From IMG/VR virus record IMGVR_UViG_3300050821_009523: a DNA stretch of 26,964 nt. One strand, 5' to 3'. Below, in pieces: positions 1-26,964 of the stretch (positions are counted from its first letter, which is position 1; the number at the start of each line of letters is the position of its first letter). The notes under the pieces were generated by a model. It was given only the letters and a program-made list of their open reading frames with translations. It ran no database searches and was not told the DNA's origin. The position numbers and the translations under genes were made by a program. The stretch comes from a virus. Taxonomy: Duplodnaviria > Heunggongvirae > Uroviricota > Caudoviricetes.

Positions 1-1
1 A

Positions 2-85
2 ACCATTGCCGCCCGGTTATGGGCAACAAAAACCACGGCCGTGCAGCAGTTCAAGAGCGGAGAAAATTGGGGTGATTTGAAATGA
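2..85 (+). CDS. 3' end of a hypothetical protein running in from the left edge (...TIAARLWATKTTAVQQFKSGENWGDLK)
   Basis: Open frame from the window edge; its stop overlaps the next start (ATGA at 82-85). Confidence 0.45.
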   Translation, partial: TIAARLWATKTTAVQQFKSGENWGDLK

Positions 86-237
86 GCCAACCCAACCCAC
101 CAAGCAGCGGCATGACGGTGCTGGAAGGCAGCAAACTGCTCAAGGGCAGCAAGCACACGCGCGCTGCGCACCGCAAGGCGAAATCTCTCAAGCCACCCAA
201 GGCAGGCAAGCCGGGACGCGGCAAGGGGCGCAAGTGA
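82..237 (+). CDS. Small Lys/Arg-rich basic protein (51 aa)
   Basis: Manually translated MSQPNPPSSGMTVLEGSKLLKGSKHTRAAHRKAKSLKPPKAGKPGRGKGRK; ATGA and GTGA overlaps at both ends. Confidence 0.55.
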   Translation: MSQPNPPSSGMTVLEGSKLLKGSKHTRAAHRKAKSLKPPKAGKPGRGKGRK

Positions 238-545
238 GTCAGTGGCCGGCAAGCAGTGTGCGGGCCGACGCGCAGCGGCAGGCAATGGCGTGGCCGCCAG
301 ATGGCGCCACCGTCAACGCACACGGCGATGTGGTTGTGGATGACAACGCCCGAGCGGACGAGATCAATAGGCAGATCCTCGCGCTGATCCGCGAAAAGCG
401 CGCGCTGTCGAATAGGCTCACGCGACTACGCGATATTGTCAGCAACCAGCGAGAAAGCCTCGCGCAGCAACACAACGGCGAGCTGGCGTTGGCTACGGCC
501 GCAAGTCTCGGCGAGCTGCACACGTTGATTGAGGCCCCACTGTGA
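234..545 (+). CDS. Hypothetical protein with coiled-coil character (103 aa)
   Basis: ORF track; GTGA coupling to both neighbours. Confidence 0.7.
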   Translation: MSQWPASSVRADAQRQAMAWPPDGATVNAHGDVVVDDNARADEINRQILALIREKRALSNRLTRLRDIVSNQRESLAQQHNGELALATAASLGELHTLIEAPL

Positions 546-640
546 GGCTGTACGATGATCCGGCGGTGCAGGGGTGCACCTGGACATTTGCCGCTTTAGG
601 TGTAACCGTACTTGCGCTATGGCTTTGGATAAACGTATGA
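542..640 (+). CDS. Small single-TM protein (32 aa)
   Basis: MRLYDDPAVQGCTWTFAALGVTVLALWLWINV; GTGA/ATGA overlaps on both sides. Confidence 0.55.
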   Translation: MRLYDDPAVQGCTWTFAALGVTVLALWLWINV

Positions 641-933
641 ACCCAGACGAGATCCAGCCCGGGAGTGCCTACATGGACGCACATGGCCGCATGCGGGTGG
701 TGCGGTACCTGTGCGCTGGCGAGCGCGTGTCGTACCTCTTGCCCGGCGCAGATCCGATCTACGGCCTGTGTGCTCTAGACCGGTTTGCGGCCCAATGCAC
801 CTCGGAGTTCGCGAGGAGCAAGGCGGCGCCAGCAGGTTTCCAGCGATACAGCGGCATCGCGGTGCAGCAGCGCCACCTCTCGTTGCCATGCACGCGTAAA
901 CAGTTTGCAGACTTTTGCGAGCCGTATGCATAA
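637..933 (+). CDS. Hypothetical protein (98 aa)
   Basis: Start re-assigned to ATG 637 (ATGA overlap) within track ORF 574..933. Confidence 0.65.
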   Translation: MNPDEIQPGSAYMDAHGRMRVVRYLCAGERVSYLLPGADPIYGLCALDRFAAQCTSEFARSKAAPAGFQRYSGIAVQQRHLSLPCTRKQFADFCEPYA

Positions 934-1126
934 CCGCTACTACGGCCGCGACGGCACGGTGTATGCTGAGCAGGATGGCGGCGGCGTGGTGCCATTCTTT
1001 CTCAACAGCATGGATGCCACGCGTGCCGAGGCGAACCGCCTTTTGGCACTCTACAAGACACAGCTTGTACGGCAGCACCTAGATTGGGCGCCGCTCCATC
1101 TCCAATACGACAAGGAAAAACCATGA
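926..1126 (+). CDS. Hypothetical protein (66 aa)
   Basis: MHNRYYGRDG...; overlaps the previous stop; part of track ORF 785..1126. Confidence 0.6.
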   Translation: MHNRYYGRDGTVYAEQDGGGVVPFFLNSMDATRAEANRLLALYKTQLVRQHLDWAPLHLQYDKEKP

Positions 1127-1233
1127 AAATCCTGCACCGTATCCGCGTGCTACTGTGGGGCTGGCGCCGGCCGCGCGTGTCGGCCGTCGCGAGCCGTACG
1201 GCACTTGAACCATTCTGGACGTCCGCGCTTTGA
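1123..1233 (+). CDS. Small basic hypothetical peptide (36 aa)
   Basis: AAGGA upstream, ATGA overlap; MKILHRIRVLLWGWRRPRVSAVASRTALEPFWTSAL. Confidence 0.4.
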   Translation: MKILHRIRVLLWGWRRPRVSAVASRTALEPFWTSAL

Positions 1234-1253
1234 AAGACGAGAGGACAACGCAC

Positions 1254-2045
1254 ATGACAGACCCCGCCACCGCACCCCAGGCGCAGGACCACGTTGCGGC
1301 TTGGTGTGCCGCGCTCCCGCAACCGATCGTTGTGCCGGAATGGATTGCCAACATGGCGACCGGCCAGCGCATCGACGGCGTGCTCAACACCGGCGTGCGG
1401 CTGGTGTTTGGCACCGCTGCGGAACAGAATGCCTCCATTGACGGCCGCTACGGCAAGGGCGCTAGCCAGATGGCCGGCACTGCCTACGGCGAAGCGGATT
1501 TCGACCTCATCCCGATGTATATGCACAACGGCTGGCCACTCCCTGTCAGCGCCACGGACGTGATGGATGCCCGAATGCTCAAGGGTGCCGTTGAAGCCAT
1601 CATGGCGGCATACGGTGGCACACCGGGCAGCAGCCAGGACGCAGCCGCGCGGCACCAAGCCGCTGTGCTGGCATGGTGGCGCGCTAACCCGGACAGCCCC
1701 CGGCCGCCGGATCTGGCCTGGCACCAGGAGGTGGGAGAGATCCGCGGGCCGCGCTACACCGCAACCGGCACTTGGACGCAGCTCGACGCCAAGGGCCATG
1801 TGGCGCAGGGGGGCAAGATCTTCTGGACGGTCTACAGCACCGAGTCGGTGTTGGGCTGGTTCTTCTCGCCCGACGACGTGCAGTGTGTCGTCAAGGTGGT
1901 GAACGCCGACAGCGAGGTACTGGTGTTTGGCGGCACGGACCTCCAATTGGACATCACGGTCACAAATCAGACGAACGGCCGCACCTACCGTTACCACAAC
2001 CCGGCCGGCACGCTCGCGCTGCCGCAGGCCGCAGGCGCGCCGTAG
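1254..2045 (+). CDS. Hypothetical protein (263 aa)
   Basis: Long ORF with GAGAGGA RBS before ATG 1254; no family recognised. Confidence 0.8.
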   Translation: MTDPATAPQAQDHVAAWCAALPQPIVVPEWIANMATGQRIDGVLNTGVRLVFGTAAEQNASIDGRYGKGASQMAGTAYGEADFDLIPMYMHNGWPLPVSATDVMDARMLKGAVEAIMAAYGGTPGSSQDAAARHQAAVLAWWRANPDSPRPPDLAWHQEVGEIRGPRYTATGTWTQLDAKGHVAQGGKIFWTVYSTESVLGWFFSPDDVQCVVKVVNADSEVLVFGGTDLQLDITVTNQTNGRTYRYHNPAGTLALPQAAGAP

Positions 2046-2067
2046 GGCGCGCGAAAGGCACAACCCC

Positions 2068-2454
2068 ATGCCAAACCCTAGCCTCTATCCGCCAGTACGG
2101 CCGCCGGCCACCACAGCGCCGGCCGGCGGTAATGTGGGCGCTACGAGCAGCACCGATCCGTGGGAAAGGCCGCAGGCCGAGCTGGTGCAGGGCATCGCGG
2201 CCGCGCCCACTACCCCTCCGCTACCGCCGGCGGAGGCCGGCTCCACAACGAGCGAGTATGGCGCGGTGAAGATCTTCGGCATCGTCAGCGGCACGTTGCT
2301 TACGCTGTTGACGGGCGCCGTAGCGGCCCACATCATCTCGCTGTCGCCCGCGGTGCTGGCCTATTGCGGCACCGCGTTGGCCGCTGTCAACGGCGCGGTG
2401 GTGGCGATCTACGCCGCAGCGCGCAACTACCGCAAGGCCGGGACGCCCGGATAG
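2068..2454 (+). CDS. Putative holin-like membrane protein (128 aa)
   Basis: GAAAGG RBS; Pro-rich N-terminus, GSTTSEY segment (resembles the G-x-KTSEFW start of phage holins), two hydrophobic segments, basic tail RNYRK; last gene of the rightward run. Confidence 0.55.
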   Translation: MPNPSLYPPVRPPATTAPAGGNVGATSSTDPWERPQAELVQGIAAAPTTPPLPPAEAGSTTSEYGAVKIFGIVSGTLLTLLTGAVAAHIISLSPAVLAYCGTALAAVNGAVVAIYAAARNYRKAGTPG

Positions 2455-2460
2455 GCACTT

Positions 2461-2685
2461 TTACGGGACGATTGGCTTGCGCAGCTCGGCGCTCAATAGC
2501 CAAGCGAACATCCGCAACGCACCTGCCGTGTAGGTGACGCGCCGGTAGCCGGAGCGCTTCACGAGGCGGCATCTGCGATGCGGTAGCACGCATGGGACAC
2601 GTAGGTCAAGGACGGCGTTGCAGTGCTCACAGCCGGAAGCGCTACCAGCTATCCAATACAATTTGTGCCGGTGGATGATCCGCAT
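2461..2685 (-). CDS. Hypothetical protein with CxxC (74 aa)
   Basis: ORF track; abuts the upstream gene; GGAGG upstream of the start. Confidence 0.5.
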   Translation of the reverse strand: MRIIHRHKLYWIAGSASGCEHCNAVLDLRVPCVLPHRRCRLVKRSGYRRVTYTAGALRMFAWLLSAELRKPIVP

Positions 2686-3033
2686 TCATTTCCTCCCGTA
2701 GGCGTCGTCGCGCGGGTGTTTACGTTTCGGGGCTGTGGCAGCCGCACCCGTGGTGGGTGTGCGCCATTCGGGCGGTAGCACCGACACGACGCGCCCCGCC
2801 GCTGTGTCGTACACGATACGCACCGCTACGGAGCCGATTGTAAGTGCGTAGAACTGGCGCTGGCGTCTGCCGCCAAAGCCGCCCCCGGCCTCTATCGCCT
2901 GCTGGACACCCACGCAGCGGGCGTTGCCGTTGGCAATCTCGCGCTCGATCCACAACAGCTCGTTGGCGCCCACCACCATCCCAAAGCGTTCGCGAAAGCG
3001 CGCCGCGACATGCCGGTCTATGTGGTCGCGCAT
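2686..3033 (-). CDS. Hypothetical phage protein, possible RelE/BrnT-like small alpha/beta fold (115 aa)
   Basis: H-x3-RF-x-ERFG near the N-terminus and RIVYD...VVSVLP near the C-terminus; fold call is inference only. Confidence 0.65.
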   Translation of the reverse strand: MRDHIDRHVAARFRERFGMVVGANELLWIEREIANGNARCVGVQQAIEAGGGFGGRRQRQFYALTIGSVAVRIVYDTAAGRVVSVLPPEWRTPTTGAAATAPKRKHPRDDAYGRK

Positions 3034-3614
3034 GGTGCACCGGCCTTGAGTTTAGCTAGCCTTTCGCGATCGGCCTTGATTTTGCCGGCGAGATTCGACA
3101 GCACATAGGACGGAAACGCGCCGCCGGACCGCATCTGCCACGCCGCTACCTGTGCAAGCGAGAGCAGATCGGCTTTCTGCTTCTCGTTAAGCAGCGTCAA
3201 ATCTCCCAACTTGCGGCCGGCACGCACCGCCAGCCGGCAGGAGTCGTTGTAGCGCTTGATCCTGTTGCGCTCACGCTCCCGCTCCTCAATGCGCTCCTCA
3301 AGTTGCGTAATCGCATCGACATCGTCGCTGTAGATCGTACGGTCGAGCTGATGCTCGATGTTGGCAGCGCGCTCGCGGTGCAGCTTGGCCATTTCGGTTG
3401 ATTCCACAGCCGCATGCATTGCCTTGTTGCTACGCTCGATCGCCCTGCGGTGCCGGCTCTCACTGTGGTGGCCCACGAGGATAGGTTGCCCAAGCGGAAT
3501 ACCAGCCGTGGCGCTGTCCGCGTTGGCCAAGGCTGCTGCCGCCTTGCGGTCGCGGCTCTCAGCCCATTCAAGACGGCGCTGTGCGCGCCGCTCCATGCGC
3601 TCGCGTCTGGTCAT
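3018..3614 (-). CDS. DUF3560 domain protein
   Basis: Signature IPLGQPILVGHHSESRHRRAIER and N-terminal RRERMERRAQR. Confidence 0.9.
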   Translation of the reverse strand: MTRRERMERRAQRRLEWAESRDRKAAAALANADSATAGIPLGQPILVGHHSESRHRRAIERSNKAMHAAVESTEMAKLHRERAANIEHQLDRTIYSDDVDAITQLEERIEERERERNRIKRYNDSCRLAVRAGRKLGDLTLLNEKQKADLLSLAQVAAWQMRSGGAFPSYVLSNLAGKIKADRERLAKLKAGAPCATT

Positions 3615-4180
3615 GGCGTTGCCCTGTACCTTTCTAGCGCCCTAGCGGCAAACCGCTCGCAGTCAACTTCGCTGCGGCGCTTGTTGTGCTGGAATTGATA
3701 GATGTGCCTGCTTTCGTGAGCCGCAATGGCCACCAACGCCTCGCGCCAGTTGTTGCAGACGATCAGCGGCGAGCGCTTGCCGCCGTAGGGGTGGCGAATC
3801 GCGCGCGAAACGCGGTGCAGCATTTCGGGCGCCCCAGCCACGCGCTTCATGGAGTAGCATAGCGAGTTGTCGGTGTTGCGGTCAGGAAACTGCGCGCGTA
3901 ACTGATCGAGCGTCAGCCAGTCTGATATCGGCCTCCGGCTGACAACCAAGTTGGTGCATGGAAACTTTTTGTCCGGGCCAACGCGCAGGGTGATCAAGCG
4001 CTCGGCGCTGTGCGCTGCACTGCTCACGCGCGGCACTTGCTCGTACGCGCGGCCAGCGTAGGCACCGGCGCTGTTCTTGACGTGCACCGCAACGCGCGTC
4101 ATGCGGACACCTGCTGTAGCGATCGCCAGCAGGCGCCGCACCTCGTCTGTGGCGAAGCGGCTTGTATTGCGCAGGTACAT
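3611..4180 (-). CDS. Zincin-like metallopeptidase (HExxH), 189 aa
   Basis: AHESRH followed by E in RSEVDCE; start at ATG 4180 via TAATG overlap. Confidence 0.75.
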   Translation of the reverse strand: MYLRNTSRFATDEVRRLLAIATAGVRMTRVAVHVKNSAGAYAGRAYEQVPRVSSAAHSAERLITLRVGPDKKFPCTNLVVSRRPISDWLTLDQLRAQFPDRNTDNSLCYSMKRVAGAPEMLHRVSRAIRHPYGGKRSPLIVCNNWREALVAIAAHESRHIYQFQHNKRRSEVDCERFAARALERYRATP

Positions 4181-4398
4181 TAGACTGCCTCCGAAAGAAT
4201 CACGTCGGCGGCAGTCTCCCGGGCGCGGTAGCGCCACAGCACCTGTTGCACGCGGTAGATTTTGAACGGCTTGAGCGCAACGATTCCGGCGCAGAAGGCA
4301 CTGTTGAATGAAACGTTTTCTCCCACGCGCGGTAGGGCTGGCAATTTCAGCACCAAACCGGTGGGGTGGGCCTCGAGAAAGAAGCTAGCAGAGGTCAT
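4180..4398 (-). CDS. Hypothetical protein (72 aa)
   Basis: GAGG RBS upstream of ATG 4398; coupled to the downstream gene. Confidence 0.55.
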   Translation of the reverse strand: MTSASFFLEAHPTGLVLKLPALPRVGENVSFNSAFCAGIVALKPFKIYRVQQVLWRYRARETAADVILSEAV

Positions 4399-4403
4399 TG
4401 GCG

Positions 4404-4838
4404 TCACCTCGTTAGGTCGATCAAGATGCGGGTGGTGGGCTCGCCATCCCAAACGGCCGGGATGTTGTGCCGGTGCAGTACAGCCATCAGCTCCCAGCCA
4501 ATCTCTTCCGCGTGTAGGCCGATCACTTGTTCGGGCTGGGCGTCGCCGGGGCTGTGGTGTAGCGGGCCGTAAGCGAGATAGACCTTGCCCTGTGTCGCAA
4601 GCTCATTCTGCCGCGTGTAGAAAACAGCGCCGCGCACCGTCTTGCCGCCGGCCACCAGCTCGGCAGCGCGGCCAGCCAATGCATAGCCTGCGCAACTGTA
4701 GCAGCAGAGGTAGTTCTGCCGCGCGAGGTAGCCGGCCTTGCGCAAGTCGCGAAACGCGGCGCCCAAGCGCTTACGGCCTGCTGCGATCTGGGCGCTCAGC
4801 GCGCCGCCATCCTGTGCGTATGTGGAGCCTTGCAGCAT
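4404..4838 (-). CDS. DUF6891-like protein (144 aa)
   Basis: RLGAAFRDLRKAGYLARQNYLCCYSCA...GAVFY...YLAYG...VWDGEPTTRI pattern; GGAGAG RBS. Confidence 0.65.
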   Translation of the reverse strand: MLQGSTYAQDGGALSAQIAAGRKRLGAAFRDLRKAGYLARQNYLCCYSCAGYALAGRAAELVAGGKTVRGAVFYTRQNELATQGKVYLAYGPLHHSPGDAQPEQVIGLHAEEIGWELMAVLHRHNIPAVWDGEPTTRILIDLTR

Positions 4839-4840
4839 AG

Positions 4841-5116
4841 TCACTCTCCCGCCTGCCGTTGTGCTGCGTTGAGGAGTTGGCACAACTCGCCTTGCAGGCG
4901 CAGCCGGCCGGTAAGCTCGCCGCTTGTACGGCCAGCGTTGTAACCGCGCAGGCTTGCGCCCACCACGGCGTTTAGCATGTCGCCTGTAAGATCATGTACG
5001 CAGCGAGATTCCAGTAGCGGCCAGAGAGCCAAGTCGTACAGGTGTTCGTCTGCGTCCCACACTTCAAGCGTGTCGAGCGTCGGCCGCACAACTTGCACGT
5101 CTATCAGTTTGTACAT
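4841..5116 (-). CDS. Hypothetical protein (91 aa)
   Basis: ORF track; strong GGGGAGG RBS. Confidence 0.7.
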   Translation of the reverse strand: MYKLIDVQVVRPTLDTLEVWDADEHLYDLALWPLLESRCVHDLTGDMLNAVVGASLRGYNAGRTSGELTGRLRLQGELCQLLNAAQRQAGE

Positions 5117-5170
5117 CTCTCACCTCCCCGTTTCGAGCGTGAGCGCTCGCGGAGGCGCCCCTGCAGGGCG

Positions 5171-5338
5171 CTACCGTGAGGGCTCAGGCGCGTTTGGCCG
5201 GCAGCCGATCAGGCCATAGGGATTGCGCAATGCGTGTTGTTGGGCTGCTGCCGTGCGAGCCGACAGGTGCCAAGCAAAGCAGATAGCAGGCACTGTGCAG
5301 ATCGTAAGAAAACGTTGGCCGGTGATCGTGTAAGTCAT
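5171..5338 (-). CDS. Small hypothetical protein (55 aa)
   Basis: GGAGA RBS before ATG 5338; first well-supported ORF after the leftward promoter. Confidence 0.5.
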   Translation of the reverse strand: MTYTITGQRFLTICTVPAICFAWHLSARTAAAQQHALRNPYGLIGCRPNAPEPSR

Positions 5339-5464
5339 GGTGTGTTCTCCTATGACAGCTCTTTGGCTGCCGCGATCAGGTTGGCGTTGGCCTTGCGGCA
5401 CGCCGTGTCGTTTTGCTGCGTCCTAGCTTCCGTGCGGCGTTCCCCGCGCTGCTCAACTGTTGGC

Positions 5465-5493
5465 ATTATATCTCCGGGCGGCAGAGATGTCAA
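5465..5493 (-). promoter_or_regulatory. Perfect-consensus sigma70 promoter (leftward)
   Basis: Minus strand TTGACA (5493-5488), 17 nt spacer, TATAAT (5470-5465). Confidence 0.85.
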
Positions 5494-5556
5494 GCGAAAT
5501 GCACAGGAAAAGTAGCCTTAGAATCAACGACTTAGAAAAAAGTCTCCGGCAGGCAC

Positions 5557-5586
5557 TTGCGCCATACTGGTACGCGGCGCTACACT
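5557..5586 (+). promoter_or_regulatory. Candidate rightward sigma70 promoter; leaderless transcript
   Basis: TTGCGC-N18-TACACT, ATG 7 nt downstream with no RBS. Confidence 0.5.
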
Positions 5587-5593
5587 GCCGCCC

Positions 5594-6007
5594 ATGGATA
5601 CGGAGCCCGCACGAAAGCGCCCCGGCCCCAAGCCGAGGCCGCCGGCTGAGCGGCTTGGCCTCAAGGTTGGGGTACGCTTCACGCCGCAGCAGGCCGAGGC
5701 TGTAGCGCAAGCGGCCCATGCAGCCGGCTTGCCGCTGGCCACGCATATACGGGACTGCGCAACCGGTGCCTGCATGCGGTGGGTCAGCGTTGCCGTTCGC
5801 CTTCCGCCGCGCGAATGGCCAACACTGATCTGGGGCGACCGGCTACAGGAAGACGCCTTTCCTGAGCTTGCGCGGCTGTGTCACGACGGCACATGGCTGC
5901 TACTGTCTCTCCCCGAAGAGGACGACGCAGCGGCACACACCGCGCGCATGGTGGGCAACGTCACGCACTGGTTGGCCTGGAAAGCGCCGAGAGGCGTTCC
6001 ACAATGA
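5594..6007 (+). CDS. Ribbon-helix-helix-like DNA-binding domain fused to a DUF551-like domain
   Basis: N-terminal RKRPGPKP...KVGVRFTPQQAEAVAQAAHAAGLPLATHIRD (RHH pattern); C-terminal WVSVAVRLP...VTHWLAWKAP (DUF551 pattern). Confidence 0.7.
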   Translation: MDTEPARKRPGPKPRPPAERLGLKVGVRFTPQQAEAVAQAAHAAGLPLATHIRDCATGACMRWVSVAVRLPPREWPTLIWGDRLQEDAFPELARLCHDGTWLLLSLPEEDDAAAHTARMVGNVTHWLAWKAPRGVPQ

Positions 6008-6111
6008 GCCGCGAGCCGTGGATCGATCCTGAATTGCTGGGCTACTCAGTGCTCGTCTTTGCGGTGCTGGCCGGCCTAGCGCTGAGCCTAGCGCTGCTGT
6101 CTCATTGCTGA
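6004..6111 (+). CDS. Small single-TM protein (35 aa)
   Basis: ATGA overlap; hydrophobic LLGYSVLVFAVLAGLALSLALL. Confidence 0.55.
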   Translation: MSREPWIDPELLGYSVLVFAVLAGLALSLALLSHC

Positions 6112-6124
6112 CTGAGAGGGGCGA

Positions 6125-7219
6125 ATGGGTAAAACCAGCATCGAATGGACAGCCGGGCCTGACGGCATGCCGGGCAAGACGTGGAACCCGACGCGTGGGT
6201 GCAGTCGTGTGTCGGAGGGGTGTCGCAATTGTTATGCCGAGCGCATAGCGGCGCGTTTCTCCACGCATGCGTACCAGACGGGCGACGATGACGCCGGAGT
6301 CTTTGCCGGCTTCGCTAAGCAGACAGCCGCAGGGCCGCGCTGGACGGGCCGTGTCGAATTGATCCCAAGCAAGTTAGGCGAACCGCTGCGCTGGCGCAAG
6401 CCGTGCCGGTGCTTTGTCAACAGCATGTCAGATCTCTTCCACGAGGCGCTGCCTTTCGAGCACATTGCGGCGGTATTTGGCGTGATGGCGATGTGCCCGC
6501 ACATCACGTTTCAGGTGCTCACCAAGCGGCCGGAGAGGGCGCGGGCGTTTTTCGCTTGGGTAAGAGAGAAGGCCCGCATCGCGACGAGCGCGATCGCCGT
6601 CGTGGCAAGCGCAGCCGACGAGGCTCTTCCTGACACAGAAGCGATCGATCGCCTCCTGCTGCGAGGCGACTACGGCAGGAAGGCTACCTGGCCGCTCCCG
6701 AACGTCTGGCTCGGCACCAGTTGTGAGGACCAAGCTACGGCCGAAAAGCGCATCCCCTACTTGTTCGACTGCCCCGCGGCGGTGCGTTTCGTCAGTTACG
6801 AGCCAGCGCTCGGCCCGGTGGACTTCACGCGCCTGGAAATGCTCAAGCCCGATCCGCCCTACGGTCCCGGCGCCTGGCTGAATGCCTTAACCGGCCATCT
6901 GGTTGGCCCTGACGATATTCTCCCGGACCACCTAGACCAGATCATCGTGGGCGGTGAGAGCGGACCATCGGCGAGGCCGTTCGACACCTGGTGGGCGCGC
7001 TCCGTGATCGAGCAATGCAGCGCCGCCGGCGTCGCCTGCTTCGTCAAGCAGATGGGGAGCAAGCCCACCGGCTGGAGCTGCGCCAGCGGGCCAGACTGCA
7101 CCCATCCCGACTGTGGCCGCCAGGAGTGGCATCTACGGGACCGCAAGGGCGGCGACATGAGCGAATGGCCGGAGCGGTACAGGGTGCGGCAGTTTCCTGA
7201 GGTGCGCCATGCCCCGTGA
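6125..7219 (+). CDS. DUF5131 / phage Gp37Gp68 family protein (radical-SAM-like Cys motif)
   Basis: KTSIEWT, WNPTRGCSRVSEGCRNCYAE, FVNSMSDLFHE, FQVLTKRPER, PNVWLGTSCEDQ, RFVSYEPALGPVD, IIVGGESG, FVKQMG. Confidence 0.95.
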   Translation: MGKTSIEWTAGPDGMPGKTWNPTRGCSRVSEGCRNCYAERIAARFSTHAYQTGDDDAGVFAGFAKQTAAGPRWTGRVELIPSKLGEPLRWRKPCRCFVNSMSDLFHEALPFEHIAAVFGVMAMCPHITFQVLTKRPERARAFFAWVREKARIATSAIAVVASAADEALPDTEAIDRLLLRGDYGRKATWPLPNVWLGTSCEDQATAEKRIPYLFDCPAAVRFVSYEPALGPVDFTRLEMLKPDPPYGPGAWLNALTGHLVGPDDILPDHLDQIIVGGESGPSARPFDTWWARSVIEQCSAAGVACFVKQMGSKPTGWSCASGPDCTHPDCGRQEWHLRDRKGGDMSEWPERYRVRQFPEVRHAP

Positions 7220-7841
7220 GCGCCCGATCATCTTCTCGGCGCCGATGGTCCGAGCGCTCCTTGATGGCACAAAGAGCCAGAGCCGGCGGATCATCAGGCC
7301 GCAGCCGCCTCCAGGCGTCTCCGATCTGATGGACCTCGGATCGGCCTGGAAACCAGCCTGGTCCGGTCGCTTGCCGGACGATGCGGCCGAGAACCGCAAT
7401 TACCGCTGCCCTTACGGTCGCAGCGGAGATCAGCTGGGGGTGCGCGAGACCTGGCGGCCGCTTGATACGGCGCTCCCGCTCGGACTCCCGATCCTCTACC
7501 GCGCCGACAACCGCTGTAGCGACTTCGCGCGTCATGTCGGCAGCGGCTGGCGAACGCCGATCTTCATGCCGCGGTGGGCCAGCCGGATCGACCTCGAAGT
7601 GCTGGATGTGCGCGCCGAGCGGCTCCAACAGATCAGCTTTTATGACCTCCACGCCAAGGGTTTCCGCTACGAGTTGGCGCCCGGCATCGAGGTAGATATC
7701 GACGGCGGCGTCACGGCTGCTGGCGAGCGGTCGCTCCGCCGGCAATTCGCCGCCGGCTGGGACCGTATCAACGGAAAGAGGGCCGGCTGGACGAGCAATC
7801 CGTGGGTCTGGGTTGTAGAATTGCAGAGGATCAATGCCTGA
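7209..7841 (+). CDS. Conserved phage protein (ERPIIFSAPMVRA-L-DG-K-QTRR family, ASCH/PUA-like)
   Basis: RERPIIFSAPMVRALLDGTKSQSRR, CPYG...GDQLGVRETW, WRTPIFMPRWASRIDLEV, WTSNPWVWVVE. Confidence 0.85.
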   Translation: MPRERPIIFSAPMVRALLDGTKSQSRRIIRPQPPPGVSDLMDLGSAWKPAWSGRLPDDAAENRNYRCPYGRSGDQLGVRETWRPLDTALPLGLPILYRADNRCSDFARHVGSGWRTPIFMPRWASRIDLEVLDVRAERLQQISFYDLHAKGFRYELAPGIEVDIDGGVTAAGERSLRRQFAAGWDRINGKRAGWTSNPWVWVVELQRINA

Positions 7842-8445
7842 GATTGTCTGGCGTTACGACATGGATGCCGCGCCTGTGGGGCCGCTGCTGTTGCTGTCGG
7901 TGCGCTGGCCCACCGGCAGCAGGACAGAGACAAGCGGCGGCTACCGTTCTCATCCAAATTTAGTTGATAGCGGCATTGCCGCGTGGGAATCAGACGTTGG
8001 CGATCCATTCATCCCACACGCTGTCTACGCGTGGGCCGAATGGCCGCAGCCCGGCACTGGCACGTCAGAGGGCGACAAAACAGTTGCCGATTGGGCTGCA
8101 CTGGCGCAGAGCGACAAGGCGTTTGCTGCTGGCGTCAAGTCGGCATCAGATCACATTGAGGCGCAGCTCGTTTCCTGGAGCGGCACTGGTATAGGGCCCG
8201 AGTACATGATCGCTCATCTGCTTGATGGGCTGGCTGCGCTGCCGCAACACGCCGGTATGATCTTGCAGCGGCGCGCAGTTGAGAATGCCGAGCGCGAGCG
8301 CTGGCGCAAGATTGAGCATGCGGCTAAGGCGCTTTCTCGCGCCATGTTTCTCGCTGTCGAGGAAAACCGCCTGCGCTACGACGAGGCAGTTGGCAAATTA
8401 TGGGACGCGCTCAGCAATGCGCTGGCAGCCGAGGTGCCGCGATGA
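7834..8445 (+). CDS. Hypothetical protein (203 aa), N-terminal DUF551-like segment
   Basis: WRYDMDAAP...VYAWAEWPQP; overlaps both neighbours. Confidence 0.7.
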   Translation: MPEIVWRYDMDAAPVGPLLLLSVRWPTGSRTETSGGYRSHPNLVDSGIAAWESDVGDPFIPHAVYAWAEWPQPGTGTSEGDKTVADWAALAQSDKAFAAGVKSASDHIEAQLVSWSGTGIGPEYMIAHLLDGLAALPQHAGMILQRRAVENAERERWRKIEHAAKALSRAMFLAVEENRLRYDEAVGKLWDALSNALAAEVPR

Positions 8446-8948
8446 GCATGGAATTAGAGCACGAAGAGCTTGTTGAATTGTGCCGCCTGCTCGCCAAGTT
8501 TCTGCAGCGCGATCAAGTGGACAAGCAGGGCGTGCCGTATTTCTTCCACCTAGAGGCCGTAGCCGACAAGGTGCATTCAGCGGCGCTAAAAGTGCCCGGC
8601 GGCTTTCGCGCCGAGCTGATTGGCGCAGCGTTGTTGCATGATGTGCTCGAGGACACGGACCTAAAATGGGACTGCCTTAGCGAGGTGGTGCCTACCGGTG
8701 TGGCGTCGCTAGTCAACATTCTCACGAGGCGCACCTCCAGCAAGTTTGGCTTTGACGAGACGTATCACGAATACATCGCACGCGTTAGCCAAAGCAGCGA
8801 CGCCACCGCGATCAAACTGGCAGACTTAGAGCACAACATGGAAAGAATGGAGTCGTTGCGGGAGCCGGAGCGCAGTGGCTTGCGCCAGCGCTACGAAAGG
8901 GCACACGCTTACCTGACGGCTGCGCAGGCGGCGCGGACAAGCTCATAG
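8442..8948 (+). CDS. HD-domain phosphohydrolase, SpoT/Mesh1 (small alarmone hydrolase)-like
   Basis: QVDKQGVPYFFHLEAVA, ALLHDVLEDT, IKLADLEHNM; ATGA-coupled start. Confidence 0.88.
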   Translation: MSMELEHEELVELCRLLAKFLQRDQVDKQGVPYFFHLEAVADKVHSAALKVPGGFRAELIGAALLHDVLEDTDLKWDCLSEVVPTGVASLVNILTRRTSSKFGFDETYHEYIARVSQSSDATAIKLADLEHNMERMESLREPERSGLRQRYERAHAYLTAAQAARTSS

Positions 8949-8961
8949 GGGACGGTACACA

Positions 8962-9159
8962 ATGCAGACTGCCATTTGCCCGTTGTGTTGCGGTGAAGGG
9001 CGCCTGAAGCTTGGTACGATTGTGCCAGCACGTAGCGGCGAGATGGGACGCACCTGCCACGGTTGCGGCGGTAATGGCTGGGTAGCGCTGCCCCAAAGGC
9101 GCATGCAGTTACCCGCATACGGCTGCACCGAGACAGTTGGCAGATGGCGGCCGGGCTGA
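8962..9159 (+). CDS. Small DnaJ-type zinc-finger protein (65 aa)
   Basis: CPLCCGEG and CHGCGGNG (CxxCxGxG twice). Confidence 0.6.
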   Translation: MQTAICPLCCGEGRLKLGTIVPARSGEMGRTCHGCGGNGWVALPQRRMQLPAYGCTETVGRWRPG

Positions 9160-9167
9160 AAGCGCCC

Positions 9168-10295
9168 ATGCCCGACACCCTAACGCTTAACGAGCAGGTG
9201 GCGGACGACACGGTTGCGCATGCAATCGATCTTACGTCCGTCGAGGCAGATCTCGAAGAGAAAGCGCTCGGCTCGCTTGAGCAGTTGGAATCGATCTTGG
9301 TGCAGCAACTCTCCGCAGCAGACCTTGGCAGCGACGGGAGCCCAAGCCTGACACCGTACGCACGACACCGCTTGGAGATGCTGCTGCAACAGACGCGCGA
9401 CACGATCCGCACTACCTACACAGCGATCAACGCGGCGCACACCGTAGGGCTCACGGACTTGGCCAACCTTGCGTCCGCCTTTGCCGAGGGCGTCATCTCG
9501 CCCGTGGCGCTACAGATCGAGATCGATACTGTCGCGCTGACAGCCGGGCAGTTGCGCGCCATTGTGTCAGACGCGCTGATCCAGGGCGCGCCCTCGGCCG
9601 AGTGGTGGTCACGCCAGGCGGGCGATCTGGTGGAGCGTTTCTCCGACACGATGCGCATGGGGCTGATGCAGGGCTGGACCAACGACCAGCTCGTGCGGGC
9701 TGTGCGCGGCACCGCATCGTGGGTTGGCGGCCGGCGGGTGTACAACGGCGGCATCATGGACATCACGGCGCAGAACGCAGAGAGCCTTGTGCGCACCAGC
9801 GCGCAGGCCGTGGCTAGTGCTTCGCGACGGGACACCTACAGATCGAACAGCGATGTAGTGAAGGGCATCGTGCAGATCTCCACGCTCGACAATCGAACCA
9901 CATTGACCTGCATCTCTTACGACCGCGAGGCGTGGCTCTTCCCCGATATGCAGCCCATCGGCACAAAACGCTTGCCGTACAACAGCGGAACGCCGCGACA
10001 CTGGAGGTGCAGGAGTACGGAATCCGGACTGCTTAAGTCGTGGCGCGAGCTTGGCATCGACATGAATGATCTGCCGGTGGGCGAGCGCATTTCGTCGGAC
10101 GGCAAGGTGCCGGCAGATATCACCTTTGACGAGTGGCTTGCGCGCCGCACGCCAGCACAGCAGGACGCGCAACTTGGGCCGGGGCGTGCCGCGCTGTGGC
10201 GCAATGGTAAGATCAACTTAAAGCAGCTGCTCGACGGGCGCGGCAACCCGCTGACGCTAGAGCAGTTATATGCAAAGTACGGGAGGCCAAAGTGA
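9168..10295 (+). CDS. Phage minor head / head morphogenesis protein (SPP1 gp7 / Mu gpF family)
   Basis: AESLVRTSAQAVAS, QISTLDNRTTLTCISYD, PRHWRCRST, ITFDEWL, QQDAQLGPGRAALWRNG; alternative start at 9144. Confidence 0.9.
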   Translation: MPDTLTLNEQVADDTVAHAIDLTSVEADLEEKALGSLEQLESILVQQLSAADLGSDGSPSLTPYARHRLEMLLQQTRDTIRTTYTAINAAHTVGLTDLANLASAFAEGVISPVALQIEIDTVALTAGQLRAIVSDALIQGAPSAEWWSRQAGDLVERFSDTMRMGLMQGWTNDQLVRAVRGTASWVGGRRVYNGGIMDITAQNAESLVRTSAQAVASASRRDTYRSNSDVVKGIVQISTLDNRTTLTCISYDREAWLFPDMQPIGTKRLPYNSGTPRHWRCRSTESGLLKSWRELGIDMNDLPVGERISSDGKVPADITFDEWLARRTPAQQDAQLGPGRAALWRNGKINLKQLLDGRGNPLTLEQLYAKYGRPK

Positions 10296-10546
10296 TGGCG
10301 TACCTCATGGTTGACTATTCGTACGATTTCAAGGGCATTGATACCGCGCTGGAACGTGAAATCGCCACGATCGTAGGGAGGCCGCACGATGACAGCGGTT
10401 GTGGCTTTGGAGTCCGGGATTTAGGGTGGGCGCAGGTGCCGGAAGGCCATGCCGCAGAACTAAAGACGCAAATAGAGCGTGCGGTTGCGCACCGTCCTGC
10501 TGTACACAAAATATCAGTATCGCTCACGCAAGACGACGGGTTCTAA
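10295..10546 (+). CDS. Hypothetical protein (83 aa)
   Basis: GGGAGG RBS, TGATG overlap; DSGCGFGVRDLGW motif. Confidence 0.7.
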   Translation: MAYLMVDYSYDFKGIDTALEREIATIVGRPHDDSGCGFGVRDLGWAQVPEGHAAELKTQIERAVAHRPAVHKISVSLTQDDGF

Positions 10547-10549
10547 AAG

Positions 10550-10783
10550 ATGAGCGAGCGTGTCCTGATCGCGGCCCGCAACCACGAGACGGCAGTGCGG
10601 TATGCGCGCCGGCACGGCATCGTGTGGTGGAGCTACATCAGCGGGCCGGAGGTGCTGCTGGGCTACCGCGGCGTGCGGGTGCTGGGCGTTGGGGAATGGC
10701 GCCGCGGGCCGGTGCCGGAGCTGGACTTGATCGTGCGGCAATACGGGCTGCAATTCGAGGAGGTGCCGGATGACAGAGCGTAA
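10550..10783 (+). CDS. Hypothetical protein (77 aa)
   Basis: ORF track; fits operon spacing. Confidence 0.65.
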   Translation: MSERVLIAARNHETAVRYARRHGIVWWSYISGPEVLLGYRGVRVLGVGEWRRGPVPELDLIVRQYGLQFEEVPDDRA

Positions 10784-10907
10784 CGTGGACAGCACCGAGG
10801 TGCGTGAACTGCTAAGCACTGCGGTGCAGCAAACTTTCACTGCCGTTACGTTCGTGATGGCAGGCGAGTCGCCGGAGGGCGCCAGCCGAGCGCCCGCTGC
10901 TACTTGA
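10770..10907 (+). CDS. Small hypothetical protein (45 aa)
   Basis: GAGGAGG RBS; manually translated MTERNVDSTEVRELLSTAVQQ... Confidence 0.4.
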   Translation: MTERNVDSTEVRELLSTAVQQTFTAVTFVMAGESPEGASRAPAAT

Positions 10908-10965
10908 AGCCGAGGAATACAAAGCTGGTAACCGAGAGATCAAGCCCCGAGAAGGAGCGTAACCG

Positions 10966-11577
10966 ATGCGTAGTTGGTCGTTTGGCCTCGTCTTGTCGTT
11001 GCTCGCATGTGCCGCAACAGCAGCCCCGGCACCAGCATTCTTCTTCCCGCTCACACCCTGCCGTGCGCTCGATACACGCGCGGTGGACGGCACGGCCGGC
11101 GTACCGCTGACGCTTGGCAAGCTCCCGCTCGTTTCTGGTGTTCTCAGGACAGCGAGGCTTGAAGGTGCCTGTGGTATTCCGGACGGCGCAGTTGCTGTTT
11201 CTCTCAATGTTACGGTCGTCAACGTACTGAACCCCGGCGGCCAAGGTAACCTCACGCTATGGCCGGCAGGCGCGCCCTTTCCTGTCGTGTCGCTACTCAA
11301 TACAAACGGCGACGTGGCAGAAGACTACACGGTAGCCAACCACGCCACCGTACCGCTGGCCAAGGTGGCATCGCCAACAAGTGACATCTCGATCTACTTC
11401 TACGGCGGCACGCTCGGCGGCAGTACGGACTTGATCATCGACGTGGACGGGTATTTCGGCGATGCGCTTGCATGGCTCAAGGCCCACAACGGAGACTTTG
11501 ACGGCGATACGGGCTGCGGCGATGGGGGCGACCACGCCAGTGACTGCGGCGACTCGGCGCGTCATTTCAGGCCATGA
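10966..11577 (+). CDS. Secreted beta-rich protein with PCR-x-x-DTR domain (cell-surface protein-like)
   Basis: AAGGAG RBS; signal peptide MRSWSFGLVLSLLACAATAA; PLTPCRALDTR, GACGIPDGAVAVSLNVTVVN, GNLTLWPAG, ANHATVPL, DLIIDVDGYF. Confidence 0.8.
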   Translation: MRSWSFGLVLSLLACAATAAPAPAFFFPLTPCRALDTRAVDGTAGVPLTLGKLPLVSGVLRTARLEGACGIPDGAVAVSLNVTVVNVLNPGGQGNLTLWPAGAPFPVVSLLNTNGDVAEDYTVANHATVPLAKVASPTSDISIYFYGGTLGGSTDLIIDVDGYFGDALAWLKAHNGDFDGDTGCGDGGDHASDCGDSARHFRP

Positions 11578-11822
11578 GCACTGCCAAGCCTGCCGACGAG
11601 TGGCCGATTTACCCCGGCGGCTTGATGCGGTGCTGTATCGAAACGATCGTCAACTGCGCCGAACTGAAAGATGTGGGCGACCTGCTGGACTGCAAATACG
11701 AGCACAAGCCCACAATGGAGCTGCGCGCGGATGGCTGGCATTGGTACGGGCCGCCAGCGTCAGCGGAAATCAACGAGTTTTACGAGGCGATGCGGGCTGC
11801 GGAGCTACAGCGAAAGCCATGA
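11574..11822 (+). CDS. Hypothetical Cys-containing protein (82 aa)
   Basis: ATGA-coupled; MRCCIET...LDCKY. Confidence 0.65.
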   Translation: MSTAKPADEWPIYPGGLMRCCIETIVNCAELKDVGDLLDCKYEHKPTMELRADGWHWYGPPASAEINEFYEAMRAAELQRKP

Positions 11823-12241
11823 GAAAGAATAACTGGCACGAGCCGCTGCCGCCCGTTGATCTTGATAAGCTGGCAGAGGAGCTAAATGCAAGTTTCGCCC
11901 GGCAGGCAGAGCAGCGCGCCGAGGTGGCGGCCATGATTGGCACGCCGCGGCAGTGGCGCAAGTCGGTGCGCAACTTAATCCGTAAGTACGCACGCTGGTA
12001 CCGCCAAGAGATGCGCATCATTGCGGCGGCCGGCGACATCTTCCCGCGCTCGCCGCTCTCGGTCTACGCGCCGACGCCGGTCGATATTCAGGTCAGCAGC
12101 TACAACGCCACGCTACACGAGAAAGCGCAAGCATGCGCGCGTGACATGACCGAATGGCTCCGCAGCCCTGGCCGAAAGGCGCTGATACGCGAACAGATCG
12201 ATAGGTGGCGCAGGTACCGGCGCGGGCGGGTGCCAGCGTGA
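11819..12241 (+). CDS. Hypothetical protein (140 aa)
   Basis: Start re-assigned to ATG 11819 (ATGA overlap). Confidence 0.7.
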   Translation: MRKNNWHEPLPPVDLDKLAEELNASFARQAEQRAEVAAMIGTPRQWRKSVRNLIRKYARWYRQEMRIIAAAGDIFPRSPLSVYAPTPVDIQVSSYNATLHEKAQACARDMTEWLRSPGRKALIREQIDRWRRYRRGRVPA

Positions 12242-12588
12242 ACCACATCGTGATCATCGGCAGCAAGCAGTTAGACAGGATCGAGGCTACGCTAGCCGAG
12301 ATCCAAGCAGACCTCAGAAAGGGGTTTCAAGCCATGTCAGCAGAAGTCGATGCCTTGAAAGCAGCAGTTGCCTCGGAGGATCTGGATATCGCTAAGCTCG
12401 TCAACCTAGTCAAGGGATTTCCAGCCCAACTGTCAGCCGGCATCGCGGCGGCGGAGTCCGGCGACACCGCAACCGTGACACAACTGGTGGCCGACGTGCA
12501 GGCACAGACAACGGCGATCGAGGCTGTGCTGCCAGCACCTGCGCCGGCTGCACCCGCAGCACCAGCCACGCCGCCGGCTGGGCAGTAG
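12238..12588 (+). CDS. Ala-rich helical phage protein (116 aa; possible second start at ATG 12334)
   Basis: GTGA-coupled start; internal GAAAGGGG before ATG 12334; LDRIE...MSAEVDALKAAV pattern common in phage ORFs. Confidence 0.7.
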   Translation: MNHIVIIGSKQLDRIEATLAEIQADLRKGFQAMSAEVDALKAAVASEDLDIAKLVNLVKGFPAQLSAGIAAAESGDTATVTQLVADVQAQTTAIEAVLPAPAPAAPAAPATPPAGQ

Positions 12589-12594
12589 GGCGCC

Positions 12595-12885
12595 GTGAGC
12601 AAGTTTCGGGAGTACCGAGAGGGCAAGGGCTTCTCGCTGCGCGGGTTGGCACGCGCTGCCGGCATCAGCAAGACGACGCTGCTCGCGATCGAGTCGGGCG
12701 CCTCGTGGCCGCGGATGGCAACGCGCGAGAAGCTAGCCGCCGCGATGGGCGTAACGCACAGCGAGGTGATACGAGAGCTGTCTGCGGCACGCAGGGCGCG
12801 GCAGCCGGACGGCCTTGCGGGCGATGTGGTCCCTGGCGAGACGGCCAACACGCTGTACGAAAAAGAGCAGTGGGAGGCAGATTGA
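12595..12885 (+). CDS. XRE/Cro-type helix-turn-helix transcriptional regulator
   Basis: FREYREGKGFSLRGLARAAGISKTTLLAIESGASWPRMATREKLAAAMGV. Confidence 0.85.
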   Translation: MSKFREYREGKGFSLRGLARAAGISKTTLLAIESGASWPRMATREKLAAAMGVTHSEVIRELSAARRARQPDGLAGDVVPGETANTLYEKEQWEAD

Positions 12886-13340
12886 CTGGCCCTGTCGGGC
12901 TGCCCGCGCCGTGGGCCGTTACGCTGCCGCAGGCGGTGCCGGACAGCATCGACATGGACGGCAAACCAACCGCCGTTAGCTGCTGCCATTTCCTGCGCGA
13001 CGGCGGCGCAGTACAGGTGTTTGTCCAGGGGCCAGAACATGCGATCAAGGATCTAGTCGAACTTGTACACCGCGGCGAGGAGGAACGTAACAAGCGGTTG
13101 CGTGCCCTAGCGGCCGGCGAGTTTGGCTACTACATCGTTTTCCTTACGGCCAAGGGACACAACTTTGTCCACATCAGCCTGCCGACGCCGATCGAGCACT
13201 TCGGCCACATCGCGGGCGTAGCGCGCACGTTGGCGCGCGATCTGGGCGAGCCGCATGTCATCATCCTGGATTGGCGAGAGCTACAAGCGGCGCCGCTGGT
13301 GGCGCCCATTACGGGAGGAAATAAACTTGGACAAGCCTAG
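12882..13340 (+). CDS. Hypothetical protein (152 aa)
   Basis: TTG start overlapping the HTH stop, GGGAGG RBS; C-terminal GYYIVF...VIILDWREL. Confidence 0.65.
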   Translation: MTGPVGLPAPWAVTLPQAVPDSIDMDGKPTAVSCCHFLRDGGAVQVFVQGPEHAIKDLVELVHRGEEERNKRLRALAAGEFGYYIVFLTAKGHNFVHISLPTPIEHFGHIAGVARTLARDLGEPHVIILDWRELQAAPLVAPITGGNKLGQA

Positions 13341-14025
13341 CAACGCGACTCTATTGGACAGGATCGCAGTGCTCGAAAAGCGGGCGGCCGACCTTGGCAC
13401 CAACATGACGGTCCTGCACAGACAGCAGGCCGAGGACCGCAACGGCACCATTGAGATGTACCGCGAAGCGGTGGCGCGCGTTGACGCTGTCAGACGAGAG
13501 ATCGGTTTGCTCCCCAGCGGTACGCTGGAAGAGCTCGTAGATCAGTGCACCGAGCCGCAACCAGAGGTACGCACCGACACGTGGCGCCACCCTGCCGGCG
13601 GCGAGATCAAGGTGACGTATCGGCAGGCCGGTACAGGCGAGGCCCCCACGCTACCGGACGGGCAGATCCTTGGCGGCATGGTGTTCCGTGGTGACCGCTG
13701 GGAGCTGGTGGCAGACTGCGATACGGGTAGGGTATCGGTGCTCAGGAACAACTGCGAGCAGGTGCGCTTGCCCATCGACGGCGTGATCATCTCGAAGGTG
13801 AATGCCGAGGCGTACTGGCAATTGGTCAAGATCCTCGACGACCTTAGGTTCACCAACGAGACTGCCGTCAAGGCTGTCACCAGGATCATTGAGGAGCGCG
13901 GCCGCTTCCGCGCTGCGGCAGAGGCTGCTGCAGCGCCGGCACCCAAGCGCCCGCGCGGCCGGCCGCGAAAGGGTGTAGAATCGCCACCAGCGCGCCGTAG
14001 GGCGCCGAAGGCCGGGAGACGGTGA
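13327..14025 (+). CDS. Hypothetical protein with C-terminal AT-hook (232 aa)
   Basis: GGAGG RBS plus TTG start; PKRPRGRPRKG AT-hook motif. Confidence 0.72.
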   Translation: MDKPSNATLLDRIAVLEKRAADLGTNMTVLHRQQAEDRNGTIEMYREAVARVDAVRREIGLLPSGTLEELVDQCTEPQPEVRTDTWRHPAGGEIKVTYRQAGTGEAPTLPDGQILGGMVFRGDRWELVADCDTGRVSVLRNNCEQVRLPIDGVIISKVNAEAYWQLVKILDDLRFTNETAVKAVTRIIEERGRFRAAAEAAAAPAPKRPRGRPRKGVESPPARRRAPKAGRR

Positions 14026-14123
14026 TGGACCCCGCAGCATGCGCGCCGTGTCGTATGGCAGCGCAGCGCACTGTGGCGCATCGCCCCGCTTGGCGGCATA
14101 GCGCAACGCGACGGCTTCACTAA
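14025..14123 (+). CDS. Small CxxC peptide (32 aa)
   Basis: TGATG overlap; MDPAACAPCRMAAQRTVAHRPAWRHSATRRLH fills the gap. Confidence 0.35.
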   Translation: MDPAACAPCRMAAQRTVAHRPAWRHSATRRLH

Positions 14124-14138
14124 AGGGGGTAAAACCAG

Positions 14139-14453
14139 ATGACACCAGAGGGAGTGCAAGAGCAGGCGGCTGAGTTGAAACCCGGCATGCCGGTGTTGTT
14201 GCTGACAGCCGATGACCCACTCGCGCCCGCTGTGGCGCGCCACTACGCGCAGCAGCTTGCCGCCGCCAGCCGGCCGCCGGGCGAGATCGCCCTGGCCGAG
14301 CAGTCTGCCGCCGCCATGGAGCACTGGCTGCGCGACAACCCGCCAAAGGGCCAGCCGGCCGCCAAGCCCACCGCAGACCCCCGCGATGCCACCAAGGACG
14401 ACAAGGAGAGCGCCGCAGTGCCCGGTACGCCAGAGGCCGCGGCAGGCGCGTAA
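14139..14453 (+). CDS. Hypothetical phage protein (104 aa)
   Basis: AAAGGGGG RBS; VLLLTADDPLAPAVARHYA resembles the common phage F-x-L-x-A-x-D-x-x-AP motif. Confidence 0.7.
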   Translation: MTPEGVQEQAAELKPGMPVLLLTADDPLAPAVARHYAQQLAAASRPPGEIALAEQSAAAMEHWLRDNPPKGQPAAKPTADPRDATKDDKESAAVPGTPEAAAGA

Positions 14454-14454
14454 C

Positions 14455-14640
14455 ATGGCCCTGAGGTGGGACGAGTTGCAGGAGGCAGTTGCGGACCTAG
14501 CCCGCAAGGTGCCGACCCTGCAAGCGCTCGTGACGCAGGCGCAGGGCGATATCCGCGCGCTGCAGGAGCGGCAGGCCACCACCGACGAGGAGGTGGCACA
14601 GGTGTTTGCGGAAGTGCGCAAGCAACGAGGGGCGGTATAG
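14455..14640 (+). CDS. Small coiled-coil protein (61 aa)
   Basis: ATG 1 nt after the upstream stop; heptad-rich. Confidence 0.65.
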   Translation: MALRWDELQEAVADLARKVPTLQALVTQAQGDIRALQERQATTDEEVAQVFAEVRKQRGAV

Positions 14641-14642
14641 CG

Positions 14643-15122
14643 ATGGCCGCACAGGACAGCCCCCCGGCCGGCCAGCCGGATAGCAGCGGTGCGCCGCCCA
14701 TCCGCACCGGCGGGGGGCGCCCTAAAGGTAGCCTCAACAAGCTGAGCAAGGATCTGGCCGCGAAGCTCGAACGGCTGGACTGCGACCCCGCGATGGCGCT
14801 GGCCAAATTGATGCGCTGGACGCGGCCCTTTTATCCGCGGCGCTGTGACTACCCTGGCTGCCACGAATTCTGCACACACGGCGGCTTGCGGCCCGCGAAA
14901 GGCTGGTGTGGGGACCACGCACCGGCAGATGCGCCAGCAATGCCGATATTCAAGAACCCCAACGAAGACAAACAACTGCATAAAGAATGCGCCGGCTTGC
15001 TGATGCCCTACATCGCGCCGCGCATCACGGCAGTCGAGATGGACATGTCCAGCCTGTTGGGTGACGTCACGATCAACATCCTGCCGCCCGAGCCTGACGA
15101 AAAGCCGCCAGACGAAAAGTAG
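14643..15122 (+). CDS. terS: Putative terminase small subunit with inserted zinc-finger-like segment
   Basis: GGGRPKGSLNK...DPAMALAK...AGLLMPYIAPRITAVE pattern; immediately upstream of terL; GAGGGG RBS. Confidence 0.72.
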   Translation: MAAQDSPPAGQPDSSGAPPIRTGGGRPKGSLNKLSKDLAAKLERLDCDPAMALAKLMRWTRPFYPRRCDYPGCHEFCTHGGLRPAKGWCGDHAPADAPAMPIFKNPNEDKQLHKECAGLLMPYIAPRITAVEMDMSSLLGDVTINILPPEPDEKPPDEK

Positions 15123-15133
15123 GGCCATAGCGA

Positions 15134-16447
15134 GTGGACTACCGCCCGCTCGGTTATCAGTATCGCATTTTCCGCTCGCCGAAAGAACGGCTGTTCATCG
15201 GAGGCGGAATCGGCGTCGGCAAAACTGACACGGGCAGTGTTTGGACACTGATGCGCGCCAAGCAGGCGCCGGGAGATGTCTTCGGCATTATTGCGGCGCA
15301 CACCTACCAGCAGCTCATCGACGTAACGGTCCGCAACTTCTTCAAAAACCTAGACAATTGGGGCATACCGCATCTCCCAAAGGCCCTACCTGGTAGCTCG
15401 CGCCCATTCACAGTCCGGGTGTGGAATGGCAGTCGGTGGGTGGATCACCTCTGCCGCTCGCTTGATAGTCCCGAGAACCTCTCTGGCCTCGAGGCCGGCT
15501 ACTGGTGGTGTGACGAAGCGTGGCAAGCAACACGCGAGGCGGTTGATATCCTGCTTGCGCGTGACCGCGACAAGCGCATGCACAACCAGGGCCTATTTAC
15601 AACAACCCTTTACGAGCCTACCTCGTGGATGTACGAAACCTTTGTCGAGCGCTTCGACGAGCGCCTCATGGAAGTGATCTATGCGCCGACTTGGCTCAAT
15701 GCAAAGAATCTGCCCGATGGTTACATCAGGCGCATGAAGGCGATGTACAGCGTGCGCCAGTACCAGCGTATGATCGAAGCCAAGTGGGTAACGCTTGCGA
15801 GCGGGCAGGTGTATTATGCCTTCGATCGCAAGGTGCATGTGCAACAGCACGCGGAGTTTGATCCGCATTTGCCGATTCTCTGGACGCACGACTTTAACAT
15901 CGGGCAAAACAAGCCGATGTCAAGCGCGCTGTGTCAGATCAGGCGCGCGATCGGCAAGGACGGCTGGCGGCCGGAGCTCGTTGTCTTCGACGAGCTGGTG
16001 CTAGACAGCAGCGATACTTCGGATTCTATAGCGGAGTTTCGTGCACGCGGTTGGCAAGACAAGCTCAAGACAAAGCACGCTGTCTGGATCTACGGTGACG
16101 CCAGCGGGCGAGCGCACGACACACGCAGCAGGACAAGCGATTACAAGATCCTTGCGGATGCTGGTTTTGTGCAACAGCGTGTGCCGCTTGCGAACCCACA
16201 AATCAGGACACGCCACAATTCTACGAACGCCCTCCTCAAGAACGCTGCCGGAGACGTGCGGTGCTATGTTCACCCACGCTGCACCACGCTGGCGAAAGGT
16301 TTAGAGACTGTCCGCGTTAAAAAGGGCGCGCAGTACGTGGAAGAGCAGACGCGGGAATCGCACATCACATGTTCGTTGGGATATTTAATAGAGGCAGAAT
16401 TCCCCTCCGCGGGGCCACGCGGAGGTTCTATGGAGCTGCCTATATAA
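15134..16447 (+). CDS. terL: Terminase large subunit
   Basis: Walker A GGIGVGKT, Walker B YWWCDEA, coupling motif FTTT, nuclease motifs WTHDFNIG and IYGDASG. Confidence 0.95.
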   Translation: MDYRPLGYQYRIFRSPKERLFIGGGIGVGKTDTGSVWTLMRAKQAPGDVFGIIAAHTYQQLIDVTVRNFFKNLDNWGIPHLPKALPGSSRPFTVRVWNGSRWVDHLCRSLDSPENLSGLEAGYWWCDEAWQATREAVDILLARDRDKRMHNQGLFTTTLYEPTSWMYETFVERFDERLMEVIYAPTWLNAKNLPDGYIRRMKAMYSVRQYQRMIEAKWVTLASGQVYYAFDRKVHVQQHAEFDPHLPILWTHDFNIGQNKPMSSALCQIRRAIGKDGWRPELVVFDELVLDSSDTSDSIAEFRARGWQDKLKTKHAVWIYGDASGRAHDTRSRTSDYKILADAGFVQQRVPLANPQIRTRHNSTNALLKNAAGDVRCYVHPRCTTLAKGLETVRVKKGAQYVEEQTRESHITCSLGYLIEAEFPSAGPRGGSMELPI

Positions 16448-16670
16448 CCTCGTGGTCTGGCACTGCGTCTTCCAAACCCAAGGCCCGTAGACAGATCCGG
16501 CAATTGAGCAACATAAAACCGTCTTGCGGCCTGCCGTCGTGCAGCTCGGGCTGCGGGCCTACGATGTAACCGCAAAGCGCCGGGCCGACAGTTGGGCCAG
16601 CATAATGCCGCACCCAATGTGGATAGCGAGTCTTGAGCCGGAGCTCGAAAACCGATGTCATGCGCGTCAT
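16440..16670 (-). CDS. Small Zn-finger-like protein (76 aa)
   Basis: GGAGG RBS; H...ALCG...NCRIC; convergent with and overlapping the terL stop. Confidence 0.62.
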   Translation of the reverse strand: MTRMTSVFELRLKTRYPHWVRHYAGPTVGPALCGYIVGPQPELHDGRPQDGFMLLNCRICLRALGLEDAVPDHEVI

Positions 16671-16695
16671 GTCAGTACCTCCGCGAGCCACATGC

Positions 16696-16726
16696 GCCGG
16701 CAGGGGGGGGGGCAACCACTGCCGGC
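16696..16726 (-). other. Stem-loop downstream of the precursor-peptide gene containing a G10/C10 homopolymer
   Basis: GCCGGCAG (16696-16703) / CTGCCGGC (16719-16726); G run at 16703-16712. Confidence 0.5.
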
Positions 16727-16740
16727 CAAGTGGACGTGCC

Positions 16741-16947
16741 TTAGCGGTGGTGCGCGTTATCGCAGTTGAACGGCACTAGGTTGGACCCTACCCAACAGAT
16801 GCAGTTGGAAAACCCGTTGCACACGCTGCCATCGCACGTAGCGTAGGTGCCACCGCACAAGAGCGTAATGAAGCCACCCTGCGCGCACCGCAGGTTTCCG
16901 GTTTCCAGGTGGCGTAGCGTCTCACGGTGCAACTTGAGCTTTCTCAT
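16741..16947 (-). CDS. RiPP (lanthipeptide-like, double-glycine) precursor peptide, 68 aa
   Basis: GGGAG RBS; leader MRKLKLHRETLRHLETGNLRCAQGG, then a 43-aa core with 6 Cys and 6 Ser/Thr. Confidence 0.8.
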   Translation of the reverse strand: MRKLKLHRETLRHLETGNLRCAQGGFITLLCGGTYATCDGSVCNGFSNCICWVGSNLVPFNCDNAHHR

Positions 16948-16974
16948 CGTATTGTCTCCCGTATTGCGTTGGCA

Positions 16975-16995
16975 GCACCCGGCGAATCCGGGTGC
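16975..16995. other. Perfect 8-bp hairpin upstream of the precursor gene
   Basis: GCACCCGG-CGAAT-CCGGGTGC; no U-tract on the minus strand. Confidence 0.5.
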
Positions 16996-17006
16996 GCCCG
17001 TACCAG

Positions 17007-17483
17007 TCAGAAAGGAATCTCGCCGTCTTCAGGATGTTTGCGCACATCAGTCACCTCGACGGGATCGCGCATCTTGGCCGATACTACTGCCTCGTAGACA
17101 ACAAACGTCTTGCGTGGTGCGCAGCGGGCCAAATCCTTGGCTTGGTTGACGGCACTCTCTAGTGTTTCGTGCTCGGCGAAGCCCCGCTCCCTGACTTGCG
17201 GCCAAGGGTTTTCTAGACATACAACGATAAAACCTGCGCCTTTCATCTCACTCCCCCCGGTTGTTGCGTTCCAACGGCCGCGGTAGCGCTGCATGTTGGT
17301 GGGCGTCTCGGCTATCAGTACTGCCATCACGCTGCTAACGGCGGCATGCTGTAGCGCGCCAATGTTCCCCTCTTGCCGCGCTAGGGCTGTACGCAGGAAA
17401 GTAAACTCCGTGCGCACCTCGCCGCGCAGGCGGTGCAGCTCGGTTGTGATGCGGCCGAGGGCTTCTTTGGTTTCGGCGTCCAT
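17007..17483 (-). CDS. Hypothetical protein (158 aa); probable internal start at 17246 giving a 79-aa C-terminal product ending DGEIPF
   Basis: TGATG-coupled start at 17483; GGGGGGAG RBS before in-frame ATG 17246. Confidence 0.6.
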   Translation of the reverse strand: MDAETKEALGRITTELHRLRGEVRTEFTFLRTALARQEGNIGALQHAAVSSVMAVLIAETPTNMQRYRGRWNATTGGSEMKGAGFIVVCLENPWPQVRERGFAEHETLESAVNQAKDLARCAPRKTFVVYEAVVSAKMRDPVEVTDVRKHPEDGEIPF

Positions 17484-17662
17484 CAGCATACCGGCAGCTG
17501 CCGCTCCGCAAGGCGCAGATAGCGCCGCGCAGCGTGCGCAGCCCATGCGGCGTACCGGCGTGCGCGCTCGGGTTCTACTGGCGCCTGCAAGCAAACGCGC
17601 GTCCAGGCGCCGAGAAATTGTGCCTCGTCGCGGTAGTGCTCTAAAGCCTCCGCAGCATTCAT
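17483..17662 (-). CDS. Small hypothetical protein (59 aa)
   Basis: AGGAG RBS just 3' of the tRNA-like CCA end. Confidence 0.65.
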   Translation of the reverse strand: MNAAEALEHYRDEAQFLGAWTRVCLQAPVEPERARRYAAWAAHAARRYLRLAERQLPVC

Positions 17663-17678
17663 CACTAGCTCCTGTGTA

Positions 17679-17754
17679 TGGCGCGGCGTGCGGGGATCGA
17701 ACCCGCCGCTTCCGGGCTACAAGGCCGGCGCGTCACCGTTGGCGCTCCCGCCGC
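17679..17754 (-). tRNA. Degenerate tRNA-Thr(UGU)-like gene, 76 nt, with encoded CCA
   Basis: GCGGCGG/ACGCCGC acceptor, D loop with GG, anticodon arm CCGGC-CTTGTAG-CCCGG, T arm GCGGG-TTCGATC-CCCGC, 3' GCCA; several non-canonical positions. Confidence 0.75.
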
Positions 17755-19165
17755 TCTCGTCGTCGCTGTCTACTGCCTGCGCTTGCGTATCGACGCCCTC
17801 CTCGATCGCGATCCACTCCACAACGCGCTCCGAGAAGCCAGAGATGCGCCGCCAGCCGGCCGACGTATCAATGCTCGGCTTATACGGCGCCACGTTGATG
17901 ATGTAGTTGTGGGTGCCGAGGCGCCGTGCCGTCGCGGGGTTGGCCTTGTGGTCGCAGTCCTGTTCGTCCGTAAAGACGATCACGCGGGCAAACGGCTGCT
18001 CGCCGAGCGTGCGCAGTTTGTCGGCGATCCAGTCCATGCACTGCTTCAGGAAGATGCCGCCACCACCAAGCTGGCAAGGTGCGTGGTGGATCGCATCCCG
18101 CAGGGCAAACCCGCGACGCGGCGGCAGGGCGGCAGTGGCGTGCTGCTGTCGGTGATCGCACCCGCCCGTGGCGTAGATCTCCACGTCCTCGCATACCTCG
18201 CGCACCAGCATCGCTAGCCCGCAGGCCGCATCGATGCGGTCCAGCGTGGACTTGCCGCCAAGCGCGCCGCCCATGCTGCCTGACACGTCCACTACCAGCG
18301 CGGTGCGGCCCGGTAGCTTGGGCATCGCGCCGAGGGACGCGAGCATGGCCTGCTCAAGGGCCGGCTCGTACGCAGGGGCGGCCTTTGCAGCCGCGATGTA
18401 GCGGTAGGGCAGTACCTTGGCATGGGGCGCGCCAGCCACCAGCGCTACGCGCGCGATGCTGCGGTCTACACCTGCCTGCTCCATGTTGCGGAGATTCTGC
18501 AAAAGCGCAGAATAGCCCAGCAGCTTGCCGGCCAATAAGCGCTCCCACGTCGCTTTCTTGTCCGCACCGCTGGAAAGCGCCACCTCCCAGGTGTCGGGGG
18601 CAGCAAGCGTGCCGTCCACGAGCTGCTTCCAAAGTGCGGCTTGCGCCTCGTCCTTGGGCTTGGCGTGACAGAGAAACAGCGCATCCCGCAGCTTCACCTT
18701 GCTGTCGCGGTTCCACTTGGCAAGCTGATACTCGGAGAAGCGCTGAAAGGCGAACGCGAGCCCGCGCTTCACCTGTGCGGCAAGCGGTTGTCGCTTCTCT
18801 TGCCAGTAGAGCGAAAGAAACTCGCTGCACTCGTCCGGCCGGCGGATCACGGCCGCCAGCGTGTCGCCCGCAAGCCGGCTGCCGGGGTGCAGGCGCACCA
18901 ACTGGCGTACGAGGTACAGCGGGACGTGCCGCAGGTGCATGCTGGTGCGCGCCTCAACGGCCAGCGCGGCCAACTCCTCGGGCCGCACCTTGGCGCACAG
19001 CTCGGTGACACGGGCCGCGATGCTGCTGCCTGTCTCGTAGAACGTGTCCTCGAATAGCAAGCACGTCGAGACGGCGCGCCGCAGCTCGGCAAACGCGGTT
19101 TGCGGGCCTGCCTTGGCGCCCTCGTGCGTCGTGGCGGTAGTGCGTGCTGCGGTGTTGGTCTTCAT
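17717..19165 (-). CDS. rsr: Ro60-related TROVE + VWA RNA-binding protein (482 aa)
   Basis: ELRRAVSTCLLFEDTFYE, EARTSMHLRHVP, LAKWNR, VKLRDALFLCHAKP, PDTWEVALS, LLQNLRN, LPYRY, VWA MIDAS-like VVDVSGSM and VIVFTDEQ; GGGAGG RBS before ATG 19165. Confidence 0.95.
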   Translation of the reverse strand: MKTNTAARTTATTHEGAKAGPQTAFAELRRAVSTCLLFEDTFYETGSSIAARVTELCAKVRPEELAALAVEARTSMHLRHVPLYLVRQLVRLHPGSRLAGDTLAAVIRRPDECSEFLSLYWQEKRQPLAAQVKRGLAFAFQRFSEYQLAKWNRDSKVKLRDALFLCHAKPKDEAQAALWKQLVDGTLAAPDTWEVALSSGADKKATWERLLAGKLLGYSALLQNLRNMEQAGVDRSIARVALVAGAPHAKVLPYRYIAAAKAAPAYEPALEQAMLASLGAMPKLPGRTALVVDVSGSMGGALGGKSTLDRIDAACGLAMLVREVCEDVEIYATGGCDHRQQHATAALPPRRGFALRDAIHHAPCQLGGGGIFLKQCMDWIADKLRTLGEQPFARVIVFTDEQDCDHKANPATARRLGTHNYIINVAPYKPSIDTSAGWRRISGFSERVVEWIAIEEGVDTQAQAVDSDDESGGSANGDAPAL

Positions 19166-19193
19166 GGCGTACTGGCCTCCCGGTCCAGGCACT

Positions 19194-19278
19194 ATCTTGG
19201 TCACGAAAGGAATGGACGCCGGCAGGAGGATCTTCTTAAGAGGAAGTACCTGCAAGCTACGCCATCTCGTGGCCAAGG
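19194..19278 (-). ncRNA. Y-RNA-like unit C (minimal, no tRNA domain)
   Basis: Shared 22-nt motif TGGCGTAGCTTGCAGGTACTTC (19264-19243); closing stems GCAGG/CCTGC, ATGG/CCAT and CTTGG-CACGA/TCGTG-CCAAG. Confidence 0.65.
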
Positions 19279-19292
19279 TCAAACTCTCATAC

Positions 19293-19437
19293 CTTGTCCC
19301 TGGGGGTACAAGCGGGCAGAGTGTCTTGCTCCTGGTGCTCTACCAACTGAGCTAACGGCCTTACGGCCGTGGCGGACTCGAACCGCCGACCCCCAGGTCC
19401 AGTGAAGTATCTCTGCTCTACGCCACCCAAGGGCAAG
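19293..19437 (-). ncRNA. yrlA: YrlA-type Y RNA with circularly permuted tRNA-like domain (unit B)
   Basis: 5' GGGTGGCGTAGAGCAGAGATACTTC; CCTGG, T arm GGCGG-TTCGAGT-CCGCC, acceptor stem ACGGCC-GTAA-GGCCGT, D arm GCTC-AGTTGGTA-GAGC, CCAGG; 3' CTCTGC...CTTGTACCCC; adjacent to the Ro60 gene. Confidence 0.9.
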
Positions 19438-19455
19438 AGCGTTTTCAAGGATCAT

Positions 19456-19537
19456 GCTTAACGGCGCGGGTACAAGCGACGCGAGGGGTTTTCTGCCAAA
19501 GAGAAGTACCTCGAATCTGCGCCACGCACCGCCAAGC
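19456..19537 (-). ncRNA. Y-RNA-like unit A (minimal, no tRNA domain)
   Basis: Motif TGGCGCAGATTCGAGGTACTTC (19524-19503), 3' CGCTTGTACCC as in unit B; outer stem GCTTGGCGGTGCG/CGCGCCGTTAAGC. Confidence 0.75.
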
Positions 19538-19543
19538 GGCGGC

Positions 19544-19573
19544 AGCGTACCAGTTTCAACGTGCGGCTGTCAA
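19544..19573 (-). promoter_or_regulatory. sigma70-type promoter for the Y RNA-Ro60 unit
   Basis: TTGACA (19573-19568), 18 nt, TACGCT (19549-19544) with TG extension; the predicted start (~19537) coincides with the 5' end of unit A. Confidence 0.72.
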
Positions 19574-20167
19574 GCGAGAGTAGGGACGATCGTGCACGGC
19601 GCGCTCCATTTCCTCGCACTGTTCAGCGAGGCCAGCGCACGGCTCAAACCACCCGACAGCGCCGGCCAGCGTGCCGAGGGCCATTACGGCCGCATCCGCA
19701 AGCCCTATGCCGCGGCTGCGCGCGTAGAAGCAGATATCGGTTAACCTAGCACCATCGATGCGCAGTGGATGAAAGACAAGCTCACCCGCCGTCCACATCT
19801 CGGTCACTGCCGTTACATCGATGGCAGCGTATTCGTAAGGCCACAGGCAAACCGACGCCCACGGCAAACGGCAGATCACCTTGTAGCTACCATTGGGTGC
19901 GAACCCTACTGCGTCGGCATTGGGTAAGTGCTCTGCGTAGAAAATGCGGCCTACGCGGAACTCTTTGTCGGCGCCGCCCTCTATTGGCGGCAGTTTGCGC
20001 GTGATCATCACCCAAGCGCCGGTCGCTGCTATGCGCTGGCGTTCGCCTGGCGAGTAGACTTCGAGATTGGCTGGATCACCGCAAAGCCTACAGGCAAGAC
20101 CATCTTTTGCATCCTTGGTAAGCTCATAACTGTCAGCAGACACGCGGGCTATTGCCTTTCTCTTCAT
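19556..20167 (-). CDS. Hypothetical protein (203 aa)
   Basis: GGGAGG RBS; CRLC motif; no family recognised. Confidence 0.75.
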   Translation of the reverse strand: MKRKAIARVSADSYELTKDAKDGLACRLCGDPANLEVYSPGERQRIAATGAWVMITRKLPPIEGGADKEFRVGRIFYAEHLPNADAVGFAPNGSYKVICRLPWASVCLWPYEYAAIDVTAVTEMWTAGELVFHPLRIDGARLTDICFYARSRGIGLADAAVMALGTLAGAVGWFEPCAGLAEQCEEMERAVHDRPYSRLTAAR

Positions 20168-20187
20168 CTTGGGGCCTCCCGGCTTTG

Positions 20188-20233
20188 TAAAACAACGAAA
20201 TGCGGCCGGCCGAGCGCAAGCCCAACCGGCCGC
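20188..20233 (-). terminator. Candidate intrinsic terminator
   Basis: GCGGCCGG/CCGGCCGC stem followed on the minus strand by ATTTCGTTGTTTT. Confidence 0.55.
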
Positions 20234-20246
20234 GGAGTTGCTATAG

Positions 20247-20618
20247 CTATAGCCCTATTGCCTCGATCAGGCCGCACACCCGCGCAACCTCGGCCTTGGC
20301 GATCGCCACCACCCGGGAGACAGCCTCGGCAGGCGCATTGCCGTCTGCGTGCCACCTATCAAGATGGGCGCAATAGCCTCGGCCGCGCAGCGGACGTACG
20401 TCGATTGCGCCACCAGCAGCTACCGCCGCGTAATGCCAACCGAGGTACTCCCACACGCGAGGCGTCCAGCCGTCGCCAAGCGCCGCCACCAGCGTGGCGG
20501 CACGGCGCTGCGCCTCGTTGTGTTCTGCGCGCGTGCATCCAAAACCGCAAGCTGGCGAGCAATACATGTCCCCGCGTTCTACGGGCGTCCAACGCAGTGC
20601 CTTCCTGTCGGCAACCAT
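20247..20618 (-). CDS. Hypothetical phage protein (123 aa)
   Basis: WTP...YCSPACGFGCTRAEH...GWTPRVWEYLGWHY; alternative GTG start at 20639. Confidence 0.75.
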   Translation of the reverse strand: MVADRKALRWTPVERGDMYCSPACGFGCTRAEHNEAQRRAATLVAALGDGWTPRVWEYLGWHYAAVAAGGAIDVRPLRGRGYCAHLDRWHADGNAPAEAVSRVVAIAKAEVARVCGLIEAIGL

Positions 20619-20635
20619 GTCAGCACCCCAACCCC

Positions 20636-21790
20636 TCACGCCGCGTACCGCAGGAGCGCCGAGCCGCGCTGCTCTAGCGCCAGCCGGTCGTCTTGGTGCT
20701 GGATGCTGCGCGCCTTGGCCGTGACGCCCTGCACGATCTGCCAGAGCGTGCGGGCGTCGCCCTCCTCGGCCTTTGCGCTTTCGATGATCTGCGTGGCCTC
20801 ACCCTTGGCGAATGCCTGCTTACGCAGCCACGCGATCACCTCGTCGTCCGTGTTGCCGAGTTTGAAACGGCTGGCGGCTTCTAGGCGACGCTTCACGTCC
20901 TGGACGCTGGCGTCCGCATACTTGGCCAGCATGGGCTGTGCCTCGCGCCGGAAGCGGTCCGGGCCGCCGGCCGTGTGCCGCACAGTGAAGGTCTTGACCT
21001 CCTCGGCGCCCCAGATCGTGCGGTTGTCGCAGCAGTAGTCGTACAGGAAAGTCATCAGCCCAAACGTGGCGCTGCCCACCTCGCTATTCCACGTAATGAA
21101 GCCGCGGTGCAGGTTGCGCACGCCGTCGCCCTCCAAGCGGATCTCCACGTCATGCGCCTCGTCCACCAGAAAGATGAAGCAGTCACGGTCGCTGGCGTAC
21201 AGTGTGGTGGCGCGCTGCGGGTTCTGCGCCTTGTAGCTCGCGCTTGGCACATGCCAGCGGCCGTCTTGGTTGACGTCGATCACGGCCTGCACCACCTCGC
21301 GGTCGTAGATCCGGCCGTAGTCGCGGCCCGTGATGCAGCGCAGGGTGTCGATTGGTGGCCGGCCGGCCTGCTCCCAAGCCTGCAACTCGGCCTCGGTCGT
21401 AGCCATGGGGCCATTCTCGGCCATGATCTGCACCGAGTCTTTGGCGGCGAGCATCTGGATGCCGTAGTTGAGGGCATAGGATGCGAGCGATGGGCCGCCC
21501 GTGTGCGTGCCGATCGTACGGAGCCACTTGGCGGGCACCTGCGCCATGCTGGCCAACTGTCCAAACGACCAATGTGTTGGTGCCAGCATCCCCATCTCGG
21601 TGTCGATGAGCAGCTCACTGCCGGCCTTGTCCTCGCCCTGCACCTTGAAGTGCTTGTTGGGCGTCACCTGTACCTCGCAACGCTCGGCGCGCGCCGTGAC
21701 GGCGGCTAGCAGCGATTCGAGGGTGAGGTAGCGCTCGTCTGCTGGACGTGCGGCCCACTGCGCCGATGCGATACTGAGATCCTGTGACAT
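20636..21790 (-). CDS. DUF932 family protein (384 aa)
   Basis: WAARPADERY, LRCITGRDYGRIYD, LYASDRDCFIFL, RGFITWNSEVG, CCDNRTIWG, RHTAG; GGGAGG RBS. Confidence 0.85.
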   Translation of the reverse strand: MSQDLSIASAQWAARPADERYLTLESLLAAVTARAERCEVQVTPNKHFKVQGEDKAGSELLIDTEMGMLAPTHWSFGQLASMAQVPAKWLRTIGTHTGGPSLASYALNYGIQMLAAKDSVQIMAENGPMATTEAELQAWEQAGRPPIDTLRCITGRDYGRIYDREVVQAVIDVNQDGRWHVPSASYKAQNPQRATTLYASDRDCFIFLVDEAHDVEIRLEGDGVRNLHRGFITWNSEVGSATFGLMTFLYDYCCDNRTIWGAEEVKTFTVRHTAGGPDRFRREAQPMLAKYADASVQDVKRRLEAASRFKLGNTDDEVIAWLRKQAFAKGEATQIIESAKAEEGDARTLWQIVQGVTAKARSIQHQDDRLALEQRGSALLRYAA

Positions 21791-21866
21791 GGCGTTGCCT
21801 CCCGTGTTTGCCGGCTTGTACCGGCGGTTGCTGCGGCACGTTTACGCCGCAGGTGGTTACTCTTTC

Positions 21867-21950
21867 TTAGCGCGATGGTCGTCGCTGATTGAGGCGCTGC
21901 CCCCCACGTCGCTGATTGATCTCCGGGAGGGTTTGGGTTGCGGTGGGCAT
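21867..21950 (-). CDS. Arg-rich leader-like peptide (27 aa)
   Basis: GGAGA RBS; MPTATQTLPEINQRRGGQRLNQRRPSR; contains a 13-bp direct repeat. Confidence 0.45.
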   Translation of the reverse strand: MPTATQTLPEINQRRGGQRLNQRRPSR

Positions 21951-22023
21951 CTCTCGTCTCCTGTGCCGGCAGGGTAACCGGCTTGGTTGTGCGGCGCCCG
22001 GCGCCGCAGGTGTCAACGGAGAG

Positions 22024-22051
22024 AGTGTACCAGTTTGACGGGATAACGCAA
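22024..22051 (-). promoter_or_regulatory. Candidate leftward promoter of the accessory block
   Basis: TTGCGT-N16-TACACT with TG extension (TGGTACACT). Confidence 0.6.
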
Positions 22052-22095
22052 GTCCCTAGTGCGACTAGGTAATGGCAGCCGCGCGGCAAAGGCGG

Positions 22096-22101
22096 TACAC
22101 T
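22096..22101 (+). promoter_or_regulatory. Candidate rightward -10 element
   Basis: TACACT; the predicted start (~22107) coincides with the 5' strand of a long-range stem; -35 is weak (ATGGCA). Confidence 0.4.
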
Positions 22102-22104
22102 AAG

Positions 22105-22270
22105 CGGCCGTGGGAGCGCGCCAATCCCGATGGCGGGCGCTAAGCAGGGAATAGGACTCTGGCGACCTTAGGCAAGCGCCGGGACATCCACGGCCGGGTA
22201 GCGCAGTGGCCGGCGGAAGCCGCCTCGACAGCCGCAGACGCCCAGCGGCAGTGGAAAGGCGGCACTGCGC
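22105..22270 (+). ncRNA. Putative structured RNA / 5' leader with two multibranch domains
   Basis: CGGCCGTGG (22105-13) / CCACGGCCG (22188-96) and GCGCAGTG (22201-08) / CACTGCGC (22263-70) with internal hairpins. Confidence 0.45.
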
Positions 22271-22295
22271 GCAGGTAAACCCACAGAGGGGCTAC

Positions 22296-22778
22296 ATGAC
22301 AGACCGGCTAGAGTTTGACGAAGAGTCCACCAAGGCACTGCCCATGGAAACACCCGCGGCAGTCCTTGCGGTGGCGCGCGCAGAGCGGTGGCTGGCCGAG
22401 ACTGTAGCAGCCGATAGATCGGCGGCACAGTTCACACGCGCCTTAGCCGCGGTGATGGGCGCAGGCAAGGTAGGGCACACCATTTCGCCTAGTGTCCTGA
22501 ATGCCCAAACACAGCTGGGGGCAGCGCACGCTGCCTACCACGCCGCTTGGCAGGCCGGCTGGCCTGTGCTGCAGGGCTACATCGCGATCGAGCTGGACGG
22601 CAGGCGGGTGCTACGGCGCGAGGTAGCAGAGAAGCCAGAGCTGCTGCCGGGCGAGATCGAGATATCCACGGTTGGGACGCTGGTGCCGGCCTACGTGACG
22701 GGGCCGCGTCGTGGCGCAGAGCCGGAGTACTACCCCGCGCTGCCGCCCAGCACTGCACGCAAGCCCTGGCTGCGGTAG
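22296..22778 (+). CDS. Hypothetical protein (160 aa)
   Basis: AGAGGGG RBS before ATG 22296. Confidence 0.7.
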   Translation: MTDRLEFDEESTKALPMETPAAVLAVARAERWLAETVAADRSAAQFTRALAAVMGAGKVGHTISPSVLNAQTQLGAAHAAYHAAWQAGWPVLQGYIAIELDGRRVLRREVAEKPELLPGEIEISTVGTLVPAYVTGPRRGAEPEYYPALPPSTARKPWLR

Positions 22779-22787
22779 TGGCCTGCT

Positions 22788-23059
22788 GCCGCAGATGACC
22801 CGCTGCGGCGCCGGGGGCAGGAGGCTTGCGCCTCCCCACCGCCACCCGATCGCTGCAACGCTCACGGAGGATCGGGACTCCGGCCCCGTCAGCCCAACCT
22901 ACAGGCCGGCCGGGGGCACCACCTAGCGCCTACGCCGCCGCCGGGTGCGCTAGGACACCGGATCGCGGCGGCTTACGCGGCCGGGGTGGGCCGGTGCAGC
23001 CTAGGCGGCCCAATCCCCTTCCCCCCGCGCACCACCAACCCGCACCCCGGCAAGCCGGT
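22788..23059. other. Hairpin-dense non-coding region
   Basis: At least six 6-9 bp inverted repeats in ~270 nt; no convincing ORF. Confidence 0.4.
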
Positions 23060-23130
23060 ATGCTACCATACGCATAGCCCTTGCAGGGACCTGTAGCGGC
23101 CGTACGGGAAGCCGGCCGAGTGGGGCACCC

Positions 23131-24009
23131 TTGATCCCGCTTGCCAACTATCGCGTTGCGCCTAAAGCTCCTGGCATCTATCTCATTTTCAACGGCGCCA
23201 GCGGCATGCAGTATGTCGGGCAGGCTTTCAACCTGCGCACGCGGATCTATCGCCACCACTTTGAGCTATCCAAGCGTAGGCACGGATCGCAGTATCTACA
23301 GCATGCCTTCGCCAAGTATGGCGCAGAGGCGTTTTCCTATTTCATCCTTGAACGTTTAGAGAGAGGTGCGGGGCTTAAGGACGCGCTAATGGAGCGCGAG
23401 CAGTATTGGATCGACCAATGGCCAGCTAACCTGCTTTATAACGCAGTCCCCAAGGCTGGGTGGACGGCGTTGGGAGTAAAGCGTAGTGACGCCACGCGTG
23501 CGCGCCTAAGTGCGTCGTTGAGGCGCCTTGGACGAAAACCAACACCAGAGCAGTTCGCAAAAGCTCGCGCTACGATAGCGAGTTGGACGCCAGAAGAAGC
23601 AGCTGCCGTCTTTGCGCGCCGCTCAATTGGGCATAAGGGCAGGTTTCCCACGGCAGAGGCTCGCGCAAAGATGAGCGCGGCTCAAGCGCGGCGAGAAACT
23701 AAGTATCATAGCTCTGAATCTCGCGCCAAGATGAGCGAGGCTCATCGCGCTCATAACCTAACACCCGAAACGCGCGCGCGGATGAGTGCTGCTGCGAAGG
23801 CCCGTAAGGATCGCAAGCCGGCGAGCCAGGAAACGAGAGAGAAGATTAGCCTTGCCAACCGCGGCAAGAAACGCGCTGCTGCGGTGGTCGCTGCCGCGCG
23901 CGAACGCGTGATAGCTAGAGTACAGCCGCAAAGCAAGGGAACCGGTCGCTTTGTGTCTAAGGCACCGACACCGACTAAGCAGATGGCGCTCTGGCCGGAG
24001 GACAAATAA
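23131..24009 (+). CDS. GIY-YIG homing endonuclease with NUMOD3-type repeats
   Basis: PGIYLIFN...QYVGQA..LRTRI..H, EREQYWID, YN; repeats PTAEARAKMSAA, HSSESRAKMSEAH, LTPETRARMSAA, ASQETREKISLANRGKK. Confidence 0.92.
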   Translation: MIPLANYRVAPKAPGIYLIFNGASGMQYVGQAFNLRTRIYRHHFELSKRRHGSQYLQHAFAKYGAEAFSYFILERLERGAGLKDALMEREQYWIDQWPANLLYNAVPKAGWTALGVKRSDATRARLSASLRRLGRKPTPEQFAKARATIASWTPEEAAAVFARRSIGHKGRFPTAEARAKMSAAQARRETKYHSSESRAKMSEAHRAHNLTPETRARMSAAAKARKDRKPASQETREKISLANRGKKRAAAVVAAARERVIARVQPQSKGTGRFVSKAPTPTKQMALWPEDK

Positions 24010-24011
24010 AA

Positions 24012-25871
24012 GTGGCCTACGACGCGAGCTTTGATCAGTCGCCTGCGTACGCCCCTGCCATTGGCATGGGCGGCAACATCGATACGCCAACCATGAACTG
24101 GTACAGGGGGGAGATACGCCGCCGGCTTTCGCGCTTGCTGATGGGCGGTACCGAGGCGATGCGCGTGGCGGCCGGCAGCGGCGGCCCGGTTGCGTACATC
24201 AGCAGCAACGTGCAGAACCCGCAGGAAATCGGCACTCTGCGAGCGATGCCAAGTGTGCTACCTATCGAAAAGGGTGAAACGCAGGAAGAGTATACTACGA
24301 GACGCGACAGAAGCGTATTATTCTCCTATTTCAAGGACGCGATTGATGAGCACGTAGGGCGCGCTTTTCACCAGCCGCCGCAACTGCTCGATGACGTGCC
24401 GACCTTTATCCGTGGGGATATTCAGCATACGGAAATCCTTGTCGATGACGAGGATAACCCAGGCCAAAAGAAACCCATTAAGAAGACGAAGAAGATCGCA
24501 ACCGGCATCTGGGAGAACATCGATAATCAAGGCAACCACGGTGATGTGTTTGGGCGCGCCTTGTGGGCAGCGGCTGAGATCGATGGCATTACGTTTGTGC
24601 TGGTGGAGCGCACGCCTGGGCCGCGAGATCAAGCTGGCGCACCGCTGGCGCAGAGCGTGGCGGACCGAAAGGCAACGGACGGCAGGGTATATTGGGTGCA
24701 TCTCCTTGCTGAGGATTGCATCGAAATAACCCCCAGGATGTACAACGGTGCCCCGCGGCTATCTGTGTGGCGACACCGCGAGCGCATGGTGCTGGCAAGG
24801 GGTGCGGTGGTGCACCGCGTTAGGAAGTTCATCGACGGGCTGCACCCTGGCGAATATAGCGATCCGCGGCAGGCCAACTTTATCCCGCCGGATAACCCGT
24901 CGCGCTTGGCCCGCTGGGAGCTGTACGAGGAGCCCGATGAGGTCCGCACGATGGCGGACCAGACAAAGCGCGAGCAGCAGGGCTGGGGGCCACCGATCGA
25001 GCAGGGTTACCTATCGCTGCCGTTCATCCCGATTGTGCCGTTCTTCTTCGGCGACAAGATCGACTTCTGGCAGGCGGACCCGGCGGCCAAAGGGTTGGCC
25101 GAGGCCAACGGCGTGCACTACCGCGTATATAGCGACTACCTCGATTTGTTGCACGCCGCGTGCGTCCCGATGCTGCACCGCAGCGGGTGGTCGCCCAGCA
25201 TGACGGACCCGAGTAACCCGCAAAATGTGGTATCGAGCAAGCGGTTGTTGTGGACGATGGACCCGGCAGGGCGCGCCGAGTGGGTGGAGGTGCGCGGTAG
25301 CTCGTTGCAGCGCATTGAGGCTAGCTTGGACCGCATCGAGGCACGCTGCCAGGTGCTGTCGCTTGAGCCGCTGTTGCAGCGTTTGGGGACGCCTACCGCT
25401 ACGGCCGAGGGGCTAAAGGCCGCCAAGGCCAACAGCCGGATCGAGGCGTGGATGGTGCTGTACAAGGATAGCATGGAGCTGTGCCTCGATTATAGTGCGC
25501 AGTATGAGGGAATGCCGGAGGATTCAGGCGGCAGCGTTTCGACCAACAAGGACCTCGGCTTGTTTATCCTTGGGGGCGTGGACTTCAACTTGCTGCTGGC
25601 GCTGAATGCAGCGGGGAAAATCGACGACGGTACGTTGCTGTTTGAGGCCAAACGGCGCGGTATCTTGCACATGGACGCAGATATCGACGACATCAAGCGG
25701 CTGGCAAGAATCGAGCAGCAGAATGCCGCCTCGCGCATGCGTGGCACTGCGCTGCCGCTTGGGCAACAGCCGCCAAACGCTACAGCCCAGACAGAGGAAA
25801 AGGCGTCGCAGCCACCGCCGATTCCGCCGGGCGAGGGCGAGGCACGTGGTGCGCGGGCGCCAGTTGGGTAG
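24012..25871 (+). CDS. Phage portal protein (DUF4055-type)
   Basis: RSVLFSYFKDAIDEHVGRAFHQPP, NIDNQGN, GITFVLVE, FIPIVPF, LAEANGVHYRVYSDYLDLLHAACVPML, TATAE. Confidence 0.88.
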   Translation: MAYDASFDQSPAYAPAIGMGGNIDTPTMNWYRGEIRRRLSRLLMGGTEAMRVAAGSGGPVAYISSNVQNPQEIGTLRAMPSVLPIEKGETQEEYTTRRDRSVLFSYFKDAIDEHVGRAFHQPPQLLDDVPTFIRGDIQHTEILVDDEDNPGQKKPIKKTKKIATGIWENIDNQGNHGDVFGRALWAAAEIDGITFVLVERTPGPRDQAGAPLAQSVADRKATDGRVYWVHLLAEDCIEITPRMYNGAPRLSVWRHRERMVLARGAVVHRVRKFIDGLHPGEYSDPRQANFIPPDNPSRLARWELYEEPDEVRTMADQTKREQQGWGPPIEQGYLSLPFIPIVPFFFGDKIDFWQADPAAKGLAEANGVHYRVYSDYLDLLHAACVPMLHRSGWSPSMTDPSNPQNVVSSKRLLWTMDPAGRAEWVEVRGSSLQRIEASLDRIEARCQVLSLEPLLQRLGTPTATAEGLKAAKANSRIEAWMVLYKDSMELCLDYSAQYEGMPEDSGGSVSTNKDLGLFILGGVDFNLLLALNAAGKIDDGTLLFEAKRRGILHMDADIDDIKRLARIEQQNAASRMRGTALPLGQQPPNATAQTEEKASQPPPIPPGEGEARGARAPVG

Positions 25872-26346
25872 CGGCCCAATGGACGCAACTGGCGCAGGTT
25901 GCGTCTAGTGTCTTGCGCGTGGCGAGCGTCTTGGCCGTTATCTTGCCGCATACACCGCAACTGCGTGCCCTAGTGATGGTTTGGAGTGTTGCTGTAAGCG
26001 GCAGCGTGCCGCGCCGCCGGCGTTTCTCAAACCGCCGATTGCGTGCCCGCGTCTGGGAGTTGCCAATGCGCGCGCCACCCCTTATCGGGCAGCCCGCACG
26101 GATCATGTCGCGCAAGACGAGCTTTTCCGTAAAACGCAGGTTAGCGCCAGCGCGGTTGCAGCGGCCGTGTGCAAGCGCAAGGTTCCACAGCGCGTTTCGG
26201 CCGCCAGCAGACCACGGGATAAGGTGCTCGCGCGTTATGTCAAACTTAAAGTCAAGCGGCATGCCGCAGTACCAGCAGCCCGTGCCGTCACGCTCCACCA
26301 GCAGATGGATCAACTGGCGGTCTTGCAACCTGTCGCAGCCCTTCAT
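25780..26346 (-). CDS. HNH endonuclease with C-terminal Zn ribbon
   Basis: ERDGTGCWYCG...TREHLIPWSAGGRNALWNLALAHGRCN; later CGVC and CASC. Confidence 0.85.
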   Translation of the reverse strand: MKGCDRLQDRQLIHLLVERDGTGCWYCGMPLDFKFDITREHLIPWSAGGRNALWNLALAHGRCNRAGANLRFTEKLVLRDMIRAGCPIRGGARIGNSQTRARNRRFEKRRRRGTLPLTATLQTITRARSCGVCGKITAKTLATRKTLDATCASCVHWAATQLAPAHHVPRPRPAESAVAATPFPLSGL

Positions 26347-26582
26347 GGTGGTGCGATCCGAAATGCATGCCCTGTGGCGTCACGCCAGTCCCTTTCGATC
26401 GTGCGTTGCCGTCCTAAGCGGTCAACCGCAAAGCGGCGCCCAAGGAATTGCCAGATAGTGACGCGCCCTGCCCTGACAGCGCACTGCCATTCCTCGTCCA
26501 CCTCTTGCAGTTGCACTTGCGTAGGGCCGCACCACCCATAGTCGCGCCCAGCAGCGCACGCGGCGCACTCGCACATCGTCAT
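26343..26582 (-). CDS. Hypothetical protein (79 aa)
   Basis: ATGA-coupled on both sides; CECAAC. Confidence 0.6.
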   Translation of the reverse strand: MTMCECAACAAGRDYGWCGPTQVQLQEVDEEWQCAVRAGRVTIWQFLGRRFAVDRLGRQRTIERDWRDATGHAFRIAPP

Positions 26583-26964
26583 GGCGCGCCTGTCTCGAAT
26601 AGCGGCAGCGCCTGCTGGGGACGTTTAGCGGCGTGCAGGCGTCTGCGCAGCTTGCCAGTCTCTTTCGGGTGGCAGCGCCGACACAAAATGCGGTAGCCCT
26701 CTGGCCCGCACCCGCCGCCGCCCTCTATTACCGGCACGATATGGTCAAGCTCGTATAGGTGCGGTGCGCCGCCAATGGGGTGCGTGCGCCTGTGCCATTC
26801 GGTTGCCTGTGTATAGAGCGCGTGCCAGACGCGGTGCCAGAAATGCCCCCACGCCATCGTGTCGCCAAACTGCTGGCGCAACCGCTCGCGCAGGATCGGA
26901 TCGATAGCACAAGTCGACACCAGTTTACGGCAGAGCGCACACCGGCCACCATCGCGGCGAAACA
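26579..26964 (-). CDS. HNH endonuclease, 5' end outside the window
   Basis: Frame stays open to the edge (FRRDGGRCALC...), then YELDHIVPVIEGGGGCGPEGYRILCRRCH. Confidence 0.85.
   Translation of the reverse strand, partial: FRRDGGRCALCRKLVSTCAIDPILRERLRQQFGDTMAWGHFWHRVWHALYTQATEWHRRTHPIGGAPHLYELDHIVPVIEGGGGCGPEGYRILCRRCHPKETGKLRRRLHAAKRPQQALPLFETGAP

What the first reader, a model, noticed from the sequence alone, without database searches (positions are those of the whole stretch)
16741..16947. Orphan lanthipeptide-like RiPP precursor encoded by a phage
Seen: 68-aa ORF with good RBS, leader MRKLKLHRETLRHLETGNLRCAQGG and core FITLLCGGTYATCDGSVCNGFSNCICWVGSNLVPFNCDNAHHR (6 Cys, 6 Ser/Thr). No LanB/LanC/LanM, peptidase-ABC exporter or immunity gene is recognisable in the window. 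Established: KLxLx(K/R)ETLxxL...GG leaders are typical of class I/pinensin-like lanthipeptide precursors in Bacteroidota, Myxococcota and Acidobacteriota; GG marks C39-peptidase cleavage; anti-phage lanthipeptide clusters have been reported in Actinobacteria. Inference: the phage supplies only a substrate, either hijacking host enzymes to make a new antimicrobial/signal peptide or acting as a leader decoy that jams a host RiPP defence pathway.
Basis: partly seen in the sequence, partly recalled or inferred. Interest (0 to 1): 0.88.

Follow-up and report, generated by a model that had tools for sequence, protein, structure and literature searches.

The report
Phage-borne lone lanthipeptide-type precursor gene
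A complete 97-kb phage genome carries a real, conserved 68-codon gene for a peptide whose leader matches that of bacterial lanthipeptide (ring-stapled peptide) precursors. The phage has none of the enzymes or exporters such a peptide needs, so it most likely relies on its host's machinery.

Summary
The ORF is real: window 16741-16947, minus strand, 68 aa, RBS GGGAGA, GC3 0.77.

- **Conservation.** A 59%-identical homologue sits at the same place, convergent with terL, in a related phage contig. A third member shows 13 synonymous against 1 non-synonymous change across the 40-codon core.
- **Leader.** It has the LxLx[K/R]x5L...GG form. It is the best hit in the phage genome (31-32 bits, E about 1e-8) to a profile built from leaders lying directly beside LanB in Acidobacteriota and Myxococcota-like MAGs. 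It does not reach NCBIfam NF038153.
- **No enzymes.** The phage (terL, portal, CheckV 100%) has no LanB, LanC, LanM, YcaO, radical-SAM, C39 or ABC exporter.
- **Second gene.** A second such gene lies 43 kb away and does pass NF038153.
- **Bacterial context.** Three Acidobacteriota genomes carry 32-48 scattered leader matches each but only 1-3 LanB loci, so supply in trans is already normal there.

Best reading (0.55): a substrate-only precursor matured and exported by host LanB/LanC and a C39 transporter. The selection on the core argues against a pure leader decoy.

Chemistry, host and function are untested. This scan has noted similar lone precursors before, in this genome and in at least three other phages. 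I found no paper describing them.

The parts
16741..16947 (-). Precursor-peptide gene (P0001, 68 aa). Leader codons are 16947-16873 (25 aa, ends QGG), core codons 16872-16744 (43 aa, 6 Cys, 6 Ser/Thr, C-terminal HHR), stop 16743-16741.
   Evidence: Translation. GC3 0.77. Homologues P0002 and P0008. Selection pattern. Leader profile hit of 31-32 bits.
16955..16960 (-). Ribosome-binding site GGGAGA, 7 nt upstream of the ATG.
   Evidence: Read from the sequence.
16975..16995 (-). Perfect 8-bp hairpin (GCACCCGG-ATTCG-CCGGGTGC) in the 59-nt spacer between the upstream gene and the RBS. Role unknown.
   Evidence: Sequence. Fold.
16688..16733 (-). GC-rich hairpin 8 nt after the stop codon, with stem GGCCGGCAG...CTGCCGGC and no U-tract. 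Hairpins with the same CTGCCGGCGC arm follow the homologous genes in L001 and L037, so it probably marks the 3' end of the cassette.
   Evidence: Folds. Not stronger than shuffled sequence over the whole 96 nt (z 0.43). No Rfam family.
16440..16670 (-). 76-aa ORF with a GGAGG RBS directly downstream. No family match. Absent from the related contig L001. Function unknown.
   Evidence: (called as a gene in the ENA assembly).
17007..17483 (-). 158-aa gene immediately upstream on the same strand. No family match. It is not one of the RiPP enzyme families searched for.
15134..16447 (+). Large terminase subunit, convergent with the precursor gene. This is the synteny anchor shared with L001.
   Evidence: Terminase_6N and phrog_2. 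85% identity to the L001 terL.

Best explanation
The gene encodes a substrate-only RiPP precursor of the class I lanthipeptide type.

Proposed mechanism:
1. The N-terminal 25 residues form an LxLx[K/R]x5L leader.
2. The leader ends in a double-glycine site, with hydrophobic residues at -4, -7, -12 and -15.
3. During infection the phage supplies only this peptide.
4. The host's LanB dehydratase and LanC cyclase would recognise the leader and form thioether rings between the conserved Ser/Thr and Cys of the core.
5. A host C39-peptidase ABC transporter would cut after GG and export the 43-residue product.

Shown here:
- The gene is real and its core is under purifying selection.
- The leader belongs to a family that sits beside LanB/LanC in bacteria.
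- The phage lacks all the enzymes.
- In Acidobacteriota, dozens of such precursors already lie far from the one to three LanB loci.

Inferred, not shown:
- The host identity.
- That modification and export occur.
- What the mature peptide does. Candidates are an antimicrobial, a signal, or an agent against rival phages.
For: 1. **Real, selected gene.** The homologue sits at the syntenic place next to terL. Against P0002, 14 synonymous codon differences fall among the 32 conserved residues. P0002 against P0008 shows 13 synonymous and 1 non-synonymous change in the core.
2. **Leader family.**
   - The LxLxKx5L motif with GG, often with a C39 protease in the cluster, is described for class I LanAs in PMC7268733.
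   - Leaders of this form lie directly beside full-length LanB in L016 and L014, and beside LanB-LanC in L028, L029 and L027.
   - A profile of those 7 leaders scores P0001 at 31.1 bits, E 1.7e-8, best of 2,150 frames; the next unrelated frame has E 0.76.
   - The six-frame search gave the same result, with only two hits in the phage.
3. **Sister gene.** It passes NF038153 at 22.9 bits.
4. **No enzymes in the phage**.
5. **Supply in trans is normal in the likely donor group.**
   - Acidobacteriota genomes G001, G002 and G003 have 32, 48 and 44 scattered leader matches.
   - Those three genomes have only 1-3 LanB loci each.
   - They have 2-5 C39 matches each.
   - Their cores are hypervariable and rich in Cys and Ser/Thr.
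6. **Core residues kept.** All six Cys are kept between P0001 and P0002. Four Ser/Thr are invariant in the automatic alignment. The other two are kept as TxxTC if the one-residue gap is moved.
Against: - P0001 does not reach NF038153, or any Pfam or PHROG model.
- The arrangement of Ser/Thr upstream of Cys is no better than in shuffled cores: 5 of 6 Cys can be partnered, and 8-10% of shuffles do as well.
- The host is unknown, so no host LanB/LanC can be named.
- Most of the scattered bacterial precursors are themselves not shown to be LanB substrates.
- Some loci lie near radical-SAM, flavin monooxygenase or metallopeptidase genes instead.
- No tyrosine integrase was found. A lasting producer lysogen is therefore not evident, and it is unclear when host enzymes would have time to act.
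- No expression data.
Confidence: 0.55

Rival explanations
1. An unmodified, or only disulfide-bonded, double-glycine-leader peptide. A host peptidase-containing ABC transporter cuts and exports it, as with class II bacteriocins and microcins. The six core Cys form three disulfides rather than thioethers.
For: - Canonical GG site with hydrophobic residues at -4, -7, -12 and -15 (sequence).
- An even number of core Cys.
- The Ser/Thr-Cys arrangement is not significant against shuffles.
- All leader-bearing genomes tested have C39 transporters.
- Most scattered bacterial relatives have no enzyme nearby.
Against: - The leader family is found directly beside LanB/LanC in five clusters.
- The N-terminal LxLxRx5L part is the best-conserved stretch, yet C39 cleavage is not known to need it.
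- All six Ser/Thr are kept between P0001 and P0002.
Confidence: 0.2
2. A precursor for another leader-dependent modification, such as radical-SAM thioether formation or oxidation, carried out by host enzymes that share the same leader family.
For: - Radical-SAM genes lie near two of the 12 bacterial loci.
- A flavin monooxygenase sits next to the L013 and L018 precursors.
- P0005 gives a weak match to a radical-SAM target family.
Against: - Those neighbours are not consistent across loci.
- One radical-SAM neighbour carries UPF0004, Radical_SAM and TRAM domains. From my own knowledge that architecture is typical of MiaB-type tRNA methylthiotransferases, not RiPP enzymes.
- The only repeated, immediate enzyme neighbours are LanB and LanC.
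Confidence: 0.1
3. A leader decoy. The peptide occupies the leader-binding site of host LanB or the C39 transporter and blocks a host lanthipeptide pathway, for example an anti-phage one. The core would not matter.
For: - The phage brings a leader and no enzymes.
- Anti-phage lanthipeptides have been reported in actinobacteria (bioRxiv 10.1101/2024.06.26.600839, listed; I did not read it).
Against: - The core is under stronger purifying selection than the leader: 13 synonymous to 1 non-synonymous in the core, against 5 to 4 plus an indel in the leader.
- Cys and Ser/Thr positions and the C-terminal HH[KR] are conserved.
- Candidate hosts already make dozens of competing leaders.
Confidence: 0.07
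4. Not a functional gene, only a chance open frame in GC-rich DNA.
For: Such frames are very common here: 237 of 50 aa or more in the window. P0001 matches no curated family.
Against: - Syntenic homologue and a third member showing purifying selection.
- RBS present and codon-position GC bias.
- Leader profile match at E 1e-8.
Confidence: 0.02

Closest known systems
Class I lanthipeptide precursors (LanA) with LxLxKx5L...GG leaders (NCBIfam NF038153 lant_leader_L1a; the pinensin-type family of Bacteroidota; Walker et al. 2020, PMC7268733)
   Same: - Leader motif, double-glycine end and a Cys plus Ser/Thr core.
- Relatives of the leader lie beside LanB/LanC.
   Different: - Arg replaces Lys in the motif.
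- P0001 is below the curated model's threshold.
- It is encoded by a phage with no LanB, LanC or C39 transporter.
- The core has no bacterial relative in the databases searched.
Prochlorosins (many ProcA precursors scattered in the genome, one promiscuous LanM). The scattering is stated in PMC7268733; the rest is from my own knowledge.
   Same: The logic of supply in trans: a conserved leader, hypervariable cores, and dozens of dispersed precursor genes served by very few synthetases. This is seen here in Acidobacteriota.
   Different: - A different leader family (Nif11/NHLP).
- A class II LanM enzyme rather than LanB/LanC.
- Cyanobacterial.
- I found no report of phage-borne members.
Complete bacteriocin/RiPP gene clusters on prophages, such as sublancin on SPbeta (Dragos et al. 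2021, 'Phages carry interbacterial weapons encoded by biosynthetic gene clusters'). Known to me; the paper itself is not held, but it is cited by 35 held papers.
   Same: A phage carries genes for a ribosomal peptide natural product.
   Different: Those elements bring precursor, enzymes, exporter and immunity together. Here only the precursor is present.
Double-glycine-leader peptides exported by peptidase-containing ABC transporters (class II bacteriocins, microcins, competence pheromones). From my own knowledge.
   Same: A GG cleavage site with the usual hydrophobic spacing.
   Different: - Those leaders lack the N-terminal LxLxKx5L block.
- Their genes normally sit beside their transporter and immunity genes.

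Membership tests
Class I lanthipeptide precursor, L1a-type leader | LxLx[K/R]x5L motif in the leader | tested here: met
   Residues 4-14 read L-K-L-H-R-ETLRH-L. The motif definition comes from PMC7268733. Arg stands in place of Lys.
Class I lanthipeptide precursor, L1a-type leader | Leader ends in Gly-Gly, with hydrophobic residues at -4, -7, -12 and -15 | tested here: met
   G24-G25, with A at -4, L at -7, L at -12 and L at -15 (read).
Class I lanthipeptide precursor, L1a-type leader | Score at or above the curated cut-off of NF038153 (22 bits) | tested here: not met
   No hit for P0001 by hmmscan or in the six-frame genome search. The sister gene scores 22.9 bits. P0004, P0005 and L001 ORF A score 14-16 bits.
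Class I lanthipeptide precursor, L1a-type leader | Leader homologous to leaders encoded directly beside LanB/LanC | tested here: met
   A profile of 7 LanB-adjacent leaders scores P0001 at 31.1 bits, E 1.7e-8, and at 32.4 bits, E 1.2e-8. Caveat: those leaders were found with motif-based searches, so the test is partly circular.
Class I lanthipeptide precursor, L1a-type leader | Core with Ser/Thr placed N-terminal to partner Cys | tested here: inconclusive
   5 of 6 Cys can each have their own upstream Ser/Thr within 7 residues, but 8-10% of shuffled cores do as well. The positions are conserved in P0002.
Class I lanthipeptide precursor, L1a-type leader | Cognate LanB and LanC in the same cluster or genome | tested here: not met
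   No PF04738, PF14028, PF05147 or PF13575 in the 97-kb genome. The controls for PF14028 and PF13575 did not ring in any genome, so those two absences are weaker.
Class I lanthipeptide precursor, L1a-type leader | Dehydrated residues and (methyl)lanthionine rings in the product | not testable with these tools
   Needs mass spectrometry of peptide made alongside the enzymes.
Double-glycine peptide exported by a C39 ABC transporter | Cognate peptidase-ABC transporter encoded nearby | tested here: not met
   No PF03412 in the phage. The only ABC_tran signal is a 13.5-bit Walker-A match. All five leader-bearing bacterial genomes have C39 transporters.
Prochlorosin-like dispersed precursor system (as a way of working, not a family) | Many scattered precursors with one conserved leader and hypervariable cores, served by few synthetases | tested here: met
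   Met in candidate donor or host genomes, not in the phage. There are 32, 48 and 44 leader matches in G001, G002 and G003 against 1-3 LanB loci. Cores are listed.

The most novel reading that the evidence does not exclude
Phages of soil Acidobacteriota carry substrate-only lanthipeptide precursors. These plug into a host system in which a few LanB/LanC enzymes serve dozens of scattered precursor genes. During infection the host machinery would then make a phage-specified ring peptide that serves the phage, for example against rival phages or uninfected neighbours. That would be a viral auxiliary gene consisting of nothing but an enzyme substrate. It would also make phages movers and diversifiers of RiPP core libraries.
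Probability: 0.35. Interest if true: 0.8.

Novelty: new variant of a known kind. Interest (0 to 1): 0.6.

Why it matters
Known phage-borne peptide weapons come as complete gene clusters. A phage that carries only the substrate would show a different form of host exploitation: borrowing a promiscuous modification and export pathway.

It also draws attention to an apparently undescribed feature of Acidobacteriota. They carry dozens of dispersed class I-type precursors for each LanB/LanC set, much like prochlorosins but with different enzymes. If confirmed, phage genomes become a source of new lanthipeptide cores and a handle on what these peptides do in soil communities.

Everything beyond sequence and context is still inference.

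Tried and rejected
**Searches with the peptide itself**
- Pfam, NCBIfam and PHROGs on P0001 gave nothing usable. The only hit was a 15-bit DUF4081 match, which I take as chance.
- The word-based protein search found only the protein itself. A profile of the three family members found no more.
- ESM Atlas look-alikes with Lant_leader_dom scored 0.83-0.86, a lead only. PF28317 is not in the local Pfam library.

**Viral contig scans**
- The leader pattern gave 32 stretches, none confirmed.
- A DNA pattern gave 3 chance matches inside portal and other genes.
- Five terL relatives at 32-50% identity carry no leader-type ORF.

**RNA and regulatory signals around the gene**
- Rfam around the gene gave only an 18.9-bit Pxr match at E 0.89, rejected.
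- No sigma-70-like promoter and no canonical terminator.

**Sequencing runs**
- None was listed, and no RNA holder was listed.

**Host search**
- terL relatives in 8 of 401 Acidobacteriota genomes are only 31-35% identical.
- A 20-kb DNA search of 401 genomes matched only the Ro60-like gene, a DUF932-type gene and a short RNA motif. None was examined for CRISPR arrays.
- The host remains unknown.

**Other tests**
- The shuffle test of Ser/Thr-Cys spacing was not significant.
- The L037 neighbours match no PHROG, so that contig's nature is open.

**Not run**
- No complex or structure prediction.

**Literature**
- Six searches found no report of phage-borne lone lanthipeptide precursors.
- PMC11118758 concerns host RiPPs and phages, not phage-encoded precursors.

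Full report
**Observation**

A GGGAGA ribosome-binding site lies 7 nt before the ATG. The leader is 25 residues and ends in QGG. The 43-residue core has 6 Cys and 6 Ser/Thr and ends in HHR.

Size alone proves nothing in this 63% GC DNA, where 237 frames of 50 aa or more are open. GC by codon position is 0.49/0.48/0.77, the pattern of real genes here.

**It is a conserved gene**

HMMER against 1.84 billion representatives found one clear relative, P0002 (60 aa, E 3e-5). It also found two peptides that share only the leader.

P0002 lies on a 3.1-kb metagenome contig (L001), convergent with a large terminase that is 85% identical to the window's terL. That is the same position as in the window.
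- terL DNA is still 79% identical, while the peptide gene is no longer detected by blastn.
- Even so, 32 of 60 aligned codons keep the residue, 14 of them with different codons.
- Changes are most frequent at third codon positions.

A third member, P0008, comes from the same 90% cluster but sits in an unrelated context (L037).
- It differs from P0002 by 13 synonymous and 1 non-synonymous change in the 40-codon core.
- In the 20 aligned leader codons there are 5 synonymous and 4 non-synonymous changes, plus a two-codon indel.
- DNA homology between L001 and L037 is confined to the gene and a 43-nt hairpin element.
- L037 shares nothing else with this phage.

The gene therefore behaves as a small mobile cassette whose core sequence is under purifying selection. 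A GC-rich hairpin with the shared arm CTGCCGGCGC follows the gene in all three contigs. The same 68-aa gene was also called on an independently assembled ENA contig of 96,958 bp.

**It is a phage, and it has no RiPP machinery**

The window holds terL, a portal gene, a head-morphogenesis gene and a homing endonuclease. The genome is an IMG/VR virus record of 97,023 bp with a CheckV completeness estimate of 100%. Contigs of 97,055 bp and 96,958 bp carrying the identical peptide are also on record, which agrees with a discrete replicon of about 97 kb.

Six-frame HMM searches of the whole genome found none of these:
- Lant_dehydr_N, LANC_like, Peptidase_C39, Radical_SAM or YcaO.
- Lant_dehydr_C or DUF4135/LanM. 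Their controls did not ring in any genome, so these two absences are weaker.
- Any ABC transporter, beyond a 13.5-bit Walker-A match.

The immediate neighbours, a 158-aa gene upstream and a 76-aa ORF downstream, match no family.

A second leader-bearing gene exists 43 kb away (genome 64970-65212, 80 aa, 10 Cys).
- It sits between an SPFH/Band 7 gene and small genes, again without enzymes.
- L001 carries a relative of it in tandem with P0002.

**What the leader is**

Walker et al. describe class I LanAs of Bacteroidetes that have an LxLxKx5L motif instead of FxLD. Many end in GG, and a C39 protease is often encoded in the cluster (PMC7268733). P0001 has LxLxRx5L and GG, with hydrophobic residues at -4, -7, -12 and -15.

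The curated NCBIfam model NF038153 is not reached by P0001. The sister gene passes it at 22.9 bits, and related peptides score 14-16 bits.

A scan of one genome per species returned 12 bacterial loci with KLxLHRET leaders. They come from Acidobacteriota (several Thermoanaerobaculia), 'delta proteobacterium' MAGs and one uncultured bacterium, G001. G001 appears in the sample drawn from the Acidobacteriota phylum.

Where these leaders sit relative to the enzymes:
- In L016 and L014 the precursors lie directly upstream of a LanB.
- Starting instead from LanB genes, the same leader type appeared beside LanB-LanC-LanC in L028, LanB-LanC in L029, and near LanB and LanC in L027.

A profile of these seven LanB-adjacent leaders gave these scores against the phage genome:

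| Frame | Bits | E-value |
|---|---|---|
| P0001 (best of 2,150 stop-to-stop frames) | 31.1 | 1.7e-8 |
| Sister gene | 20.2 | 4.1e-5 |
| Best unrelated frame | 6.6 | 0.76 |

These figures come, and the independent six-frame search agreed. The test is partly circular, because the bacterial leaders were found with motif searches. Their position next to LanB/LanC is an independent fact.

**Supply in trans is normal in the likely donor group**

With the same leader profile, leader-type frames scatter over the genomes of three Acidobacteriota.

| Genome | Leader matches | LanB | C39 matches |
|---|---|---|---|
| G001 | 32 | full-length LanB on C13, plus weaker matches on two other contigs | 3 |
| G002 (complete 7.66-Mb chromosome) | 48 | 2 loci | 2 |
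| G003 | 44 | 2 loci | 5 |
| G005 (Myxococcota-like) | 3, all beside LanB | 3 loci | 5 |

Leaders extracted from 50-odd loci are strongly conserved. The cores are hypervariable, 12-65 residues long, and rich in Cys and Ser/Thr. P0001 falls inside this range.

The closest leader to P0001 is in G001, with an identical RKLKLHRETL stretch. This resembles the prochlorosin arrangement, but with LanB/LanC in place of LanM. It makes a phage-borne extra precursor mechanistically plausible.

**Which mechanism**

The core is conserved more tightly than the leader. All six Cys, the Ser/Thr positions and the C-terminal HH[KR] are kept between P0001 and P0002. That argues for a product whose sequence matters, and against a pure leader decoy.

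It does not separate thioether rings from disulfides. Five of six Cys can be paired with their own upstream Ser/Thr, but 8-10% of shuffled cores do as well.

My probabilities:
- 0.55: host-matured lanthipeptide precursor.
- 0.20: unmodified double-glycine peptide.
- 0.10: another leader-dependent modification.
- 0.07: decoy.
- 0.02: no gene.

No tyrosine integrase was found, so a lasting lysogen that produces the peptide is not evident.

**Host**

The host was not identified.
- terL relatives in Acidobacteriota are only 31-35% identical.
- The DNA search matched only the Ro60-like gene, a DUF932-type gene and a short RNA motif.

**Novelty**

Six literature searches found no description of phage-borne lone lanthipeptide precursors. 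Complete RiPP clusters on prophages are known.

Within this scan the same kind of gene has been noted before: the sister gene of this genome, and genes in at least three other phage genomes. I treated those notes as leads. I re-tested only the sister gene, its NF038153 score and the twister ribozyme after it.

I class this as a new variant of a known kind, of moderate to high interest. The chemistry, the host and the function are all still to be shown.

Noticed in passing
L012:7971-8213 (-), which is genome 64970-65212, outside the window: A second phage peptide gene: 80 aa, leader beginning MKKNRRRLSLNKETIRAL and ending GG, core with 10 Cys. It passes NF038153 at 22.9 bits. A Twister-P5 ribozyme match (39 bits against a 37.6 cut-off) lies 30 nt after its stop, at L012:7887-7941.
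   Followed up: yes
G001, G002, G003 (Acidobacteriota MAGs); examples in L038-L069: These genomes carry 32-48 scattered small frames each with the same conserved leader and hypervariable Cys/Ser/Thr cores, but only 1-3 LanB loci per genome. This is a prochlorosin-like layout with class I enzymes.
   Followed up: partly
window 17679-19282 (-) and 19332-19360: A TROVE/Ro60-like gene (phrog_850, E 5e-42) ends inside a tRNA-Thr-like element (30.4 bits against the Rfam tRNA model). A 25-30-nt stretch at about 19332-19360 has exact or near-exact matches in roughly 35 of 401 Acidobacteriota genomes, so it is probably a conserved RNA motif.
   Followed up: partly
window 20636-21790 (-): A DUF932/phrog_1362 gene whose DNA is 68% identical over 675 nt to a place on the G002 Acidobacteriota chromosome (E 6e-54). 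It is a possible link to the host group.
   Followed up: no
window 23131-24009 (+): A homing-endonuclease-like gene (phrog_314, GIY-YIG type) lies directly upstream of the portal gene. It sits at the edge of the minus-strand accessory block that separates terL from the portal.
   Followed up: no
L012:8841-10268 (-): An adenylosuccinate-synthetase-family gene. PHROGs labels it as PurZ-like. An earlier follow-up in this scan concluded that it lacks the aspartate pocket and belongs to a vWA-kinase cassette instead.
   Followed up: no
L001:345-387 and L037:1449-1489: A 43-nt GC-rich hairpin element, 91% identical between the two contigs. It lies after a precursor gene in both, which suggests a shared cassette boundary or terminator.
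   Followed up: partly
L017:3406-3977; L013 and L018 around position 10000 and 3800: L017 has three tandem leader-type precursors next to a reprolysin-like metallopeptidase. The L013 and L018 precursors lie next to a flavin monooxygenase. These are possible alternative tailoring or processing partners for the same leader family.
   Followed up: no

What the first reader, a model, noticed from the sequence alone, without database searches (positions are those of the whole stretch)
17679..19573. Self-contained phage Ro60-Y RNA module: promoter, three Y RNAs, Ro60 gene, tRNA-like cap
Seen: on the minus strand a TTGACA-N18-TG-TACGCT promoter points into three tandem stem-loop units sharing a 22-nt motif (TGGCGYAG-N6-AGRTACTTC). 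These are followed directly by a full TROVE+VWA gene and a tRNA-like element. Established: bacterial Ro60 (Rsr) binds Y RNAs, tethers to PNPase in Deinococcus, and lies in an RNA-repair operon with RtcB in Salmonella; a few phage-encoded Ro60/YrlA pairs have been reported. Inference: this phage carries a richer version with three distinct RNAs and no RtcB/RtcR in the window. It may redirect host RNA decay or buffer tRNA/RNA damage from anti-phage ribonucleases.
Basis: partly seen in the sequence, partly recalled or inferred. Interest (0 to 1): 0.92.

Follow-up and report, generated by a model that had tools for sequence, protein, structure and literature searches.

The report
Phage Ro60 gene with three Y RNAs
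A 97-kb phage carries a gene for the ring-shaped RNA-binding protein Ro60 preceded by three small structured "Y RNA" genes. This is a real but typical example of a protein-RNA pairing already described in phages and bacteria, not a richer or new version.

Summary
On the minus strand a promoter-like site (19544-19573) leads into three structured RNA units (19455-19538, 19291-19439, 19195-19278). These are followed by a full Ro60 gene (17717-19165) and a 76-nt tRNA-like element (17679-17754).

Its first half is a variant of the published Ro60-binding motif GNCGAAN0-1G.

Unit 2 is a YrlA-type Y RNA with a permuted tRNA-like domain (Rfam YrlA E 3e-9, below the curated cut-off). Units 1 and 3 are short hairpin Y RNAs with no Rfam family. 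Covariation strongly supports both folds.

A model built from the short units hit only the Ro60 strand, upstream of the gene: 55 of 55 hits across the window and phage loci (training sequences included), and 61 of 61 in bacterial loci that were not used to build it.

Three units is the commonest array size (range 0-7). Cultured Xanthomonas and Caulobacter phages carry 5 and about 8.

The tRNA-like element is degenerate, absent from the closest relative and not a conserved part of the module. The genome has no RtcB.

Phage Ro60 with Y RNAs is published (Chen 2014; phiLo 2025), and this scan has noted similar arrays on many other genomes. Verdict: new member of a known kind, moderate to low interest.

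The parts
19544..19573 (-). Sigma-70-like promoter: -35 TTGACA (19568-19573), 18-nt spacer with extended -10 TG (19551-19552), -10 TACGCT (19544-19549). The predicted start falls at the base of unit 1.
   Evidence: Read. The pattern is found 2 times in the window against 0.2 expected. A perfect TTGACA plus TAnnnT sits 13-31 nt before the first unit in L001, L002, L004, L013, L017 and L023. It is also visible in L019 and Olaya L038. The stricter scan did not call it.
19455..19538 (-). Y-RNA-like unit 1, short hairpin type. It has a 13-bp terminal stem, the UGGCGCAG motif with a 3' CGCUUGUACC bulge strand, a 5-8 bp upper stem, and a UACUUC apical hairpin.
   Evidence: Model R1 59.9 bits, E 1e-13. 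Covariation in alignment A1. Single-sequence fold z -2.2. No Rfam family matches.
19291..19439 (-). Y-RNA-like unit 2, YrlA type. It has the same docking stem and carries a permuted tRNA-like domain: T-arm GGCGG-UUCGAGU-CCGCC, acceptor-like hairpin ACGGCC-GUAA-GGCCGU, and UA plus D-arm GCUC-AGUUGGUA-GAGC.
   Evidence: Rfam YrlA RF02553 at 19312-19417: 48.4 bits, E 3.3e-9, below the gathering score of 69. R1 39.2 bits. Alignment A3 of 24 such units has compensatory changes at 26 of 31 pairs.
19195..19278 (-). Y-RNA-like unit 3, short hairpin type. Motif UGGCGUAG, variant 3' strand GGCGUCCAUUCC, apical hairpin CUUC/GAAG.
   Evidence: R1 59.2 bits, E 2e-13. It is a close homologue of the last unit in L019. 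The same variant 3' strand occurs in L003, L021 and L022.
19176..19181 (-). Ribosome-binding site GGGAGG, 10 nt before the Ro60 ATG.
   Evidence: Read directly.
17717..19165 (-). Ro60 (TROVE HEAT-repeat ring plus vWA domain with MIDAS DVSGS), 482 aa. The last ~22 residues are a non-conserved, disordered tail read from the tRNA-like element.
   Evidence: Pfam TROVE. PHROG 850. phmmer to phiLo Ro60 9KOP/9L5Y at 1e-22 over residues 9-453. AlphaFold2 plus Foldseek gives Ro60 structures as the top 13 hits. Homologues start MKTN..., so ATG 19165 is the start, not TTG 19282.
17679..17754 (-). Degenerate tRNA-Thr(UGU)-like element with encoded CCA. It overlaps the last 12 codons of Ro60, and the Ro60 stop TAG lies in its anticodon loop. 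It is probably not a conserved part of the module.
   Evidence: ARAGORN. Rfam tRNA 30.4 bits against 52-66 bits for tRNAs in related loci. It has G8 and no A14, and mismatches at 7-66, 13-22 and 31-39. It is the only tRNA call in the genome. It is absent in L019.

Best explanation
This is a phage copy of the Ro60-Y RNA ribonucleoprotein system.

A sigma-70-type promoter most likely starts one transcript at the foot of unit 1. That transcript runs through three Y-RNA-like units, the Ro60 mRNA and the tRNA-like element, and continues into downstream ORFs. The three RNAs are then cut out of this precursor, as shown for Mycobacterium smegmatis YrlA and YrlB.

Each RNA closes with the same bulged stem (5' UGGCGYAG, 3' CG-YUUGUW-CC). 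This stem is a variant of the published Ro60-binding motif GNCGAAN0-1G, and the Ro60 ring docks on it. The top of each RNA differs. Unit 2 displays a permuted tRNA mimic (YrlA type). Units 1 and 3 display a small UACUUC hairpin.

By analogy with Deinococcus, Salmonella and Thermus phage phiLo, these tops act as tethers or gates that connect Ro60 to host factors, most likely the 3'-to-5' exoribonuclease PNPase. During infection the phage would then redirect or restrain host decay of structured RNA.

Shown here: the gene content, the RNA folds, and their strict linkage to Ro60. Inferred: co-transcription, processing, Ro60 binding, and the PNPase link.

The tRNA-like element is most likely a decaying phage tRNA gene that the Ro60 reading frame has run into, not a functional part of the module.
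For: Protein:
- TROVE scores above the Pfam cut-off.
- The only sequence matches in the PDB are phiLo phage Ro60, at 1e-22, with DVSGSM and TDEQ of the vWA MIDAS site aligned.
- The model matches 13 Ro60 structures.

RNAs:
- Rfam YrlA E 3.3e-9 for unit 2.
- Short-unit alignment A1: 13 of 14 pairs have compensatory changes and 95.6% of cells are paired, against 64% in shuffles. The covariation score is 0.85, against 0.21 in shuffles and 0.12-0.24 when partners are slid.
- YrlA-type alignment A3: 26 of 31 pairs are compensatory, including the T, acceptor-like and D stems.

Linkage:
- Model R1 gives exactly three hits in the 97-kb genome.
- 55 of 55 hits across the window and phage loci (training sequences included) and 61 of 61 hits in bacterial loci not used in training lie upstream of Ro60 on its strand.
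- The motif is 52-fold enriched there.

Promoter.

Precedent:
- phiLo Ro60 binds two upstream Yrl RNAs and host PNPase (PMC12135203).
Against: - No RNA data. No sequencing run could be listed, so transcription, processing and stable accumulation of the three RNAs are unshown.
- Unit 2 falls below Rfam's curated YrlA cut-off (48.4 against 69 bits).
- The window's motif deviates from GNCGAAN0-1G at one position (GGCGUAG or GGCGCAG rather than GGCGAAG).
- The -10 hexamer is weak (3 of 6), and the upstream ORF ends inside the -35, so read-through from upstream is possible.
- Nothing in the sequence identifies PNPase as the partner. In phiLo the complex attenuated PNPase rather than activating it, so the direction of the effect is open.
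Confidence: 0.78

Rival explanations
1. The three units are mainly a cis-acting structured leader of the Ro60 mRNA. Ro60 binds its own 5' UTR for feedback control, or the structures stabilise the message. They are not released, trans-acting Y RNAs.
For: The units lie 12-16 nt apart and end 29 nt before the ATG. No terminator-like site on this strand separates them from Ro60. All 116 model hits are upstream on the same strand, which a leader would also explain.
Against: In loci L044, L047, L052 and L053 the nearest unit lies 1.2-1.7 kb from the start codon, which is too far for a simple leader. Units carry elaborate tRNA mimics with conserved T and D loops, and in L002 a whole tRNA. M. smegmatis YrlA and YrlB, in the same upstream position, are processed and bound by Rsr as separate RNAs (PMC4201824). 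The two roles are not mutually exclusive.
Confidence: 0.12
2. The units are remnants of a decayed tRNA gene array, or tRNA-derived repeats with no Ro60-related function. Their position next to Ro60 only reflects both sitting in phage tRNA regions.
For: ARAGORN calls parts of several units as tRNAs. GenBank annotates one CcrColossus unit as tRNA-Gln. Real tRNA genes flank Ro60 in L002, L012, L014, L017 and L021.
Against: The conserved, covarying helices are the non-tRNA terminal and upper stems. Short units have no tRNA features at all. The first half of the motif matches the published Ro60-binding motif. The association holds in bacterial loci that ARAGORN finds to have no tRNA outside the array. 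Decaying sequences would not keep 95% base-pairing with compensatory changes.
Confidence: 0.03
3. For the tRNA-like element only: it is a working tRNA-Thr(UGU), or a deliberate RNase P/RNase Z processing or stability signal. In that case it couples tRNA release to truncation of the Ro60 mRNA, because the RNase P site lies 38 nt before the stop codon.
For: It has a complete cloverleaf with G1-C72 and C2-G71, a canonical T-loop, U33, A37 and an encoded CCA, and it scores above Rfam's tRNA cut-off. ACA and ACG make up 59% of Thr codons in the phage's confident ORFs. Several phage relatives have real tRNAs just after Ro60, only 9 nt after it in L021.
Against: It scores 30.4 bits against 52-66 for neighbouring phage tRNAs. 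It has G8 and lacks A14, so the universal U8-A14 pair cannot form, and three helices have terminal mismatches. Its acceptor and T arms resemble phage tRNA-Gly rather than tRNA-Thr. It is absent from the 74%-identical relative, whose Ro60 ends about 21 residues earlier. The tail it encodes is predicted disordered.
Confidence: 0.25

Closest known systems
Thermus phage phiLo Ro60 with Yrl1 and Yrl2 (PMC12135203; PDB 9KOP, 9L5Y)
   Same: A phage-encoded Ro60 with Y-RNA-like hairpins described as lying next to the gene on the same strand. The hairpins carry a CGAA-type motif in a stem-bulge-stem, three such hairpins in all. The phage has no PNPase or RtcB of its own. It is the only PDB match by sequence (1e-22) and the best match by fold.
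   Different: Only 28% identical. My model of the window's units finds nothing upstream of the phiLo gene. It finds one weak hit (21.6 bits) just after the gene, so the RNAs belong to a different sub-family. No tRNA-like domain is reported for the phiLo Yrl RNAs.
Caulobacter phage CcrColossus gp139 (TROVE protein) with YrlA-like RNA, listed among the phages of Chen et al. 2014 (as cited in PMC12135203)
   Same: Same Ro60 clade (45% identity). Same unit architecture and motif, TGGCGTAG-N5-NGNTACTTC, upstream on the same strand.
   Different: It has about 8 units (7 by model R1) instead of 3. It is a 280-kb jumbo phage. GenBank annotates one unit as tRNA-Gln. I could not read the 2014 supplement, so I do not know how many of the units were reported.
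Salmonella Typhimurium Rsr with YrlA and YrlB in the rsr-yrlBA-rtcBA RNA-repair operon (PMC4201824, PMC7790460)
   Same: Ro60 with two kinds of Y RNA: one a tRNA mimic (YrlA), the other a plain hairpin (YrlB). The GNCGAAN0-1G motif sits near the 5' end. YrlA forms a complex with PNPase.
   Different: The phage has no RtcB or Rnl-type ligase. Here the RNAs precede rather than follow the Ro60 gene. The window's units have an extra 5-8 bp helix plus a UACUUC element between the motif and the apical domain. Unit 2 does not reach the Rfam YrlA cut-off.
Mycobacterium smegmatis YrlA and YrlB (PMC4201824)
   Same: Both RNAs lie upstream of rsr and are processed from one precursor. That is the layout proposed here.
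   Different: M. smegmatis YrlA has a 7-bp acceptor-like stem that RNase P cuts, followed by CCA addition. The window's unit 2 has a closed 6-bp hairpin with a GUAA loop.
Deinococcus radiodurans Rsr-Yrn1-PNPase (RYPER) complex (PMC4201824)
   Same: This is the functional model: a Y RNA tethers Ro60 to PNPase for decay of structured RNA. Several small RNAs are encoded upstream of rsr.
   Different: Yrn1 is considered to have evolved independently from YrlA. There is no detectable sequence similarity to the window's units.

Membership tests
Ro60 / Rsr (TROVE plus vWA) | TROVE (HEAT-repeat ring) domain above the curated Pfam cut-off | tested here: met
   PF05731 scores 48.6 bits against a cut-off of 23, and 51.1 bits on residues 1-275.
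Ro60 / Rsr (TROVE plus vWA) | C-terminal vWA domain with a MIDAS motif (DxSxS ... T ... D) | tested here: met
   DVSGS at about residues 293-297 and TDEQD at about 399-403 align with phiLo Ro60 and are invariant in 30 homologues. The model has a Rossmann-like beta-alpha region at 284-455. Pfam vWA_Ro60 alone is below its cut-off (17.4 against 27.7 bits).
Ro60 / Rsr (TROVE plus vWA) | Overall fold like solved Ro60 structures | tested here: met
   The top 13 Foldseek PDB hits are Ro60 from phage phiLo, Xenopus, human and Deinococcus: E 2e-16 to 2e-9, TM 0.57-0.68, full-length alignments.
Ro60 / Rsr (TROVE plus vWA) | NCBIfam equivalog Rsr (NF041674) | tested here: not met
   26.2 bits against a cut-off of 900. 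The protein is a distant Ro60, not an Rsr equivalog.
Ro60 / Rsr (TROVE plus vWA) | Binds Y RNAs | not testable with these tools
   Needs EMSA or RIP.
YrlA (Rfam RF02553) | Score at or above Rfam's gathering threshold | tested here: not met
   48.4 bits against 69, although E is 3.3e-9. All 11 YrlA hits in related phage loci are also below threshold, at 32-49 bits.
YrlA (Rfam RF02553) | GNCGAAN0-1G motif near the 5' end (PMC4201824) | tested here: inconclusive
   The window has GGCGCAG, GGCGUAG and GGCGUAG, which differ from the motif at one position. Relatives have the exact GGCGAAG at the same column.
YrlA (Rfam RF02553) | Permuted tRNA-like domain: T-arm, acceptor-like stem-loop and D-arm, in that order | tested here: met
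   Unit 2 has GGCGG-UUCGAGU-CCGCC, ACGGCC-GUAA-GGCCGU, and UA-GCUC-AGUUGGUA-GAGC. All three stems covary in 24 homologues.
YrlA (Rfam RF02553) | Encoded within 4 kb of Ro60 on the same strand | tested here: met
   It lies 126 nt upstream of the ATG on the same strand.
Short hairpin Y RNAs (YrlB / Yrn2 type; no curated model) | Long hairpin closed by the 5' and 3' ends, Ro-binding motif, small pyrimidine-rich apical loop, encoded beside Ro60 (PMC4201824) | tested here: met
   This applies to units 1 and 3: a 13-bp terminal stem, the motif, an upper stem, and a UACUUC/CUUC-GAAG apical hairpin. There is no sequence homology test, because no family model exists and Rfam gives no hit.
tRNA (RF00005), for the 3' element | Cloverleaf above the Rfam cut-off with the canonical tertiary nucleotides (U8, A14, G18G19, T-loop) | tested here: inconclusive
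   30.4 bits against a cut-off of 29, and ARAGORN calls Thr(UGU). However, it has G8 and no A14, and three stem-end mismatches. It is not conserved in the nearest relative.
Rsr-RtcB RNA-repair operon | RtcB ligase encoded with Ro60 | tested here: not met
   There is no PF01139 match in the complete 97-kb genome, and the control genomes do give matches. There is also no Rnl-type ligase or CCA-adding enzyme. RtcR and RtcA were not searched.

The most novel reading that the evidence does not exclude
In this Ro60 clade the gene is regularly preceded by an array of Y-like RNAs: 0-7 by motif count in 45 loci (only one had none), about 8 by eye in CcrColossus. All share one Ro60-docking stem but carry interchangeable tops. 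The tops seen are permuted tRNA mimics, a plain UACUUC hairpin, long hairpins, and in one phage a complete tRNA-Met. The array would be a set of adaptors that lets one Ro60 ring be directed to several different host partners. The short UACUUC class would be a Y RNA family that has no Rfam model and, as far as I could read, no description. Module swapping between close relatives suggests fast diversification under host-phage conflict: the window's tRNA mimic is replaced by a long hairpin in the 74%-identical phage.
Probability: 0.35. Interest if true: 0.55.

Novelty: new member of a known kind. Interest (0 to 1): 0.35.

Why it matters
For this window alone it matters little. It adds one more phage to a class known since 2014 and studied biochemically in 2025.

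The comparative result has more practical value.
- The same RNA units sit unannotated, or annotated as tRNAs, in cultured phages. Examples are Xanthomonas phages of the Olaya group and Caulobacter phage CcrColossus, and probably also the Brevundimonas jumbo phages, whose Ro60 genes fall in the same clade but whose upstream regions I did not examine.
- In those phages the open question, what a phage Ro60 particle does during infection, can be tested with ordinary genetics.
- A covariance model such as the one built here would let annotators find the short Y RNAs that Rfam misses. It would also correct false tRNA calls inside these arrays.

Tried and rejected
- Public sequencing runs. None was listed for the locus, with kind 'any' or kind 'rna'. 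Expression could therefore not be examined, and this says nothing either way.
- attP hypothesis for the tRNA-like element. Rejected as unlikely: the complete genome has no tyrosine or serine recombinase, the element is a full cloverleaf rather than a 3' half, and it sits between the terminase and portal genes.
- Exact search for the element's T-arm and acceptor strand in viral contigs. It found only ordinary tRNAs, mostly tRNA-Gly, in phage tRNA arrays, none next to Ro60.
- TTG 19282 as the Ro60 start, which is the longest ORF. Rejected because it would overlap unit 3 and homologues begin at MKTN.
- Relatives search for a virus record. Not available.
- Defining unit ends with RNAduplex. This gave many wrong long-range pairings. 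I replaced it with motif-anchored stem scoring and then a covariance model.
- Two reviews on bacterial Y RNAs (PMC10870794, PMC6047535) and the supplement of Chen 2014 are not held. I could not check how many units per phage were already reported.
- Model R1 on crAss001, Ralstonia phage RsoM2USA and Rhizobium phage TM30 Ro60 loci. It found nothing significant, so those Ro60 genes either use other RNA types or have none nearby.
Full report
**Context**

The window is bases 5388-32351 of a single-contig virus record of 97,023 bp and 63% GC. CheckV rates the record complete. A terminase large subunit gene (15134-16447, plus strand) and a portal gene (24012-25871, plus strand) flank a leftward-transcribed block that contains the finding. 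The genome has no tyrosine or serine recombinase, so nothing indicates that the phage integrates.

**What is in the sequence**

Read on the minus strand, the elements are:
- TTGACA at 19568-19573, an 18-nt spacer ending in TGG, and TACGCT at 19544-19549.
- Three units, each with TGGCG[CT]AG, five variable bases, then AG[GA]TACTTC.
- GGGAGG ten bases before an ATG at 19165.
- A 482-codon ORF ending at 17717.
- A 76-nt cloverleaf at 17679-17754, whose 5' half encodes the last 12 codons. The ORF's TAG stop lies in its anticodon loop.

AGRTACTTC occurs three times in the 97-kb genome, all of them here. The promoter pattern TTGACA-N16-19-TAnnnT occurs twice in the window against 0.2 expected. The stricter built-in promoter scan did not call this site, because the -10 matches only 3 of 6 positions.

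**The protein**

- Pfam TROVE is above its cut-off, and PHROG 850 'RNA-binding protein' scores 6e-42.
- The only sequence matches among solved structures are the Ro60 of Thermus phage phiLo (1e-22, residues 9-453). The vWA MIDAS residues DVSGSM and TDEQ are aligned.
- An AlphaFold2 model built on 30 homologues has mean pLDDT 84.7. Its 13 best PDB matches are all Ro60 structures: phiLo, Xenopus, human and Deinococcus.
- Residues 461-482 are predicted disordered. They are missing from the closest homologue, which is 74% identical and ends ...EWIAVEEGFVGDN.
- Homologues begin MKTN, which fixes the start at 19165 rather than at the longer TTG ORF.

**The RNAs**

Rfam's YrlA model matches unit 2 (19312-19417) at 48.4 bits, E 3.3e-9. 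That is significant but below the curated 69 bits. Nothing in Rfam matches units 1 or 3.

Unit 2 has the YrlA order of parts:
- a T-arm, GGCGG-UUCGAGU-CCGCC;
- an acceptor-like hairpin, ACGGCC-GUAA-GGCCGU;
- UA followed by a D-arm, GCUC-AGUUGGUA-GAGC.

All three units close with a terminal stem of about 13 bp.

I fetched 18 viral contigs with Ro60 at 42-53% identity. Four closer metagenomic relatives came, two cultured phages, and 22 bacterial MAG loci.

The motif, allowing up to 3 substitutions, occurs at 2.65 per kb in the 1 kb upstream of Ro60 on its strand. Elsewhere it occurs at 0.05 per kb.

An alignment of 21 short units (A1) gives a consensus fold with two helices:
- a terminal helix that ends with GG paired to CC;
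- an upper helix formed by the variable middle of the motif.

In this fold 13 of 14 pairs show compensatory changes. 95.6% of cells are paired, against 64% in shuffles. The covariation score is 0.85, against 0.21 in shuffles and 0.12-0.24 when partners are slid.

The conserved unpaired parts are CGNA on the 5' side, a YUUGUU bulge on the 3' side, and UACUUC. UACUUC starts a small apical hairpin, seen as UUCU/AGAA, UUCA/UGAA or CUUC/GAAG.

An alignment of 24 YrlA-type units that includes unit 2 (A3) supports the same two helices plus the T, acceptor-like and D stems. There, 26 of 31 pairs have compensatory changes.

**Linkage to Ro60**

A covariance model built from A1 (R1) gives these results:
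- exactly three hits in the window and in the whole genome: 19455-19538, 19291-19439 and 19195-19278;
- 55 hits across the window and 22 phage loci, which include the sequences the model was trained on;
- 61 hits in 22 bacterial loci that were not used to build it.

Every one of the 116 hits is upstream of Ro60 on its strand. The bacterial loci are mostly Acidobacteriota MAGs. They also include Asticcacaulis, Hyphomonadaceae, Dongiaceae, Desulfonema, Anaerolineales and Bacillota.

**How the window compares**

Over 45 loci the motif count per locus is 0 (1 locus), 1 (3), 2 (10), 3 (14), 4 (6), 5 (6), 6 (4) and 7 (1). The window's order, short then YrlA-type then short, recurs in L006 and L022. 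So three units is the commonest state, not an enriched one.

Xanthomonas phage Olaya has five units in an unannotated 700-nt gap before a 'hypothetical protein' that is Ro60. Caulobacter phage CcrColossus has about eight.

A perfect TTGACA followed by TAnnnT at the right spacing sits just before the first unit in six further viral loci. It is also visible in L019 and Olaya. This supports the promoter by position.

In the closest relative (L019) the unit homologous to unit 2 keeps the same flanks, but a long hairpin replaces the tRNA mimic. Apical modules are therefore exchanged between close relatives.

**The tRNA-like element**

- It is the only tRNA call in the genome.
- It scores 30.4 bits, against 52-66 bits for tRNAs in related loci.
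- It has G8 and lacks A14, and it has mismatches at 7-66, 13-22 and 31-39.
- Its acceptor and T arms look like phage tRNA-Gly.
- It is absent in L019 and absent downstream of Ro60 in all bacterial loci.
- Real tRNAs do follow Ro60 in L002, L012, L014, L017 and L021.

I read it as a decaying phage tRNA gene that the Ro60 frame has extended into. A working tRNA or a processing signal is not excluded (about 25%). If RNase P did cut at 17754, the Ro60 message would lose its stop codon.

**What is not there**

The genome has no RtcB, no Rnl-type RNA ligase and no CCA-adding enzyme. No terminator-like site on this strand closes the module, and another ORF starts 17 nt after the tRNA-like element. 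The module is therefore not self-contained.

**Comparison with the literature**

Chen et al. 2014 (PMC4201824) reported the following:
- YrlA-like RNAs next to Ro60 in 254 bacteria and 22 phages;
- the GNCGAAN0-1G motif, proposed as the Ro60 binding site;
- processing of both M. smegmatis RNAs from one precursor upstream of rsr.

The first half of the window's motif is that binding motif with one deviating base, and relatives have the exact GGCGAAG.

The phiLo study (PMC12135203) showed that a phage Ro60 binds two upstream Yrl RNAs, which contain three CGAA hairpins in all. It also showed complexes with host PNPase that attenuate its activity. That paper names CcrColossus among the phages with known Y-like RNAs.

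This scan has itself recorded over a thousand notes on Ro60 with tandem Y-like RNAs in other genomes.

**Mechanism and verdict**

Most likely a single transcript from the promoter carries three Y RNAs and the Ro60 message. The RNAs are excised, and Ro60 docks on their common bulged stem. Their different tops connect the ring to host factors, with PNPase the best-supported candidate.

Gene content, folds and linkage are shown here. Transcription, processing, binding and the partner are inferred.

The finding is real and correctly identified, but it is a typical member of a known kind. The points that go beyond the papers I could read are:
- the size and regularity of the arrays;
- the short UACUUC class, which has no Rfam model;
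- the swapping of apical modules between close relatives.

Noticed in passing
L002:2852-2994: One Y-like unit in a viral contig has, as its apical module, a complete un-permuted tRNA-Met(CAT) (2887-2960; ARAGORN call, Rfam tRNA 53 bits). The tRNA sits between the usual TGGCGTAA...ATACTTC 5' strand and the GATTGTTCC 3' strand. It may be a Y RNA that releases, or presents, a real tRNA.
   Followed up: partly
L039:1253-1320 (Caulobacter phage CcrColossus NC_019406, tRNA-Gln D866_gt024): The annotated tRNA-Gln lies inside a Y-like unit (motif at L039 1255; R1 hit 1241-1421). ARAGORN also calls 'tRNAs' inside Y units in L001, L002, L012, L014, L018, L038 and several bacterial loci. These are probably false tRNA annotations.
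   Followed up: partly
L038:1750-2400 (Xanthomonas phage Olaya MW802488, 18913-19563): A 700-nt unannotated gap holds five Y-like units before a gene annotated 'hypothetical protein' that is a Ro60 (48% identical to the window's). Ten further Xanthomonas/Xylella phage records match the same gene. These are cultured phages suitable for experiments.
   Followed up: partly
L019:5667-5785: In the closest relative (74% identical Ro60, 106-kb contig) the unit homologous to the window's unit 2 has identical flanks (GCTCTTGCCCTTGGGTGG...). A 26-bp perfect hairpin replaces the tRNA-like domain. Two further upstream units lack the TACTTC motif.
   Followed up: partly
L066:3470-3549 (Thermus phage phiLo MH673673): A weak match to the unit model (21.6 bits, contains GGGUACUUC) lies directly after the phiLo Ro60 stop codon and overlaps the start of the annotated CDS phiLo_25. 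The published Yrl1 and Yrl2 are described as lying upstream.
   Followed up: no
window 5465-5493 (-): A near-consensus sigma-70 promoter, TTGACA-N17-TATAAT. It is the only other match to the promoter pattern in the window.
   Followed up: no
whole genome (G000): Among 51 confident long ORFs, the stop codons are TGA 20, TAG 19 and TAA 12. That looks like a high share of TAG.
   Followed up: no
window 16270-23000 (-): The Ro60 module lies in a leftward-transcribed block of small ORFs with no recognised family. The block is inserted between the rightward terminase and portal genes, an unusual place for accessory genes.
   Followed up: no
L067 (Bacteroides phage crAss001 NC_049977, gp96): crAss001 and about 20 related Bacteroides phages encode a Ro60 at 38% identity, but model R1 finds no units nearby. 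A 900-nt unannotated gap follows the gene.
   Followed up: no

What the first reader, a model, noticed from the sequence alone, without database searches (positions are those of the whole stretch)
17679..17754. Degenerate tRNA-Thr overlaps the Ro60 C-terminus; the Ro60 stop codon lies in the anticodon loop
Seen: the last 12 codons (GGSANGDAPAL) and TAG of the Ro60 ORF are read from the 5' half of a 76-nt cloverleaf ending in CCA. The RNA keeps G1-C72, C2-G71 and the UGU anticodon but has G8/C14 instead of U8/A14, G21, G48, a G7-A66 mismatch and a C31-C39 mismatch. Established: RNase P cuts at the 5' end of tRNA-like folds, and nonstop mRNAs are tagged by tmRNA. Inference: maturing the tRNA would remove the Ro60 stop codon, making tRNA release and intact Ro60 mRNA mutually exclusive (a feedback switch). 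Alternatively it is a fourth tRNA mimic or a decayed att-site tRNA reached by read-through.
Basis: partly seen in the sequence, partly recalled or inferred. Interest (0 to 1): 0.75.

Follow-up and report, generated by a model that had tools for sequence, protein, structure and literature searches.

The report
Phage tRNA overlapping the Ro60 gene
A 97-kb phage has a single, oddly built threonine tRNA gene whose first half also encodes the last 12 codons and the stop codon of its Ro60 RNA-binding protein gene. This most likely comes from tight gene packing next to Ro60, which other phages also show, and a regulatory switch is not shown.

Summary
ARAGORN and Rfam both call a 76-nt tRNA-Thr(UGU) with an encoded CCA at 17679-17754 (minus strand). 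It is the only tRNA in this complete 97-kb phage. The Ro60 ORF reads 38 nt into it, and its TAG is tRNA positions 36-38.

The element is clearly tRNA-derived: 48 bits, E about 1e-11, with a model built from phage tRNAs. It is unusual, though, with the lowest Rfam score (30.4 bits) of all tRNAs seen next to phage Ro60 genes.

Comparison with about 87 phage Ro60 loci shows these genes often sit in tRNA/Y-RNA islands:
- One Ro60 gene lies inside a 30-tRNA array.
- tRNAs begin 1, 8, 45, 59 and 67 nt after the Ro60 stop in five phages.
- In one further phage (L081) the Ro60 ORF runs 21 nt into a tRNA-Phe.

The closest relative (74% identity) stops 21 codons earlier and has no tRNA. Homology ends exactly at the end of the conserved domain.

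The overlap is therefore best read as a by-product of mosaic joining and compaction. RNase P processing and an intact Ro60 mRNA must compete, but a dedicated switch is unsupported. The same idea was already proposed for selB-selC. The scan has noted phage Ro60/Y-RNA modules on other DNA, but not this overlap.

The parts
17679..17754 (-). tRNA-Thr(UGU)-type gene with encoded CCA and a non-canonical core (G8, C14, G21, A15.G48; mismatches 7-66, 13-22, 31-39). It is the only tRNA of the phage.
   Evidence: ARAGORN; Rfam 30.4 bits; own model R1 48.1 bits; feature frequencies
17717..19165 (-). Ro60 (TROVE + vWA) gene, 482 aa, stop TAG at 17719-17717
   Evidence: Pfam TROVE; PHROG 850 'RNA-binding protein' covering residues 5-459; thousands of homologues
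17717..17794 (-). Non-conserved acidic C-terminal tail of Ro60 (26 codons after the conserved W-I-x-x-E-E end). The last 38 nt (17717-17754) are shared with the tRNA.
   Evidence: Tails of relatives vary from 1 to 25 aa; homology to the closest relative ends at 17795
19312..19417 (-). YrlA-type Y RNA (permuted tRNA-like module) just upstream of Ro60
   Evidence: Rfam RF02553 48.4 bits, E 1e-8, below the gathering score of 69
17483..17662 (-). Small ORF (59 aa), with AGGAG at 17673-17669 beginning 6 nt after the CCA. It is in the same frame as Ro60 behind the TAG, and its stop overlaps the ATG of the next ORF.
   Evidence: no family match
17007..17489 (-). ORF of about 160 aa, translationally coupled to the small ORF. 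It is an orphan.

Best explanation
This is a genuine phage-type tRNA-Thr(UGU) gene with an unusual core. It is the one remaining representative of the tRNA/Y-RNA island in which phage Ro60 genes commonly sit.

It lies inside the minus-strand Ro60 operon (Y RNAs, Ro60, tRNA, orf59, orf160). The Ro60 module was joined to its present downstream DNA right after the conserved domain. No stop codon happened to follow, so the frame stays open for 26 codons until the UAG formed by U36-A37-G38 of the tRNA. On this reading the overlap is an unselected by-product of mosaic recombination and compaction.

Inferred mechanism:
- The long transcript is translated into full-length Ro60 while it is intact.
- When the acceptor/T-arm/GCCA part folds, host RNase P cuts at 17754/17755 and 3' trimming releases a 76-nt RNA. 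Its ThrRS identity elements are intact, so it is probably chargeable, though it is likely a poor tRNA.
- Each cut leaves a Ro60 mRNA without a stop codon. tRNA release and Ro60 synthesis therefore compete on every transcript. This is an inherent coupling, not a demonstrated regulatory device.

Shown: the anatomy, the comparative pattern and the junction. Inferred: co-transcription, processing and charging.
For: Real tRNA-type element:
-.

Ro60 genes in tRNA islands, among about 87 phage Ro60 loci:
- L037 has Ro60 inside 30 tRNAs.
- tRNAs start 1 nt (L038), 8 nt (L022), 45, 59 and 67 nt after the stop.
- In L081 the Ro60 ORF reads 21 nt into a tRNA-Phe.

The tail is not conserved:
- Relatives end 1-25 aa after the W-I-x-x-E-E motif.
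- The PHROG profile ends at residue 459.
- The closest relative, L020, stops 21 codons earlier, has no tRNA and shares no synteny. Homology ends at 17795.

The open frame is unremarkable.

Operon context:
- No promoter-like or terminator-like site on the minus strand, an RBS right after the CCA, and coupled downstream ORFs.

Preserved parts are those RNase P and ThrRS need:
- A 7-position acceptor stem (6 Watson-Crick pairs), a perfect T arm, GCCA, G1-C72, C2-G71, G35 and U36.
- The role of the 7-bp acceptor stem for RNase P is stated in PMC4201824.
- The ThrRS identity set is from my own knowledge of E. coli.
Against: - It is the only tRNA kept in a 97-kb genome, with CCA, T arm, anticodon loop and identity elements intact. 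This could mean selection for a specific role rather than a leftover.
- Across 138 island tRNAs, positions 8 and 14 change together (U8/A14 in 114; A8/U14 in 6; G8/C14 in 2, including this one). The core may therefore be a coherent alternative and not decay.
- An independent second overlap (L081) could mean that overlap is tolerated or even favoured.
- No expression data could be obtained, so co-transcription and processing are untested.
- There is no close relative carrying the same tRNA, so conservation of the overlap could not be measured either way.
Confidence: 0.55

Rival explanations
1. Dedicated feedback switch. The overlap is selected so that RNase P maturation of the tRNA destroys the Ro60 stop codon. 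tmRNA-tagged Ro60 is then degraded, which balances Ro60 against the tRNA.
For: The geometry allows it. The same logic was proposed for selC nested in or overlapping selB, where the overlap is conserved (PMC8124441). A second Ro60-tRNA overlap exists in L081.
Against: The closest relative has an earlier stop and no tRNA. Five of six other phages with a tRNA within 70 nt place the stop before the tRNA. The tail begins at a homology breakpoint. The tRNA species next to Ro60 differs in every phage (Phe, Met, Arg, Cys, Ile, Pro), so no cognate protein-tRNA pair exists to balance.
Confidence: 0.12
2. A non-decoding tRNA-like element kept for another role. It could be an RNase P 'punctuation' site that separates the Y-RNA/Ro60 part of the transcript from the orf59-orf160 mRNA. 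It could also be a tRNA decoy or substitute against a host tRNA-targeting defence, possibly working with Ro60/YrlA.
For: The best-kept parts are exactly the RNase P minimal substrate (acceptor stem, T arm, RCCA), while the core nucleotides are altered. In L038 the tRNA 5' end lies 1 nt after the Ro60 stop, so RNase P would define that mRNA's 3' end. Single phage tRNAs that neutralise defences, and phage tRNAs with altered loops, are described (PMC11464382, PMC11555353, PMC10264068; abstracts). ACA is not enriched in the phage (16% of Thr codons), so codon supply is not an obvious reason to keep it.
Against: Nothing ties this element to Ro60 binding: no YrlA match and no handle motif. Anticodon loop and ThrRS identity elements remain intact, which a pure processing signal would not need. 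There are no data on the host or its defences.
Confidence: 0.18
3. Dead pseudogene: a decaying tRNA that is neither processed nor used, simply read through as the Ro60 3' end and an intergenic spacer.
For: It has the lowest Rfam score (30.4) among all island tRNAs scored (33.8-68 bits). It has three stem mismatches, which puts it in the worst tenth or so. U8, A14, A21 and Y48 are all changed. The MFE fold is not the cloverleaf, and stability is no better than shuffles.
Against: All T-loop, G18G19, U33 and A37 positions, the CCA and 18 of 21 stem pairs are intact. The deviations cluster in one tertiary layer rather than being scattered. G8 with C14 fits the covariation seen in other island tRNAs. 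With the phage-trained model it scores like several neighbours, including members of large arrays.
Confidence: 0.12
4. Remnant of an attachment site: the phage carries a copy of a host tRNA-Thr 3' region used for integration.
For: Phage attP sites often lie in tRNA genes (general knowledge).
Against: No tyrosine integrase or resolvase-type recombinase is found in the complete genome. The whole cloverleaf is present, not just a 3' part. No tRNA in 185,579 species genomes shares the anticodon-arm plus T-arm pattern or the T-arm plus acceptor strand.
Confidence: 0.03

Closest known systems
selC (tRNA-Sec) nested in or partly overlapping the selB ORF in Alphaproteobacteria, Dyella/Luteibacter and Nitrospirae (Mukai 2021, PMC8124441)
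   Same: A same-strand ORF reads into a tRNA gene. [quoted passage not shown] The next ORF follows directly. The proposed consequence is identical: processing gives a nonstop mRNA, so protein and tRNA are alternatives.
   Different: There the protein and the tRNA are a cognate pair, and the overlap is conserved across many genera. Here the tRNA species has no known link to Ro60, the overlap is absent from the closest relative, and the context is a phage operon. Neither case has been tested experimentally.
Phage tRNA islands and single phage tRNAs (codon supply or evasion of tRNA-targeting defences; PMC10264068, PMC11464382, PMC11555353)
   Same: It is a phage-encoded tRNA with deviations from host-type consensus. 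It lies where related phages carry tRNA arrays.
   Different: It is the only tRNA of the phage, the lowest-scoring of its kind, and it overlaps a protein gene. No defence system or host is known for it.
YrlA / Y RNAs bound by bacterial and phage Ro60 (Chen et al. 2014, PMC4201824; Thermus phage phiLo, PMC12135203)
   Same: It is a tRNA-like RNA encoded next to Ro60. M. smegmatis YrlA, with a 7-bp acceptor stem, is cut by RNase P and receives CCA.
   Different: YrlA is a permuted tRNA module on a Ro-binding stem and lacks an anticodon arm. This element is a complete, unpermuted cloverleaf with anticodon and CCA, gives no YrlA model match and has no handle motif. A true YrlA lies upstream at 19312-19417.
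tRNA punctuation of polycistronic transcripts in mitochondria (general knowledge; plant t-elements, PMC1920247, title seen only)
   Same: tRNA or tRNA-like folds between or overlapping coding regions define mRNA ends through RNase P and 3' processing.
   Different: That system is organelle-wide and experimentally established. Here it is a single bacterial-phage locus with no transcript data.

Membership tests
tRNA (Rfam RF00005) | Cloverleaf scoring at or above the curated gathering score | tested here: met
   30.4 bits against a cut-off of 29, so marginal. ARAGORN also calls it. It scores 48.1 bits with the phage-island tRNA model R1.
tRNA (Rfam RF00005) | Conserved elbow and loop nucleotides (G18 G19, U54 U55 C56, A58, U33) and a 3' CCA | tested here: met
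   All are present in the alignments, and the CCA is encoded.
tRNA (Rfam RF00005) | Conserved core nucleotides U8, A14, A21 and an R15-Y48 pair | tested here: not met
   The element has G8, C14 (or an inserted C), G21 and A15.G48. In 138 island tRNAs, U8/A14 occurs in 114, G8/C14 in 2 and A15.G48 in 4.
tRNA (Rfam RF00005) | Processed, aminoacylated and used in decoding | not testable with these tools
tRNA-Thr identity (E. coli ThrRS rules, from my own knowledge) | G1-C72, C2-G71, G35, U36 | tested here: met
   Read from the sequence. The discriminator is G73; the other phage tRNA-Thr(UGU) genes have U73 or C73.
YrlA / Y RNA (Rfam RF02553) | Match to the YrlA covariance model (permuted T arm, acceptor hairpin and D arm on a Ro-binding stem) | tested here: not met
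   The only YrlA match within the 8 kb searched around the element (14000-22000) is at 19312-19417. Nothing matches at 17679-17754.
YrlA / Y RNA (Rfam RF02553) | The handle motif shared by the three upstream units of this phage (GRTACTTC) | tested here: not met
   The motif occurs at 19243, 19404 and 19503 on the minus strand, and not near the tRNA.
ORF-overlapped tRNA of the selB-selC type (PMC8124441) | A same-strand ORF reads into the tRNA and the stop lies inside it | tested here: met
ORF-overlapped tRNA of the selB-selC type (PMC8124441) | The overlap is conserved among related genomes | tested here: not met
   The closest relative lacks the tRNA and stops earlier. There is only one other overlap among about 87 loci. 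No close relative of either overlapping locus exists in the collections.
ORF-overlapped tRNA of the selB-selC type (PMC8124441) | The protein and the tRNA are functional partners | tested here: inconclusive
   Ro60 genes lie next to tRNAs of many different specificities. No specific tie to tRNA-Thr was found.
attP / tRNA integration site | An integrase in the genome and identity to a host tRNA 3' segment | tested here: not met
   no integrase or resolvase; no matching bacterial tRNA

The most novel reading that the evidence does not exclude
The element is kept because of the overlap or its position, not for decoding. It would act as an RNase P-dependent cut site inside the Ro60 operon that sets how much full-length Ro60 is made versus nonstop (tagged) product, and that frees the downstream orf59-orf160 message. 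Alternatively it is a core-altered tRNA-Thr decoy that works with the phage Ro60/Y-RNA particle against a host tRNA-targeting defence. The recurrence of tRNAs abutting or overlapping Ro60 stops (L038, L022, L081) would then reflect a general rule: phage Ro60 mRNAs get their 3' ends from tRNA processing.
Probability: 0.12. Interest if true: 0.65.

Novelty: new member of a known kind. Interest (0 to 1): 0.35.

Why it matters
Same-strand overlaps between a tRNA gene and a protein gene are rare in bacteria and phages, and annotation pipelines usually treat them as errors. The only described bacterial case (selB-selC) is untested experimentally. This locus and L081 show that such overlaps also arise next to phage Ro60 genes.

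The wider point is that phage Ro60 genes are often packed into tRNA arrays so tightly that RNase P would define the end of the Ro60 message. If this were followed up with transcript mapping, it would offer a simple system for asking how translation, tRNA processing and nonstop-mRNA rescue compete on one transcript.

As it stands, the finding is a well-documented curiosity and not a new mechanism.

Tried and rejected
**Ideas tested and rejected**
- Att-site origin. No integrase or resolvase was found. Two pattern scans of 185,579 species genomes found no tRNA sharing its 3' parts; the 10 hits were not in tRNAs.
- Codon supply. ACA is 16% of Thr codons, like other NNA codons.
- Stop-codon recoding. 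TAG ends 27 of 82 long ORFs, so TAG is an ordinary stop here.
- The odd bases avoid in-frame stops in Ro60. Canonical U8-A9-G10 and U20-A21-G22 would fall in a different frame (codons start at tRNA positions 3, 6, 9 and so on), so they would not create in-frame stops.
- A fourth Y RNA. There is no YrlA match and no GRTACTTC motif at the element.
- The CUUGUA of the anticodon loop resembles the 3' handle strand of the upstream Y units, and ARAGORN miscalls Y-RNA 5' regions of L002, L003 and L015 as tRNA-Thr(tgt). However, CTTGTAS is generally enriched in the window (12 found against 3.2 expected), and no other phage has tRNA-Thr next to Ro60. I treat this as coincidence.

**Searches that found nothing or gave no usable result**
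- Closer relatives carrying the same tRNA. The viral pattern scan, the metagenome pattern scan and the phage BLAST (best hit 77% to a tRNA-Gly) found none.
- Relatives of the downstream ORF or of the L081 Ro60: none close.
- Thermodynamic folding. The MFE is not the cloverleaf and the z-score is +1.29. This is uninformative for tRNAs.
- Cultured phages. CcrColossus has a terminator after Ro60 and Xanthomonas phage Olaya has no tRNA nearby, so the tRNA neighbourhood is frequent but not universal.

Full report
**Setting.** The window is bases 5388-32351 of a 97,023-bp IMG/VR virus record rated complete. On the minus strand a Ro60 (TROVE) ORF runs from 19282 to 17717. The likely start is the ATG at 19165, which gives the 482-aa product that the database also holds. 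A YrlA-type Y RNA lies just upstream at 19312-19417.

**Observation.**
- ARAGORN finds exactly one tRNA in the window and in the whole genome. It is tRNA-Thr(tgt) at 17679-17754, minus strand, 76 nt, with an encoded CCA.
- Rfam's tRNA model matches at 30.4 bits, just above the cut-off of 29.
- I built a covariance model from 80 tRNAs of related phage loci, without this one. It scores the element 48.1 bits, E about 2e-12. It is certainly tRNA-derived.
- The Ro60 frame reads through tRNA positions 1-38, and its TAG is U36-A37-G38.

**How unusual is the tRNA?**
- Across the tRNAs next to phage Ro60 genes that I scored with Rfam, values run from 33.8 to 68 bits. This one is the lowest.
- In a structural alignment of 138 such tRNAs, it has three true stem mismatches, which puts it in roughly the worst tenth. 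It also has several rare states: G.A at 7-66 (6 non-pairs of 138), C.C at 31-39, A15.G48 (4 of 138) and G38 (2 of 138).
- On the other hand, the T arm, T loop, G18G19, U33, A37, the CCA, the first two acceptor pairs and G35-U36 are all intact.
- The deviations cluster in one tertiary layer (8-14-21 and 15-48).
- In the same alignment, positions 8 and 14 change together. U8/A14 occurs 114 times, A8/U14 6 times and G8/G14 4 times. G8/C14 occurs twice, here and in a tRNA beside the Ro60 gene of L037. The core may therefore be an alternative build and not simple decay.
- I cannot tell from sequence whether it decodes.

**Comparative context.** I collected about 87 phage Ro60 loci.
- Many have a YrlA upstream.
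- A sizeable minority sit among tRNA genes. In L037, Ro60 lies inside an array of 30 tRNAs.
- The first downstream tRNA starts 1 nt (L038), 8 nt (L022), 45 nt (L037), 59 nt (L046) and 67 nt (L095) after the Ro60 stop.
- In L081 the Ro60 ORF runs 21 nt into a tRNA-Phe, with its TAG in the D arm.
- The apparent overlap in L053 is an artefact of a second tblastn segment. The real stop lies 155 nt before the tRNA.
- Abutting tRNAs are thus recurrent. Overlap occurs twice, in unrelated lineages and with different tRNA species.

**The junction.**
- Ro60 proteins end 1-25 residues after a conserved W-I-x-x-E-E motif, with unrelated tails. Here the tail is 26 residues, acidic and of low complexity.
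- The closest relative (74% identity, on a 106-kb contig, L020) ends five residues after the EEG that follows the motif, 21 codons earlier than here. A hairpin and convergent genes follow, with no tRNA.
- Translated comparison of that locus with the whole genome shows that Ro60 homology stops at window 17795 and that nothing else nearby is shared.
- The present downstream DNA (tail, tRNA, orf59, orf160) is therefore joined to Ro60 at a mosaic breakpoint 41 nt before the tRNA.
- In this GC-rich genome about 60% of arbitrary positions stay open for 26 codons, and two of the three frames entering from 17800 reach the tRNA.
- The overlap needs no special explanation.

**Operon and likely mechanism.**
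- No promoter-like or terminator-like site was found on the minus strand between 19700 and 16800.
- An AGGAG lies 6-10 nt after the CCA, followed by the ATG of a 59-codon ORF. That ORF's stop overlaps the ATG of a 160-codon ORF.
- The tRNA is thus embedded in a polycistronic unit.
- RNase P mainly needs the acceptor stem, T arm and RCCA. [quoted passage not shown] Those are the best-kept parts here.
- I therefore expect some cleavage at 17754/17755. Each cleaved transcript would lose the Ro60 stop codon.
- That competition follows from the anatomy. Whether it is used for regulation is unknown.

**Prior art.** The same idea was published for selC nested in or partly overlapping selB. [quoted passage not shown] There the overlap is conserved and the partners are cognate. 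Here neither holds.

**Rivals.**
- An att-site remnant is very unlikely. There is no integrase or resolvase and no matching bacterial tRNA.
- A fourth Y RNA is not supported.
- A dead pseudogene, a working but odd tRNA, and a non-decoding processing or decoy element cannot be separated without RNA data.
- Codon usage gives no reason to keep tRNA-Thr(UGU).

**Verdict.** The locus is a new example of a known, rare arrangement. It most likely arose incidentally in a phage RNA-gene island. Interest is moderate to low unless transcript data show regulated processing.

Noticed in passing
window 19194-19537 (minus strand): The motif GRTACTTC occurs three times upstream of Ro60 (19243, 19404, 19503), against 0.5 expected in the window. 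It marks the YrlA and two shorter Y-like units on either side. A TTGACA-18 nt-TACGCT promoter-like site at 19573-19544 is visible in the sequence but is not called by the consensus scan.
   Followed up: partly
window 17483-17719 (minus strand): The 59-codon ORF after the tRNA is in the same frame as Ro60, separated only by the TAG. Read-through of that TAG would fuse Ro60 to it. This has a one-in-three chance of being coincidence. Earlier notes report an RF2-like decoding-domain-only gene elsewhere in this phage.
   Followed up: no
alignment A3 (138 tRNAs from phage Ro60 loci, e.g. L037, L081, L095, L077, L112): The tertiary pair 8-14 covaries: U8/A14 in 114, A8/U14 in 6, G8/G14 in 4, G8/C14 in 2, C8/G14 in 1. 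Separately, T loops reading UGCGA (G at position 55) go with D loops lacking GG (13 of 16), while UUCGA loops keep GG (91 of 98). This suggests an alternative elbow contact in a set of phage tRNAs.
   Followed up: partly
L037 1-5503: In this phage contig a Ro60 gene (57% identical) sits inside an array of at least 30 tRNA genes, 15 on each side. An odd G8/C14 tRNA-Met-like gene is followed directly by a GGTACTTC handle motif upstream of Ro60.
   Followed up: partly
L038 2860-3139: This Ro60 has a 50-residue lysine-rich tail, and its TAA ends 1 nt before a high-scoring tRNA-Met (68 bits). RNase P would therefore cut the message 1 nt after the stop codon.
   Followed up: partly
L023 495-548: A type-P5 twister ribozyme match above Rfam's gathering score (44.3 bits against 37.6) lies on a Ro60-bearing phage contig, about 2.5 kb upstream of Ro60.
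   Followed up: no
L002 2848-2921, L003 2631-2700, L015 2559-2627: ARAGORN calls the 5' parts of Y RNAs upstream of Ro60 as tRNA-Thr(tgt), because the handle strand reads CUUGUAA or CUUGUAC in a hairpin next to a T arm. These are probable false tRNA annotations in such phages.
   Followed up: partly
window, whole: CTTGTAS occurs 12 times on both strands against 3.2 expected from shuffles. No cause was established.
   Followed up: no

Follow-up and report, generated by a model that had tools for sequence, protein, structure and literature searches.

The RNA encoded on the minus strand between 19437 and 19293 of the window (the whole 26,964-nt stretch of DNA that was analysed), here called module b, is very probably a Y RNA of the YrlA type. 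It would act in trans, docking the phage Ro60 protein (Rsr) on a GGCGUAG/CGCUUGUACC loop and presenting a sealed tRNA elbow to a partner. The initial annotation had proposed a YrlA-type, circularly permuted tRNA mimic at this site, a claim supported by the Rfam model, by covariation, by re-permutation of the head and by an adjacent same-strand TROVE gene. The element comes from a tailed phage genome. The virus record containing the window is 97,023 bp long and complete by CheckV; genes for a large terminase and a portal protein lie near the array, the portal having 25-28% identity to those of Pseudomonas, Xanthomonas, Stenotrophomonas and Bordetella phages. The features of the region are collected in Table 1.

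Table 1. Features of the Y-RNA array and its surroundings in window coordinates. A1, A2 and R1 are the two alignments and the covariance model described in the text.
Feature	Position	Strand	Evidence or remarks
Putative array promoter: TTGACA 19573-19568, 18-nt spacer ending TGg, TACGCT 19549-19544	19544..19573	(-)	Predicted from the sequence
Module a, minimal, without tRNA domain: GGCGCAG ... GGUACUUC hairpin ... CGCUUGUACC	19457..19535	(-)	R1 65 bits, E 6e-16 (in seed); A2 covariation as independent support
Module b, YrlA-type Y RNA: basal stem, putative Rsr-binding loop, inner stem, permuted tRNA-like head	19293..19437	(-)	RF02553 48.4 bits; R1 43.2 bits, outside seed; A1 covariation
Basal stem of module b, CUUGCCCUUGGG with CCCAGGGACAAG	19437-19426 with 19304-19293	(-)	12 positions, 11/12 paired, one C.A, one G.U
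5' strand of presumed Rsr/Ro60-binding site, UGGCGUAGA	19417..19425	(-)	Variant of published GNCGAAN0-1G motif (Chen 2014)
Inner 6-bp helix, GCAGAG with CUCUGC	19416-19411 with 19321-19316	(-)	
CCUGG (tRNA positions 39-43) paired to CCAGG (positions 27-31)	19397-19393 with 19335-19331	(-)	
Variable loop GGGUC, 5 nt, with C48	19392-19388	(-)	
T arm, GGCGG-UUCGAGU-CCGCC	19371..19387	(-)	Helix 3 100% paired; both-side changes in 4/5 pairs
Closed acceptor-like hairpin ACGGCC-GUAA-GGCCGU, 6 bp; GNRA tetraloop GUAA 19364-19361	19355..19370	(-)	
U8-A9 (19354-19353) and D arm GCUC-AGUUGGUA-GAGC (19352-19337)	19337..19354	(-)	Helix 5 100% paired
A26	19336	(-)	
3' strand of presumed Rsr/Ro60-binding site, C-CGCUUGUACC	19305..19315	(-)	A1 columns
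Module c, minimal: GGCGUAG ... GGUACUUC hairpin (loop CUCUUAA) ... CGUCCAUUCC	19197..19275	(-)	R1 62.1 bits (in seed); A2 covariation
rsr, phage Ro60 orthologue, TROVE + vWA, 482 aa; ATG at 19165 preceded by GGAGG	17717..19165	(-)	
tRNA-Thr(UGU)	17679..17754	(-)	ARAGORN; Rfam tRNA 30.4 bits vs cut-off 29

Anatomy of the RNA and its relation to YrlA

Module b is read from the minus strand, from 19437 down to 19293, and the strings quoted in the initial annotation are the reverse complement of the plus strand. Its elements follow one another as basal stem, putative Ro60/Rsr-binding internal loop, 6-bp stem, CCUGG, 5-nt variable loop, T arm, 6-bp acceptor-like hairpin with a GUAA cap, U8-A9, D arm and CCAGG. 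This is the order that had been claimed, GNRA-sealed acceptor included, and every listed element was found on that strand. In tRNA numbering the head runs through 39-43, 44-48, 49-65, the closed 66-72/1-7, U8, A9, 10-25, A26 and 27-31. It has a Y stem in place of the anticodon loop and no CCA end. The nucleotides for the tertiary contacts are all available in the window copy (U8:A14, the G15:C48 Levitt pair, G18G19 with U55C56, U54:A58 and the UA linker), and on this reading of the sequence the D-loop/T-loop elbow of the head can form.

The putative binding site begins with a U followed by GG paired with CC, and G20-C124 closes it; pairs 14-147, 15-146 and 21-138 were kept in 12/12 aligned sequences. 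The internal loop is asymmetric, with CGUA on the 5' side and GCUUGUA on the 3', 7-nt side. Above the inner helix, AUAC (19410-19407, minus strand) opens a 13-nt/9-nt internal loop below the head. In the Rfam alignment, 3 bp of the CCUGG/CCAGG stem plus position 26:44 are paired.

We compared the RNA with the Rfam YrlA model (RF02553) by Infernal, a check that had been suggested along with the annotation. In a 1-kb search the model matched 19417-19312(-) over its full length (positions 1-114) with 48.4 bits and E 1.4e-9, a score below the curated gathering cut-off of 69 bits. In the whole 97-kb genome module b was the sole match (E 3.3e-11). An Rfam scan of the window at the gathering threshold gave only the tRNA; the default scan missed the YrlA match because its score lies below the 69-bit cut-off, and it appears when E-value thresholds are used. 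The elements of related phages and of Xanthomonas phage Olaya scored 24-50 bits against RF02553, likewise under 69. The whole phage clade thus sits below the curated YrlA threshold of Rfam, which is a scoring limit and no feature of the structure.

The operational definition of Chen et al. (2014) was applied with the Rfam model instead of the authors' own models: module b is the best match in the genome, on the same strand as a TROVE gene and well within 4 kb of it (128 nt). The T arm, closed acceptor-like stem-loop and D arm occur in the YrlA 5'-to-3' order with tRNA-like loops. The sequence motifs deviate from the published ones. The 5' motif is GGCGUAG, with U in place of A compared with GNCGAAN0-1G; among 28 aligned modules this variable position is A, U or C, with GG(C/U)G and AG near-invariant. 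The window's AUAC has A, not a pyrimidine, as the first base of the published YUAY, and its UAC is invariant in the alignment of YrlA-like elements.

Neither ARAGORN nor the Rfam tRNA model called a tRNA at 19293-19437. With its acceptor closed by GUAA and its anticodon loop replaced by the Y stem, module b does not qualify as a functional tRNA. We then re-permuted the head in silico by cutting within the GUAA loop and joining CCAGG to CCUGG via a 7-nt placeholder; ARAGORN called the product a tRNA, which directly demonstrates the circular permutation.

Thermodynamic folding was less informative. The minimum free energy (MFE) structure had -63.0 kcal/mol and the cloverleaf-constrained fold -62.5, a gap of 0.5 kcal/mol, and the z-score against shuffles was only -2.56. 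The plain MFE fold recovered the T and acceptor-like hairpins; the D arm and the CCUGG/CCAGG stem were not recovered, the D region pairing otherwise, though the cloverleaf came within the gap given above. Thermodynamics alone is indecisive and does not single out the cloverleaf.

Covariation in relatives and the tandem array

Eighteen viral contigs were retrieved with the Rsr protein (42-53% identity). A sub-threshold YrlA match lay less than 600 nt upstream of rsr, on the rsr strand, in 11 of these 18, and comparable matches were found in the cultured Xanthomonas phage Olaya. RNAalifold, run on an alignment of 12 YrlA-like elements (A1), recovered the basal stem, the GG/CC and G-C pairs, the inner helix and the stems of the T arm, the acceptor-like hairpin and the D arm; 26 of the 31 pairs showed compensatory changes. 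Paired cells made up 95.1% of A1, against 65.4% after shuffling and 37-47% with the partners slid; the structure was derived from A1 itself, which makes the slid control somewhat generous, and the margin is still large. The covariation score was 0.83 against a comparison value of 0.23. The acceptor-like helix (helix 4) was 98.6% paired, with all 6 of its pairs changed on both sides, and by our reading of A1 GNRA caps are present too in L002, L006b, L007, L016 and L017.

The invariant columns of A1 are the tRNA tertiary nucleotides, UAC, the 5' signature UGG.G..G and the 3' signature CG..U.U.CC. They comprise U13, G14, G15, G17 and G20 in the 5' strand UGGCGUAGA; C124, G125, U128, U130, C132 and C133 in the 3' strand C-CGCUUGUACC; G53-U54-U55-C56-A58 in the T loop; and U8, A9, G10, A14 and A21 in the D region.

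A second alignment (A2) held 16 minimal modules from the window and its relatives. Its scaffold was 86.7% paired versus 60.9% after shuffling, with both-side changes in 16/17 scaffold pairs. From minimal non-tRNA modules only (those of the relatives and the two that flank module b in the window) we built a covariance model, R1, which found 37 modules in the window and 17 loci, all on the rsr strand. Module b, absent from the seed, was matched end to end at 19293-19436(-) with 43.2 bits and E 1e-9. A search for modules with regular expressions had been too noisy, and the covariance model was used instead.

Because the R1/A2 scaffold is common to all modules, the outer stem is the regular basal stem of every module. 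It had been annotated as an extra outer stem, but it covaries in tRNA-like and simple modules alike and is the normal basal stem of a Y RNA; a role in processing is possible. The CUUGUAC strand had been likened to the 3' strand of the Ro-binding helix. This was a reasonable reading: the strand belongs to a conserved two-stranded internal loop in which CG(C/U)UUGU(U/A)CC stands opposite GUGG(C/U)G(N)AG in 28/28 aligned modules. We also considered Watson-Crick pairing within this loop, between the C of GGCG and the G of UUGUU, and rejected it, as several modules have A there with the C kept.

Module b is the middle one of three tandem Y-RNA modules with a common scaffold, which are followed by rsr and a tRNA-Thr; the initial annotation of module b mentioned neither this array nor the phage origin. 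The flanking modules a and c carry the 5' GGCG(N)AG ... GGUACUUC and 3' CG...UUCC signatures and no tRNA-like head. Their apices are 4-bp hairpins with 7-nt loops (CUUUGGC and CUCUUAA) formed by a conserved ACUUC motif. The ATG of rsr lies on the same strand, 128 nt downstream of module b and 31 nt beyond the end of module c. The putative promoter is placed just before module a, and similar TTGACA promoters (alike in position and -35 box) precede the arrays in L003, L007, L012 and Olaya. A strict sigma-70 consensus scan called no promoter at the array; nor, on the minus strand, did the scan find any terminator-like site between the modules and rsr. The three modules, the rsr mRNA and tRNA-Thr are probably on one transcript, to judge from this arrangement.

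The rsr product is matched by Pfam TROVE (E 9e-13) and, over its full length, by phrog_850, 'RNA-binding protein' (E 6e-42). Its best match among solved structures is phiRo60 of Thermus phage phiLo (9KOP/9L5Y, E 1e-22, residues 9-453 aligned). The DxSxS motif of the vWA MIDAS is kept as DVSGS, and the alignments with the Rsr relatives start at residue 1. In the phage collection, 84 records have a Ro60 homologue, among them crAss001, CcrColossus, Rhizobium jumbo phages and Streptomyces phages.

Some further features of the neighbourhood were recorded. The tRNA-Thr(UGU) gene has 78% GC and shares its 5' end with the final 38 nt of the rsr frame, so that the rsr stop falls inside the tRNA. Real tRNAs (Gly, Trp, Thr) are found directly downstream of rsr in relatives too. 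The string CUUGUA recurs in three places, namely the 3' Rsr-site motif CGCUUGUACC, the tRNA-Thr(UGU) anticodon loop and the V-hairpin loops of relatives, possibly by coincidence. Upstream of the array, a 384-aa ORF (20636-21790, minus strand) has a match to phrog_1362 (unknown function, E 4e-35) and a weak one to DUF932.

The position of the array raises the question of whether it works chiefly in cis as the leader of the rsr mRNA, with Rsr binding hairpins in its own 5' UTR and autoregulating translation or stability, and with the tRNA-like head serving only to stabilise the RNA. Indeed, all three modules follow the putative promoter and precede the rsr start, with module c close to the ATG and no terminator intervening, and nuclease protection by a stable tRNA fold was listed as a possibility by Chen et al. 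(2014, PMC4201824). [quoted passage not shown] The Y RNAs of Salmonella lie downstream of rsr and act in trans, and Yrl1/2 of phiLo bind phiRo60 as free RNAs (PMC12135203). We consider a mainly cis-acting array very improbable; a cis-regulatory role is compatible with a trans-acting Y RNA as an added role.

The perfect tRNA core could also suggest that tandem tRNA genes are decaying here to a relic, or that a permuted or split tRNA gene yields a working tRNA after processing, in either case with no Y-RNA function. Acceptance of the re-permuted form by ARAGORN, ARAGORN calls over parts of the relatives' modules and a real tRNA nested in the Y scaffold of L003 would fit such an origin, as would the literature finding that RNase P cleaves M. 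smegmatis YrlA and that CCA is added to this RNA. Against this, module b has no anticodon loop, a 6-bp acceptor closed by GUAA and no CCA, and its tRNA-like domain sits within a scaffold whose conservation and covariation extend over 37 modules, always next to rsr. A neutral relic is excluded because compensatory changes occur across relatives of 42-53% identity, and we regard this explanation as a whole as scarcely credible.

Head variety and proposed function

The heads carried by the common scaffold vary across the clade. The types found are the permuted tRNA core with a two-stranded anticodon-like stem (module b), a permuted tRNA that has a hairpin like an anticodon arm, a T arm by itself, an entire tRNA nested in the scaffold, a bare hairpin resembling an anticodon loop, and a non-tRNA CGGAAGCGGGC...GCAGCGCACGA head. 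The window copy has no hairpin before the T arm, so two head architectures of the permuted tRNA coexist in the clade.

In several relatives the hairpin before the T arm resembles a full anticodon arm, with a 5-bp stem, a 7-nt loop with U33 and R37 and then a 5-nt variable loop. The anticodon-loop-like 7-nt loops include CUUGUAA and CUGUUAA. ARAGORN reported 'tRNAs' over the 5' half of YrlA-type modules at L002 2348-2421, L003 2131-2200, L013 1901-1974, L015 2059-2127 and L019 2257-2330, the five calls being Thr-UGU (three times), Asn-GUU and His-GUG. For this V hairpin we considered both an anticodon arm and a class-II variable arm.

Other modules depart further from YrlA. At L003 2369-2480 a Y scaffold (GGCGUAAG, a UCUUAG/CUAAGA stem and GAUUGUUCCC) carries a complete tRNA-Met(CAU) head in normal order (Rfam tRNA, 53 bits). 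The Y modules at L004 2280-2382 and L005 2378-2466 share a non-tRNA head made of a conserved CGGAAGCGGGC, a hairpin and GCAGCGCACGA, to which no known family could be assigned. In Xanthomonas phage Olaya (MW802488, L022), five tandem Y modules occupy 3500-4110 (minus strand) in a 700-nt unannotated gap upstream of a 'hypothetical protein' that is an Rsr homologue. Three of them are YrlA-like, and among these one has a D arm of the Glu type and another an acceptor stem of 4 bp capped by UUCG. Of the other two modules, one carries only a T arm and the last is minimal.

In this phage clade the Ro60-binding stem could be a modular display scaffold, built as tandem arrays of 2-6 modules with one covarying stem/loop and interchangeable heads, by which one phage Ro60 would be coupled to several host RNA/tRNA machineries or would act as a decoy for them. 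We put this forward tentatively and as rather unlikely. If it is true, the sealed-acceptor elbow of module b would be one such adaptor during infection.

For module b itself we propose the following course as a YrlA-type Y RNA. Transcription would start from the TTGACA/extended -10 promoter (about 19573-19544, minus strand), with module b the second of three modules. In each module the paired 5' and 3' ends form the basal stem, followed by a conserved asymmetric loop with 5' GG-CGNA-G facing 3' C-GYUUGUN-CC. This loop is the counterpart of the bulged helix that binds Ro60 in other Y RNAs, and the Rsr ring should dock there. Above it come a variable helix of 6-8 bp and then the head, which may undergo processing and modification of the TruB/Dus type. 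By analogy with Deinococcus Yrn1, Salmonella YrlA and phiLo Yrl1/2, the RNA may serve to tether Rsr or to gate it, linking it to a partner in RNA processing. For this partner, host PNPase is the best documented candidate, and an elbow-binding tRNA enzyme would be the other. In infection the outcome might be a redirection of host RNA decay or surveillance. In the case of Yrn1, deleting the T arm left complex assembly with PNPase unchanged (Chen et al., 2014, PMC4201824).

Anticodon nucleases usually target the anticodon loop, and acceptor-modifying toxins the 3'/acceptor end. The initial annotation had suggested that the Ro60-tethered elbow could be a decoy for elbow-recognising proteins or tRNA-targeting toxins. 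As a decoy or sponge, it would shield the tRNAs of host or phage from defence toxins that target tRNA, or titrate an elbow-binding host factor. The core of this idea was already proposed by Wang et al. (2018, doi 10.1101/312249) in the form of an elbow-recognising tRNA-binding effector, and an elbow-specific partner is predicted there. The phage context is in line with a decoy, as are the tRNAs clustered around rsr here and in related phages; a better fit would be the relatives' copies in which a 7-nt loop resembling an anticodon loop (such as CUUGUAA) precedes the T arm. Module b, however, is without an anticodon loop and without a free 3' end, which limits the idea, and PNPase is the only partner documented for a phage Ro60-Y RNP (PMC12135203). 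A decoy is in our opinion improbable.

Module b is a real small non-coding RNA of a described class and adds a member to a known family, whose architecture and phage setting, together with much of what the initial annotation had inferred, are already in the literature. By itself it changes nothing in what is known of YrlA architecture; the modular array with its varied heads is the more interesting aspect. Two points go beyond the single RNA. A whole clade of phage Y RNAs falls under the YrlA threshold of Rfam and is missed by it, and the unannotated five-module arrays in cultured Xanthomonas phages offer a tractable system for the role of the phage Ro60-Y RNP in infection.

Comparison with known systems

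YrlA-like RNAs were described by Chen et al. (2014, RNA 20:1715, PMC4201824) less than 4 kb from Ro60 genes and on the same strand in 254 bacteria and 22 phages; the same work defined the GNCGAAN0-1G and YUAY motifs and showed modification by TruB and DusA. The crystal structure of the Salmonella YrlA head, a permuted tRNA with a closed acceptor loop, was solved by Wang et al. (2018, doi 10.1101/312249). Module b shares with YrlA (RF02553; Salmonella Typhimurium YrlA, PDB 6CU1) the Rsr-binding stem, the T arm, the closed acceptor-like hairpin, UA and the D arm, as well as the conserved tRNA tertiary nucleotides, UAC before the head, a Ro60 orthologue on the same strand within 4 kb and the occurrence in phages. 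It differs in its score (48.4 bits against the 69 cut-off) and in having GGCGUAG in place of GNCGAA(N)G. In Salmonella and M. smegmatis YrlA, Chen et al. (2014, PMC4201824) could make out the 5' strand only; here the 3' strand CGCUUGUACC is conserved as well. Further differences are the 6-bp GNRA-capped acceptor-like stem, a clean 5-bp anticodon-like stem, a 5-nt variable loop with no V hairpin, and a location upstream, not downstream, of rsr.

A similar setting is that of Thermus phage phiLo, for which a 2025 report (NAR 2025, PMC12135203) describes two Y-like RNAs upstream of Ro60 that bind phiRo60 and form a ternary complex with host PNPase. Yrl1/Yrl2 and phiRo60 resemble the present system in being phage-encoded, with several Y-like RNAs directly upstream of the Ro60 gene, and in a stem/internal-loop/stem build with a CGAA-type motif. 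The passages of that report consulted here mention no tRNA-like domain in the phiLo RNAs, whereas module b has one. phiRo60 and the Rsr of the window are distantly related, and binding and PNPase recruitment are results obtained with phiLo, where our case is argued from sequence.

Yrn1 of Deinococcus radiodurans, which tethers Rsr to PNPase in the Rsr-Y RNA-PNPase complex (RYPER) and is the model for such tethering, likewise has both strands of the Ro-binding helix conserved and a T arm. It differs from module b in the reverse orientation of its T and D elements and in a doubtful D arm, and Yrn1 is thought to have evolved independently (PMC4201824). Finally, the tRNA-like domain of tmRNA, the TLS of plant viruses and mascRNA share with module b an L-shaped tRNA core with a T-loop/D-loop elbow. 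Their 3' ends are free, processed or chargeable, whereas in module b the acceptor stem is sealed and the elbow sits on a putative Ro60-binding stem.
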